Below are positions 1 to 64,000 of a stretch of 64,000 nt of DNA, piece by piece. Below the pieces are notes generated by a model, which searched no databases, had not been told where the DNA came from, and saw only the letters and a program-made list of their open reading frames with translations. The first letter of the stretch is position 1; each line of letters opens with the position of its first letter. Both the position numbers and the translations under genes were made by a program. The stretch is taken from assembly GCA_964016885.1 (NCBI GenBank), contig OZ024742.1, positions 309,876,001 through 309,940,000 on the forward strand, in the 5' to 3' direction. This stretch comes from Eledone cirrhosa. Its lineage: Eukaryota.

Positions 1-27
1 ATCATAATATCATAAACCACCCGTTCT

Positions 28-55
28 CCCCTCTCTCTCTCTATATATATATATG

Positions 56-86
<31 letters not shown>

Positions 87-103
87 ATACATATATATAT
101 ACA

Positions 104-175
<72 letters not shown>

Positions 176-177
176 CA

Positions 178-238
<61 letters not shown>

Positions 239-265
239 GTGTATATATATATACATATACATACA
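28..265. repeat. (TC)n/(TA)n compound microsatellite
   Basis: Direct inspection; the ORFs over this tract are low-complexity artefacts. Confidence 0.95.
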
Positions 266-459
266 TCTAGTTACCAAGGGCCAGTAGGTTCAGTTCACTT
301 CTGTAAACACTGGGAGAAACCAGTGTAATTTGATGAGTACAACGAAAGTTTGTATCCCTCGGTTGAGCTGAATATGTGTGTGAAACCCTCCCCTTAGTTT
401 AGCTTAGTGAAGGATTGGCTTATTAATTGAGATTTGATTATTCTTTGTGATTGTGGAGT

Positions 460-637
<178 letters not shown>

Positions 638-696
638 CTTTATATTTATCTAGCTATCTATTGGTATGTCAGCCTATCTGTTTGTCTATCTATCTA

Positions 697-1083
697 TAGA
701 GAGGTGCTACACCCCAGCCGTTTTTATGAAAGATGGGTGAAAGTGGCGAGAATGGCCCGTGTGAATGGGCCTTCACTCTACATCAGACTATAGGTGAGGA
801 AGATGAAAGACCAAGGGAGCACCCCTTCTCTGTGCTCCTGAGGAGAAGGGTTGCACACTTTTTTTCGGGAGTGTGTGCGACCCCCCAAGGCGCCTCCTCT
901 CTATTGAGGACTTTGTTATAAATTTTATTTTTTGTTATATTTTATTTTATTTTTATATATTGTTATTGCCTCCTCCTTATTGAGGACGCCTTGTTTTGTA
1001 AACTCCCCCCATTGTACATGTCCCGCTTTTGATGCCCTGGTGGCAAATAAAAGAAACATATCTATCTATCTATCTATCTATCT
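697..1083 (+). mobile_element. 5'-truncated 3' end of a sister Tx1-like LINE family (stub 1)
   Basis: Encodes REVLHPSRFYERWVKVARMARVNGPSLYIRL*, homologous to the ORF2 C-terminus of the main family (REVLGPRQFYERWVKEARMARVNGPSLYIVL*). It has a related 3' UTR, an AATAAA and a (TCTA)5 tail, and is preceded by (TCTA)3. Confidence 0.9.
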
Positions 1084-1285
1084 TGATAGAGTAAGACACG
1101 CTTCGCATCGGCTCCGCTATTCCATCGGGATTTACCCTTACCATTGTAAGTACCGGATAAATTTTTTAGTGCAACACATTTGGAACACTAACCCCTGTTA
1201 TTTAGGGAAACATTTTTGCATTTACCCCCTTTTTAGGGGGTAAAATAAATATCTATTTTTGCCGAAAAATTTCTTTCTTGGCAGC

Positions 1286-3121
1286 ATGGCGGAAAAGATG
1301 GCAGACATGTCTGCCATTAGCTCTGCCACGCCCCCCAAGTCTGAAGAACAAAAAGTAATTACAACAAAATTAGACATTGAAACAAACAAACAAAATGAAA
1401 AAACAAATGTTAAGGAAAATGAGCAAACAGAAAACAAACAAACAGAAAATAATACAAATAACGACAGGGCAACTTTCGCCCAGAAAACAAAACAATCCAT
1501 TACATACACACCAATTGACCTAACTGCCGCCAGAGAAAAACTGGCCGAAGCAAAGAAACACATTGTTTTGGGGGAGAACGGAATGTTTTCCATTAACTCC
1601 CCCCCAGAATTCAAGAAAGCCAGAGCAGAAAACACAGTTCTATACAGAACTATACTGAACCAGACAAGAAAGCCAGCACAGCCCAGCCAAATGGAAATAG
1701 AGTTAGTCCTAAAAGACTATATGAAGAATATTCTCTTCATACGAAAGGACCGACTCTATGGCAGCATTTCGGTCCTAACAAGAGACAAAGAAACGGCGGA
1801 GAAGCTTTCCCTAAGCCCACTCTCGTCGACAACATATAGCTTCTATCCCTCCTACATGGGTAGAAGAACACAGAGAGTAAAAGTAAAAACAATGCTGCCC
1901 ACAATGGACTTCTGGTGGGCTATTGCTGGCTTCATTGATATGGGCGAAGACACTATGCTGTCAATGGGGAAGGCAACTGGAGATGCGTTCCTGGGAATGG
2001 GCCTCGACATACTAGTCCAAATGAGGCCCGAAAGAATAGCACAAATCCCGGATCACATCTGGCTGGATGACCTTACCCCAATAGACATAATTGTAGAGGG
2101 GAGAAGACCAGCATGCTATTTATGCATGGAAAGGGGACACGTTAAGGCTAACTGCCCGAAACGTATCCCCCAAAAAGGACTATTGCCCACACCCACCACA
2201 AACAGTACACCAGCACCACCCACCTCCAAAAATACACTAATACCACACACAGCAAACAAAATACAGACACCACCAACCACAAACACAACACAAACATCAC
2301 CACCACCAGCACCAAACACAAGCACGACACAAAAATCACCACCACCAACCACAACACAAACATCACCACCACCATTACCAACCACAAGCACGACACAAAC
2401 ATTACCACCACCACCACCACAAAACCCATTCCAAACAAATAATAAAAAAAACAGTAACAAATCTACCCCTCCCGCAAAAAAAAAACAACCACACAACACG
2501 TCCCTCCCACCTAGCGCTGAAGAGTTTCCCCCAACTTCTGAAGAAGAAGGAGGAGAAGCCTTCAGACAAGTTAAAAGAAAAAAAAGAAAACACACACCCA
2601 GCACACCACAAATAACCCACACACAAACACCAACTCCAATCAAAAACACCCCACCCTCAACAAACAAAAATAAATCTGCGCCTCCCCTCTCCGAAACATT
2701 GACAGCATCACAAAAAAAGACGTTGCAATACACATATATAAATAAAGAAAACAAAAAACTGGTTAAATTAATAAACAATAACCCTATGGTGCAGACCGAA
2801 GGGCCAAACTTTATCTCAACAGAGAACTTCACCCATTTAAAAATGATAAAGGTCCCTCTGGACCTTTATCGTTCCTTAAAAGAACAATTTAGACGGGACG
2901 TGAGCCCCCCCTGTTTAAAACCGTTGAATCGCGTCCTCTTGAAAGATTTCCCCATAACCGCCCCTCTCCCTGACACAACTCCAAATACCCCAACCCCACC
3001 ACACACGTGTACCCCCACACCACCACAAAACATCCCTCCACCCAACACACCTGATGCCATGGAAATTACGCCACCCGGAGAGGTAAGTGCTTTTCTTTCT
3101 TCACTTTCAACACCAAAATAG
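1286..3121 (+). CDS. ORF1p, gag-like nucleic-acid-binding protein (copy 1)
   Basis: CX2CX4HX4C zinc knuckle (CYLCMERGHVKANC), Pro/Thr-rich low-complexity region and basic KRKKRK. First ATG at 1286 (GCAGCATGG); the ORF track starts at an upstream TTG. Confidence 0.88.
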   Translation: MAEKMADMSAISSATPPKSEEQKVITTKLDIETNKQNEKTNVKENEQTENKQTENNTNNDRATFAQKTKQSITYTPIDLTAAREKLAEAKKHIVLGENGMFSINSPPEFKKARAENTVLYRTILNQTRKPAQPSQMEIELVLKDYMKNILFIRKDRLYGSISVLTRDKETAEKLSLSPLSSTTYSFYPSYMGRRTQRVKVKTMLPTMDFWWAIAGFIDMGEDTMLSMGKATGDAFLGMGLDILVQMRPERIAQIPDHIWLDDLTPIDIIVEGRRPACYLCMERGHVKANCPKRIPQKGLLPTPTTNSTPAPPTSKNTLIPHTANKIQTPPTTNTTQTSPPPAPNTSTTQKSPPPTTTQTSPPPLPTTSTTQTLPPPPPQNPFQTNNKKNSNKSTPPAKKKQPHNTSLPPSAEEFPPTSEEEGGEAFRQVKRKKRKHTPSTPQITHTQTPTPIKNTPPSTNKNKSAPPLSETLTASQKKTLQYTYINKENKKLVKLINNNPMVQTEGPNFISTENFTHLKMIKVPLDLYRSLKEQFRRDVSPPCLKPLNRVLLKDFPITAPLPDTTPNTPTPPHTCTPTPPQNIPPPNTPDAMEITPPGEVSAFLSSLSTPK

Positions 3122-3126
3122 ATCAA

Positions 3127-6100
3127 TTGAGAGTTGGCTGTTTGAACGCGCGTGGCCTGAGCTCAGCTTGGAAGCAAGCAAAGCTTCTAAGTGACCTCAG
3201 GTCACAAAGTATAGATGTGATGGTTGTTTGCGAGAGTCGGATCAGCAGCGTGAGACAGCTGGCGCCCGCCTTCGATGACTTTGAGATGCACGCATCTCTC
3301 TGTCAACCCGGAGGCGGGGGGGGAGTTGCCGTACTGCTGGATAAACGTCTGACTCTCGACGTACAGATTGTTCACTCGGACCCGGGGGGTCGATTACTGG
3401 TGCTGGACGTCGGAGGTGGTGAAGGCGGGGCTTTCAGACTGGTCGGTCTTTATGCTCCCTTCGGGGCGGAGAGAGCCGACTTCTTCCAACGTCTGGAGAC
3501 TTTTCTAGGAACGTCGCGTTCCCTGCTTTTAGTGGGGGACTGGAATGGAATCCTAGATGCGCGTTGGGACTATGCAGGGGCATGTCCCGATAGAGGGGGG
3601 TGTAGCAGCCTCAAGGGGTTACTCGATCGATTCGACCTGGTCGATAGATTTCGACTAGATTGTCCAACTGCGCCAACCTGGACCTGGGCAAACCGCAGTG
3701 GACAATCTAGATCGTACCTAGATAGGTTTTTGGTTAGGAGTAAGGATAGGGACGTATTTAGTTGTCCAGAACTGATCATGGTTGGCTATTCAGATCACAA
3801 ATTAGTGACCTGCGTGGTCAACCTTGATAGAACGCATAGACAGGGTCCCGGTTACTGGAAGATGAACTTGTCCTTACCGACAAAGAAAGATTACAGAAAC
3901 CGGATTAGTAGCTTAGTTAAGATGCGGTTGACGGGAGCGATCGTCAACAGTAGGTGGTGGATATCTCTAAAGAGAGAGATTAGAGTAAGTTCGATAGGTT
4001 ACAGTAAGGAACTAGCGGCGAATACAAATAGGAGGGAAAGGGAGTTAACAGATAAACTAGAAGAGGCGATTAGGAGCGGAGACGTAGCCAGAGTGTTAGC
4101 GACGAGAACGGCATTGAGCCAGTTCTTTGACGCGAAGCACGAAGGCTGCGTTGTCCGAAGTAAAATACGTGCTTTAGGAAACGAGGGGACCAAAGCTGTT
4201 AGCTGGGCCCGCGTGACAGAAGCCAAGAGTGGGATTAAATCCACCATTCGGTCTTTGCGAGACCAGGATGGACGGGTGATCCTTGAACCTGAGCGAATGT
4301 GCGAGACCTTTCAAAGGCACTTTGCTCGACTGTTCGGAGGTGGCGGGGGGCCGGACGGGGATGTGGACTTCGGTCCATACCTCGACGGTCTACCGCGTCT
4401 TTCGAGCGGCGAAGCGGAGTGCTGCGAAGGGCCAATCACAGCCACTGAAATCGGGGAAGCGCTCAGCCAATGCAGCAGACGCAAATCCCCGGGTCTCGAT
4501 GGTCTACCATACGAACTTTATTTAGCTATGCCGGTCTTGTTCTCCGAACTCCTCGAGGCTGTCTATTGCAACTGGCAACAGAACGGGAGAATTCCCTGTT
4601 CTGTGACCAAGGGCGTGGTCACGCTAGTGAGGAAGGACGAGAGCAAGGGGGACGACTTAAGTAACTTTAGGCCCATAACTCTGCTGAATGCAGAGTTACA
4701 GATTTTGGCCAAGGTGTTGACGAAGAGGTTGGCGCTTGTGGTGGGTGGTTTGGTGGGAGACGCGCAGACATGCGCTATCCCGTCCAGGTCCATTCACGAC
4801 AACCTCCACCTCATGCGATACATCATAGAGAGGGTTGGCTACGAACCCGGCTTTGGTGGGGCCCTGATCAACTTGGATCAATCTAAGGCGTTCGATAGGG
4901 TCGACCATGGTTACCTGGATGCGGTGCTAGCGGCGGCGGGCTTCGGACCCGTTTTCAGGGGCTGGATTTCTGCCATGCACAGTGGCAACATCTACTCTAG
5001 GATTAAAGTAAACGGCTACCTCTCGGAGCCGTTTCAAATCACCCGATCCATCAGACAGGGGTGCCCCCTCTCCTCCCTTCTGTACGTATTGACTCTCGAG
5101 CCACTGCTGCGGAAGTTGGAGTTGCTGCGGGGCATACCCCTGGAACCGGGATTGCACAAAGCGGTCTCGGCCTATGCCGATGACGTAACAGTAATGGTGG
5201 CGGACGCCTCGGAAATCGGGGCGATCGCCACCCTACTGGAGGAATACGAAAGGCTGACGGGGGCTAAGCTGAACCAGGACAAGTCAGTCGGTTTGCAACT
5301 CGGAACGTGGAGGGGCAAACCGATGCCGTTAGACGGTGTCGTCGGGCGGTGGACGGAGGGCCCGGTGAAGCTGCTCGGGGTCTGGTTCGGACCGGACCTC
5401 CAGGTGGAGAAGAATTGGGGCGAGGTGACGAGCAGGGTGTTTGCGCTGACCCAGAAGTGGGCCAAGTGCAAACTATCACTGAAAGGTCGGGCGGAGGTGA
5501 CGAACGCTTACATAGCGTCCGTCATCTACTACCGCCTGACCGTCGTGCCTTGCCCCAAGGAAAAGCTCACCATCATGGAACGCATGCTCTTCCAGTTCCT
5601 CTGGAAGAAGCGGCCTCCCATGGTGAGGAGATCCATCTGCTGCCAGCACCCTTCGAAAGGAGGGCTGGGTATGCCGTGGCTGTTGATGCGTAGGCACGCA
5701 TTGAGGCTACGGCATCTACAGGTATTCCTCAACGGTCAGCCGGTGTGGGCCCCGTTTGTGAGGCGAGCCTTCCCACAGCTCGTCTCGCTCACCGAACTGC
5801 AATCCTGGGTGAAGCAAAGACCGAGAAAAATGGGCAACTGGCACACTGAGTGTGCCCAGGCGCTCACGGCTATCTGGCAAGCGGACCCGACTGTCAGTGG
5901 AGAATCCACCTCGACATTCTATAGAGGGTTGGTGGCTAGCAGGGGCGACGACACCCTTGGAGAGTCGCTAGGCATGGAGGAGGACGAACTGGCCAGCCTG
6001 TTCGGTAGAACTTTCGGCCCGGGACCCATGGACAACTTCCAGAGGTCCCTAGCCTGGCAGTGTTACCGGGGGGCTCTGCCCGTTCGAGAAAAGCTCTACA

Positions 6101-6555
6101 GACACGGGCGCCCGGGCAGGGATCCCGCGAAAAAGATCTGTCCCAGATGCGTGCGCGACGAGGAAACCGTTGCGCATGCACTGGTACACTGCCCGGGCGT
6201 TGCCGATCTGTGGGGCTACGTCGAACGACTGCTGTCGCGTGTGGCGCCGATTCGATTAACCGCCGAGTCTGTGGTGAACATCAAGCCGCCTCCTCCCTTC
6301 AGAAATGAAGCAGAGGCGGTCTTTCTGTGCGTAATAGCCATGATGAAAGAGGTTGTGTGGTGGACGCGCCTGAAAGGTCTGAGGTCGGGTGACTTTCTCT
6401 CCGGCCATCACCTGGTTTACTTCTTCCGATACCACTTCGGAAGAAGAATCAGGATGGAGAGAGAAGTGCTTGGTCCCAGACAGTTTTATGAAAGGTGGGT
6501 GAAAGAAGCGAGAATGGCCCGTGTAAATGGGCCTTCTCTCTACATTGTTCTGTAG
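3127..6555 (+). CDS. ORF2p: APE endonuclease + reverse transcriptase + C-terminal zinc finger (copy 1)
   Basis: Endonuclease motifs LNARGL, CESR, LYAP, GDWN, YLDRF, SDH. RT motifs KSPGLDG, FRPITLLN, LDQSKAFDRV, IRQGCPLS, YADD. C-terminal CPRC..ETVAHALVHC. Annotated start is TTG, not ATG. Confidence 0.95.
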   Translation: MRVGCLNARGLSSAWKQAKLLSDLRSQSIDVMVVCESRISSVRQLAPAFDDFEMHASLCQPGGGGGVAVLLDKRLTLDVQIVHSDPGGRLLVLDVGGGEGGAFRLVGLYAPFGAERADFFQRLETFLGTSRSLLLVGDWNGILDARWDYAGACPDRGGCSSLKGLLDRFDLVDRFRLDCPTAPTWTWANRSGQSRSYLDRFLVRSKDRDVFSCPELIMVGYSDHKLVTCVVNLDRTHRQGPGYWKMNLSLPTKKDYRNRISSLVKMRLTGAIVNSRWWISLKREIRVSSIGYSKELAANTNRRERELTDKLEEAIRSGDVARVLATRTALSQFFDAKHEGCVVRSKIRALGNEGTKAVSWARVTEAKSGIKSTIRSLRDQDGRVILEPERMCETFQRHFARLFGGGGGPDGDVDFGPYLDGLPRLSSGEAECCEGPITATEIGEALSQCSRRKSPGLDGLPYELYLAMPVLFSELLEAVYCNWQQNGRIPCSVTKGVVTLVRKDESKGDDLSNFRPITLLNAELQILAKVLTKRLALVVGGLVGDAQTCAIPSRSIHDNLHLMRYIIERVGYEPGFGGALINLDQSKAFDRVDHGYLDAVLAAAGFGPVFRGWISAMHSGNIYSRIKVNGYLSEPFQITRSIRQGCPLSSLLYVLTLEPLLRKLELLRGIPLEPGLHKAVSAYADDVTVMVADASEIGAIATLLEEYERLTGAKLNQDKSVGLQLGTWRGKPMPLDGVVGRWTEGPVKLLGVWFGPDLQVEKNWGEVTSRVFALTQKWAKCKLSLKGRAEVTNAYIASVIYYRLTVVPCPKEKLTIMERMLFQFLWKKRPPMVRRSICCQHPSKGGLGMPWLLMRRHALRLRHLQVFLNGQPVWAPFVRRAFPQLVSLTELQSWVKQRPRKMGNWHTECAQALTAIWQADPTVSGESTSTFYRGLVASRGDDTLGESLGMEEDELASLFGRTFGPGPMDNFQRSLAWQCYRGALPVREKLYRHGRPGRDPAKKICPRCVRDEETVAHALVHCPGVADLWGYVERLLSRVAPIRLTAESVVNIKPPPPFRNEAEAVFLCVIAMMKEVVWWTRLKGLRSGDFLSGHHLVYFFRYHFGRRIRMEREVLGPRQFYERWVKEARMARVNGPSLYIVL

Positions 6556-6793
6556 GTGAAGAAGTGAAGAGGAAAGGGGGAGCGCCTCCTCTCTGGGCTT
6601 CCCCCGCGAAAAGAGTTGCACACTTTTCGGGGGTATGTGCAATCCCCAACACGCCCCCTCCCTTTTGAGGACTTTTTATTGTTATATTATTATTGTTATT
6701 CCTTTTTTCTTTACTCGATTTATGTAAACTCCCCCACTGTGTAAATGTCCCCTTCTTTTGTGCCCTCGTGGCAAATAAATAGAAATTTATCTA

Positions 6794-7180
6794 TAGAGAG
6801 GTGCTACACCCCAGCCGTTTTTATGAAAGATGGGTGAAAGTGGCGAGAATGGCCCGTGTGAATGGGCCTTCACTCTACATCAGACTATAGGTGAGGAAGA
6901 TGAAAGACCAAGGGAGCACCCCTTCTCTGTGCTCCTGAGGAGAAGGGTTGCACACTTTTTTTCGGGAGTGTGTGCGACCCCCCAAGGCGCCTCCTCTCTA
7001 TTGAGGACTTTGTTATAAATTTTATTTTTTGTTATATTTTATTTTATTTTTATATATTGTTATTGCCTCCTCCTTATTGAGGACGCCTTGTTTTGTAAAC
7101 TCCCCCCATTGTACATGTCCCGCTTTTGATGCCCTGGTGGCAAATAAAAGAAACATATCTATCTATCTATCTATCTATCT
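6794..7180 (+). mobile_element. Sister-family 3' stub, copy 2
   Basis: Same sequence, truncation point and (TCTA) tail as 697-1083 at an offset of 6097 bp. Confidence 0.9.
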
Positions 7181-7382
7181 TGATAGAGTAAGACACGCTT
7201 CGCATCGGCTCCGCTATTCCATCGGGATTTACCCTTACCATTGTAAGTACCGGATAAATTTTTTAGTGCAACACATTTGGAACACTAACCCCTGTTATTT
7301 AGGGAAACATTTTTGCATTTACCCCCTTTTTAGGGGGTAAAATAAATATCTATTTTTGCCGAAAAATTTCTTTCTTGGCAGC

Positions 7383-9152
7383 ATGGCGGAAAAGATGGCA
7401 GACATGTCTGCCATTAGCTCTGCCACGCCCCCCAAGTCTGAAGAACAAAAAGTAATTACAACAAAATTAGACATTGAAACAAACAAACAAAATGAAAAAA
7501 CAAATGTTAAGGAAAATGAGCAAACAGAAAACAAACAAACAGAAAATAATACAAATAACGACAGGGCAACTTTCGCCCAGAAAACAAAACAATCCATTAC
7601 ATACACACCAATTGACCTAACTGCCGCCAGAGAAAAACTGGCCGAAGCAAAGAAACACATTGTTTTGGGGGAGAACGGAATGTTTTCCATTAACTCCCCC
7701 CCAGAATTCAAGAAAGCCAGAGCAGAAAACACAGTTCTATACAGAACTATACTGAACCAGACAAGAAAGCCAGCACAGCCCAGCCAAATGGAAATAGAGT
7801 TAGTCCTAAAAGACTATATGAAGAATATTCTCTTCATACGAAAGGACCGACTCTATGGCAGCATTTCGGTCCTAACAAGAGACAAAGAAACGGCGGAGAA
7901 GCTTTCCCTAAGCCCACTCTCGTCGACAACATATAGCTTCTATCCCTCCTACATGGGTAGAAGAACACAGAGAGTAAAAGTAAAAACAATGCTGCCCACA
8001 ATGGACTTCTGGTGGGCTATTGCTGGCTTCATTGATATGGGCGAAGACACTATGCTGTCAATGGGGAAGGCAACTGGAGATGCGTTCCTGGGAATGGGCC
8101 TCGACATACTAGTCCAAATGAGGCCCGAAAGAATAGCACAAATCCCGGATCACATCTGGCTGGATGACCTTACCCCAATAGACATAATTGTAGAGGGGAG
8201 AAGACCAGCATGCTATTTATGCATGGAAAGGGGACACGTTAAGGCTAACTGCCCGAAACGTATCCCCCAAAAAGGACTATTGCCCACACCCACCACAAAC
8301 AGTACACCAGCACCACCCACCTCCAAAAATACACTAATACCACACACAGCAAACAAAATACAGACACCACCAACCACAAACACAACACAAACATCACCAC
8401 CACCATCACCAACCACAAGCACGACACAAACATTACCACCACCACCACCACAAAACCCATTCCAAACAAATAATAAAAAAAACAGTAACAAATCTACCCC
8501 TCCCGCAAAAAAAAAACAACCACACAACACGTCCCTCCCACCTAGCGCTGAAGAGTTTCCCCCAACTTCTGAAGAAGAAGGAGGAGAAGCCTTCAGACAA
8601 GTTAAAAGAAAAAAAAGAAAACACACACCCAGCACACCACAAATAACCCACACACAAACACCAACTCCAATCAAAAACACCCCACCCTCAACAAACAAAA
8701 ATAAATCTGCGCCTCCCCTCTCCGAAACATTGACAGCATCACAAAAAAAGACGTTGCAATACACATATATAAATAAAGAAAACAAAAAACTGGTTAAATT
8801 AATAAACAATAACCCTATGGTGCAGACCGAAGGGCCAAACTTTATCTCAACAGAGAACTTCACCCATTTAAAAATGATAAATGTCCCTCTGGACCTTTAT
8901 CGTTCCTTAAAAGAACAATTTAGACGGGACGTGAGCCCCCCCTGTTTAAAACCGTTGAATCGCGTCCTCTTGAAAGATTTCCCCATAACCGCCCCTCTCC
9001 CTGACACAACTCCAAATACCCCAACCCCACCACACACGTGTACCCCCACACCACCACAAAACATCCCTCCACCCAACACACCTGATGCCATGGAAATTAC
9101 GCAACCCGGAGAGGTAAGTGCTTTTCTTTCTTCACTTTCAACACCAAAATAG
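7383..9152 (+). CDS. ORF1p (copy 2)
   Basis: As copy 1, but lacking a 66-nt Pro/Thr repeat. Confidence 0.88.
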   Translation: MAEKMADMSAISSATPPKSEEQKVITTKLDIETNKQNEKTNVKENEQTENKQTENNTNNDRATFAQKTKQSITYTPIDLTAAREKLAEAKKHIVLGENGMFSINSPPEFKKARAENTVLYRTILNQTRKPAQPSQMEIELVLKDYMKNILFIRKDRLYGSISVLTRDKETAEKLSLSPLSSTTYSFYPSYMGRRTQRVKVKTMLPTMDFWWAIAGFIDMGEDTMLSMGKATGDAFLGMGLDILVQMRPERIAQIPDHIWLDDLTPIDIIVEGRRPACYLCMERGHVKANCPKRIPQKGLLPTPTTNSTPAPPTSKNTLIPHTANKIQTPPTTNTTQTSPPPSPTTSTTQTLPPPPPQNPFQTNNKKNSNKSTPPAKKKQPHNTSLPPSAEEFPPTSEEEGGEAFRQVKRKKRKHTPSTPQITHTQTPTPIKNTPPSTNKNKSAPPLSETLTASQKKTLQYTYINKENKKLVKLINNNPMVQTEGPNFISTENFTHLKMINVPLDLYRSLKEQFRRDVSPPCLKPLNRVLLKDFPITAPLPDTTPNTPTPPHTCTPTPPQNIPPPNTPDAMEITQPGEVSAFLSSLSTPK

Positions 9153-9157
9153 ATCAA

Positions 9158-12100
9158 TTGAGAGTTGGCTGTTTGAACGCGCGTGGCCTGGGCTCAGCTT
9201 GGAAGCAAGCAAAGCTTCTAAGTGACCTCAGGTCACAAAGTATAGATGTGATGGTTGTTTGCGAGAGTCGGATCAGCAGCGTGAGACAGCTGGCGCCCGC
9301 CTTCGATGACTTTGAGATGCACGCATCTCTCTGTCAACCCGGAGGCGGGGGGGGGGGAGTTGCCGTACTGCTGGATAAACGTCTGACTCTCGACGTACAG
9401 ATTGTTCACTCGGACCCGGGGGGTCGATTACTGGTGCTGGACGTCGGAGGCGGTGAAGGCGGGGCTTTCAGACTGGTCGGTCTTTATGCTCCCTTCGGGG
9501 CGGAAAGAGCCGACTTCTTCCAGCGTCTGGAGACTTTTCTAGGAACGTCGCGTTCCCTGCTTTTAGTGGGGGACTGGAATGGAATCCTAGATGCGCGTTG
9601 GGACTATGCAGGGGCATGTCCCGATAGAGGGGGGTGTAGCAGCCTCAAGGGGTTACTCGATCGATTCGACCTGGTCGATAGATTTCGACTAGATTGTCCA
9701 ACTGCGCCAACCTGGACCTGGGCAAACCGCAGTGGACAATCTAGATCGTACCTAGATAGGTTTTTGGTTAGGAGTAAGGATAGGGACGTATTTAGTTGTC
9801 CAGAACTGATCATGGTTGGCTATTCAGATCACAAATTAGTGACCTGCGTGGTCAACCTTGATAGAACGCATAGACAGGGTCCCGGTTACTGGAAGATGAA
9901 CTTGTCCTTACCGACAAAGAAAGATTACAGAAACCGGATTAGTAGCTTAGTTAAGATGCGGTTGACGGGAGCGATCGTCAACAGTAGGTGGTGGATATCT
10001 CTAAAGAGAGAGATTAGAGTAAGTTCGATAGGTTACAGTAAGGAACTAGCGGCGAATAGAAATAGGAGGGAAAGGGAGTTAACAGATAAACTAGAAGAGG
10101 CGATTAGGAGCAGAGACGTAGCCAGAGTGTTAGCGACGAGAACGGCATTGAGCCAGTTCTTTGACGCGAAGCACGAAGGCTGCGTTGTCCGAAGTAAAAT
10201 ACGTGCTTTAGGAAACGAGGGGACCAAAGCTGTTAGCTGGGCCCGCGTGACAGAAGCCAAGAGTGGGATTAAATCCACCATTCGGTCTTTGCGAGACCAG
10301 GATGGACGGGTGATCCTTGAACCTGAGCGAATGTGCGAGACCTTTCAAAGGCACTTTGCTCGACTGTTCGGAGGTGGCGGGGGGCCGGACGGGGATGTGG
10401 ACTTCGGTCCATACCTCGACGGTCTACCGCGTCTTTCGAGCGGCGAAGCGGAGTGCTGCGAAAGGCCAATCACAGCCACTGAAATCGGGGAAGCGCTCAG
10501 CCAATGCAGCAGACGCAAATCCCCGGGTCTCGATGGTCTACCATACGAACTTTATTTAGCTATGCCGGTCTTGTTCTCCGAACTCCTCGAGGCTGTCTAT
10601 TGCAACTGGCAACAGAACGGGAGAATTCCCTGTTCTGTGACCAAGGGCGTGGTCACGCTAGTGAGGAAGGACGAGAGCAAGGGGGACGACTTAAGTAACT
10701 TTAGGCCCATAACTCTGCTGAATGCAGAGTTACAGATTTTGGCCAAGGTGTTGGCGAAGAGGTTGGCGCTTGTGGAGGGTGGTTTGGTGGGAGACGCGCA
10801 GACATGCGCTATCCCGTCCAGCTCCATTCACGACAACCTCCACCTCATGCGATACATCATAGAGAGGGTTGGCTACGAACCCGGCTTTGGTGGGGCCCTG
10901 ATCAACTTGGATCAATCTAAGGCGTTCGATAGGGTCGACCATGGTTACCTGGATGCGGTGCTAGCGGCGGCGGGCTTCGGACCCGTTTTCAGGGGCTGGA
11001 TTTCTGCCATGCACAGTGGCAACATCTACTCTAGGATTAAAGTAAACGGCTACCTCTCGGAGCCGTTTCAAATCACCCGATCCATCAGACAGGGGTGCCC
11101 CCTCTCCTCCCTTCTGTACGTATTGACTCTCGAGCCACTGCTGCGGAAGTTGGAGTTGCTGCGGGGCATACCCCTGGAACCGGGATTGCACAAAGCGGTC
11201 TCGGCCTATGCCGACGACGTAACAGTAATGGTGGCGGACGCCTCGGAAATCGGGGCAATCGCCACCCTACTGGAGGAATACGAAAGGCTGACGGGGGCTA
11301 AGCTGAACCAGGACAAGTCAGTCGGTTTGCAACTCGGAACGTGGAGGGGCAAACCGATGCCGTTAGACGGTGTCGTCGGGCGGTGGACGGAGGGCCCGGT
11401 GAAGCTGCTCGGGGTCTGGTTCGGACCGGACCTCCAGGTGGAGAAGAATTGGGGCGAGGTGACGAGCAGGGTGTTTGCGCTGACCCAGAAGTGGGCCAAG
11501 TGCAAACTATCACTGAAAGGTCGGGCGGAGGTGACGAACGCTTACATAGCGTCCGTCATCTACTACCGCCTGACCGTCGTGCCTTGCCCCAAGGAAAAGC
11601 TCACCATCATGGAACGCATGCTCTTCCAGTTCCTCTGGAAGAAGCGGCCTCCCATGGTGAGGAGATCCATCTGCTGCCAGCACCCTTCGAAAGGAGGGCT
11701 GGGTATGCCGTGGCTGTTGATGCGTAGGCACGCATTGAGGCTACGGCATCTACAGGTATTCCTCAACGGTCAGCCGGTGTGGGCCCCGTTTGTGAGGCGA
11801 GCCTTCCCACAGCTCGTCTCGCTCACCGAACTGCAATCCTGGGTGAAGCAAAGACCGAGAAAACTGGGCAACTGGCACACCGAGTGTGCCCAGGCGCTCA
11901 CGGCTATTTGGCAAGCGGACCCGACTGTCAGTGGAGAATCCACCTCGACATTCTATAGAGGGTTGGTGGCTAGCAGGGGCGACGACACCCTTGGAGAGTC
12001 GCTAGGCATGGAGGAGGACGAACTGGCCAGCCTGTTCGGTAGAACTTTCGGCCCGGGACCCATGGACAACTTCCAGAGGTCCCTAGCCTGGCAGTGTTAC

Positions 12101-12589
12101 CGGGGGGCTCTGCCCGTTCGAGAAAAGCTCTACAGACACGGGCGCCCGGGCAGGGATCCCGCGAAAAAGATCTGTCCCAGATGCGTGCGCGACGAGGAAA
12201 CCGTTGCGCATGCACTGGTACACTGCCCGGGCGTTGCCGATCTGTGGGGCTACGTCGAACGACTGCTGTCGCGTGTGGCGCCGATTCGATTAACCGCCGA
12301 GTCTGTGGTGAACATCAAGCCGCCTCCTCCCTTCAGAAATGAAGCAGAGGCGGTCTTTCTGTGCGTAATAGCCATGATGAAAGAGGTTGTGTGGTGGACG
12401 CGCCTGAAAGGTCTGAGGTCGGGTGACTTTCTCTCCGGCCATCACCTGGTTTACTTCTTCCGATACCACTTCGGAAGAAGAATCAGGATGGAGAGAGAAG
12501 TGCTTGGTCCCAGACAGTTTTATGAAAGGTGGGTGAAAGAAGCGAGAATGGCCCGTGTAAATGGGCCTTCTCTCTACATTGTTCTGTAG
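9158..12589 (+). CDS. ORF2p EN-RT-ZnF (copy 2)
   Basis: Intact 1143-aa ORF with the same motifs as copy 1. Confidence 0.95.
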   Translation: MRVGCLNARGLGSAWKQAKLLSDLRSQSIDVMVVCESRISSVRQLAPAFDDFEMHASLCQPGGGGGGVAVLLDKRLTLDVQIVHSDPGGRLLVLDVGGGEGGAFRLVGLYAPFGAERADFFQRLETFLGTSRSLLLVGDWNGILDARWDYAGACPDRGGCSSLKGLLDRFDLVDRFRLDCPTAPTWTWANRSGQSRSYLDRFLVRSKDRDVFSCPELIMVGYSDHKLVTCVVNLDRTHRQGPGYWKMNLSLPTKKDYRNRISSLVKMRLTGAIVNSRWWISLKREIRVSSIGYSKELAANRNRRERELTDKLEEAIRSRDVARVLATRTALSQFFDAKHEGCVVRSKIRALGNEGTKAVSWARVTEAKSGIKSTIRSLRDQDGRVILEPERMCETFQRHFARLFGGGGGPDGDVDFGPYLDGLPRLSSGEAECCERPITATEIGEALSQCSRRKSPGLDGLPYELYLAMPVLFSELLEAVYCNWQQNGRIPCSVTKGVVTLVRKDESKGDDLSNFRPITLLNAELQILAKVLAKRLALVEGGLVGDAQTCAIPSSSIHDNLHLMRYIIERVGYEPGFGGALINLDQSKAFDRVDHGYLDAVLAAAGFGPVFRGWISAMHSGNIYSRIKVNGYLSEPFQITRSIRQGCPLSSLLYVLTLEPLLRKLELLRGIPLEPGLHKAVSAYADDVTVMVADASEIGAIATLLEEYERLTGAKLNQDKSVGLQLGTWRGKPMPLDGVVGRWTEGPVKLLGVWFGPDLQVEKNWGEVTSRVFALTQKWAKCKLSLKGRAEVTNAYIASVIYYRLTVVPCPKEKLTIMERMLFQFLWKKRPPMVRRSICCQHPSKGGLGMPWLLMRRHALRLRHLQVFLNGQPVWAPFVRRAFPQLVSLTELQSWVKQRPRKLGNWHTECAQALTAIWQADPTVSGESTSTFYRGLVASRGDDTLGESLGMEEDELASLFGRTFGPGPMDNFQRSLAWQCYRGALPVREKLYRHGRPGRDPAKKICPRCVRDEETVAHALVHCPGVADLWGYVERLLSRVAPIRLTAESVVNIKPPPPFRNEAEAVFLCVIAMMKEVVWWTRLKGLRSGDFLSGHHLVYFFRYHFGRRIRMEREVLGPRQFYERWVKEARMARVNGPSLYIVL

Positions 12590-13024
12590 GTGAAGAAGTG
12601 AAGAGGAAAGGGGGAGCGCCTCCTCTCTGGGCTTCCCCCGCGAAAAGAGTTGCACACTTTTCGGGGGTATGTGCAATCCCCAACACGCCCCCTCCCTTTT
12701 GAGGACTTTTATTGTTATATTATTATTGTTATTCCTTTTTTTACTCGATTTATGTAAACTCCCCCACTGTGTAAATGTCCCCTTCTTCTGTGCCCTCGTG
12801 GCAAATAAATAGAAATTTATCTTGATAGAGTAAGACACGCTTCACATCGGCTCCGCTATTCCATCAGGATTTACCCTTACTATTGTAAGTACCGGATAAA
12901 TTTTTCAGTGCAACACATTTGGAACACTAACCCCTGTTTTTTAGGGAAACATTTTTGCATTTACCCCCTTTTTAGGGGGTAAAATAAATATCTATTTTTG
13001 CCGAAAAATTTCTTTCTTGGCAGC

Positions 13025-14791
13025 ATGGCGGAAAAGATGGCAGACATGTCTGCCATTAGCTCTGCCACGCCCCCCAAGTCTGAAGAACAAAAAATAATTA
13101 CAACAAAATTAGACAATGAAACAAACAAAGAAAATGAAAAAACAAATGTTAAGGAAAATGAGCAAACAGAAAACAAACAAACAGAAAATAATACAAATAA
13201 CAACAGGGCAACTTTCGCCCAGAAAACAAAACAATCCATTACATACACACCAATTGACCTAACTGCCGCCAGAGAAAAACTGGCCGAAGCAAAGAAACAC
13301 ATTGTTTTGGGGGAGAACGGAATGTTTTCCATTAACTCCCCCCCAGAATTCAAGAAAGCCAGAGCAGAAAACACAGTTCTCTACAGAACTATACTGAACC
13401 AGACAAGAAAGCCAGCACAGCCCAGCCAAATGGAAATAGAGTTAGTCCTAAAAGACTATATGAAGAATATTCTCTTCATACGAAAGGACCGACTCTATGG
13501 CATTTCGGTCCTAACAAGAGACAAGGAAACGGCGGAGAAGCTTTCCTTAAGCCCACTCTCATCGACAACATATAGCTTCTATCCCTCCTACATGGGTAGA
13601 AGAACACAGAGAGTAAAAGTAAAAACAATGCTGCCCACAATGGACTTCTGGTGGGCTATTGCTGGCTTCATTGATATGGGCGAAGACACAATGCTGTCAA
13701 TGGGGAAGGCAACTGGAGATGCGTTCCTGGGAATGGGCCTCGACATACTAGTCCAAATGAGGCCCGAAAGAATAGCACAAATCCCGGATCACATCTGGCT
13801 GGATGACCTTACCCCAATAGACATAATTGTAGAGGGGAGAAGACCAGCATGCTATTTATGCATGGAAAGGGGACACGTTAAGGCTAACTGCCCGAAACGT
13901 ATCCCCCAAAAAGGACTATTGCCCACACCCACCACAAACAGTACACCAGCACCACCCACCTCCAAAAATACACTAATACCACACACAGCAAACAAAATAC
14001 AGACACCACCAACCACAAACACAACACAAACATCACCACCACCATCACCAACCACAAGCACGACACAAACATTACCACCACCACCACCACAAAACCCATT
14101 CCAAACAAATAATAAAAAAAACAGTAACAAATCTACCCCTCCCGCAAAAAAAAAACAACCACACAACACGTCCCTCCCACCTAGCGCTGAAGAGTTTCCC
14201 CCAACTTCTGAAGAAGAAGGAGGAGAAGCCTTCAGACAAGTTAAAAGAAAAAAAAGAAAACACACACCCAGCACACCACAAATAACCCACACACAAACAC
14301 CAACTCCAATCAAAAACACCCCACCCTCAACAAACAAAAATAAATCTGCGCCTCCCCTCTCCGAAACATTGACAGCATCACAAAAAAAGACGTTGCAATA
14401 CACATATATAAATAAAGAAAACAAAAAACTGGTTAAATTAATAAACAATAACCCTATGGTGCAGACCGAAGGGCCAAACTTTATCTCAACAGAGAACTTC
14501 ACCCATTTAAAAATGATAAATGTCCCTCTGGACCTTTATCGTTCCTTAAAAGAACAATTTAGACGGGACGTGAGCCCCCCCTGTTTAAAACCGTTGAATC
14601 GCGTCCTCTTGAAAGATTTCCCCATAACCGCCCCTCTCCCTGACACAACTCCAAATACCCCAACCCCACCACACACGTGTACCCCCACACCACCACAAAA
14701 CATCCCTCCACCCAACACACCTGATGCCATGGAAATTACGCAACCCGGAGAGGTAAGTGCTTTTCTTTCTTCACTTTCAACACCAAAATAG
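13025..14791 (+). CDS. ORF1p (copy 3)
   Basis: Intact; has a 3-nt deletion (YGISV versus YGSISV). Confidence 0.88.
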   Translation: MAEKMADMSAISSATPPKSEEQKIITTKLDNETNKENEKTNVKENEQTENKQTENNTNNNRATFAQKTKQSITYTPIDLTAAREKLAEAKKHIVLGENGMFSINSPPEFKKARAENTVLYRTILNQTRKPAQPSQMEIELVLKDYMKNILFIRKDRLYGISVLTRDKETAEKLSLSPLSSTTYSFYPSYMGRRTQRVKVKTMLPTMDFWWAIAGFIDMGEDTMLSMGKATGDAFLGMGLDILVQMRPERIAQIPDHIWLDDLTPIDIIVEGRRPACYLCMERGHVKANCPKRIPQKGLLPTPTTNSTPAPPTSKNTLIPHTANKIQTPPTTNTTQTSPPPSPTTSTTQTLPPPPPQNPFQTNNKKNSNKSTPPAKKKQPHNTSLPPSAEEFPPTSEEEGGEAFRQVKRKKRKHTPSTPQITHTQTPTPIKNTPPSTNKNKSAPPLSETLTASQKKTLQYTYINKENKKLVKLINNNPMVQTEGPNFISTENFTHLKMINVPLDLYRSLKEQFRRDVSPPCLKPLNRVLLKDFPITAPLPDTTPNTPTPPHTCTPTPPQNIPPPNTPDAMEITQPGEVSAFLSSLSTPK

Positions 14792-14796
14792 ATCAA

Positions 14797-17700
14797 TTGA
14801 GAGTTGGCTGTTTGAACGCGCGTGGCCTGGGCTCAGCTTGGAAGCAAGCAAAGCTTCTAAGTGACCTCAGGTCACAAAGTATAGATGTGATGGTTGTTTG
14901 CGAGAGTCGGATCAGCAGCGTGAGACAGCTGGCGCCCGCCTTCGATGACTTTGAGATGCACGCATCTCTCTGTCAACCCGGAGGCGGGGGGGGGGGGGGA
15001 GTTGCCGTACTGCTGGATAAACGTCTGACTCTCGACGTACAGATTGTTCACTCGGACCCGGGGGGTCGATTACTGGTGCTGGACGTCGGAGGCGGTGAAG
15101 GCGGGGCTTTCAGACTGGTCGGTCTTTATGCTCCCTTCGGGGCGGAAAGAGCCGACTTCTTCCAGCGTCTGGAGACTTTTCTAGGAACGTCGCGTTCCCT
15201 GCTTTTAGTGGGGGACTGGAATGGAATCCTAGATGCGCGTTGGGACTATGCAGGGGCATGTCCCGATAGAGGGGGGTGTAGCAGCCTCAAGGGGTTACTC
15301 GATCGATTCGACCTGGTCGATAGATTTCGACTAGATTGTCCAACTGCGCCAACCTGGACCTGGGCAAACCGCAGTGGACAATCTAGATCGTACCTAGATA
15401 GGTTTTTGGTTAGGAGTAAGGATAGGGACGTATTTAGTTGTCCAGAACTGATCATGGTTGGCTATTCAGATCACAAATTAGTGACCTGCGTGGTCAACCT
15501 TGATAGAACGCATAGACAGGGTCCCGGTTACTGGAAGATGAACTTGTCCTTACCGACAAAGAAAGATTACAGAAACCGGATTAGTAGCTTAGTTAAGATG
15601 CGGTTGACGGGAGCGATCGTCAACAGTAGGTGGTGGATATCTCTAAAGAGAGAGATTAGAGTAAGTTCGATAGGTTACAGTAAGGAACTAGCGGCGAATA
15701 GAAATAGGAGGGAAAGGGAGTTAACAGATAAACTAGAAGAGGCGATTAGGAGCAGAGACGTAGCCAGAGTGTTAGCGACGAGAACGGCATTGAGCCAATT
15801 CTTTGACGCGAAGCACGAAGGCTGCGTTGTCCGAAGTAAAATACGTGCTTTAGGAAACGAGGGGACCAAAGCTGTTAGCTGGGCCCGCGTGACAGAAGCC
15901 AAGAGTGGGATTAAATCCACCATTCGGTCTTTGCGAGACCAGGATGGACGGGTGATCCTTGAACCTGAGCGAATGTGCGAGACCTTTCAAAGGCACTTTG
16001 CTCGACTGTTCGGAGGTGGCGGGGGGCCGGACGGGGATGTGGACTTCGGTCCATACCTCGACGGTCTACCGCGTCTTTCGAGCGGCGAAGCGGAGTGCTG
16101 CGAAAGGCCAATCACAGCCACTGAAATCGGGGAAGCGCTCAGCCAATGCAGCAGACGCAAATCCCCGGGTCTCGATGGTCTACCATACGAACTTTATTTA
16201 GCTATGCCGGTCTTGTTCTCCGAACTCCTCGAGGCTGTCTATTGCAACTGGCAACAGAACGGGAGAATTCCCTGTTCTGTGACCAAGGGCGTGGTCACGC
16301 TAGTGAGGAAGGACGAGAGCAAGGGGGACGACTTAAGTAACTTTAGGCCCATAACTCTGCTGAATGCAGAGTTACAGATTTTGGCCAAGGTGTTGGCGAA
16401 GAGGTTGGCGCTTGTGGAGGGTGGTTTGGTGGGAGACGCGCAGACATGCGCTATCCCGTCCAGGTCCATTCACGACAACCTCCACCTCATGCGATACATC
16501 ATAGAGAGGGTTGGCTACGAACCCGGCTTTGGTGGGGCCCTGATCAACTTGGATCAATCTAAGGCGTTCGATAGGGTCGACCATGGTTACCTGGATGCGG
16601 TGCTAGCGGCGGCGGGCTTCGGACCCGTTTTCAGGGGCTGGATTTCTGCCATGCACAGTGGCAACATCTACTCTAGGATTAAAGTAAACGGCTACCTCTC
16701 GGAGCCGTTTCAAATCACCCGATCCATCAGACAGGGGTGCCCCCTCTCCTCCCTTCTGTACGTATTGACTCTCGAGCCACTGCTGCGGAAGTTGGAGTTG
16801 CTGCGGGGCATACCCCTGGAACCGGGATTGCACAAAGCGGTCTCGGCCTATGCCGACGACGTAACAGTAATGGTGGCGGACGCCTCGGAAATCGGGGCAA
16901 TCGCCACCCTACTGGAGGAATACGAAAGGCTGACGGGGGCTAAGCTGAACCAGGACAAGTCAGTCGGTTTGCAACTCGGAACGTGGAGGGGCAAACCGAT
17001 GCCGTTAGACGGTGTCGTCGGGCGGTGGACGGAGGGCCCGGTGAAGCTGCTCGGGGTCTGGTTCGGACCGGACCTCCAGGTGGAGAAGAATTGGGGCGAG
17101 GTGACGAGCAGGGTGTTTGCGCTGACCCAGAAGTGGGCCAAGTGCAAACTATCACTGAAAGGTCGGGCGGAGGTGACGAACGCTTACATAGCGTCCGTCA
17201 TCTACTACCGCCTGACCGTCGTGCCTTGCCCCAAGGAAAAGCTCACCATCATGGAACGCATGCTCTTCCAGTTCCTCTGGAAGAAGCGGCCTCCCATGGT
17301 GAGGAGATCCATCTGCTGCCAGCACCCTTCGAAAGGAGGGCTGGGTATGCCGTGGCTGTTGATGCGTAGGCACGCATTGAGGCTACGGCATCTACAGGTA
17401 TTCCTCAACGGTCAGCCGGTGTGGGCCCCGTTTGTGAGGCGAGCCTTCCCACAGCTCGTCTCGCTCACCGAACTGCAATCCTGGGTGAAGCAAAGACCGA
17501 GAAAACTGGGCAACTGGCACACCGAGTGTGCCCAGGCGCTCACGGCTATTTGGCAAGCGGACCCGACTGTCAGTGGAGAATCCACCTCGACATTCTATAG
17601 AGGGTTGGTGGCTAGCAGGGGCGACGACACCCTTGGAGAGTCGCTAGGCATGGAGGAGGACGAACTGGCCAGCCTGTTCGGTAGAACTTTCGGCCCGGGA

Positions 17701-18231
17701 CCCATGGACAACTTCCAGAGGTCCCTAGCCTGGCAGTGTTACCGGGGGGCTCTGCCCGTTCGAGAAAAGCTCTACAGACACGGGCGCCCGGGCAGGGATC
17801 CCGCGAAAAAGATCTGTCCCAGATGCGTGCGCGACGAGGAAACCGTTGCGCATGCACTGGTACACTGCCCGGGCGTTGCCGATCTGTGGGGCTACGTCGA
17901 ACGACTGCTGTCGCGTGTGGCGCCGATTCGATTAACCGCCGAGTCTGTGGTGAACATCAAGCCGCCTCCTCCCTTCAGAAATGAAGCAGAGGCGGTCTTT
18001 CTGTGCGTAATAGCCATGATGAAAGAGGTTGTGTGGTGGACGCGCCTGAAAGGTCTGAGGTCGGGTGACTTTCTCTCCGGCCATCACCTGGTTTACTTCT
18101 TCCGATACCACTTCGGAAGAAGAATCAGGATGGAGAGAGAAGTGCTTGGTCCCAGACAGTTTTATGAAAGGTGGGTGAAAGAAGCGAGAATGGCCCGTGT
18201 AAATGGGCCTTCTCTCTACATTGTTCTGTAG
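14797..18231 (+). CDS. ORF2p EN-RT-ZnF (copy 3)
   Basis: Intact 1144-aa ORF. Confidence 0.95.
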   Translation: MRVGCLNARGLGSAWKQAKLLSDLRSQSIDVMVVCESRISSVRQLAPAFDDFEMHASLCQPGGGGGGGVAVLLDKRLTLDVQIVHSDPGGRLLVLDVGGGEGGAFRLVGLYAPFGAERADFFQRLETFLGTSRSLLLVGDWNGILDARWDYAGACPDRGGCSSLKGLLDRFDLVDRFRLDCPTAPTWTWANRSGQSRSYLDRFLVRSKDRDVFSCPELIMVGYSDHKLVTCVVNLDRTHRQGPGYWKMNLSLPTKKDYRNRISSLVKMRLTGAIVNSRWWISLKREIRVSSIGYSKELAANRNRRERELTDKLEEAIRSRDVARVLATRTALSQFFDAKHEGCVVRSKIRALGNEGTKAVSWARVTEAKSGIKSTIRSLRDQDGRVILEPERMCETFQRHFARLFGGGGGPDGDVDFGPYLDGLPRLSSGEAECCERPITATEIGEALSQCSRRKSPGLDGLPYELYLAMPVLFSELLEAVYCNWQQNGRIPCSVTKGVVTLVRKDESKGDDLSNFRPITLLNAELQILAKVLAKRLALVEGGLVGDAQTCAIPSRSIHDNLHLMRYIIERVGYEPGFGGALINLDQSKAFDRVDHGYLDAVLAAAGFGPVFRGWISAMHSGNIYSRIKVNGYLSEPFQITRSIRQGCPLSSLLYVLTLEPLLRKLELLRGIPLEPGLHKAVSAYADDVTVMVADASEIGAIATLLEEYERLTGAKLNQDKSVGLQLGTWRGKPMPLDGVVGRWTEGPVKLLGVWFGPDLQVEKNWGEVTSRVFALTQKWAKCKLSLKGRAEVTNAYIASVIYYRLTVVPCPKEKLTIMERMLFQFLWKKRPPMVRRSICCQHPSKGGLGMPWLLMRRHALRLRHLQVFLNGQPVWAPFVRRAFPQLVSLTELQSWVKQRPRKLGNWHTECAQALTAIWQADPTVSGESTSTFYRGLVASRGDDTLGESLGMEEDELASLFGRTFGPGPMDNFQRSLAWQCYRGALPVREKLYRHGRPGRDPAKKICPRCVRDEETVAHALVHCPGVADLWGYVERLLSRVAPIRLTAESVVNIKPPPPFRNEAEAVFLCVIAMMKEVVWWTRLKGLRSGDFLSGHHLVYFFRYHFGRRIRMEREVLGPRQFYERWVKEARMARVNGPSLYIVL

Positions 18232-18666
18232 GTGAAGAAGTGAAGAGGAAAGGGGGAGCGCCTCCTCTCTGGGCTTCCCCCGCGAAAAGAGTTGCACACT
18301 TTTCGGGGGTATGTGCAATCCCCAACACGCCCCCTCCCTTTTGAGGACTTTTATTGTTATATTATTATTGTTATTCCTTTTTTTACTCGATTTATGTAAA
18401 CTCCCCCACTGTGTAAATGTCCCCTTCTTCTGTGCCCTCGTGGCAAATAAATAGAAATTTATCTTGATAGAGTAAGACACGCTTCACATCGGCTCCGCTA
18501 TTCCATCAGGATTTACCCTTACTATTGTAAGTACCGGATAAATTTTTCAGTGCAACACATTTGGAACACTAACCCCTGTTTTTTAGGGAAACATTTTTGC
18601 ATTTACCCCCTTTTTAGGGGGTAAAATAAATATCTATTTTTGCCGAAAAATTTCTTTCTTGGCAGC

Positions 18667-20495
18667 ATGGCGGAAAAGATGGCAGACATGTCTGCCATTA
18701 GCTCTGCCACGCCCCCCAAGTCTGAAGAACAAAAAATAATTACAACAAAATTAGACAATGAAACAAACAAAGAAAATGAAAAAACAAATGTTAAGGAAAA
18801 TGAGCAAACAGAAAACAAACAAACAGAAAATAATACAAATAACAACAGGGCAACTTTCGCCCAGAAAACAAAACAATCCATTACATACACACCAATTGAC
18901 CTAACTGCCGCCAGAGAAAAACTGGCCGAAGCAAAGAAACACATTGTTTTGGGGGAGAACGGAATGTTTTCCATTAACTCCCCCCCAGAATTCAAGAAAG
19001 CCAGAGCAGAAAACACAGTTCTCTACAGAACTATACTGAACCAGACAAGAAAGCCAGCACAGCCCAGCCAAATGGAAATAGAGTTAGTCCTAAAAGACTA
19101 TATGAAGAATATTCTCTTCATACGAAAGGACCGACTCTATGGCATTTCGGTCCTAACAAGAGACAAGGAAACGGCGGAGAAGCTTTCCTTAAGCCCACTC
19201 TCATCGACAACATATAGCTTCTATCCCTCCTACATGGGTAGAAGAACACAGAGAGTAAAAGTAAAAACAATGCTGCCCACAATGGACTTCTGGTGGGCTA
19301 TTGCTGGCTTCATTGATATGGGCGAAGACACAATGCTGTCAATGGGGAAGGCAACTGGAGATGCGTTCCTGGGAATGGGCCTCGACATACTAGTCCAAAT
19401 GAGGCCCGAAAGAATAGCACAAATCCCGGATCGCATCTGGCTGGATGACCTTACCCCAATAGACATAATTGTAGAGGGGAGAAGACCAGCATGCTATTTA
19501 TGCATGGAAAGGGGACACGTTAAGGCTAACTGCCCGAAACGTATCCCCCAAAAAGGACTATTGCCCACACCCACCACAAACAGTACACCAACACCACCCA
19601 CCTCCAAAAATACACTAATACCACACACAGCAAACAAAATACAGACACCACCAACCACAAACACAACACAAACATCACCACCACCAGCACCAAACACAAG
19701 CACGACACAAAAATCACCACCACCAACCACAACACAAACATCACCACCACCATCACCAACCACAAGCACGACACAAACATTACCACCACCACCACAAAAC
19801 CCATTCCAAACAAATAATAAAAAAACAGTAACAAATCTACCCCTCTCGCAAAAAAAAACAACCACACAACACGTCCCTCCCACCTAGCGCTGAAGAGTTT
19901 CCCCCAACTTCTGAAGAAGAAGGAGGAGAAGCCTTCAGACAAGTTAAAAGAAAAAAAAGAAAACACACACCCAGCACACCACAAATAACCCACACACAAA
20001 CACCAACTCCAATCAAAAACACCCCACCCTCAACAAACAAAAATAAATCTGCGCCTCCCCTCTCCGAAACATTGACAGCATCACAAAAAAAGACGTTGCA
20101 ATACACATATATAAATAAAGAAAACAAAAAACTGGTTAAATTAATAAACAATAACCCTATGGTGCAGACCGAAGGGCCAAACTTTATCTCAACAGAGAAC
20201 TTCACCCATTTAAAAATGATAAAGGTCCCTCTGGACCTTTATCGTTCCTTAAAAGAACAATTTAGACGGGACGGGAGCCCCCCCCTGTTTAAAACCGTTG
20301 AATCGCGTCCTCTTGAAAGATTTCCCCATAACCGCCCCTCTCCCTGACACAACTCCAAATACCCCAACCCCACCACACACGTGTACCCCCACACCACCAC
20401 AAAACATCCCTCCACCCAACACACCTGATGCCATGGAAATTACACAACCCGGAGAGGTAAGTGCTTTTCTTTCTTCACTTTCAACACCAAAATAG
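18667..20495 (+). pseudogene. ORF1 of copy 4, frameshifted
   Basis: Split into 18640-19887, 20072-20347 and 20298-20495 by single-base indels in A and C homopolymers; these could be real or sequencing errors. Confidence 0.75.
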
Positions 20496-20500
20496 ATCAA

Positions 20501-23500
20501 TTGAGAGTTGGCTGTTTGAACGCGCGTGGCCTGGGCTCAGCTTGGAAGCAAGCAAAGCTTCTAAGTGACCTCAGGTCACAAAGTATAGATGTGATGGTTG
20601 TTTGCGAGAGTCGGATCAGCAGCGTGAGACAGCTGGCGCCCGCCTTCGATGACTTTGAGATGCACGCATCTCTCTGTCAACCCGGAGGCGGGGGGGGGGG
20701 AGTTGCCGTACTGCTGGATAAACGTCTGAATCTCGACGTACAGATTGTTCACTCGGACCCGGGGGGTCGATTACTGGTGCTGGACGTCGGAGGCGGTGAA
20801 GGCGGGGCTTTCAGACTGGTCGGTCTTTATGCTCCCTTCGGGGCGGAAAGAGCCGACTTCTTCCAGCGTCTGGAGACTTTTCTAGGAACGTCGCGTTCCC
20901 TGCTTTTAGTGGGGGACTGGAATGGAATCCTAGATGCGCGTTGGGACTATGCAGGGGCATGTCCCGATAGATGGGGGTGTAGCAGCCTCAAGGGTTTACT
21001 CGATCGATTCGACCTGGTCGATAGATTTCGACTAGATTGTCCAACTGCGCCAACCTGGACCTGGGCAAACCGCAGTGGACAATCTAGATCGTACCTAGAT
21101 AGGTTTTTGGTTAGGAGTAAGGATAGGGACGTATTTAGTTGTCCAGAACTGATCATGGTTGGCTATTCAGATCACAAATTAGTGACCTGCGTGGTCAACC
21201 TTGATAGAACGCATAGACAGGGTCCCGGTTACTGGAAGATGAACTTGTCCTTACCGACAAAGAAAGATTACAGAAACCGGATTAGTAGCTTAGTTAAGAT
21301 GCGGTTGACGGGAGCGATCGTCAACAGTAGGTGGTGGATATCTCTAAAGAGAGAGATTAGAGTAAGTTCGATAGGTTACAGTAAGGAACTAGCGGCGAAT
21401 AGAAATAGGAGGGAAAGGGAGTTAACAGATAAACTAGAAGAGGCGATTAGGAGCAGAGACGTAGCCAGAGTGTTAGCGACGAGAACGGCATTGAGCCAGT
21501 TCTTTGACGCGAAGCACGAAGGCTGCGTTGTCCGAAGTAAAATACGTGCTTTAGGAAACGAGGGGACCAAAGCTGTTAGCTGGGCCCGCGTGACAGAAGC
21601 CAAGAGTGGGATTAAATCCACCATTCGGTCTTTGCGAGACCAGGATGGACGGGTGATCCTTGAACCTGAGCGAATGTGCGAGACCTTTCAAAGGCACTTT
21701 GCTCGACTGTTCGGAGGTGGCGGGGGGCCGGACGGGGATGTGGACTTCGGTCCATACCTCGACGGTCTACCGCGTCTTTCGAGCGGCGAAGCGGAGTGCT
21801 GCGAAAGGCCAATCACAGCCACTGAAATCGGGGAAGCGCTCAGCCAATGCAGCAGACGCAAATCCCCGGGTCTCGATGGTCTACCATACGAACTTTATTT
21901 AGCTATGCCGGTCTTGTTCTCCGAACTCCTCGAGGCTGTCTATTGCAACTGGCAACAGAACGGGAGAATTCCCTGTTCTGTGACCAAGGGCGTGGTCACG
22001 CTAGTGAGGAAGGACGAGAGCAAGGGGGACGACTTAAGTAACTTTAGGCCCATAACTCTGCTGAATGCAGAGTTACAGATTTTGGCCAAGGTGTTGGCGA
22101 AGAGGTTGGCGCTTGTGGTGAGTGGTTTGGTGGGAGACGCGCAGACATGCGCTATCCCGTCCAGGTCCATTCACGACAACCTCCACCTCATGCGATACAT
22201 CATAGAGAGGGTTGGCTACGAACCCGGCTTTGGTGGGGCCCTGATCAACTTGGATCAATCTAAGGCGTTCGATAGGGTCGACCATGGTTACCTGGATGCG
22301 GTGCTAGCGGCGGCGGGCTTCGGACCCGTTTTCAGGGGCTGGATTTCTGCCATGCACAGTGGCAACATCTACTCTAGGATTAAAGTAAACGGCTACCTCT
22401 CGGAGCCGTTTCAAATCACCCGATCCATCAGACAGGGGTGCCCCCTCTCCTCCCTTCTGTACGTATTGACTCTCGAGCCACTGCTGCGGAAGTTGGAGTT
22501 GCTGCGGGGCATACCCCTGGAACCGGGATTGCACAAAGCGGTCTCGGCCTATGCCGACGACGTAACAGTAATGGTGGCGGACGCCTCGGAAATCGGGGCG
22601 ATCGCCACCCTACTGGAGGAATACGAAAGGCTGACGGGGGCTAAGCTGAACCAGGACAAGTCAGTCGGTTTGCAACTCGGAACGTGGAGGGGCAAACCGA
22701 TGCCGTTAGACGGTGTCGTCGGGCGGTGGACGGAGGGCCCGGTGAAGCTGCTCGGGGTCTGGTTCGGACCGGACCTCCAGGTGGAGAAGAATTGGGGCGA
22801 GGTGACGAGCAGGGTGTTTGCGCTGACCCAGAAGTGGGCCAAGTGCAAACTATCACTGAAAGGTCGGGCGGAGGTGACGAACGCTTACATAGCGTCCGTC
22901 ATCTACTACCGCCTGACCGTCGTGCCTTGCCCCAAGGAAAAGCTCACCATCATGGAACGCATGCTCTTCCAGTTCCTCTGGAAGAAGCGGCCTCCCATGG
23001 TGAGGAGATCCATCTGCTGCCAGCACCCTTCGAAAGGAGGGCTGGGTATGCCGTGGCTGTTGATGCGTAGGCACGCATTGAGGCTACGGCATCTACAGGT
23101 ATTCCTCAACGGTCAGCCGGTGTGGGCCCCGTTTGTGAGGCGAGCCTTCCCACAGCTCGTCTCGCTCACCGAACTGCAATCCTGGGTGAAGCAAAGACCG
23201 AGAAAACTGGGCAACTGGCACACCGAGTGTGCCCAGGCGCTCACGGCTATCTGGCAAGCGGACCCGACTGTCAGTGGAGAATCCACCTCGACATTCTATA
23301 GAGGGTTGGTGGCTAGCAGGGGCGACGACACCCTTGGAGAGTCGCTAGGCATGGAGGAGGACGAACTGGCCAGCCTATTCGGTAGAACTTTCGGCCCGGG
23401 ACCCATGGACAACTTCCAGAGGTCCCTAGCCTGGCAGTGTTACCGGGGGGCTCTGCCCGTTCGAGAAAAGCTCTACAGACACGGGCGCCCGGGCAGGGAT

Positions 23501-23932
23501 CCCGCGAAAAAGATCTGTCCCAGATGCGTGCGCGACGAGGAAACCGTTGCGCATGCACTGGTACACTGCCCGGGCGTTGCCGATCTGTGGGGCTACGTCG
23601 AACGACTGCTGTCGCGTGTGGCGCCGATTCGATTAACCGCCGAGTCTGTGGTGAACATCAAGCCGCCTCCTCCCTTCAGAAATGAAGCAGAGGCGGTCTT
23701 TCTGTGCGTAATAGCCATGATGAAAGAGGTTGTGTGGTGGACGCGCCTGAAAGGTCTGAGGTCGGGTGACTTTCTCTCCGGCCATCACCTGGTTTACTTC
23801 TTCCGATACCACTTCGGAAGAAGAATCAGGATGGAGAGAGAAGTGCTTGGTCCCAGACAGTTTTATGAAAGGTGGGTGAAAGAAGCGAGAATGGCCCGTG
23901 TAAATGGGCCTTCTCTCTACATTGTTCTGTAG
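20501..23932 (+). CDS. ORF2p EN-RT-ZnF (copy 4)
   Basis: Intact 1143-aa ORF. Confidence 0.95.
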   Translation: MRVGCLNARGLGSAWKQAKLLSDLRSQSIDVMVVCESRISSVRQLAPAFDDFEMHASLCQPGGGGGGVAVLLDKRLNLDVQIVHSDPGGRLLVLDVGGGEGGAFRLVGLYAPFGAERADFFQRLETFLGTSRSLLLVGDWNGILDARWDYAGACPDRWGCSSLKGLLDRFDLVDRFRLDCPTAPTWTWANRSGQSRSYLDRFLVRSKDRDVFSCPELIMVGYSDHKLVTCVVNLDRTHRQGPGYWKMNLSLPTKKDYRNRISSLVKMRLTGAIVNSRWWISLKREIRVSSIGYSKELAANRNRRERELTDKLEEAIRSRDVARVLATRTALSQFFDAKHEGCVVRSKIRALGNEGTKAVSWARVTEAKSGIKSTIRSLRDQDGRVILEPERMCETFQRHFARLFGGGGGPDGDVDFGPYLDGLPRLSSGEAECCERPITATEIGEALSQCSRRKSPGLDGLPYELYLAMPVLFSELLEAVYCNWQQNGRIPCSVTKGVVTLVRKDESKGDDLSNFRPITLLNAELQILAKVLAKRLALVVSGLVGDAQTCAIPSRSIHDNLHLMRYIIERVGYEPGFGGALINLDQSKAFDRVDHGYLDAVLAAAGFGPVFRGWISAMHSGNIYSRIKVNGYLSEPFQITRSIRQGCPLSSLLYVLTLEPLLRKLELLRGIPLEPGLHKAVSAYADDVTVMVADASEIGAIATLLEEYERLTGAKLNQDKSVGLQLGTWRGKPMPLDGVVGRWTEGPVKLLGVWFGPDLQVEKNWGEVTSRVFALTQKWAKCKLSLKGRAEVTNAYIASVIYYRLTVVPCPKEKLTIMERMLFQFLWKKRPPMVRRSICCQHPSKGGLGMPWLLMRRHALRLRHLQVFLNGQPVWAPFVRRAFPQLVSLTELQSWVKQRPRKLGNWHTECAQALTAIWQADPTVSGESTSTFYRGLVASRGDDTLGESLGMEEDELASLFGRTFGPGPMDNFQRSLAWQCYRGALPVREKLYRHGRPGRDPAKKICPRCVRDEETVAHALVHCPGVADLWGYVERLLSRVAPIRLTAESVVNIKPPPPFRNEAEAVFLCVIAMMKEVVWWTRLKGLRSGDFLSGHHLVYFFRYHFGRRIRMEREVLGPRQFYERWVKEARMARVNGPSLYIVL

Positions 23933-25271
23933 GTGAAGAAGTGAAGAGGAAAGGGGGAGCGCCTCCTCTCTGGGCTTCCCCCGCGAAAAGAGTTGCACAC
24001 TTTTCGGGGGTATGTGCAATCCCCAACACGCCCCCTCCCTTTTGAGGACTTTTTATTGTTATATTATTATTGTTATTCCTTTTTTCTTTACTCGATTTAT
24101 GTAAACTCCCCCACTGTGTAAATGTCCCCTTCTTTTGTGCCCTCGTGGCAAATAAATAGAAATTTATCTATCTATCTATCTAAACCTATAGGCTGAGGAA
24201 GATAAACAGAGGGAAGACAGGAACACCTACAAAACGTATTCCTGGTGTTGAGGGTTGTTCTATCCACGGGGTTAAAAAAACCCTGCAGTAACCTTCCCCC
24301 CTATTGGGGATTTCAATTGTTATTTTATTATATACTAGCAGTGGTACCCGGCGTTGCACGGGATAAGGTATTTTGGAACGCGGGCCGCCAACAAACCTAA
24401 TTGTGGAAAACTGCATGCCTCGACAATATGTAAAGAAAATAAACCGAATACTGGCTGGATAATCTGTAAGATTTTCCCCGATGAAGCAGGAAAAATGCAG
24501 GTTTTCACCTAATGCGGGCCTTAGGACACCAAGAAAATGAATTTTTTTTATGTTCATAATACGCGTTGAAATTTCGGGAAAATCGGCTAGACGTAACGCC
24601 TAAAAAAAGCCCTAAAAAGCTGAAAAAATGAAGTTTTTCACCTAATGCGAGCCCTAGGCCATAAAAAAGTTGGATTTTCTTTGCTCACGGTATGAAGAAG
24701 AGGCTGACTAATACATAGTTACAATTTCAAGGAAATAGGTCTGACGTAACGCCTCAAAATACCCCTAAAAATCTGAACAAAAACGTAGTTTTTCACCTAA
24801 TGCGGGCCCTAGGGGATCAAAAGTTGAATTTTTATGTGCATAACAGTCCCTGAAACATAATGCGGGCCGCCAACAAACCTTATCGTGTGAAAACTGCATG
24901 CCTGGAGAATATGGAAAGAAAATAAACCGAATACTCTGATGCAATTAGTATTAGGTATGCTTCTCCTTCCACGTGAAGAAAATCGGCTTGGTGCTTTTGT
25001 ACTTTAATAAAGTATCATGAGTCAGCAGGACAGATGTCACCACTTATGTCGGAGGGAAGTCTGCAATGCTTGAGCAAGGCATAACGTGCAATCGGACAGC
25101 ATGTGGAGCCTTCTCGAAGGAGTCTACCGTACCTTAGTAAGTAAACGCAACTGGACAAATGTTTACCAAACTGTGGGTATAATTTAACAAATTTAAATTA
25201 AAATGGGCCCCGAGGCGTGTGCACGTTCACTGGCAGCTCTAAACGGAAGGGTCACCATCAGCTATTTCAAG

Positions 25272-25287
25272 GGCCCTTAAAAGGGCC
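25272..25287 (-). promoter_or_regulatory. Second histone-type stem-loop
   Basis: Minus strand reads ACGGCCCT-TTTA-AGGGCC; the 3' ACCA is absent. Confidence 0.5.
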
Positions 25288-25343
25288 GTGTAAGCCATTC
25301 ACTGACACCCCAGTAAGGAGGGGTAACCATCAACAATTTCAAG

Positions 25344-25363
25344 TGGTGGCCCTAAAAAGGGCC
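25344..25363 (-). promoter_or_regulatory. Histone-mRNA-type 3' stem-loop
   Basis: Minus strand reads GGCCCT-TTTT-AGGGCC-ACCA, matching the replication-dependent histone stem-loop consensus (6-bp stem, 4-nt loop, ACCA). Confidence 0.6.
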
Positions 25364-25857
25364 ATGTGAGCGTTCACTTGTAGGCCTTAATAGTGACTTT
25401 GCGTTCTCTGACATTTGAAGGAGGGTGTTACGGTTGCTTCCACTAGTAGCCTTTAGAATGAATCAGAATGCGTTCGCGGTCCGTTTAACAACCATACATT
25501 GACGCGCCGAGTGCGAAGCGGAAGGTCCATCTCTGAAGGTTGTCACCTGAAACCGAGGGAAAATGTATTTCAGGTAATAGGCCGTATGAATGGTAACCAG
25601 ATTGCCTAAAGAAATGTTGATAACGAACCTACCTCGTCCTTGTGCAAACGCAAGAAGACTCTCCCAGCTTCCAACTCTAGAGCACCCAACGAACAACGAT
25701 CCGCTTAACGATCTTTCATTGCCGCACCAATTGTCAAGGGGAAGGTTCTTAGCTGAAGGGTTCACCTTAAAACGTAGAAAAAAACGCATTTAAGTTAGTA
25801 GCCCGTACGAATTGCGACCAGATTGGTTTAAGAAAGGGCAATAATGAACATACCTTG

Positions 25858-28800
25858 TCACTGTTGCATATATAACACCTCGTTGTAAACAATGTTTCTT
25901 GTTTTCCCTCGTCGTGCAAATGCAAAAAGCCTCTCCCTGCTGCCAACTCTAGTGAACCCAACAATTGTTCGTGGCAGAAACAGGGCTCCTTCAGTAGAAG
26001 TCCGGCCACAGAAAGAGTCTGACCCTGGGACTTGTTAATGGACATGGCAAAACTGACCCGAAGCGGGAATTGCAGTCTTCTGAAGGTAAACGGAATTTCG
26101 GCTCCCGAGGGAGTAAGAGGAATTCTCGGAATGAAGACATCGCCGCCTTTTCCGCACCCAGAGAGGATTGTTGCCTCGATAACATGGTCTGCCATTTCCT
26201 TTACAGCCAGGTGTGTTCCGTTGCACAGCCTCGGTGGCTCCAAATTCCGCAGCAACACAACAGGAGTCCCTACTTTAAGGCGTAGCATGTGGGGCAGTAA
26301 TCCCGGAGACTATAAGGAGTTTAGGAATTGTGGTGGAAAGTTCACCACTTCATTTGGATCGGGCATCGTGTCAACAGACTTGTAGTGGCGAAGAGCACCA
26401 GGAAGGGAATCCAGTAGCAGGTCGTTGGAATTGTTGACAGTGGCGTTTTATGGAGCAAGCACTGCTCTTTCGCACAACCATGCGTGGTCCTGGAAATGGT
26501 GTTGCAAATCTGGAAACACTTTGTCTTTGACCTCTGCCGCAGAATTAACAGAAGTCGCAAATGGCCACACTTCCAGTTCACCTTCAGCGTCAAGAGGCAT
26601 GTTGCCGTCGTCAAGCTTCAGAATGTCCCCTGCAAAGTCAGCGGACGTTTGGTCACCATGCAATTGAGCCCTCATGTTGGTTGTAAGTGTCAGTTTCCTG
26701 ACATGGCGCCATAGGGGAGATGGCTTCAGACATGCTTGGACCACGTCAGCTCGTGTACCTTTGGGAATTACGGGGAGGGTCTGCCTGAAGTAGCCCGAAA
26801 GCAGAAGCGTAACACCTCCCATCGGATCCTGGCAGCCTCTGATATCCTGGAGGGTTGTGTTCAATGCGTCAAGAGCTCCTTTGTGAGCCATGGTGCACTC
26901 ATCCCAGACAATGAGTTGACACCGTTTCAGGACCTGGCCCTGGTCGGAATTCCTGCTGATGCTGCAAGTGGGTGTTTCTGACTTCGTTAAATTGAGGAGC
27001 TATTTAAAAGTGGAGTGTGCAGTCCTGCTATTGGGCAGCAAAGTTGCAGCAATCCCCGAAGAGGCCACAGCAACCGCAATGTCATTGTGCATCCTGACTT
27101 TTGCAAGGAGAAGCCTTGTTAAAAATGTTTTGCCCATCCCCCCAGGAGCATTCAGAAAGAACATACCTCTTTTTCTATGGCGCATATGGTCAGCGACAAT
27201 GGTGTAAACACGACGTTGATCCGGAAGAAGTTGTGGTTCAGTTTCATGGATGCACCTGGCAAGGTCATCGACGTCGTAGGATGTTTCCCGAAGAAGAGCT
27301 GTAGCAAGTACGTTTGACCCGGTACGGAGCGCTTGGGGCAGACCATATGACGGCAAATAATTTCTACCGAGTGATGCAACTCTCTCCTCAATGTCAATCA
27401 AAGCACAATTGAAGACCTCATCGCTGGTTCGTTCCATTTGAGAGTATTGCAGTTGCGCCCGGCGTTTGTAGTCCTCGGATATGTCTTCTTTGAACTGCAG
27501 CCACAAAGACATAGGATTGCTTAGTTCGCAAGTTTGTAGCATTACTGAAAATAGAGCTCGTAAACGCATAGGCGATTGAGATGCAACGGCTTCGAACAAA
27601 GTCGCTTCCCACTGCGCACCGTCTTCCAGCAGGCCACGATTGAAGCAAGCTTCCCTGTAAGTGCTGCACACGCAGCCGTCAAAAGTTCGGAGGTAGTGAA
27701 AAGATTGGGGTCCTCTTAACTCATGCAGCAAAAGGCGAAGGTAGAAGCACTCGTGCTGGTTCGGGTGCACAGTGTAAACCCTCCCAAGACAACTGTTAAA
27801 CTTTATGCCGGGATGTCCAGATTTACCTGCCTTTCTGCGCACCCATTGTTGCTTATTACATGTGTAGTAGGACGGCACCTGGGGGTAAAGCAGAGTCTGT
27901 GCAAAAGAGTCGGTCCGACACAGTTTAAAAAATCCAGTGAGGGTTGTTTCTCGTGGGTCCTCCACCATTTGGGCAGCATTAGCGTCGGTGAAGTAGACCC
28001 TTTGACCCTTCTGAAGCTGAACCGTGAGCTGTACAATAGCAGGGTGCCTTTGGTGTATTGGGAGGCCAAGATTCCGCCAGAAAGCCTCGTTGCTACTGAT
28101 GTAACGGCCAGCTTGGTATTGCGAGACCTCATAACGGCTGTGTCCTGCTGTAGACCGAACATAGCAGCGTCTGAACCCTTATTCACGTAGTTGCAGATGT
28201 ACTTGATGGACTTGACGGAGCTACAGAATTCCACGTTGATGTGGGCACCAAAGGTCTTCAAAAGAAGTGGGCAGTAGGGCACTATCCATCGGTTGTCAAC
28301 CTCGTGCTGTCCAACTGACGCTGTGAAACCACCGTCTCTGGGTTGCTGTCGTCTGTACAATGGGTATCCGTCCACGCCTGTCTGGGTTTCTTTAAGGAAC
28401 TTTCGGGGAAACCTTTTGCTGCAGACATTGCTGTTCATGCAAGGTGAGCTCAAATTGAAACCACGCCCACATGAACCATGGACGATGTTTGCCTTCACTA
28501 TTTCGTAGAGGTCTTTGTCCACAGACGGATCGGGAAGCTCAGCGGAGATGACCTTGTCAATGTCGTTTGGAGATATTCTTGCGGACAGCCAGATGAGGAT
28601 ATGGGCATGCGGTAGGCGCCTCTTCTGCCACTCGACGGTGTACATGTCGCATATAACTGGTCCGAAGACTTGTCCTCTCTTGATGAGCTTCATCAGGTTG
28701 ATAAGCTTCAGCCGAAAGACTCTGGCCAGGATGTCAAGCCTGTCTTTGGTCTGTTGCCCTTGGAACAGTTCTGCAGCAATCTCCTTCCACTTAGGATTGC

Positions 28801-30338
28801 AAGTGAAAGTGATGAACAGGTAGGGCTTGCCGTAATGCCGAGCGTAAGTCATGGCATCTTGCGTCCTCTCGTGCATGTAGCGCAGACTTCCGGTGAAAGT
28901 GGATGGAAGGATGCAGAGTTTTCCTACGCTGGCTGGCGCTGCATCATTGGTGAGGGCATCTCAGAGGTGGATGTAGCTCTCAGACCGCAATTGCCTCTGG
29001 TGTGACCGGATGAAGCACAACCTTTCTGATTGCATTTTCGCACACATGTCGACGGCGAATTTCTGAAAGAGGTCTCTTGATTGGTGCAGGTGGTTGAATA
29101 AGTTGCGGCGTAACATTAAGCGGTAAGAGTAGAAACTCATGCAGGAAACAGTTTTATTGGTTGAACGCCCAGGATGTTCGGGATTATCCTGAGGAATACC
29201 AAATTTATGACATTGAAATTTGATGCAGGAGCTGCTTCCAATGCATACTTGAAGCTGATGACATAGAAGTTGTATGTGTGCAAAATGTCTTGTAGGTTTT
29301 TGATAATGTCAAGGTTGGTGCCAGGTGAAATGGAGTTCCGCATGGCAGCCTATTCGTTCATATTCCCGACGAAGTAAATTTGGAGGAACTGGGGACCTTC
29401 GTTGGCAGTAGGTTGGAGCGGTCCGATTCTATGATATACCTGCCCTCGCACTTTAAATGTGGGCATAAATCCACCGTCTCTGACAACATTTGCCCCGAAA
29501 GATGTCATCTTGAAGGCGCAATTGTACTTCCGGATATTACTGAGAAAGTGCTTTGAATCGGCAGTTGAGCCTGAAAGGAGGATCTTCAGCAGCTGTGGTG
29601 GGTCCTCCAGTGGGTGCAATTTGACCTTCCCGTTAGAGCAGCACATACCAGGGGGTTCCCCCGACCACTTTTTGGCATTGCAAAATGAGCACGTTTTTGA
29701 CATACTTCCAAGTGTCTTATGTGGGTGGCTGCCGTAATGAAAGTTGGGGCTGTACTCGAAAGCTTTGAAGGCCCATTGTGAGCTGCACGGCTTTGAAACA
29801 CCTTGCCTAAGGGCTCTTCGTTGGACATTACTCTCTAGACGGTTATCGCGGTCTTGCGCCGTTTTGGAAACTCGAGCAGCAGCAGTGTTCGCAGCATCCG
29901 TTGCTCGACGTCTAATGCGCTGTTCTTCGTTCTCCGCAGCCCGTGAAGCAGAAGTTGACGCGGCATCAGATGTTCGGTAACGTTTACGCTATTGGTCTGG
30001 CTCCGCAGTTCTTGCACCAGACGTTGAGGCGGCGTTAGCGGTATGGCGGTTTCGACGCTGGTCTTCATTCTCTGCAGCTCTTGCAGCAGATGTTGATGCC
30101 GCGTTAGCGGCATGGCGGCTTCGACGCTGGTGTTCAGTCTCTGCAGCTCTTGTAGCAGCAGTCAAAACGGCAATAGTTGTTCGGCGAGCGGTTCGTTGGC
30201 ACCACTTACGGCACCACGTTCAGCAGCTTGTGACCGTCGGATAGCAGAATCCTCTGATGATTCCTTTGCCCGCCTTGCTCTTGTCATTGCAGCTTTCACA
30301 GTTTTTCGTCCGATGGAGTATCTCTTCATTCGAGGCAT
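25858..30338 (-). pseudogene. Helitron RepHel transposase (HUH Rep + PIF1-type helicase), with multiple stops and frameshifts
   Basis: Zinc finger CSFCNAKKW..CC. Rep motifs FITFTCNPKW, VEWQKRRLPHAHILIW, KYICNYVNKG. Helicase motifs APGGMGKTF, AVASSGIAATLL, RTAHSTFK, FRQTLPVI, LCNGT, QFPLRVSFAMSINKSQGQTL. C-terminus TRNIVYNEVL. Confidence 0.93.
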
Positions 30339-31581
30339 GACCTAAAATTAGGAGGAAGGGCAGTGAGACTCACTCCTAGAGCAAAGGCTAATTTGTAAGT
30401 GAATTGCATTAGATGTTTATGGATTTGTCTACTGGTATGTAGCATAAAGGCAAGGCAACTTGCTTAACTACCCTCAGGGTATTGGGATGACAGTAAGCTT
30501 AACATTGCGACAACCGAGGCCAAAAAAGAAGTAAAGGTCAATGATACGATTGTGGGCAGCACTGTAAAAAAGTGTAGGCATTAGAGCCTACGTGCATTAG
30601 GTGAAAACTGGAGAGAGAAACTGTGTGTGCGTGTGCGCTTACCAAATGTCTGTTGAATGAGTGGTAGATTTGGCCTTCAGCAGGGGTAGCAGAGCAACAG
30701 GTGTCAGAGGGTTGGTGGTTTTTCTGCTAGTCATTTATAATTCTTACAAAGTATAAAATTTACACACCAAAAAATATATACAATACTCTATTTCTTAAGT
30801 AATTCGCATAAAATTGCAACACTGTGAAAATTGAAGCTATTATAACGATGTTTTTTTTACCGGCTTTAATTTTTAGTGTTGTGTGAAATATATAACCTGC
30901 AAACCTGATTTTTGAATCGCAGGATCGACTTTATTTCACTCGCTCCACTAAAAGTTGGATTTTCTTTGCTCACGGTATGAAGAAGAGACTGACTAATACA
31001 TAGTTACCGGCTTTCATTTTTAGTGTTGTGTGAAATATATAACCGCCTTAGCTAAGCTTAGTATTGCCACAACCGCGGCTGGCAAAGAAGTAAGGGTCTG
31101 GTGGTATGTAAGTAAGCAACATTGTGGCTTAAAACGTGAGGAAGAAGTTGTGTGCACTTACCAACTGTTTGGGGAATGAGTGTGAGATTTGTCTTGAGCA
31201 AGGGTGGCGGAATAACCGGAGGCAGCAGACAGAAAGACATACAGGCAGATATTATAAGGGCGCGTTATGGACGCATATGGAATTGTGGGAAGTGACGTAA
31301 TGCAGATAGCCAGACATACAGACAGATATTATAAGGGCGCGACGTTATATGTATGTATCTATCTAAAAAGAGAAAGACTAAGAATTATAGAGAGAGATCG
31401 CTAAATCGCCTAATGCGGTCCCTAGAGCATTGAAAATTTGAGATTTATTTTGCTCAGAACACTCCCTGAAACATAAGTATTACATGTGTAAAGTTTGAAA
31501 ACAGTGGGTTGGGTGCTTCTCGAGTTTTAGGGATTCAAACTCACACACACAGACAGACATCCTCAGTTTTATATATATAGA

Positions 31582-32095
31582 CTAGCAGAAAACGACCCGG
31601 TGGGCGGTTTTCTGCTAGCAAATCTAGTGTATATACTGATATTGTTGAGATTTGGATGAGAAATGTTTTCGGCACCACATGTCCACCGTCTCTCAGTGTG
31701 TCTTTTATGCATGTATAAATATATATGTTATCTATACGGTGAAATCTTTGAAATAAATATATGTTAAAACGAAAAAGGAGAAAAAGAGATTAGTGACGGA
31801 AATATAAACGTTATGATACATAAACGTTATGATATAACGATGGAAATATATAAACGTTTACGATAAAACGATGGAAATAGAAACGTTTATATATAATGAT
31901 AAGCCGAAACACTCGTAAGGCGAAACACTCGTAAGTCGAAACACTCGTAAAGCGAAACGTATAAATAAAGATTAATGTAATGAATTTGAAAAGCATAGAG
32001 ATTTGAAACCGCGTCTATTTGTTTCCTTGGCATTTTTTACAGACGGACAGACAGACAAACAAACAAAGGAATTCCCATTATCTATTATAAGTAGA
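31582..32095 (-). mobile_element. Non-autonomous Helitron fused head-to-tail to the large Helitron
   Basis: Minus-strand 5' end TCTACTTATAATAG...(TCTG)n at 32095. 3' CTAG at 31582-31585 lies within a terminal hairpin. Confidence 0.7.
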
Positions 32096-32369
32096 CTTGG
32101 CATGGTGTCAAGTCAGAACCGCCTCGAACTGGTTACTTCTGGCTTGTGCAAGGTGTCTCTATAGCAACCAGCGATTCCCTCGGCCTCAGTGACCAAAGTC
32201 AGTGGAGAGGGGAAGGTAATGTTTCTATAGCGACAGTGTTTCTCTTGGTAGTACCAAAGTGGAGAAAGGAAGGGGAAGGTAATATTTCTGTAGCACCTAC
32301 ATTTGAGTTTTAGGGAAGGACATACAGACAGACAGACAGACAAACAGAGAAATGCCCATATATTTCCGC

Positions 32370-32419
32370 GTGTGTGTATATATATATATATTACACACAC
32401 AGAAATGTATATATATTTC

Positions 32420-32452
<33 letters not shown>

Positions 32453-32962
32453 TACACACACAGAAATGTATATATATTTCTGTGTGTGTATATATATATA
32501 TATATATATTACACACACAGAAATGTATATATACTTCTGTGTGTATATATATATATATTACACACACAGAAATTTATATATATTTCTGTGTGTATATATA
32601 TATATATTACACACACAGAAATTTATATATATTTCTGTGTGTATATATATATATATATATTACACACACAGAAATGTATATATATTTCTGTGTGTATATA
32701 TATATATATTACACACACAGAAATTTATATATATTTCTGTGTGTATATATATATATATATTACACACACAGAAATGTATATATATTTCTGTGTGTATATA
32801 TATATATTTCTGTGTGTGTATATATATATATATATTACACACACAGAAATGTATATATATTTCTGGGTGTATATATATATATTACACACACAGAAATGTA
32901 TATATATTTCTGTGTGTGTATATATATATATATTACACACACAGAAATGTATATATATTTCT
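32370..32962. repeat. Palindromic minisatellite, about 55-60 bp unit, about 10 copies
   Basis: Unit (TA)nTTACACACACAGAAATGTATATATATTTCTGTGTGTG. Confidence 0.9.
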
Positions 32963-33919
32963 TAGAACAAAATTATTAATGTTTTGCTGTTCATAACAAT
33001 TGGAATTGAAAAATTACGTTTGAAATTATTAGTTATTTTACTAATGCTTAGATATGTAAAAATGAAGCAATGTTTCTAATAATTGTTTCTACTTTTGGCA
33101 CAAGGCCAGCAATAATTATAAGCATCTTTATTTATGTTATTCTTATACTGAATCTCCATCGTAACTACAAACTACGAATGTTGAGCGCTTTCTCCTGCTT
33201 GCTCCTGTTTTTACCAAAACAATCTCTTCGGAATATACGTATATATATACATATTTATCGTATATATATACATATTTACATCCTGAGTGAGATCGGGGGT
33301 AACCGCAGTAAATAAGATTCTCAATACATTAGTAGAATGAAAACAACCAAATTTTACGTCTGTGGTTAGATGGAGAACCTGCTTGTTTTCGATTTCTCTT
33401 TGAAGTACCTCACGTTTTTGGGTGAAACTAATCCTAGATAATAACTTATAGAAAAAATAGTTTCTGCTTGTAGGACAATCCGTGATGACGCAGTCAACAC
33501 ACACTAAACTCTTGCGACAAGATAACGGTTAAAAGACATTTTTACTTTATCATTATTTTGAAGTCATGATGTTAAATATTCATGACATCGAACCGAAGCA
33601 GACATCGGTGAGATCAATGCTTGATATGCTCCATCCAATATTTGAAAATACTATATCTAAGTCATGGTCCTCTAGATAACAACATTCCTTAATTAAATAT
33701 GTTTTTGCATTAGACTGACCCTACATAACTGGAGGTGGAAATATTTTACATTCTGTTTTGTTAGCTGTCAGAAAGAATGTGAGTGTCAATGCTAAGAAAA
33801 ATCTCGCAGGACAAGAAAAGCGATTAGATTATACCAATGATAATAACTAATTAAGCATGAGTAGGGGTGAAATCTTGTTGAGGACCATATCAGGTGTGCC
33901 TACAGGTGTGCCTACAGGT

Positions 33920-34190
33920 GGTATCAAGGTTAACAATGATATAAACATCTCGTATCAAGATCAAACAGCAGTTGTACTGTCAGAATGCAATGGACAGTTA
34001 GAATGGCCTTCAGATATCAAAGCTCGGAATGATATAAACAGTTTGGATCAAGATCAAATGGCAGCTATACTGTTAGAATGTAACGGATAGTAAGAATGGT
34101 CTTCGGATGTCAAGGTCAGCAATGATAAAGACATTTTGTGTCAAGATAAAATAACTGAAATGTCAGATTACAGTGGATAGTAAGATGGCA
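33920..34190 (+). repeat. Degenerate tandem repeat of about 93 bp, 3 copies
   Basis: Recurring ATCAAGG..AATGATATAAAC..TCAAGATCAAA..GTCAGAATG..GGATAGTAAG(A)ATGG. Confidence 0.7.
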
Positions 34191-34479
34191 TGTAACATTC
34201 TACATTCTTGTACTGCAACAAGGTGATTGGGGGTACTTATTACACTTATGCTCAGCCATGTCCTAGAAAGTTTTGGAACGATGTTTTGCCATTTGAAACT
34301 GTAGCAATGACCTCAAGAAGTTGAACTATCATCAACTTTTCGATTGGCTGCGTTATATTTAGGTAATCAGCATTCCACAATGCATCCCATCACCCGAATT
34401 AGTTCGGGGAGTGACATTTCATTACAAAAAATGCAACGTAATACATTAGACAACGCTGGAGTCCCTCCTTTTACAACAC

Positions 34480-34990
34480 TGGCAACATTTGAGGTCAGCA
34501 ATACAAGCTAAGTACGTCTAAGCGATAGAATGTTACTACTAAAGTTTTGAATCTATAATAACACCATCAAATCTTTCTTATTTAATGTCTCAGAAAGCCG
34601 GGGAATTATTATAGAAGGCATGAATAAGATCGATGCTTTCTACAAAGAGTGCTTCAGTAAAATGTCCTGCACCTATCCACCCCACCTACCAAATCATCAA
34701 TGAGTAGCTGTACCGCAAATCTGGTAGCAATAGTATGGTTCTTGAAATAAAACGTCGGCGGCTCAGGTGATAAACTACGCAATCAGAATGGATCAGGAAA
34801 GATTACCACAAGTAGTATCAAGCTAGATACTAGCTGTAAAATGAAATCCAAGACGGTCAAACAACATGTAGTGCATAACTGTTGAGGATGAGCCGAGAAA
34901 TATGCGGCATAGGGTAAGGCATAAAATTGCTAAAGAGCAACAAACATGACGTCGATACTTCGAAGTTTTTCTCAAACGAGAAGACGAGAT
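34480..34990 (+). mobile_element. Old LINE (RTE-like) 3' relic
   Basis: Degenerate AIRMDQERLPQVV-like translation, typical of the post-RT region. Confidence 0.35.
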
Positions 34991-34999
34991 TTAATAATT

Positions 35000-35210
35000 G
35001 TTTTTAACCTAGGCAAAAAGCCAAAAATTTTGTGGGAAGGTAACAACGATTAAAACGACTACAGTACTTTACTTGTACATTATTTTATCGACTCCAGAAA
35101 CATGAAAGGCAAAGTTAACCTCAGCGGGATTTGAACTCAGAACATAAAGAATGAGAATAAACACTGCAAAGTATCTATCCGACGCTCTTATAATTTTGTC
35201 GACCCTCCAT
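35000..35210 (-). mobile_element. tRNA-derived SINE with Nin/Deu-like central domain
   Basis: Reverse complement of GAGTTCAAATCCCGC..GGTTAACTTTGCCTTTCAT..GTCGATAAAATAA. Confidence 0.7.
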
Positions 35211-35225
35211 CATTTTCCACATATA

Positions 35226-35425
35226 ATACGTGTGCGTGCGTGTGTATGTGTGTGTGTGTGTGTGTATGTGTGTGTGTGTCTGTATGTGTGTATGTGTGTG
35301 TGTGTGTGTGTAAGAGAGTGTGTGTGTGTGTGTGTATAAGAGTATGCGTGTGTGTGTAAGAGAGAGAGTGTGTGTGTGTGTGTGTAAGAGTGTGCGTGTG
35401 TATATGTAAGAGTGTGTGTGTGTAT
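35226..35425. repeat. (TG)n microsatellite
   Basis: Direct inspection. Confidence 0.9.
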
Positions 35426-35548
35426 AGTGAGTTTATTTTTCTGGTGTTGTCACGATACTAGCAACATTCAGACTCACTCCATACCACATTCTATATCAAA
35501 TTCATTCAAATTAATCTATTATTTCGTGTCTTACTATATCATACTAAC

Positions 35549-36265
35549 ATGTCCGACGCTCTAACGATTCTGCCAATCCACCCCACCGAAGAAAAGACAA
35601 TAACCATATCTACGTTTGGCACAAGGTCAGCAATTTGTAGGGAAGGGGAAAGTGGATTAAATCGACTAAGAGCGTTACTGGTACTGCATTTTATCAACCC
35701 CTTAAAGATGAAAAGCAAAGCTTACCTCAACGGGATTTGAACTCCGAACGCAAAGAGCCGCAACTATATACTGCAAAACACCTTGGCTGACGCTCTACCG
35801 ATTATAGCCAATTCAAGAAGAAACAATTATGGTTTCTGATTTAGGAACAAGGCTAGCAATTTTGGAGGAGAGGAAAGTCAGTTAAATCGACCTAAAGCGT
35901 TTCTGGTACTTTATTTTATCGACCCTTTAAAGATGAAAGGCTAAACTAACCTCGGCGGTATTTGAACTCAGAACGTAAAGGGGCGCAACTATATACCGCA
36001 AAAAACCTTGTCTGACGCTCTACCGATACTGCCAATTCACTGCTCTAAAGAAGAAACAATAATTGTTTCTACTTTTGGCACGAGGCCAGCAATTATCCCA
36101 GTGTATTACTGGTACTTTATTTTATCGACCCCCTAAGGATGAAAGGCAAAGTTAACCTCGGCGGGATTTGAACTCGGACCATAAAGGGCCGTAACTCTTT
36201 GCTGCAAAGTATGGCGTCCGACCCTCTACCGATACTGCCAATCCACCGCCCTAGAAGAAACAATA
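35549..36265 (-). mobile_element. Tandem cluster of about 4 SINE copies (Nin/Deu-like family)
   Basis: Repeated A-box-like TGGCAGTATCGG, B-box GTTCAAATCC and GCCTTTCATCCTT..GGGTCGATAAAATAAAGTACCAG on the minus strand. Confidence 0.8.
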
Positions 36266-36630
36266 ATAACATATACTAACGTTTGACTTATAGAACTTGA
36301 TGTAACTAAACCACTTGGGAATGAAATATTTTACCCCTGGTGACCAAACCTGCTCAGTGAATCTCTTAGTTATTGCATCAACTGGCTATACTCCATAATC
36401 AGCTGATACATGTCGAATTTAGGAGAACATTCAACAATCTACATCATCTTATTCATATCTTTCGTCATCACTTTTCTTTGCTACTTTCGTTTTTTATTGT
36501 TTTACTTCTTTTAATTTTCTCATTCTATTTTCTTTTCTTTTTTCTTTCACTATATTAATTTTTCTTTCCTTCCTTTTTGATTTATTATTTTAAATTTCCC
36601 CTCCGTTCTCTGTTTTCTTCAGATGTCCCT

Positions 36631-36673
<43 letters not shown>

Positions 36674-37176
36674 CAATATTCACTACGAAACACCCAAGGG
36701 ATTCAATGTTTAACGTCGAGCATCGGCAAAAACTACTTGAAATACAAAACAACAAAGCTAAGCAAATCATAAAAACAACTAAACAACAACAAAAACAACA
36801 AAAACTAAAATAAACAAAACAAAAACGAAAAACAACAACAGCAAAAAACAAAACAAAGCAAAGGAAAAAAAACGATGACAAAAGCTAAAATCAAAGCAAC
36901 AATCTGCCTCCATTATCTACCCCCCCCCCCCAGCACACACAGACACCGCAAGGAAATATATAGGGCGTTCTTCACAAAGACCCCACCTCAATTTTCAAAT
37001 GCTACCAGATTCTTGAACAACTAATGGCTCAGATATATTTTAGGTTGACGCAACCTTACAGTATAGATTTATCTAAGGAACACAATTTTATTACATTCAT
37101 TCGTTCATGAAATATGGAGTACAATGTGTGTATACACATACACACAAATACATCCCCCTCTCTCTCTCTCTCTCTC

Positions 37177-37210
<34 letters not shown>

Positions 37211-37662
37211 CCAAAACTCCGGGTGACACTTTACAGAGAAAATCCTAAGGAATACAAACGTTGAGTGCTTTATAAATATATATATGCAGAGGTTATATTT
37301 AATTTGTTGGGATTCAACAAGCTTAAACATTTTTATAACTGATATAAAGCACTCATCAAATAAGTGGAGTAAATATACAATATATAATATATTAACAAAT
37401 GGAAACTATATTTATAATACCATATTTATTTTATTATACATATTTCAAGGGCCACCAAGGCAAATTATGGTGCGCTTTCATCAGATAAAATACAGATTTG
37501 TTTTATAAATAAATATTGACATACCCTGAAAAAAAGACAACAAATCTGTATTGTATTTTATCTGATGAAAGCGCACCATAATCTGCCTTGGTGGCCCTTG
37601 AAATATGTATAATGAAATAAATCTGGTTTTATAAATGTAGTTTTCATTTGTTAATATATTGT
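37211..37662. mobile_element. Fold-back PLE-like non-autonomous insertion in (TA)n
   Basis: Inverted arms at about 37385-37502 and 37539-37660, each carrying a hammerhead motif; flanked by (TA)n. Confidence 0.7.
37554..37619 (+). ncRNA. Type I hammerhead ribozyme (inverted copy at 37427-37492, minus strand)
   Basis: Stem I TATTTTAT/ATGAAATA, core CTGATGA, stem II AAG..CACCA/TGGTG..CTT, GAAA, minimal stem III, cleavage triplet AUA. Confidence 0.7.
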
Positions 37663-38305
<643 letters not shown>

Positions 38306-38659
38306 ACAATGTCAGACTTGAACCCGTCACCACTTCTAGCAATTAGCATCAGTGGCACACCTTACACCTCATCTCCACACCCATTTATATACTCTAAGGG
38401 TAATACTGGCAGCATTTTAGTACCATCTACCCTGGAGATACCCCCATGTACTTCTAATTCTGATATGTTGGCCTTGGATTACTTGGACTACATTGCACAA
38501 ATATATGATTAATGTAAACTGTAGACACTGTATTGGTTGTGATAACATAATCCTGTACATGGAGTGCCACCATGGGATAGATAGATGGTTAAGTAATTAA
38601 TTTATTATTAAAGGGACTATATATTCTATATGATGAGTAAATGAATTATGCACAGGTGA

Positions 38660-39330
38660 TATATGAGTTAGGAGTTTCTGTATTGCTTGATGGCCAGATT
38701 AGTGTCTTTCGATGGGAGAACTGGTCCCCTGACCACCCTGGTGATATTTGAATTTACCAGGGATTCAGTCATACAATGACCCAGAACTTACCGGGAGTCT
38801 TATATAGTAATAAGACCCTGCCGGGTTCTGCGGGTGGACTACACTTACAAAGATCATTGATTTGGAAGTCTGACTCTTCTTATAGATTGTTCAGATGTGG
38901 CACTCCATATTGGATTGTAATCATCATGATATGAACTCCTTTAGTACTTCTTAATAGACTACACTGTAATTTATAGATAAGAAACCTAATTTAATTTATA
39001 TATGAGTTGGGAGTTTATGTATTGCTTGATGGCCAGATTAGTGTCTTTATATGAGAGAATTGATCTCCGGACCACCCTAGTGATATTTAAATTTGCCAAG
39101 GATTCAGACATACAATGACCCAGAGCTTACCGGGAGTCATATATAATAATAAGACCCTGCCGGGTTCTGCGGGTGGACTACACTTACAAAGAACATTGTT
39201 TTGGAGGTCTGACTCTTCTTATTGAATGTTCAGGTGTGACACTCCTTAATAGAAGGTAATCATCCTGATATGTACACCTTTAGTACTTCTTAATAGACTA
39301 CACTGTAACCTATAGATAAGTAACCTAATC
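38660..39330 (+). repeat. Tandem duplication of about 340 bp (2 diverged copies)
   Basis: TATATGAGTT..GATGGCCAGATTAGTGTC..AAGACCCTGCCGGGTTCTGCGGGTGGACTACAC..TTAATAGACTACACTGTAA occurs twice. Confidence 0.85.
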
Positions 39331-40107
39331 TAGAAATTAGTTATAACATCATATGATAGGCACTTATTTGAAACACCATTAATGTAATTTAGGATAATAA
39401 ATTTAACTATGAAAATCAGCTAGCTACCTCCCCTTACGCATTAACTCCCCTTGGTCACACACACACTTCCGGAATATAATGTCATCTCACAAAACTAAAC
39501 AACATGATCTATTAATTAAGAATCGACAAGATATGGTTTATAACTTGGTTCTATGCTGAATCATCGTGGATTGTGTGATAGACCTGTAGTCTATATATTG
39601 CGTTTCATGGATTATGTGAGTGGTGGTGTGTGCGAAGACAGTGATGCTGTTTTGCCTATGTTATAATATGTTTTATAATATGTTTGATATTTTTGATATT
39701 TTGGTGTTTCTCTACATTCGGGATTGTATATCATACAGGTGTATGCGAAAAAATGATTTAACAATACAGTCCACATAATACTATTGATTGCCTGCTTTAA
39801 CTGCCTGATCCTACTAGTAAAAATCTGCCGCACTCTAATCCTGTATAAATAAGACACGCGTGCATGCTACACGTGAGATTGTTTCATACACTGACTACTC
39901 TAAACTTTCCTCTTGCTTTATCTTCATAAACTGCCAATGTTTTATTTTTATTTTTAATTTTATTTTTATCCTTTAACCTTTATATGTAAATTGCCATGCT
40001 ATATCATTATGATGGATGTCATCCCACTGTGGGTCAATATATGCATATGTTTTTATATGTCTCTTGTGTTGAAAAGGAGGTCAAGTATGTTATAGATCAC
40101 TAAATAG

Positions 40108-40156
40108 TTGCTCCGAACAATCCAAACCTCGATTTGGAGGAAACAATTGTAAGCAA
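40108..40156 (+). ncRNA. Degenerate minimal hammerhead motif
   Basis: Stem I TTGCT/AGCAA, stem II TCCAAA/TTTGGA and GAAACAATTGTA are present, but the core is mutated to CCGAACA. Confidence 0.5.
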
Positions 40157-40190
40157 ATAAATGATTTAAACTGAACTTTGATTATTGTAA

Positions 40191-42490
<2,300 letters not shown>

Positions 42491-42839
42491 TATAAATCAA
42501 GAAAGAAGAGTGACACGGTTTGCTATACAATAGGGGCTTTAATCACATTGCTGACAATTGTTTCTCTGAACTGGTAGGTCTAGAGATCGCTACCCGCCTG
42601 TTTCTGCATCAATCGATCACCAATACATAGTTATAACCAGTCAATTCATCAGAGCTAGCGAGAATGAAGGGAATACACAGGCATGGCTTCTATATATAGT
42701 AGTGGCATTTAATCAGAACAATAACAACAATACTAACAATGCTAGCAATAAATTAGTTGAAATAATCACAACATCAATCTAAGTAAGACAGCGTGAACTA
42801 CACAAAAAAACAAATGAATCTACACTCACCAGCATTAAC

Positions 42840-44748
42840 ATGGAGGGCCTGAGGATAGTAAATAAACTCGGAATATCCGATAGAACCGAGCCTCTAACCC
42901 CATGCAACCCCACATTTAACCTTAAGGATCACAAAAATAATTTTGAAACAAAACTTACTATCAGATTAATATGCCCATCTAAGTCGGATATAGGTAAAAT
43001 TAGCAAGAATATTCTAGATAGGGTAATCGCACAAATAAAGGGAAAACTAGAAATCAATTGGGGTAACACTAACGAGGCGATTGAATGGTTCAATAAAATA
43101 AGAAATAGAGAGACATGTAACTTCATACAATTCGATATAAACAATTACTATGCGTTCATATCCCCAGCCACCCTAGATAAAGCGCTTATATTAGCCCAAA
43201 ATAACTCCGATCTTACTCCGATCTTAATAGCAGCTAGAAGGACTATCATAAAATTTGAAAATAGCTACTGGGTAAGAAAAGATAGGATAAACAGCTTCGA
43301 TATCACAATGGGATCAAATGACTCAGCGCAAATCACTGACGCCGTGGGGCTATTTATAGCACACAACCTACATAAAGAATTCAGTAACCTCCAAGGAGGG
43401 ATTTATAGAGATGACACGCTCCTTATAGCTAGGAACTTAAACAACCAGAGCATGGAAAGATTAAGAAAAAACATCCTTCAAAAAACTAGGCCTAAGTATT
43501 ACCTACGAACTGAATCATAAGAAGGTAAACTTTCTAGATGTGACTCTAAACCTAAATACGGGATTAATAGAACCCTTCCACAAAAATAATGAGAATCTGA
43601 CCTACATTAGTTATAATTCAAACCACCCCAGATCCATAATCAGATCCATAGCACGTAGTATATCCCTTAGAGTATCCCGCTTATCCTCAAACCTAGAAAT
43701 GTTTAATGAACATGCTAACTATTATAACGCGGCATTACATAGGGCTGGACACAAAGAAAAGCTGCAGTTTATAACGGATAAAGACAACTCAAACAAACCT
43801 ACTAACACTGACACCAACCGCTCACACAAAAATAGAGGTAACAAGACTAGACATAGAGTTAGGCACGTAGCACCTAGAGTAAGTGGTCCAAACACCAATA
43901 ATGTAAACCCTGGAAACAATAGAAGAATTAGAGAAAGAAAATACCCGTGGTTCAATCCAATCTTCAACTCCTCTGTAAAAACTAGACTGCCTTCTACGTT
44001 CTTTAAACTAATAGATAAACACTTCCCTATATCACACAGATATCATAAAATCCTCAATAGAAAAACTATAAAACTCTCATACTCTACGGCTGCAAATATA
44101 GAATCCCACATACGCAAGATCAACCACAGAAATACCTCTAGAGAAACCGCCCCACCTATGCGCAACATAGCACCAAATTCTAAACATAAACACATCACAG
44201 TATAATAACCGCAAACGCATACAAGCACGCAGCAGCAAAACCTTAACGAGCACGAATCACAACCCACTTATAGCAGTGTACAAAACAGCAGTGTGGAAGC
44301 TGCACGGAATAACACCTCAAATTGCAACTGTCACCTACTAGATAGGTGCCCATTGGCGAACAGATGCCTTGATTCGAGCCTAGTGTACATGTGTACGGTG
44401 AACTCGGGCAACTCCACTTGGCATTACATTGGATCCACCGCGGGTACTTAAAAAAAAATATGGTATGTGCACAGACACTCGATGAAGAACCGTGCACTTA
44501 TAGGTTCTACAACCCTCGCCAAAAAAATCTGGGAACTTAAGGACAATAACATCAACTACAATATTAACTGGTCGAGGTTGTCGGCTGCAAGGGCATATAG
44601 TACCGGTATGTCCTATTGTAGGCTCTGCAATCTTGAATTACTGTATATCCTTAGGAATGAAAAAAGCCTACTCAACAACAAGATAGAAAGATCAATTTTC
44701 TGCAGACACAGGCTCGCCACTAAATTCACAAGATTTAAGCCACCGTGA
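42840..44748 (+). pseudogene. PLE polyprotein: RT + CxCx5Cx5C linker + GIY-YIG endonuclease, frameshifted
   Basis: RT motifs LKDHK, RLICPSKSDIGKISK, FDINNYY, MGSNDSAQ, YRDD, NFLDVTL, SNHP. Linker CNCHLLDRCPLANRC. Endonuclease LVYMC..HYIGST and CRLC..CRHR. The cysteine pattern resembles what I recall for the Naiad clade. Confidence 0.85.
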
Positions 44749-45580
44749 ATCGAACCAACATAACTTAGCATTCAACATATGAAATCCACACTATTACACA
44801 GACCACCACAGGACCATAATATTCATTAAGCAAATTCTAGCCTCCTTAATTCTATACCACAGTAATGTCTGCAAATATCTTATCAACCCATAAATATAGC
44901 TCTTCTCAGCTGCTGTCAACACAACTTCCTCACCCCTGATTCTCAACAGATGAACCTAAATCCAAGTACATTATCAGAATACTACCACAGTAAAATATCA
45001 CCTTCCTCCTGTTGTTATGATTGTAGTCAGCATGTTTTCTCTCTCTCTATATATATTACCTCCTTAACCTCTGTATTAACTTACCTATTATATTGCTACT
45101 CTGTTAATGTTATCTTATACATGTATGTTATTGATGATGTGAAAGCTAAACAACCCCATGATTCGAACTAACAATCCCTTCATCTAATATAGACCACTTA
45201 AATATTGAATCCACTTCACACCACAAAAATTACTATCCTCACTACAATGAAAAATATTTGATCTGTCAGATAATAAATAATTCTTACGGTCACCAAACCT
45301 ACGGTAAAGGAAATGGTACATTGTTTAAAGCCCGGCTTATCTCGACACTATATATAATACACCCCATGACAGCCTTTACATGTCAATTTCATACATCTGC
45401 CTTATATCAGCTCGTTTTACATGCTAAAGTCATAAGTATACTCTATGTCTTACTTAGATTGATTTTGTGATTATTTCAACTAATTTATTGCTAGCATTGT
45501 TAGTATTGTTGTTATTGTTCTGATTGAATGCCACTACTATGTATAGAAGCCATGCCTGTGTATTCCCTTCATTCTCGCTA

Positions 45581-45688
45581 GCTCTGATGAATTGACTGGT
45601 TATAACTATGTATTGGTGATCGATTGACGCAGAAACAGGCGGGTAGCGATCTCTAGACCTACCAGTTCAGAGAAACAATTGTCAGCAA
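45581..45688 (+). ncRNA. pLTR hammerhead with large stem-II insert (inverted copy at about 42550-42655, minus strand)
   Basis: GCT-CTGATGA, stem II TGACTGGT/ACCAGTTCA enclosing about 60 nt, then GAAAC-AATT-GTC-AGC. Stem I is short. Confidence 0.55.
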
Positions 45689-45911
45689 TGTGATTAAAGC
45701 CCTTATTGTATAGCAAACCGTGTAACTCTTCTTTCTTGATTTACCATTACTCCAAGTGTAAACAACATAGAAATCACCGCGTACTTGGAACATCACTATG
45801 GAAACGCCTTGTTGAGTCAAACTTGGCCAAGCGTTGATACCATCCACTCCTCGGAGTACCCTAACTGGACTACACCTAAGTGGACTACCTATAACAATAA
45901 TCTGTTATCCC

Positions 45912-45960
<49 letters not shown>

Positions 45961-46140
45961 AAAGAATAGAGGTGTAACACACGAGTTGTGATATATTAGT
46001 AAAAGGAAAAGAAAATGCTGACAAATTTTTCCCAGTGAAAAATAGTTTAATTAGGAATAAGTATAAATTAGTAATAAGTATTGGTTAGTATTCAGCTCTG
46101 CCGTCGGGGTTAAACATTTTCATATATATATATATATATA

Positions 46141-46353
46141 TAGGAAAATGTTTAACCCCGACGGCAGAGCTCAAGCCGTTTCGACAGCTATTTCTGGACT
46201 AAGTTGAGTCCAGAAATAGTCCAGAAATAGCCGTCGAAACGGCTTGAGCTCTGCCGTCGGGTTAAACATTTTCCTATTACCCACTCTACTACCCTAAGTA
46301 TTGAGTACTCTGATGTGTTATGGTCCATCCGGTTCCTTACCACACTTCCTTCG

Positions 46354-46355
<2 letters not shown>
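46141..46355 (+). mobile_element. Short fold-back copy of PLE family B pLTR end
   Basis: 46141-46200 is inverted relative to 46218-46276, followed by a 79-nt extension; homologous to the ends of 60332-62391; flanked by (TA)n. Confidence 0.75.
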
Positions 46356-46410
<55 letters not shown>

Positions 46411-46459
46411 ATGTATGCATGTATAGTGAACAACTTTTTCTTTCAAACATTCTATATTG

Positions 46460-46610
46460 ACAGAGTAGTTAGAACATCAGATAGAATGCTTTACGTATTC
46501 ACTACGGTTCTCTGTACTCTCTGAGTTTGAATCCTGCCGAGGTCATCTTGGCTTATCATTCTTTTGAGATCGATAAAAAAAATATCATTCCATTAATGGG
46601 GTCGATTCAT
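46460..46610 (+). mobile_element. Degenerate SINE (Nin/Deu-like family)
   Basis: GAGTTTGAATCCTGCCGAGGTC..GATCGATAAAA. Confidence 0.55.
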
Positions 46611-47139
46611 CCTCCATATCTCTTTCTAATTTCCTTTCTCTCAGCCGCTCTCTCTCCCCTGTTCCGACCGAAAGAGCGAATTGACTCCTCCAAATGTAAA
46701 CGATGGCGCCCTTATGACTCTATCAGGATTTACGGGCTCATGCATCTATCCATCCACCCAACCATCCATATTGAAGACATGATTGTGCTTGACTTAAATC
46801 GTTTTTATTAAAGACTTTTCGTGTTTTATGTTTAGTTTGGAATAACAATAAATCCATTAACATTTCATCACGTCGGTCTCATCTTCTGAATAAAGTGGTC
46901 GGTTATTTCCACGTTTTGTAGATAGCAGAATGGGATCATAAAAATAATGGTGTAAGAGATAAACTCGTCATCGTTGGATTTAGAATTGTTTAACAATTAA
47001 CTTCTGGTTATTTCCATAGTTTATTTTTCTGTACGGTATCTGTGAATAAAGAGCAAATTTGAAAGCAAGGTATATACAACATATTCTTTCTTTGGATCTA
47101 GATAAAATATAAATTCTGCTCCACTACCGCCTCAAGTGC

Positions 47140-47410
47140 GGAGGTGCGTCACCTGGTGGTAGGGTGTTGGACTTACGATCATAATGTCGCGTGTTTGATT
47201 CCTGGGTTGCGTGTTGTGTTCTTGAGCAAAACACTTCATTTCACGTTGCTCCAGTATACTCAGTTATAAATGAGTACCAGCAATAGCTGGGGGTTTAACC
47301 CTACGATGGACTGACATCCTGCCCAGGGGGGTAGTCTTGTACTCTCCGTTGCTTCACGTCATGAAATCAAGATAAGCACCGGCCTAACGAAGGCTTAAGA
47401 CAAACTTTAG
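47140..47410 (+). mobile_element. tRNA-derived SINE, family 2
   Basis: tRNA-like head with A and B boxes plus CTTGAGCAAAACACTT..ATAAATGAGTACCAG; homologous to 58464-58770. Confidence 0.7.
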
Positions 47411-48324
47411 ATCTTTAGACCTCCTCAAGTAAACTTTAAAATTGAAGAAAACTGGATATAACAACATTGCCATAATTCCAAATACCCTTTCCAGCCCCAA
47501 ATAGGATCATCATAGAACCATCCTGACAGTTGCTAAATGGCAGCCTATAATGATAGGGTAATACCCATTTTGTCATGCAGTGTCTATCTATCATAATCTA
47601 TAATAAAAACCATCAGCTTAAGCCTGCTTATAGATCAGTGATCTTCAAACGGGAAGTACTTGACTCACAAGGGAGGAATTTAAAATCTAAGCAGAGGAAG
47701 TTTACCCAAGAGAGGAATATGAGAGGAGTGTTAGTCAGGAGAGAATCCAAACTGGGAAAGGATAGTGTACGTTGTGTATATATCAAATAAAATATCAATA
47801 TACACAACTATAAGGACGATCATGAATTAACTGTTCACATACAAAAATTACAAATAAAAAAAAAACAAACAAAAAACACCCCCACAAAAAACAAAACAAA
47901 ACATGCCCTCCTCTCAAAAAACAAAACAAAACAAAAAAAACCATGCTATTTTTGTACAAATCTCCTTTGGAGCTATATAATTATTAGGGTTGGAAAAGCT
48001 TGTTTGTGATAATATGGGGCGCGGGTGAACTAGATGACAATTCAAAATAGACGAGGAATTGAGGAAACCTGGGATGGCTAGGGTAGGAATTTGATAGTCT
48101 TACAACTATAAACAAATTGCTATACGACCCTACGTTAGCACCGTCAGCAGTAACACCCAACAAAAACTGACCAATGAAAAATAGAAAGGACAGAGATCGT
48201 ATTTACGAGCCTTCATTCTTTTTATAGTTTTGGAAGTGTGACAAAGAGAAGCATGAAATTGTAGTTGACAAATATTTTGCTGTGACCATAATGGTAGAAC
48301 AGTATTATGTTATTATGAGTATTA

Positions 48325-49375
48325 CTAGCGCAGTAGATTGGTAGAGCGTCGGGTAAGATGCTCTGTATATGGCCCTTAACGTTCTGTGTTCAAGTCCTGC
48401 CAAAGTTAGCTTTGCCTTTCATCCCTACCGGGTCGATAAAATAAAGTACCAGTCACGCACTGGGGTAGATTAAACCGACTTTCCCCTCCCCTAAAATTGC
48501 TGGCCTTGTGCCTGAATCAGAAACCATTATTATTATAAAGTACCAGTAATGCACTGGGATAATTGCTGGCCTTGTGCCAAATATAGAAACAATTATTATT
48601 AGTATCACTGACAGCGGTGGATTGGCAGTATCGGTAGAGGGTCGGACACCATGCTTTGCAGCATAGAGTTACACCCCTTTACGGTCTGAATTCAAATCCC
48701 ACCGAGGTTAGCTTTACCTTTCATCCTTACGGGATCGATAAAATAAAGTACTAGTCACGCACTGTTTAACCGACTTTCCCCCTCCCCTAAAATCGCTGGC
48801 CGTGTGCCTAAACCAGAAACAACCATTATTATTAGTTCAAATCCCGCCGAGGTTAACTTTGCTTTTCATCCTTACCGGGTCATAAAATAAAGTACCAATA
48901 ATACACTGGATAATTGCTGACCTTGTGCCAAAAAGTAGAAACAATTATTTTTAGTATCAAGGGCGGTGGATTGGCAGTATCGGTAGAGGGTCGGACGCCA
49001 TGCTTTACAGTAAAGAGTTACGGCCCTTTATGATCTGAGTTCAAATCCCGCCGAGGTTAACTTTGCCTTTCGTCCTTACGGGGTCGATAAAATAAAGTAC
49101 CAGTAATACACTGGGATAAATGCTGGCCTTGTGGCAAAAGTAGAAACAATTATTATTAATATCATTTGCTTGGGAAAGGCTGATTGGCACAGTCGTTAGT
49201 ACGTCGGACAAAATGATTAGCGGCATTTAGCTACGGATCTTTACGTTTTAATTTCAAATCCTGCCCAGGTCAACTGTGCCTTTCCCCTTTCCGAGGTCGA
49301 AAGAAATAAAGTACTAGTCAAGTACTTTGTCTTACCCAAATTTGCTGGCCTTGTGCCTAAATTAGAAATTATTAT
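48325..49375 (+). mobile_element. Tandem cluster of about 5-6 SINE copies or fragments (Nin/Deu-like family)
   Basis: Repeated GGCGGTGGATTGGCAGTATCGGTAGAG..GTTCAAATCC..GTCGATAAAATAAAGTACCAG..GCTGGCCTTGTGCC..AGAAAC(ATT)n. Confidence 0.85.
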
Positions 49376-49499
49376 TAATATTATTTCGCCTGTTAAACTT
49401 GGAATCCGTCAAACCTAGGGCTCAGTCGATGTGTTCTCTCTGTGTGTGTGTATATATATATATATACATATATATGAATTTATATATATATATATATAT

Positions 49500-50356
49500 A
49501 TGAATAAAGTTAGTCCTTCATCAGTGATCTTCCAACCATCATTGGTATTTCATCGCTTTAAAGACCATATACCTCCGGTTGGTGCGAGCAGCGGCTAAAA
49601 AAAGTCATTGGGACACGTAAATAAAGGGGACACGAGAGTGTAAACAAACAAAGATGGTGAAACAACGAAAAGTGAGGAAGAACGAGTCAAGTCCCAAATT
49701 TCCATGAATATAAGTTCGGTGAAATCGTGAACGAGAGAGAATAATGAGCATCAAACCTGGTTGGAATGTGAGCAAGGAAGGAATTCCCTACAGGTCTAAC
49801 GGGAGGAAGAAGGAATCTAGTCTGTGAATTCGGTGAACATAAGTTCTGTGAAATCGTAGACGAGAGAGAGAAAAAAAGCGAACCAGCCTGACCAAGAGTG
49901 CGAAAGAAAAGAATTACGCACAGGTCAAACGGGAAGAAGGAGGAGGAGGAGAGGTAGTAACAGAGAGTGAGTGAGTGAAGGGTGAGGAAGAGGCTAACAG
50001 AGAGAGTAAAGATACAGAGAAAGAGGAAGCAGTAAGAACGAAATAGACGGGTCACAGAGGGGGAAAAATATGTGTAAATATGAGAATAAACGTGCTGCGT
50101 GGCGAACTTATATTCATGGAAATTTGGGACTTGACTCGTTCTTCCTCACTTTTCGTTGCTTCACCATCTTTGTTTGTTTACACTCTCGTGTCCACTTTAT
50201 TTACGTGTCCCAACGACTTCTTTTAGCCGTTACTCGCACCAACCGGAGGTATATGGTCTTTAAAGCGATGAAATACCATTGATGGTTGGAAGATCACTGA
50301 TGAAGGACTAACTTTATTCATATGTAACCCATTAGCAACCACGCAGCACGTTTATT

Positions 50357-50359
<3 letters not shown>
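49500..50359. mobile_element. Fold-back insertion in (TA)n (PLE-like, family C)
   Basis: 49500-49718 is inverted relative to 50102-50322, and 50083-50102 is inverted relative to 50339-50358. A CTGATGA lies near the arm end. Confidence 0.65.
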
Positions 50360-50440
<81 letters not shown>

Positions 50441-50556
50441 TAATTTCAGCGAGATTCGGATTTCGGCTGTGGTCGAAAACAAAGCGAAACGCAATATCCG
50501 AGTTATGCTGGCAAGCGTTCCATGGACAAAATAAAGACCAGAGCAATATATATATA

Positions 50557-50610
50557 TTCTCCTGATGATTTCTCCCGAATGAAACAGTCCCAGTCCTAGT
50601 CCTGTAGAAG
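50557..50610 (+). ncRNA. Hammerhead-like motif
   Basis: CTGATGA-TTTC TCCC GAAT-GAAA-CAG..CTG-TA; stem I is weak. Confidence 0.45.
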
Positions 50611-50699
50611 CCATTTCTATATTAAATATTCATACTCTGCTATGTATTGAGTACCTTATTTACTTCGTAGTTACCTCCAATTGAACCTGGGATAAACAT

Positions 50700-50729
50700 A
50701 TCTATATATATATATATATACATTTATAT

Positions 50730-50827
<98 letters not shown>

Positions 50828-50847
50828 TATACTTATATAAATTCACA

Positions 50848-50892
<45 letters not shown>

Positions 50893-50947
50893 CTCTATCT
50901 CTCTCTGTCTTTCTCTCTCTCTGTCTCTCCCTTTCTCTCTCTCTCTC

Positions 50948-51030
<83 letters not shown>
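50700..51030. repeat. Compound (TA)n/(TATC)n/(TC)n microsatellite
   Basis: Includes a pure run of about 10 TATC units at about 50848-50890. Confidence 0.9.
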
Positions 51031-51394
51031 ATGTTATCTTTGGGTCTAAAGACGCACGAGGAGGTTACTTACTAAGGTTGGCAATGCCAACATTTAATGA
51101 GCCGTGCAGTGAGTGCTGCTGCTCAGTAGTAAGTCAGTGATTCAGTGGTAAGACCTCCCAGTTTGGTTGACATCTGCTTCTGCAATTGCATTGCAAGATA
51201 GCGAACGCCGCCTAACGACAGATTTTGGAATTTCATCATTCCTTTACTTTTTTCTCTTCCATTTCTTTTTCAGTTGATTGCTGGTGCTGCTGCTACCGTT
51301 GTTATTGTTGTTATTATTGTTGTTGTTGTTGTTGTTAACTATGGGAAAATAGGCAATCTGCAATGTTTGGCCGTTGCCGTTAAACGCATAAATA

Positions 51395-51486
<92 letters not shown>

Positions 51487-51528
51487 ATGGATATACATAC
51501 ATATGTATGTACGTGTATATATATATAT

Positions 51529-51604
<76 letters not shown>

Positions 51605-52764
51605 CATATGCATTATATATATATATGCATATATGCAAATTACATACACTCATAAATTATGTATGTATATATGTATGTATGTATGTTCTTCTGGTTTTAT
51701 AATGCATGTGTGTATATATGTATGTACGTACACACACATACATATTGGTTAGCGATATATGAATTAAGTTCTAGAACCTGACACCTTTATCACGCCGCAA
51801 TGGTCTCAAGGGAGATAATCATTAAGCCCACGTTTCACACGTTTTTCTTTCTCACTCTACTAGCTCAACAACAACAACAATAGGAATATCATCATCATTA
51901 TTATCAACAGCAACTATATCAGCAACAACTCTGATGATGACAATGACAACAACAATATTTTCAATTAAATCCCTGACTAACCATTTCTAATTACAACTGT
52001 AAACTGTGATTTTACCCTACAAATACTTTACTTAATAACTAAGTCCTTGGTATATTATTCTTGAAACGAAGACGAGATAGGCACGGCTAGAACGAAAAAA
52101 AAAACATCATACACCTACCTCCTCTATTTTCTAATACTGTTGCTAGATTCGCAATTCTTTCAGCTGTTTTCTGTCTTGTTGCTATTGCTGTCGTCATCGT
52201 TGTCGCCATCCTTGTAGTTGTTGTTGATGTTATTGAATGACAAATCTGCATTTGTCATTTCATCTTTCGAACAGTGGGACGTATGCTAATCTGAATATTT
52301 CACAAGAAATTTGGTTTAGCTGAATTCACGCCCAATTTCTGCGACTAGATGTGCTCATTCGCAAGGCCGTTAAACGAACTAGAAATAAAGTGGTGGTTTG
52401 GTTACTAGATTGATTTTTGGTTTAAGTATTAGAATCATCCTTATACAGCAATGCAATGCGAATCTTTTCAATTCGTCATCAACCAGTAAAGTTAAATTTT
52501 AACGGAGAAAAGCCTTTTAAAATATTCAATTTCACTCTTAACGTCTTGTACTGAATGAAACCGCATAAAAAAAAACATTCTTGAAAAGCACAATATAGTG
52601 CTATGACCGTATGGCATTAAAAATTAAAGTATTTATTTAGTTTACTGCAATTTGTCACAACAACCTGTCCACCAGAAAAAGATATTTAAACATCTGAATT
52701 AACAAACCTGGTTTTAGATATTTTCTACCAAATCATTTCATGGTGTTAAGAGTTAAAGATATCG

Positions 52765-52882
52765 GTCTGAGTTCAAATCCCGTCGAGGTTAACTTTGCCT
52801 TTCATCCTTACGGGGATCGATAAAATAAAGTACCAGTAATGTACTGGGTAATTGTTGGCCTTGTGCCAAAAGTAGAAACAAA
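52765..52882 (+). mobile_element. SINE 3' half (Nin/Deu-like family)
   Basis: GAGTTCAAATCC..GATCGATAAAATAAAGTACCAG..AGTAGAAAC. Confidence 0.75.
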
Positions 52883-53074
52883 GATATCAAATCTACGTTG
52901 ACGCTTACATTTACATAGGGCACACATTCATACCAATTAACACATTTTTTCTTTTCATTACTTTTACTGGTTTCCATCATTAGGCTGCAGCCATGCTGGG
53001 GCAGCGCCAGAATCTAGTCGATCATATCGACTTTAGTACTTATTCTGAAATATGGTACTTATTAAAAAAAAAAA

Positions 53075-53560
53075 TGTCCAGCGAGTCTTTCCCGAGACAT
53101 TCTAACCACATGTCCGTAATATCGGGTTGTGATCTCTCAATTCGAAAACGTAGCGGCTCTACCTGGAGTGACTTACAGATCTTCAAGCTACGCACTCTAT
53201 CGAGTAACACTACTCCGAAGACCCTTCGGATGAACCCCATTTTCTATTTGTAATCGTTCGGTCATTACGCAAGATTCATGACCATTGGTAAGGGTTGGCG
53301 CGAATACGGAATTGAAGATAGCAATTTTACGGGCAAAACCAACAGGCAAGAGACCCAGGGGTAGATGTTGAGCAGGATGGTTGGATAATATCCTTGAGCT
53401 CGGCTGGTCTTGCTTGGGGATCCCGCCGGATTAATTGGAGACGGTTGCTTCAGACAGGATCTGTTGGAAGAAGTGCTTGAGAACTCTGTCCCTACGACTG
53501 TCTCTGGTATAAGTGGGAGAAAAAGAAGAAGAAGAAGAAGAAGAAAAAGAAGAAGAAAGA
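53075..53560. mobile_element. RTE-clade LINE 3' fragment with 5' inversion
   Basis: Minus strand 53075-53325 translates MGFIRRVFGVVLLDRVRS..IERSQ. Plus strand 53328-53510 translates KPTGKRPRGR..WLDNI..VASDRICW, followed by a (GAA)n tail. Confidence 0.65.
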
Positions 53561-54157
53561 ACTAATCTATTGTAGAATATAAGACCCCAAACATACACAC
53601 ACAAACACTCACACACTATATGTATAATGTTTCCTTACACAGCCCTGCCCAACATCAAAATACAACACGCCTAAACCAGCCCAAAACAGACCACACAACA
53701 TAGTTACCCAGTTAAATAAGATTAAAATTAAAATTAAAACCAAGTGGTACTAAGCGGTCGAACGTCATCAGGTCACAATTGCTTTCAATATCTGGTTTCT
53801 GTTGATTTGTAGCTACCAGTTTAATTAGTACAAAATACTCTGTAGAGCACTAAATACTATCAACAGAAACACCCTTCGCACCTCAGACCTTTCAACGGGG
53901 AATTTAATCCACAGAAAATCAGATGGATGATACAATATATCATTTTTTTCGTATGCAATTCTGGCCGTCAAAAAGAAAATACAACACATCTAAACTAACC
54001 TTCTTGTGATCTGGTTGAGTTTGACAAATATTTCTAGAAGTAAAGAATACGAAAACAACTTAAATCGGTCGAGAAGAAGAGTAAAATAAACATACATAAT
54101 AGTGAAGTGAGAAACAAGTACGGTGTCAAATTTAGGAGACAGTACAGTAATGTATGT

Positions 54158-54280
54158 GAAGGCATGTGGCTTAGTGGTTAGAGAATTGAATTCGCAATCG
54201 CGAGTTTGCTAGTTTGATTACGGGACCGGACGATGCATTATGCTTTCAAGAAATACACTTTATTTCCCGTTGCTCACTCT
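54158..54280 (+). mobile_element. tRNA-derived SINE 5' part, interrupted
   Basis: A box in GGCATGTGGCTTAGTGGTTAGAG; degenerate B box. Confidence 0.55.
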
Positions 54281-54769
54281 GTTCGGGTGTTGGTCCAGCT
54301 CTTAAAGCCAATGTTTTCTGCTTACCCATCCATATGTATAACACTGTGTAGCTCTCCCGTTTTCGTTCCAGCGAGTAAAGATGTTTTTCAGTCTCTCCCA
54401 CTAACTCATATCTTTCAGTCAGATAAGTTCTATATCATTGATATACATTGTCTTCTATTCTTAAACGACCGATAAAATCCCAGACCTGAGTCGCCTATTA
54501 CGTGGAACTCGTCAAATCAGACAAAGGAAACAATTTTTCCATTGGTTTTTTCCGTTGCTGATACTATCTACCGTCGCAATTCCCGTTGCTCACTCTGCCA
54601 GGAATTGCGACGGTAGATAGTATCAGCATAGTGGGAGTATCAGTATAGTGGGAGAGACTGAAAAACATCTTTACTCGCTGGAACGAAAACGGGAGAGCTA
54701 CGCAGTGTTATACATATGGATGGGTAAGCAGAAAACATTGGCTTTAAGAGCTGGACCAACACCCGAACA
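54279..54769. repeat. Fold-back element with about 120-bp inverted arms
   Basis: 54279-54403 is inverted relative to 54646-54769; inner inverted repeat at 54557-54582 and 54602-54627. Confidence 0.75.
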
Positions 54770-55329
54770 GGACATTATACGCAGGACCAAAAGAGTAAGG
54801 ACCAGATACTGCAAAAGCTATGGGGTGGGGTTCGGTGGGGGCGGCAATTCATTAATATACTACAAAAAACCCTGAGTCATGTACATTCTGCTGTCAAACA
54901 TCTGAGAGATGAGTTCACAGCGTGACAAGAAACATAAATGAGCGCAGCAGTGTCAGACCTCCTCACATATCAATGGTAAAAAAATGAAGGACTGCTATAG
55001 AAAGTGTAACAATAATGGCTATGTCCGAACATGGCATCATCCCATAGACTGGGTCAAGTAGAACAACAGATGCATAAATTCACGATGTATAATTGTTTTA
55101 GCCTCATATATAATGGTTTTCTTTAGATACTGTAAGCTAACTGATGTCAACGACCATCAAAGTCTTATAGCAGTGCAATGACCTTGCTATAATAATGGGG
55201 TCAGTGATTTGCTTAGTTTTGTTGTTCAACCTTGTTTCAGTAGTAGTGATCAAAGAAATAACAAATATGACCGCCACGACTTTTTAAAGGAAAAATGTAT
55301 TTAAGAAATATATTATTAATGTAGCCTTC

Positions 55330-55550
55330 AAGGGCGGTGGATTGGCAGTATCAGTAGAGGGTCGGACGGCATGCTTAGCAGCATAGAGTTACTGCCCTTT
55401 ATAATCTGAGTTCAAATCCCGCCGAGGTTAACTTTGTCTTTCATCCTTCCGGGGTCGATAAAATAAAGTACCAGTCACGCACTGGGGTCGATTTAATCCA
55501 CTTTATCCTCCCCCAAAATTCATGGCTTTGTGACTATATCAGAAATCATT
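55330..55550 (+). mobile_element. Full-length SINE (Nin/Deu-like family) with TSD
   Basis: Flanked by the duplication ATTAATGTAGCCTTC at about 55315-55329 and 55548-55562. Confidence 0.85.
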
Positions 55551-56150
55551 AATGTAGCCTTCCTGTTTAATACTATATGTTCAGATTCGAGGAAGGTTTG
55601 CATGCTATTTCTATTAGATTGATTGACCTTATACCGACACATTTCTATTTCAGATTAGTTTTGAATACTTTCCCAACTTCAGAGTAAGAGATAGAGGTTG
55701 GCTTGTTTTTTTAGATGAATATTCAAATTCTGTAGAGTTCTTCAACATCAGTGCAATAAAACGGTTGTTGACATCAATGAAACCTTCTTCCCTTTAACTC
55801 AACTGTCACATGCTGCGAGACATAGAAATAGTATATTGTTTGCGAGTTGTCATCTAAAATGCAAATATATCTTCATAAAACTCGCCTTAAATATTTTAAC
55901 AATGTGTGGGTTGATAAAACAAAATAAATCCCACTTGTGCACATTTCGAAAAATAGTCAACTATAATATTGTGCTACTTTCTAACAGACCTGTCCAAATC
56001 CGGACAGTAAGAACTTACTTACAGACTTACACATGCGCATCGATCAATTTGCTGATTAGTGACTAATTAGAGTTATATAAATTATCACGAGCAGGCTATC
56101 AAAATTACTTAATGCATACGCGCATGTGAATGTGTGAGTTATCACAAGAC

Positions 56151-56225
<75 letters not shown>

Positions 56226-56229
<4 letters not shown>

Positions 56230-56331
56230 AACGAGTAGGACCTACTCGTTCCTATTACCGACTCTACTACCCTAAGTATTGAGTACTTTGGTGCGTTATG
56301 GTCCACCTGGTTCCTTACCACATTTCCTTCG

Positions 56332-56333
<2 letters not shown>
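56226..56333 (+). mobile_element. Minimal fold-back copy of PLE family B end
   Basis: Perfect palindrome TAGGAACGAGTAGG-A-CCTACTCGTTCCTA plus the same 79-nt extension, inside (TA)n. Confidence 0.7.
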
Positions 56334-56371
<38 letters not shown>

Positions 56372-56819
56372 CAAGGAAAATATTGGCAGCGACTTCGAAG
56401 TTTCGCCTGTCGTTGCCTTCTATATATATGGTGGACTTAATCCGTCACTAGTTTTCAGACTGCCACAGGGCTCTTGTGTGCTTTTAGTGGAGTCCACTCT
56501 ACTCGAACTAGACATTCGATTTGAGGATATCTTTCTCCTTCCCCTCAATACGGAGGACCTGAAAAGGATTGTGAGTACTACCCTTCCACTCCATTAAGCA
56601 TTAAATTATTGCGAAATTCAATTTTCCAGCAAAAAAAAAAAAAAAAAAAATCGTTATTGGCTATGTGAAGTGCCATACAAGAAAAATAACCTTTCATCAA
56701 ACGGAATTTACGATACGGTTTCGGTACCAATTGAAGTTATTATTTTTCACGTATGCCACCATTGCTCTCGTCAAATGCCTGAACACTGCCATCACAATTT
56801 CCCTAGTCAAAAGAAAGCA

Positions 56820-57002
56820 TTTGGCAGTATCGGTAGAGGGTCGGACGCCATCTTTGACGCATTGAGTTACGGTCCTTACCATTCTGAGTTCAAATCCCGC
56901 CGAGGTTGACTTTGCCTTTAATCCTTTCGGGGTCGATAAAATAATGTACCAGTAATGCACTAGGTAATTGCTGGCTTTGTGTCAAAAGTAGAAACAATTA
57001 TT
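56820..57002 (+). mobile_element. SINE (Nin/Deu-like family)
   Basis: Matches the family consensus seen elsewhere in the window. Confidence 0.8.
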
Positions 57003-57067
57003 TTACATTGCCCAAATCGATCAATATGATAGTAGTATCGTGCAAAAGCTAAATGTCATTGTAAAAT

Positions 57068-57258
57068 CAGACCTGTCAACTCTCCCCGTCCGACGGGGAG
57101 ATCTCCCACCCACTTTAAGGTGGTTGAGAGATGTGTTCTTTTGTGACAATGGGTATAGATTCCATTATGTAAAAATCTCCCCATTTTGCCGCGTTTCTAC
57201 CCCTTTTGGGGCTCCTTTATTCATGGTACGTTTGGGTTTTTAGAGGTTGGTAGGTCTG
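57068..57258. mobile_element. Small MITE (hAT-like)
   Basis: Imperfect TIRs CAGACCTGTCAACTCTC and AGAGGTTGGTAGGTCTG, flanked by the direct repeat GTAAAAT. Confidence 0.55.
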
Positions 57259-58189
57259 GTAAAATATAGACGTAGCATGTCTGAATGGTTAAGAAATTGG
57301 CTCCGCAATCATTAGATCCTCGGATCATCTTTTACCACACCCTCGAGTCAGCCTTGTCAGTGCAATTGGGTGGATGTTAACGGTTTGGAAACCCATCGAA
57401 TGAACTGTACCTGTAATTCAAGTACACTCTTGGTACACTCTGTGTCAAGCTGAATCTCCCCGAGAATTACGTTAAAAGTAGGCGTGTCTGTCGAAATTTC
57501 GGCAACTTACAAATTAAGTTTCATGAGTTGGCTGAGCCGTTGATCGAACAAATGGAACACTTACTGTCGATACCGGTGGAGGTCCATCCCATTGTAGAAT
57601 AATTGCTACCACTAGTTCATTAATTTCCTCTTCAGGTCGAAGTACGACAAGTCAAGTGACTTGTTCAAGGACAGAACAGAACGCGATGCCAGTCACAAGA
57701 TAAAAAAAGGATCTCACAACTCCACGAGTGGGAGAGAATGTGTAACTCTATCGTGATGACCGTTGTGTGTTTGTCAAGTGTCGTAAATAGTGTTACCAAT
57801 TAGAAACTAGGATGTCAAGGTGGATGGATGGCGGTGGGGGTGGAGAAGATGTGAGGAGGAGAAGAAGGAGGAGTGGGAGGTTCAGTGTTTTCCTTTCTTC
57901 TTTTCTTTTCAACACCTTTTAACTGATAAGCCTACCTTCGTTGATTAACTCACTTCATTACTCCACCTTATAAACTTACACACTCTGACACACTACTACT
58001 TAGGTTTCATTCACTTTATCTATTTATTTATTTACTTATTTATTCATTTATTCATTCATATATTTATTTATTAATTTGTTTATTTTATATTCTTTTACTG
58101 CTTTCAGTGATTAGGCTGAGGCGATGGTGGAGCACCACATTCTTTTATCAGTTTCAGTCATTAGTAGTCTGCAGTCATGCTGGGGCACT

Positions 58190-58380
58190 ACGGTGGATTG
58201 GCTGTATCGGTAGAGGGTAGGACGCCATGCTTTGACGCATAGAGTTACGGCCGTTGTCATTCTGAGTTCAAATCCCGCCGAGGTTAACTTTGCCTTTCAT
58301 TCTTACGGGGTCGATAAAATAAAGTACCAGTAATGTACTGGGTAATTGCTGGCCTTGTGCCAAAAGTAGAAACAATTATT
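58190..58380 (+). mobile_element. SINE (Nin/Deu-like family)
   Basis: Matches the family consensus seen elsewhere in the window. Confidence 0.8.
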
Positions 58381-58463
58381 TTACTAGTTTCAATCATTAG
58401 TCTGCGACCATGCTGGAGCGCCACATTCTTTTACTAGTTTTAGTCATTTGTCTGCTGTCATAG

Positions 58464-58770
58464 TGGAGGCGCGTGGCCTAGTGGTAAGGGTGTAGGACTT
58501 ACGATCATAATGTCGTGGGTTCGATTCCTGGGCTGGGTTGCGTGTTGTGTTCTTGATACGCGCCATTTCACATTGTTCCAGTATACTCAGCTGTAAATGA
58601 GTACTAGCGATGGAGTACTAGCGATGAGTACTAGCGATGTACTAGATGAGTACTAGATGAGTACTAGCGATGGACTGACGTCCTGTCCAGGGTGAAGTCT
58701 TGTACTCTCAGTCGCTTCACGCCATGAAACAAGACATACACCGGCCTAACGAGCCTAGTGTAAGACTAGA
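58464..58770 (+). mobile_element. tRNA-derived SINE, family 2
   Basis: GGAGGCGCGTGGCCTAGTGGTAAGG..GGGTTCGATTCC, followed by a SINE body with an internal GAGTACTAG(CG)AT expansion. Confidence 0.75.
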
Positions 58771-59402
58771 CATAGTGGGAACAACATTCTTTTACTAGTT
58801 TCAGTCATTAGTCTGAGGCCATGGTGGAGTACCACATTCGTTTACTAGTTTCAGTTATTAGGCTGCGGCCATAGTGAGGCACTACATTCTTTTACTAGTT
58901 TCTGAAAGCCGGTACAGTGGGTAGAAATATATATATATATACTTCCAACTTCCCCACCCTCACAGGCATTAGCGATTCTTTCCGTATCCACCACTCCTTC
59001 ACCTGCACATCCTCCCACGCTGTCTCTGCCCTCCGATTTTTCATTTGCTTGTCTTTATACGTCAAACTTGGTAGGTATATTCTCATCGCCCTTCACTTCC
59101 GTTTTCCAAGCCACTCATCTCTAAGTGTCTCTGTCCCGGATGTCCTTTTGCATCACGGATCACTGGCCTCACGCACCATGACTGAGCAGTGTATGATGTT
59201 CCGCCTTGGGTTCAATTTCTCTAGTGGATTCAACTCCCCTCCCCAATTTCTTTAATCTATATTTACCATTGCACACATACGCTTGCGCTTGCTTCTATAA
59301 CCCTAACACATGTCATATTTACCCCGTCCGCTGTCACACGTGCGCATACATTCACCCCAAGGTTCTTATGGCTTTGTTACAGTTAGAAAACACACACTCA
59401 TT

Positions 59403-60310
59403 AGCTAAAACGATCATAGGCTGACCAAGATACTCTCATAGAATGCAACGAAATGAGTTTTATTTTTTCAACACAGTCCCCGCAACTTCCTCAGTAAGCC
59501 GGCATAGTAATCTCCATAGATGGTGTGGCCCTTTTAGAGATAAATACAATTCCTTTATTATCCACACCTCAAACGGAGGCCATCTCCTTCCCTGCAGATG
59601 AAACGACATTAGCCTTCTTTGGAGCAGGTGTGGAGGGGCGTTTCCACTGCATTGATTGTCTCTTTGTCTCCGGCTCAAAGAAATGAATCAAACAGTCATC
59701 CTAGGTTAGGAAACGTTCAAGGAAGCCAGATGGATCTGCTTCAAACAGTGCTAGATTTTGCCGTAATGTGATCAGCCTGGGGTGCTATTGATCAGGTGGC
59801 ACCCATCGAGCAGAAACCTTCGTTCTGCTAAGTTCATTGTGCAGAATATTCTCCACTCTCTCACGAGATATGATAATATCATTGGCTATTTGATTTATAG
59901 TCAATCACCTCTCATCCATCACCATGTGGTGAACATGATCAATGTTTTCTTCGTTGGATGCAGGACGTCCAGACCTTGGGACTTCCTTAAGACCCTCTCC
60001 TCCCGCCCTAAGTTCAATGTTGATAAAGCTGGAGGGTTATCCCTTAATGTGGCAATCATGTCAGCATGAATGTCCTTGGGGGCTAAACCCTTTTTCTGCA
60101 ACTACTTGATAATATGACAATGCTAAATTTTGTCCATTTCCAAGAGAAGCCGCTAATAGTTATTTTTGAAGTTTTCTTTCAACAGACAGATATCAGTTTA
60201 TATGGAAAGAGACAATGCAGTTATTAATAAGAGTTGAAATTAATGCAAAATTTCATAGCTCTAGCATCATTCCTTCAAAGTCACTTATGAACTTTTCAGC
60301 CCACCCCTCG
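59403..60310 (-). mobile_element. Decayed mariner-family DNA transposon
   Basis: N-terminal HTH KYLQKKGLAPKDIHADMIATL..PALST; 5' TIR CGAGGGGTGGGCTGAAAAGTTCATA; degenerate 3' TIR GCTAAAACGATCATAGG. Confidence 0.75.
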
Positions 60311-60331
60311 CATATATATATATATATATAA

Positions 60332-62387
60332 AACGAAGTAAATGTGGTAAGGAACCAGATGGACCATAACGCACCAAAGTATTCAATACTTAGGGTAGTA
60401 GAGTGGGTAATAGGAACATGTATGACCCCGACGGCAGAGCTCAAGCCGTTTCGACGGCTAATTCTGGACTAAATAAGAGTTTTTAGCCTGGTAAATAATA
60501 AATAGCCGAACTTCTCAGGGGGTAATTCCTTATATGGGAAGATAGTAATTGTCAAAAGGATTGGTCAAAAATTTGTTGTAAAGACAGATGATTCTATCAT
60601 GGCATTTGGTGGGAGGTAGGCGTAGCTGAACTTTCCGGTAGAACAAAGGAGTGGGGGAAACCCAGTCAAGCGTTGAAAGTGAAATCTATACAGCAGATTC
60701 TAAGGACAGTGGATAGAAGGTCGAAAAAAGTGTACTGGAGAAGGGGGGGGGGGGAGCTGAAAGGCTCATCGAAAAACACTTCCCACTACAACACCGCTAC
60801 CACAACATAATCAACAAAAACACCATCAAACTCTCCCACAGCACCACACCTAACTTCGCACAAAACATCGTCTCCTCTAACAACAAAAAACTCAACCCTT
60901 ACGGAAGAAATTACCTAGACAGCAGTGGAGAGCCTACCAGGTGTAACTGTCCTGATAGATCCCTTTTCCCCCTCAACAACAGATGCCGAGATCGTAATGT
61001 GATCTACCAGTGCAACGTGAGGACGGACTCCTCCAACAAAGCTTACCTACACCGGAATACCTTCCGAAACCCGGCCCGGCGTCATGCCACTACACTTTCG
61101 GGCCACATCTGAGACCTCAAAGATAATAATATAACTTACAATCTCACTTGGAGCTTACTGTCCAGAGCTAACTCTTACACGGGAGGAGCCGTCCGTGTAA
61201 CTTATGCTCCGAGGAAACATTAGAAATGTTGTTTGCGAAGGACCAACTCCTAAATAAGAAAGACGAACTGGTAACTGCATGCAAACACAGATTGCGTAGG
61301 ACTTACCTCTCCCTCAAACCTCATAATGACTCAGAGGGAGGGGGGGGGGGGGGGGGGGTAAACAAGGGCTAAAAAAACCCACTTGCAGATTTTGTAAGGG
61401 GTAACCTTACCTTTTCCTCTATATTTCCTTCTTCCCCCATCTCTTCCTAGTCCTTCCACCCCAGATCTCTTTCCTTGTCTTTTTTTTTCACCGTTTCGCC
61501 TACCCCGATGCAGCCCATCGGTCCTATGTAGCCTCAGTACCCCACCCCCCTAATTTTAAGATAGAATTGGCCGATGACGCTTTTTATAGCAGATGTGTTA
61601 GACCCCAGTAAATTGTTTTCTTTCTGGTTGCTGCTCCATTTCTGTGATCTCTAAATTTCTCAGTGGTATTTTTGTATTAGCATTCTTGTATTAGTACTTC
61701 TTTATTAGTATTCTGAATTAATATATCGTATTAGTATTTTTGTAGTAGTATTTTAGTATTTTTGATCTCAACTTATTATCCTGTCTTTGTATGATAGCAT
61801 TGGCTGATTACTAACTAACTATAGCAGAGGTGTTAGACCCCTGTAAAGCCGGCTTTATAAAATTCTTTCACGTATTTAGTATTTTTCTCCACCTATTAAA
61901 CTTTTCTATAGCTTAGCAATACCAATGAGAGATTTGGTGATTGTGGAGATGGAGTAGTTACCAGAAATTGTTTTTTATATATTTATTTCCTTATTTTTAT
62001 AATGTTTTTTTTGTTTACTCCCTTTCGATTTACCTATTCTTTCAACTTCCCCCCTCTCCTTCTCCAGTACACTTTTTTTGACCTTCTATACACTATCCTT
62101 AGAATCTGCTGTATAGATTTCACTTTCAATGCTTGACTGGGTTTCCCCCACTCCCTCTTTGTTCTACCGACAAGTTCAGCTACGCCTACCTCCCACCAAA
62201 TGTCATGATAGAATAATCTGTCTTTACAACAAATTTTTGACCAATCCTTTTGACAATTACTATCTTCCCATATAAGGAATTACCCCCTGAGAAGTTCGGC
62301 TATTTATTTACCAGGCTAAAAACTCTTATTTAGTCCAGAATTAGCCGTCGAAACGGCTTGAGCTCTGCCGTCGGGGTCATACTTGTT

Positions 62388-62391
<4 letters not shown>
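60332..62391 (+). mobile_element. 5'-truncated PLE (family B) with inverted pLTRs in (TA)n
   Basis: GIY-YIG remnant at 60994-61325 (NVIYQC..TTLSGHI.DLKDNNITYNLTWS..CNLCSEE..CKHR); 60411-60748 is inverted relative to about 62047-62391. Confidence 0.82.
62282..62377 (+). ncRNA. pLTR hammerhead with variant core CUGAGAA (inverted copy at 60425-60523, minus strand)
   Basis: Stem I ACCCC/GGGGT, stem II CGGCTA/TAGCCG around a ~40-nt loop, GAAA-CGGC..GCCG-TC. Confidence 0.65.
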
Positions 62392-62445
<54 letters not shown>

Positions 62446-62519
62446 TTTATTAAAATAACAGTCTTCAAATTTATTATTATTACTATATATATATAATATA
62501 TATATATATTTATAATATA

Positions 62520-63180
62520 TTATGAAGAGAGAAGAAACATTTAGATATAATTAGTAATAAGATGTATCATACCTAAACTGCTTCTAGATTCCTCGACTAC
62601 GTAGTTTCGTGGCATAAACAAAAACAATACATCATAAAGATATAGAGCCTTTGCGAGGTCTGCCAACTTATCAAGAGGATACCTCGTTTCACTAGCCTCA
62701 AGAACGCGTCTATATGATGTGAGAAAGAATCCCAAAAGGCGGAGGCGGAGACAGTCACGTGATACAACGGTCAAGAAACAGAGCTAAGCCCCTTATAACC
62801 CCGAAAAAAATACCACGGAGGCGGAGGGGGTATTTATATCGAAGCCGTAGAAGAGGTGGTTAAGGAGACGAGAAGTATGAGTAATGGCAGCTTTCCAGCA
62901 GTCACTACACTTCAAAGATTATTCGACCAGCCGGAGTTATGAACAATATATTGAGAAACCCACAGATACATGCGGACACACACATATACATGAATATATC
63001 CACATCCATCCTTGAGTTAATGGTGCCAACCTTAACCGATGTTGCTCTATGAATAACTGGGACAAACGAATCCGAATGGATTAGACTGAACCAGTATCAG
63101 AGCTAAAAGTACATTATGAAGAGAGAAGAAACATTTAGATATAATTAGTAATAAGATGTATCATACCTAAACTGCTTCTA
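62520..63180 (-). mobile_element. Non-coding retrozyme/pLTR-like element with 67-nt terminal direct repeat
   Basis: 62520-62586 equals 63114-63180; an internal hammerhead lies next to the repeat; (TA)n flanks. Confidence 0.6.
62590..62679 (-). ncRNA. Type I hammerhead with U3-A8 compensated core
   Basis: TCCTC-TTGATAA-GTTGGCA..TGCCAC-GAAA-CTACGTAG-TC-GAGGA. Confidence 0.72.
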
Positions 63181-63233
63181 TATATATATATATAATTATT
63201 TATTAAAATAACAGTCTTCAAATTTATTATTAT

Positions 63234-63279
<46 letters not shown>

Positions 63280-63384
63280 GGTGTTGGATGCTTAAAGCGT
63301 CCGTATGCGGTAGGCCGAATGAGCATTCAATGCCCTCGTAGAGCAGAGTATGATATCACAGGAAAATCTGCTTCGTAGAATCGA

Positions 63385-63479
63385 GACGTATCCGACGACC
63401 GAGTGATTTCAGAGTCAGGTGTGATCACCAAATCGATCGTGCCTCGAGCTGGTCGCCCGAGAAACAATTGTAATATGTC
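63385..63479 (+). ncRNA. Hammerhead with CCGACGA core and large stem-II insert
   Basis: Stem I GACGTAT/ATATGTC, stem II CGAGTGAT/GTCGCCCG, GAAAC-AATT-GTA. Confidence 0.62.
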
Positions 63480-63520
63480 CAATAATTTCCTTTCGTCGCA
63501 ACACTGATTCTCTTTTTTCT

Positions 63521-63563
<43 letters not shown>

Positions 63564-63683
63564 TTAATGGTAGCTATGATGCTTCCATAGGCGGTATGCC
63601 AGTTGAGCACTCTATGTTCTTACAGAGCAAAGTGTGATATAATATAAAACGAAAAATCAGTGATGCATCTGGACTCAGTTTAT

Positions 63684-63778
63684 TGTGTGTTACAATTGTT
63701 TCGCCGGCAGATAGCTCGAGACACGATCATTGTATGGATCTGTCTGATTCTAGATCTGCAGGTTCTTCGGAGAACATG
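63684..63778 (-). ncRNA. Hammerhead-like motif related to 63385-63479
   Basis: CCGAAGA-ACCTGCAGAT..ATCTGCCGGC-GAAAC-AATT-GTA; stem I is degenerate. Confidence 0.5.
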
Positions 63779-64000
63779 CAATACTTTCGGAACAAATTTT
63801 CTCACTGGGGTGTTAGCTTCAAAAAACATCTTCCTCTCTTGTCTCGCTATTGGCTGTTGTTTTTCTACGTCATCATAAATTCTGGTCAATATTTGCTGCC
63901 ATACTGGCCATCAGCTACTCTTCGTCCGACACACTTCAATGGACTCATGCTGGGTTTGGTATTTCACAAGTCCGCTCACACACACATATATACCCACACA

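Follow-up and report, generated by a model that had tools for sequence, protein, structure and literature searches.

A histone-type 3'-end cassette behind the RepHel gene in several Helitron families of Eledone cirrhosa

Several Helitron families in the genome of Eledone cirrhosa carry, behind the gene for their RepHel protein, a short cassette that resembles the 3' end of animal histone genes. It was found in five RepHel families (A1, A2, B-long, C, and E), in each case on the sense strand and about 200-590 nt behind RepHel. The starting point was a preliminary description of the window, i.e., the whole stretch of 64 kb of DNA analyzed here (positions 309,876,001 to 309,940,000 of contig OZ024742.1, assembly GCA_964016885.1), which contains a copy of family A1. 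The feature is real, the copy in the window is an ordinary dead one, and the cassette is an uncommon family trait with good comparative support. As five related families keep the signal, the active ancestors of these elements would, on balance, seem to have ended their RepHel mRNA by the SLBP/U7 route of histone messages, without a poly(A) tail and tied to S phase or oocytes.

The element in the window is a canonical Helitron of about 7.2 kb on the minus strand. Its RepHel gene (25870..30338, minus strand; start ATG assigned by eye) contains the domains Helitron_like_N, PIF1, and Pif1_2B (PF14214, PF05970, PF21530), all over the cut-off. The gene is colinear with that of an intact relative of 1598 aa, without an intron-sized gap, but it is broken: its aligned parts contain two frameshifts and six stops, and the family stop TAA (25872-25870) reads TAT. 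The copy in the window is dead. A possible intron in the 5' leader (30342..30642, minus strand), bounded by GTAAGC and a TTTTAG just before the ATG, was noted by eye. The likely 5' end (31284..31581, minus strand, with TC at 31581-31580) is followed immediately by the 3' region in copies with internal deletions. The 3' terminus (24335..24362, minus strand) consists of a palindrome (24362-24347) and CTAG (24338-24335), a motif shared by the relatives, and lies about 900 nt past the histone-type hairpins. An old duplication of the RepHel 3' end and the DNA following it (25535..25962, minus strand) accounts for a distance from stop to hairpin that is about 220 nt longer in A1 than in A2. Family A1 occupies at least 254 candidate places in the host assembly of 3.0 Gb and is present in three contig sets of one sample. 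In the neighborhood of the element, another Helitron-type 3' end with palindrome and CTAG (31582-31612) abuts its likely 5' TC. On the other side, four head-to-tail copies of a non-LTR retrotransposon with APE endonuclease, RT, and zf-RVT domains (1244-23932) end about 400 nt from the Helitron CTAG; each of the four has an open ORF2 of 1166-1168 aa, with 99.4-99.9% identity among them.

Two histone-type hairpins had been described on the coding strand of RepHel, the second 76 nt beyond the first, and both were confirmed. Stem-loop 1, GGCCCT-TTTT-AGGGCC, is located at 25363-25348 on the minus strand and is followed by ACCA up to 25344; stem-loop 2, GGCCCT-TTTA-AGGGCC, is located at 25287-25272 on the same strand, in the second unit of a 76-nt repeat. 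The repeat is genuine but is not confined to two copies, as had been thought: decayed units, recognized by eye, are present on either side, one at 25205..25230 (minus strand), in which GAACG is kept and the hairpin is broken, and another at about 25406-25383 (minus strand). The distance from the RepHel stop to the first hairpin, originally given as about 495 nt, is 506 nt when counted from the family stop TAA. As had been reported, neither AATAAA nor ATTAAA occurs between the stop and the hairpins, the sole such signal within the element being an ATTAAA at 25008, downstream of them. Likewise, no histone coding sequence was detected nearby, the best E value in the window being 0.33 in tblastn searches with the host H3, H4, H2A, and H2B proteins; with the same queries, the best E value in the 3' regions of the families was 0.12, so that no coding remnant was found there either.

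The hairpin has the 6-bp stem, the G-C at pair 2, and the U at loop position 3 of histone mRNA 3' ends. The pattern GGYYCTTTTHAGRRCC has two matches in the 64-kb window and none in any of 100 shuffled versions of it. With the Rfam model Histone3 (RF00032), hairpin 1 scored 28.6 bits (E value 1.3e-5 over 1.7 kb) and hairpin 2 scored 17 bits, both below the Rfam gathering score of 34 bits; a scan of the whole 64-kb window with Rfam at gathering level gave no match. When folded in context, both stems had pair probabilities of 0.8-1.0, and a z-score of -2.5 was obtained for the 176 nt around the hairpins.

The hairpin is part of a conserved unit of about 47 nt, composed of (T/A)GAACG, 6-8 nt, the hairpin, A(C/A)C, 7-9 nt, and ATTGT at +11 to +13. 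Across the families, the motifs and the lengths of the spacers are constant while the letters of the spacers vary. In the window, the upstream box GAACG is located at 25375-25371 (minus strand; position -12); every Helitron cassette has this box, as do histone ends of other animals, and it is missing from all of 37 host histone ends. The downstream element had been called not obvious in the preliminary description, a view that has to be revised, as a conserved ATTGT box is present at 25337-25333 (minus strand; position +11) and is a candidate U7-pairing element; ATTGT is retained at +11 to +13 in families A1, B, C, D, and E. Histone pre-mRNA is cut about 5 nt after the stem (10.64898/2026.10.14.759114, Introduction); if this rule holds for the 3' flank ACCAC (25343..25347, minus strand), the predicted cut would fall after 25343. 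Stem-loop 2 of the window copy lacks both ACC and ATTGT, and its upstream box reads GAATG.

The distribution of the cassette among the Helitrons of the genome was surveyed by collecting RepHel C-terminal regions through Pfam and protein searches and grouping a chosen subset of the matches into 17 lineages. One further locus (L204) was left out of the count as an interrupted A1 copy; it clusters with A1, and its stop is followed at once by a LINE-like insertion. An intact cassette was present on the sense strand behind RepHel in 4 of the 17 protein-sampled lineages, namely A1, A2, B-long, and C. Counted from the last conserved RepHel codon, the sense-strand hairpins are located at +512 and +588 in A1, at +289 in A2 (94% protein identity to A1 over 149 aa), and at +278 in B-long (72% protein identity to A1), while family C (81% protein identity to A1) has two to three units between +458 and +662. 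Two more families, D and E, were added by a motif search of the genome, which gave 435 matches as compared to 0 for the control; being found by their motif, they do not form part of an unbiased sample. Family E (70% protein identity to A1) has its sense-strand hairpin at +205. Family D is a nonautonomous Helitron of about 1.3 kb, known from 17 loci, with a perfect cassette and no coding frame that could be found. All 30 loci returned from the 435 matches bear the signature of one of these six families; without GAACG in the pattern, 425 matches were obtained versus 0 for the control, with only known families among the 100 matches listed. No antisense cassette was seen among the loci with RepHel. 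Two observations of another kind concern the repeats met in the survey: hairpin matches at four loci (L099, L151, L155, L156) have unrelated flanks and are probably chance matches in another repeat, and at one locus (L329, C1:163627000-163645000) pieces of family C stand in tandem with a period of 4.4 kb.

Among the non-carriers of the 17 lineages, the cassette is decayed in one (F10a), deleted in another (B-short), and absent from 11 (F0, F3, F4, F5, F7, F8, F9, F10b, F12, F13, and L203, up to 2.5 kb behind the stop). The cassette-free lineages include the youngest ones, F7, with open frames of 1598 aa that are 1.1% from their majority sequence, and F8 (0.9%), as well as F9, which is 87-89% identical to A1 and A2. 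The cassette is not general among the Helitrons of the genome, given the 4 of 17 protein-sampled lineages with an intact one and the youngest intact families without it. In family B, 20 of 33 distinct copies have lost the cassette through a deletion of 300 nt, 7 retain it (including one found by its motif), and 6 are unclear. The short form is less diverged than the cassette-bearing form (2.1% versus 3.2%). B-short and B-long each have an open majority frame; in 400 codons, the two frames show 19 silent and 14 replacement differences, which are not assignable to a branch. A short element derived from E that lacks the cassette has also spread well. As a separate observation, near-identical copies of family F0 (L063-L090; C16, C19, C20, C27) are found about 100 kb apart along C20 and C27, which suggests a very large repeat unit.

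No poly(A) signal precedes the hairpin in the window copy or in the majority sequences of A1, A2, B, and C. ATTAAA was present before the hairpin in one copy of E and is missing from the majority sequence of that family. Downstream of the hairpin, ATTAAA or AATAAA is present in A1, A2, and B, and no poly(A) signal was found in the 3' region of family C. Outside the genome of E. cirrhosa, no relatives of the Helitrons were found in the sets viral_contigs and genome_contigs and no match to the cassette in viral_contigs, while 2271 longer RepHel relatives exist as protein records, which come without DNA.

Families A1, B, C, and E have 67-81% protein identity, and the four-fold sites of RepHel, with 18-30% identity among A1, B, and C, are saturated. 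When the 3' regions of A1, B, C, D, and E (495-920 nt) were compared by blastn, the cassette, with a match of 35-57 nt, was the only match. Between A1 and A2, the hairpin is identical at 16 of 16 positions versus 256 of 345 around it, a background of 74%. In A2, the loss of the 7 nt that follow the hairpin has shifted the box to +4. Within family A1, both hairpins are present in the majority sequence of 30 copies, and changes affect 35 of 898 of their letters versus 500 of 14,107 around them (p 0.58, CpG excluded); such decay at background rate is as it should be in dead copies and was not used for or against selection. A different situation was encountered in F10a, which took over the whole 3' end of B (L224, L248), so that the cassette came to lie about 640 nt from the stop of another RepHel. 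Here, the hairpin is identical to that of B at 13 of 16 positions versus 393 of 456 in the background, and the two copies seen each have alterations in the upstream as well as the downstream box. The hairpin of F10a decays like its background, which argues that the motif is not merely slow to mutate. Another 3'-end swap was observed in F9, which shares about the last 150 nt with F8 (L200-L202 versus L213-L221). Such swapping, in F10a and B as well as in F9 and F8, uncouples the cassette from the enzyme. In a RepHel tree based on 149 columns, which is poorly resolved, the carriers are scattered; a tree with the carriers as a single clade was rejected (p-AU 0.008) on this short alignment.

The core histone genes of the host, H3, H2A, and H2B ends included, carry the same 16-mer, GG(C/T)CCT-TTT(T/C/A)-AGGGCC, 19-38 nt after the stop, as do 4 of 12 host loci with an H1 domain. 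The RNA-binding domain of a host SLBP was recognized over the cut-off (PF15247) in two adjacent pieces on C13. A search for U7 with RF00066 gave no match among 65 scored of 585,730 candidates, a depth too shallow to mean absence. The flanks of the host hairpins are of another type than those of the Helitrons: GAACG, C as the first letter of the loop, and ATTGY at +10 to +13 are absent from all of 37 distinct host histone ends, 4 of which belong to H1, and a WWWGT box at +15 to +18 is present in 28 of the 37 host ends versus none of 8 Helitron cassettes. Lacking this host-type box, the Helitron cassettes may not be processed by the U7 of the host. Derivation of the cassette from a histone gene of the present-day host was rejected on these grounds (0 of 37 ends with GAACG or with ATTGY at +10 to +13). 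Host-type ends do occur in another repeat of the genome (L132-L160, on C1), which carries host H4 3' ends, hairpin and downstream flank included, in inverted arms; of the 1054 exact hairpins counted genome-wide, many belong to this repeat.

Histone ends more like the cassette were found in other animals. A scan of metagenome contigs for the GAACG-hairpin combination gave 49 stretches at 45 loci, and 5 of the 45 are real H4, H2A, or H2B genes with GAACG-hairpin ends (L254, L256, L265, L279, L291); since the scan pattern demanded GAACG, the frequency of such histone ends is not readable from it. ATTGY, which was not in the search pattern, is present at +10 to +13 in 5 of 7 foreign histone ends, and a C at loop position 1 in 6 of 7. 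The match between the cassette and real histone gene ends extends over about 40 nt and includes both boxes, and the first unit of family C shares GTGAACGATCCAA plus the hairpin with the histone genes of L265. The H4 protein of L254 is identical to that of Macrostomum lignano, among other records, the clusters of the L265 H2B and the L256 H2A span many phyla, and the L279 H2A had no entry in the collection searched. The histone genes of some animals thus have a fixed GAACG box 12 nt before the hairpin, often with a C at loop position 1, for which no description was found in a literature search judged from its listing. This box is common to the histone genes of some animals and to the Helitron elements. 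Because the histone ends of today's host have other flanks, the cassette probably came from another animal lineage or represents the form of an ancestral host.

The same cassette was found behind other transposases in the metagenome contigs. After setting aside the 5 histone loci, 12 loci with a GC content of at least 50%, and 3 loci too near the start of a contig, 25 testable AT-rich nonhistone loci were left. In 17 of these, the cassette is located 15-120 nt behind an open frame of at least 100 aa on the same strand, as compared to 1.9 expected from random places; one of the 17 matches is probably due to chance, and two pairs among them are related. Transposases of the Tc1/mariner type precede the cassette by 25 nt (L286), 28 nt (L285), and 36 nt (L262), an ISXO2/Merlin transposase by 84 nt (L267), and a Harbinger-type DDE_Tnp_4 nuclease by 36 nt (L275). 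The first of these loci is a whole Tc1 element with perfect inverted ends of 27 nt, an open frame of 351 aa, and no AATAAA or ATTAAA after the stop. Four RING-finger genes are also among the frames followed by a cassette. In a set of contigs (L257, L261, L263, L266, L268, L272, L274, L276, L277, L278, and L293), the gene at a distance of 25-111 nt before the cassette encodes a RING finger or is a frame that belongs to no Pfam family, and these contigs are possibly large mobile or virus-like elements. In yet another contig (L280), which has no frame upstream of them, three GAACG-hairpin cassettes stand in tandem, 73-77 nt apart, and AATAAA follows every one. None of the 45 metagenome loci matched RepHel, so the evidence concerning Helitrons comes from one genome.

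Both Helitrons and cut-and-paste transposons depend on the replication of host DNA or profit from it when they transpose (PMC5371812). In the mechanism proposed for the active ancestors, RepHel would have been transcribed and its message would have ended at the cassette, without a poly(A) tail. As predicted, the hairpin would be recognized by SLBP, the downstream box would form base pairs with U7, and the RNA would be cut by CPSF73 about 5 nt after the stem. The RepHel message would be confined to S phase or oocytes, by which transposition would be tied to DNA replication. The copy in the window is a dead remnant, and constraint on the cassette has probably been relaxed in the present host. 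Such relaxation, in a host with a different downstream box, is consistent with what B-short, A2, and F10a have lost and with the lack of a cassette in the youngest intact families.

Several observations stand against a histone-type ending or would limit its effect. Introns disfavor histone-type 3' processing, and the RepHel gene of the window has a possible 5' intron. The H2A.X.1 gene of Hydractinia has both an intron and a stem-loop (PMC5011920). In a survey of histone mRNAs from 2,281 animal species, the median distance from stop to hairpin was 30 nt, and 25-60 nt was said to be critical for the control of stability (10.64898/2026.10.14.759114). The Helitrons lie outside this range, both in the window copy and in the five families as a group, whereas the Tc1 and Harbinger cases, with 25-36 nt, lie within it; the long distance would weaken decay in the cell cycle even if cleavage works. 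Family D, in addition, keeps a perfect cassette without a coding frame that could be found. In planarians, histone mRNAs with a stem-loop and poorly adenylated transcripts feed the production of piRNA (PMC10954484), and by analogy a histone-type ending could carry a piRNA cost for the transposon.

The choice left by the preliminary description was between co-option of the SLBP/U7 pathway and passive capture of a histone 3' end. Capture without later use would mean that histone 3' ends of an earlier or foreign host were picked up by read-through, once or several times, and were then duplicated and swapped, which is considered rather unlikely. Helitrons have been shown to capture flanking DNA (PMC4778049), a Culex Helentron carries broken H4 and H1 fragments (PMC4067079), and the long distance from the stop, the loss in most families and in the youngest ones, the success of B-short, the scatter of carriers on the tree, and the perfect cassette in noncoding family D would all be expected of an unused sequence. 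The scattered carriers together with the 3'-end swaps mean, moreover, that the same motif pattern would result, with no selection in the Helitron, if ends had been captured repeatedly from different foreign histone genes. However, it is the signal alone that is shared, with no common flank beyond it and no histone coding remnant, and it stands on the same strand and the same side of RepHel in five of five families. The hairpin of A1 and A2 is fully kept at a background of 74%, yet it decays at the background rate in F10a, and in three other superfamilies the cassette follows intact transposases at distances like those in histone genes. Selection appears, from these comparisons, to have acted on the cassette inside Helitrons. 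The comparison across families favors selection over a single passive capture, which makes co-option the better of the two readings for the ancestral active elements; this does not extend to the dead and neutrally decaying copy in the window.

The hairpin could also have been a binding site for SLBP that is not cut with the aid of U7, stabilizing, storing, or helping to translate a longer RepHel mRNA that ends elsewhere, e.g., in oocytes, or soaking up SLBP. Such a role has a small probability. It would explain that the hairpin is kept in A2 despite the deletion of the flank behind it, that A1 and C have extra tandem hairpins, that ATTAAA or AATAAA follows the hairpin in A1, A2, and B, and that the downstream box is unlike that of the host. 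However, A1, B, C, D, and E all retain this box and its spacing, which is more in keeping with a cleavage signal than with a site for binding only, and the 3' region of family C has no poly(A) signal that could be found. That the repeated palindrome acts as DNA, being bound by RepHel or pausing rolling-circle copying, with a likeness to histone ends that arose by chance, is very improbable. Tandem repeats and the preservation of the palindrome in nonautonomous copies would suit such an element, and Helitrons do use a DNA hairpin as termination signal (PMC4778049), but the present ones have a terminal hairpin and CTAG of their own about 900 nt further on. Moreover, a match to real histone ends of about 40 nt with both boxes exceeds a palindrome, the cassette is also found behind DDE transposases without RepHel, and copies lacking it (B-short and the short element derived from E) have spread well.

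Histone-type ending of the RepHel message, the preferred reading, may be set beside known systems. The metazoan histone mRNA 3' end (RF00032; SLBP, U7 snRNP, HDE) has in common with the cassette a 6-bp stem, a 4-nt loop, a G-C at stem position 2, a U at loop position 3, an ACC flank, a downstream box, and the absence of a prior poly(A) signal. The Helitron cassette differs in that it stands behind a 4.5-kb nonhistone gene, 200-590 nt instead of about 30 nt from the stop, and below the Rfam gathering score; in addition, its box ATTGT is not purine-rich, it has an extra GAACG upstream, and it occurs in tandem copies. With the canonical Helitron of the Helraiser type (PMC4778049), the element in the window shares a 5' TC, RepHel, and a palindrome near the CTAG end, to which it adds an internal histone-type cassette apart from the terminal hairpin, a feature without mention in the accessible text of that source. 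The nearest published case found is that of Helentron-Cq-32A of Culex (PMC4067079), also a rolling-circle element with DNA derived from histone genes. There, according to the accessible text, broken coding fragments of host H4 and H1 are involved, whereas the present elements have the 3' signal only, of a non-host type and in five families. The L132-L160 repeat of the same genome is likewise a transposon with the same 16-mer; its downstream flank copies the host H4 end, in inverted arms, in contrast to the non-host flanks of the Helitron cassette. A literature search in which subscription journals were thinly covered, and which was mostly judged from listings, found no report of histone-type 3' ends in transposons, and the terms "transpos", "non-histone", and "helitron" are absent from the main text of the 2026 survey of the pathway (10.64898/2026.10.14.759114). 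New here are the family-level survey of Helitrons, the two boxes, the non-host type of the cassette, and its losses.

According to a published description, no metazoan protein-coding mRNAs other than those of replication-dependent histones carry a 3' stem-loop in place of a poly(A) tail (PMC6303110). A wider and tentative proposal, falling somewhat short of probable, is that DNA transposons of several superfamilies (Helitron, Tc1/mariner, Merlin, and Harbinger) make their transposase mRNA by the SLBP/U7 route, by which transposition would be timed to S phase or the egg. The flanks of the cassette would be tuned to a host lineage, and the Helitrons would still be marked by a former host and would lose the cassette after moving into one with a different histone signal. 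If true, transposase messages would break the histone-only rule for stem-loop ends and would be under-counted in poly(A)-selected RNA data, DNA transposons would gain a way to act while DNA is copied, and the cassette would provide a new marker of the earlier host of a transposon.
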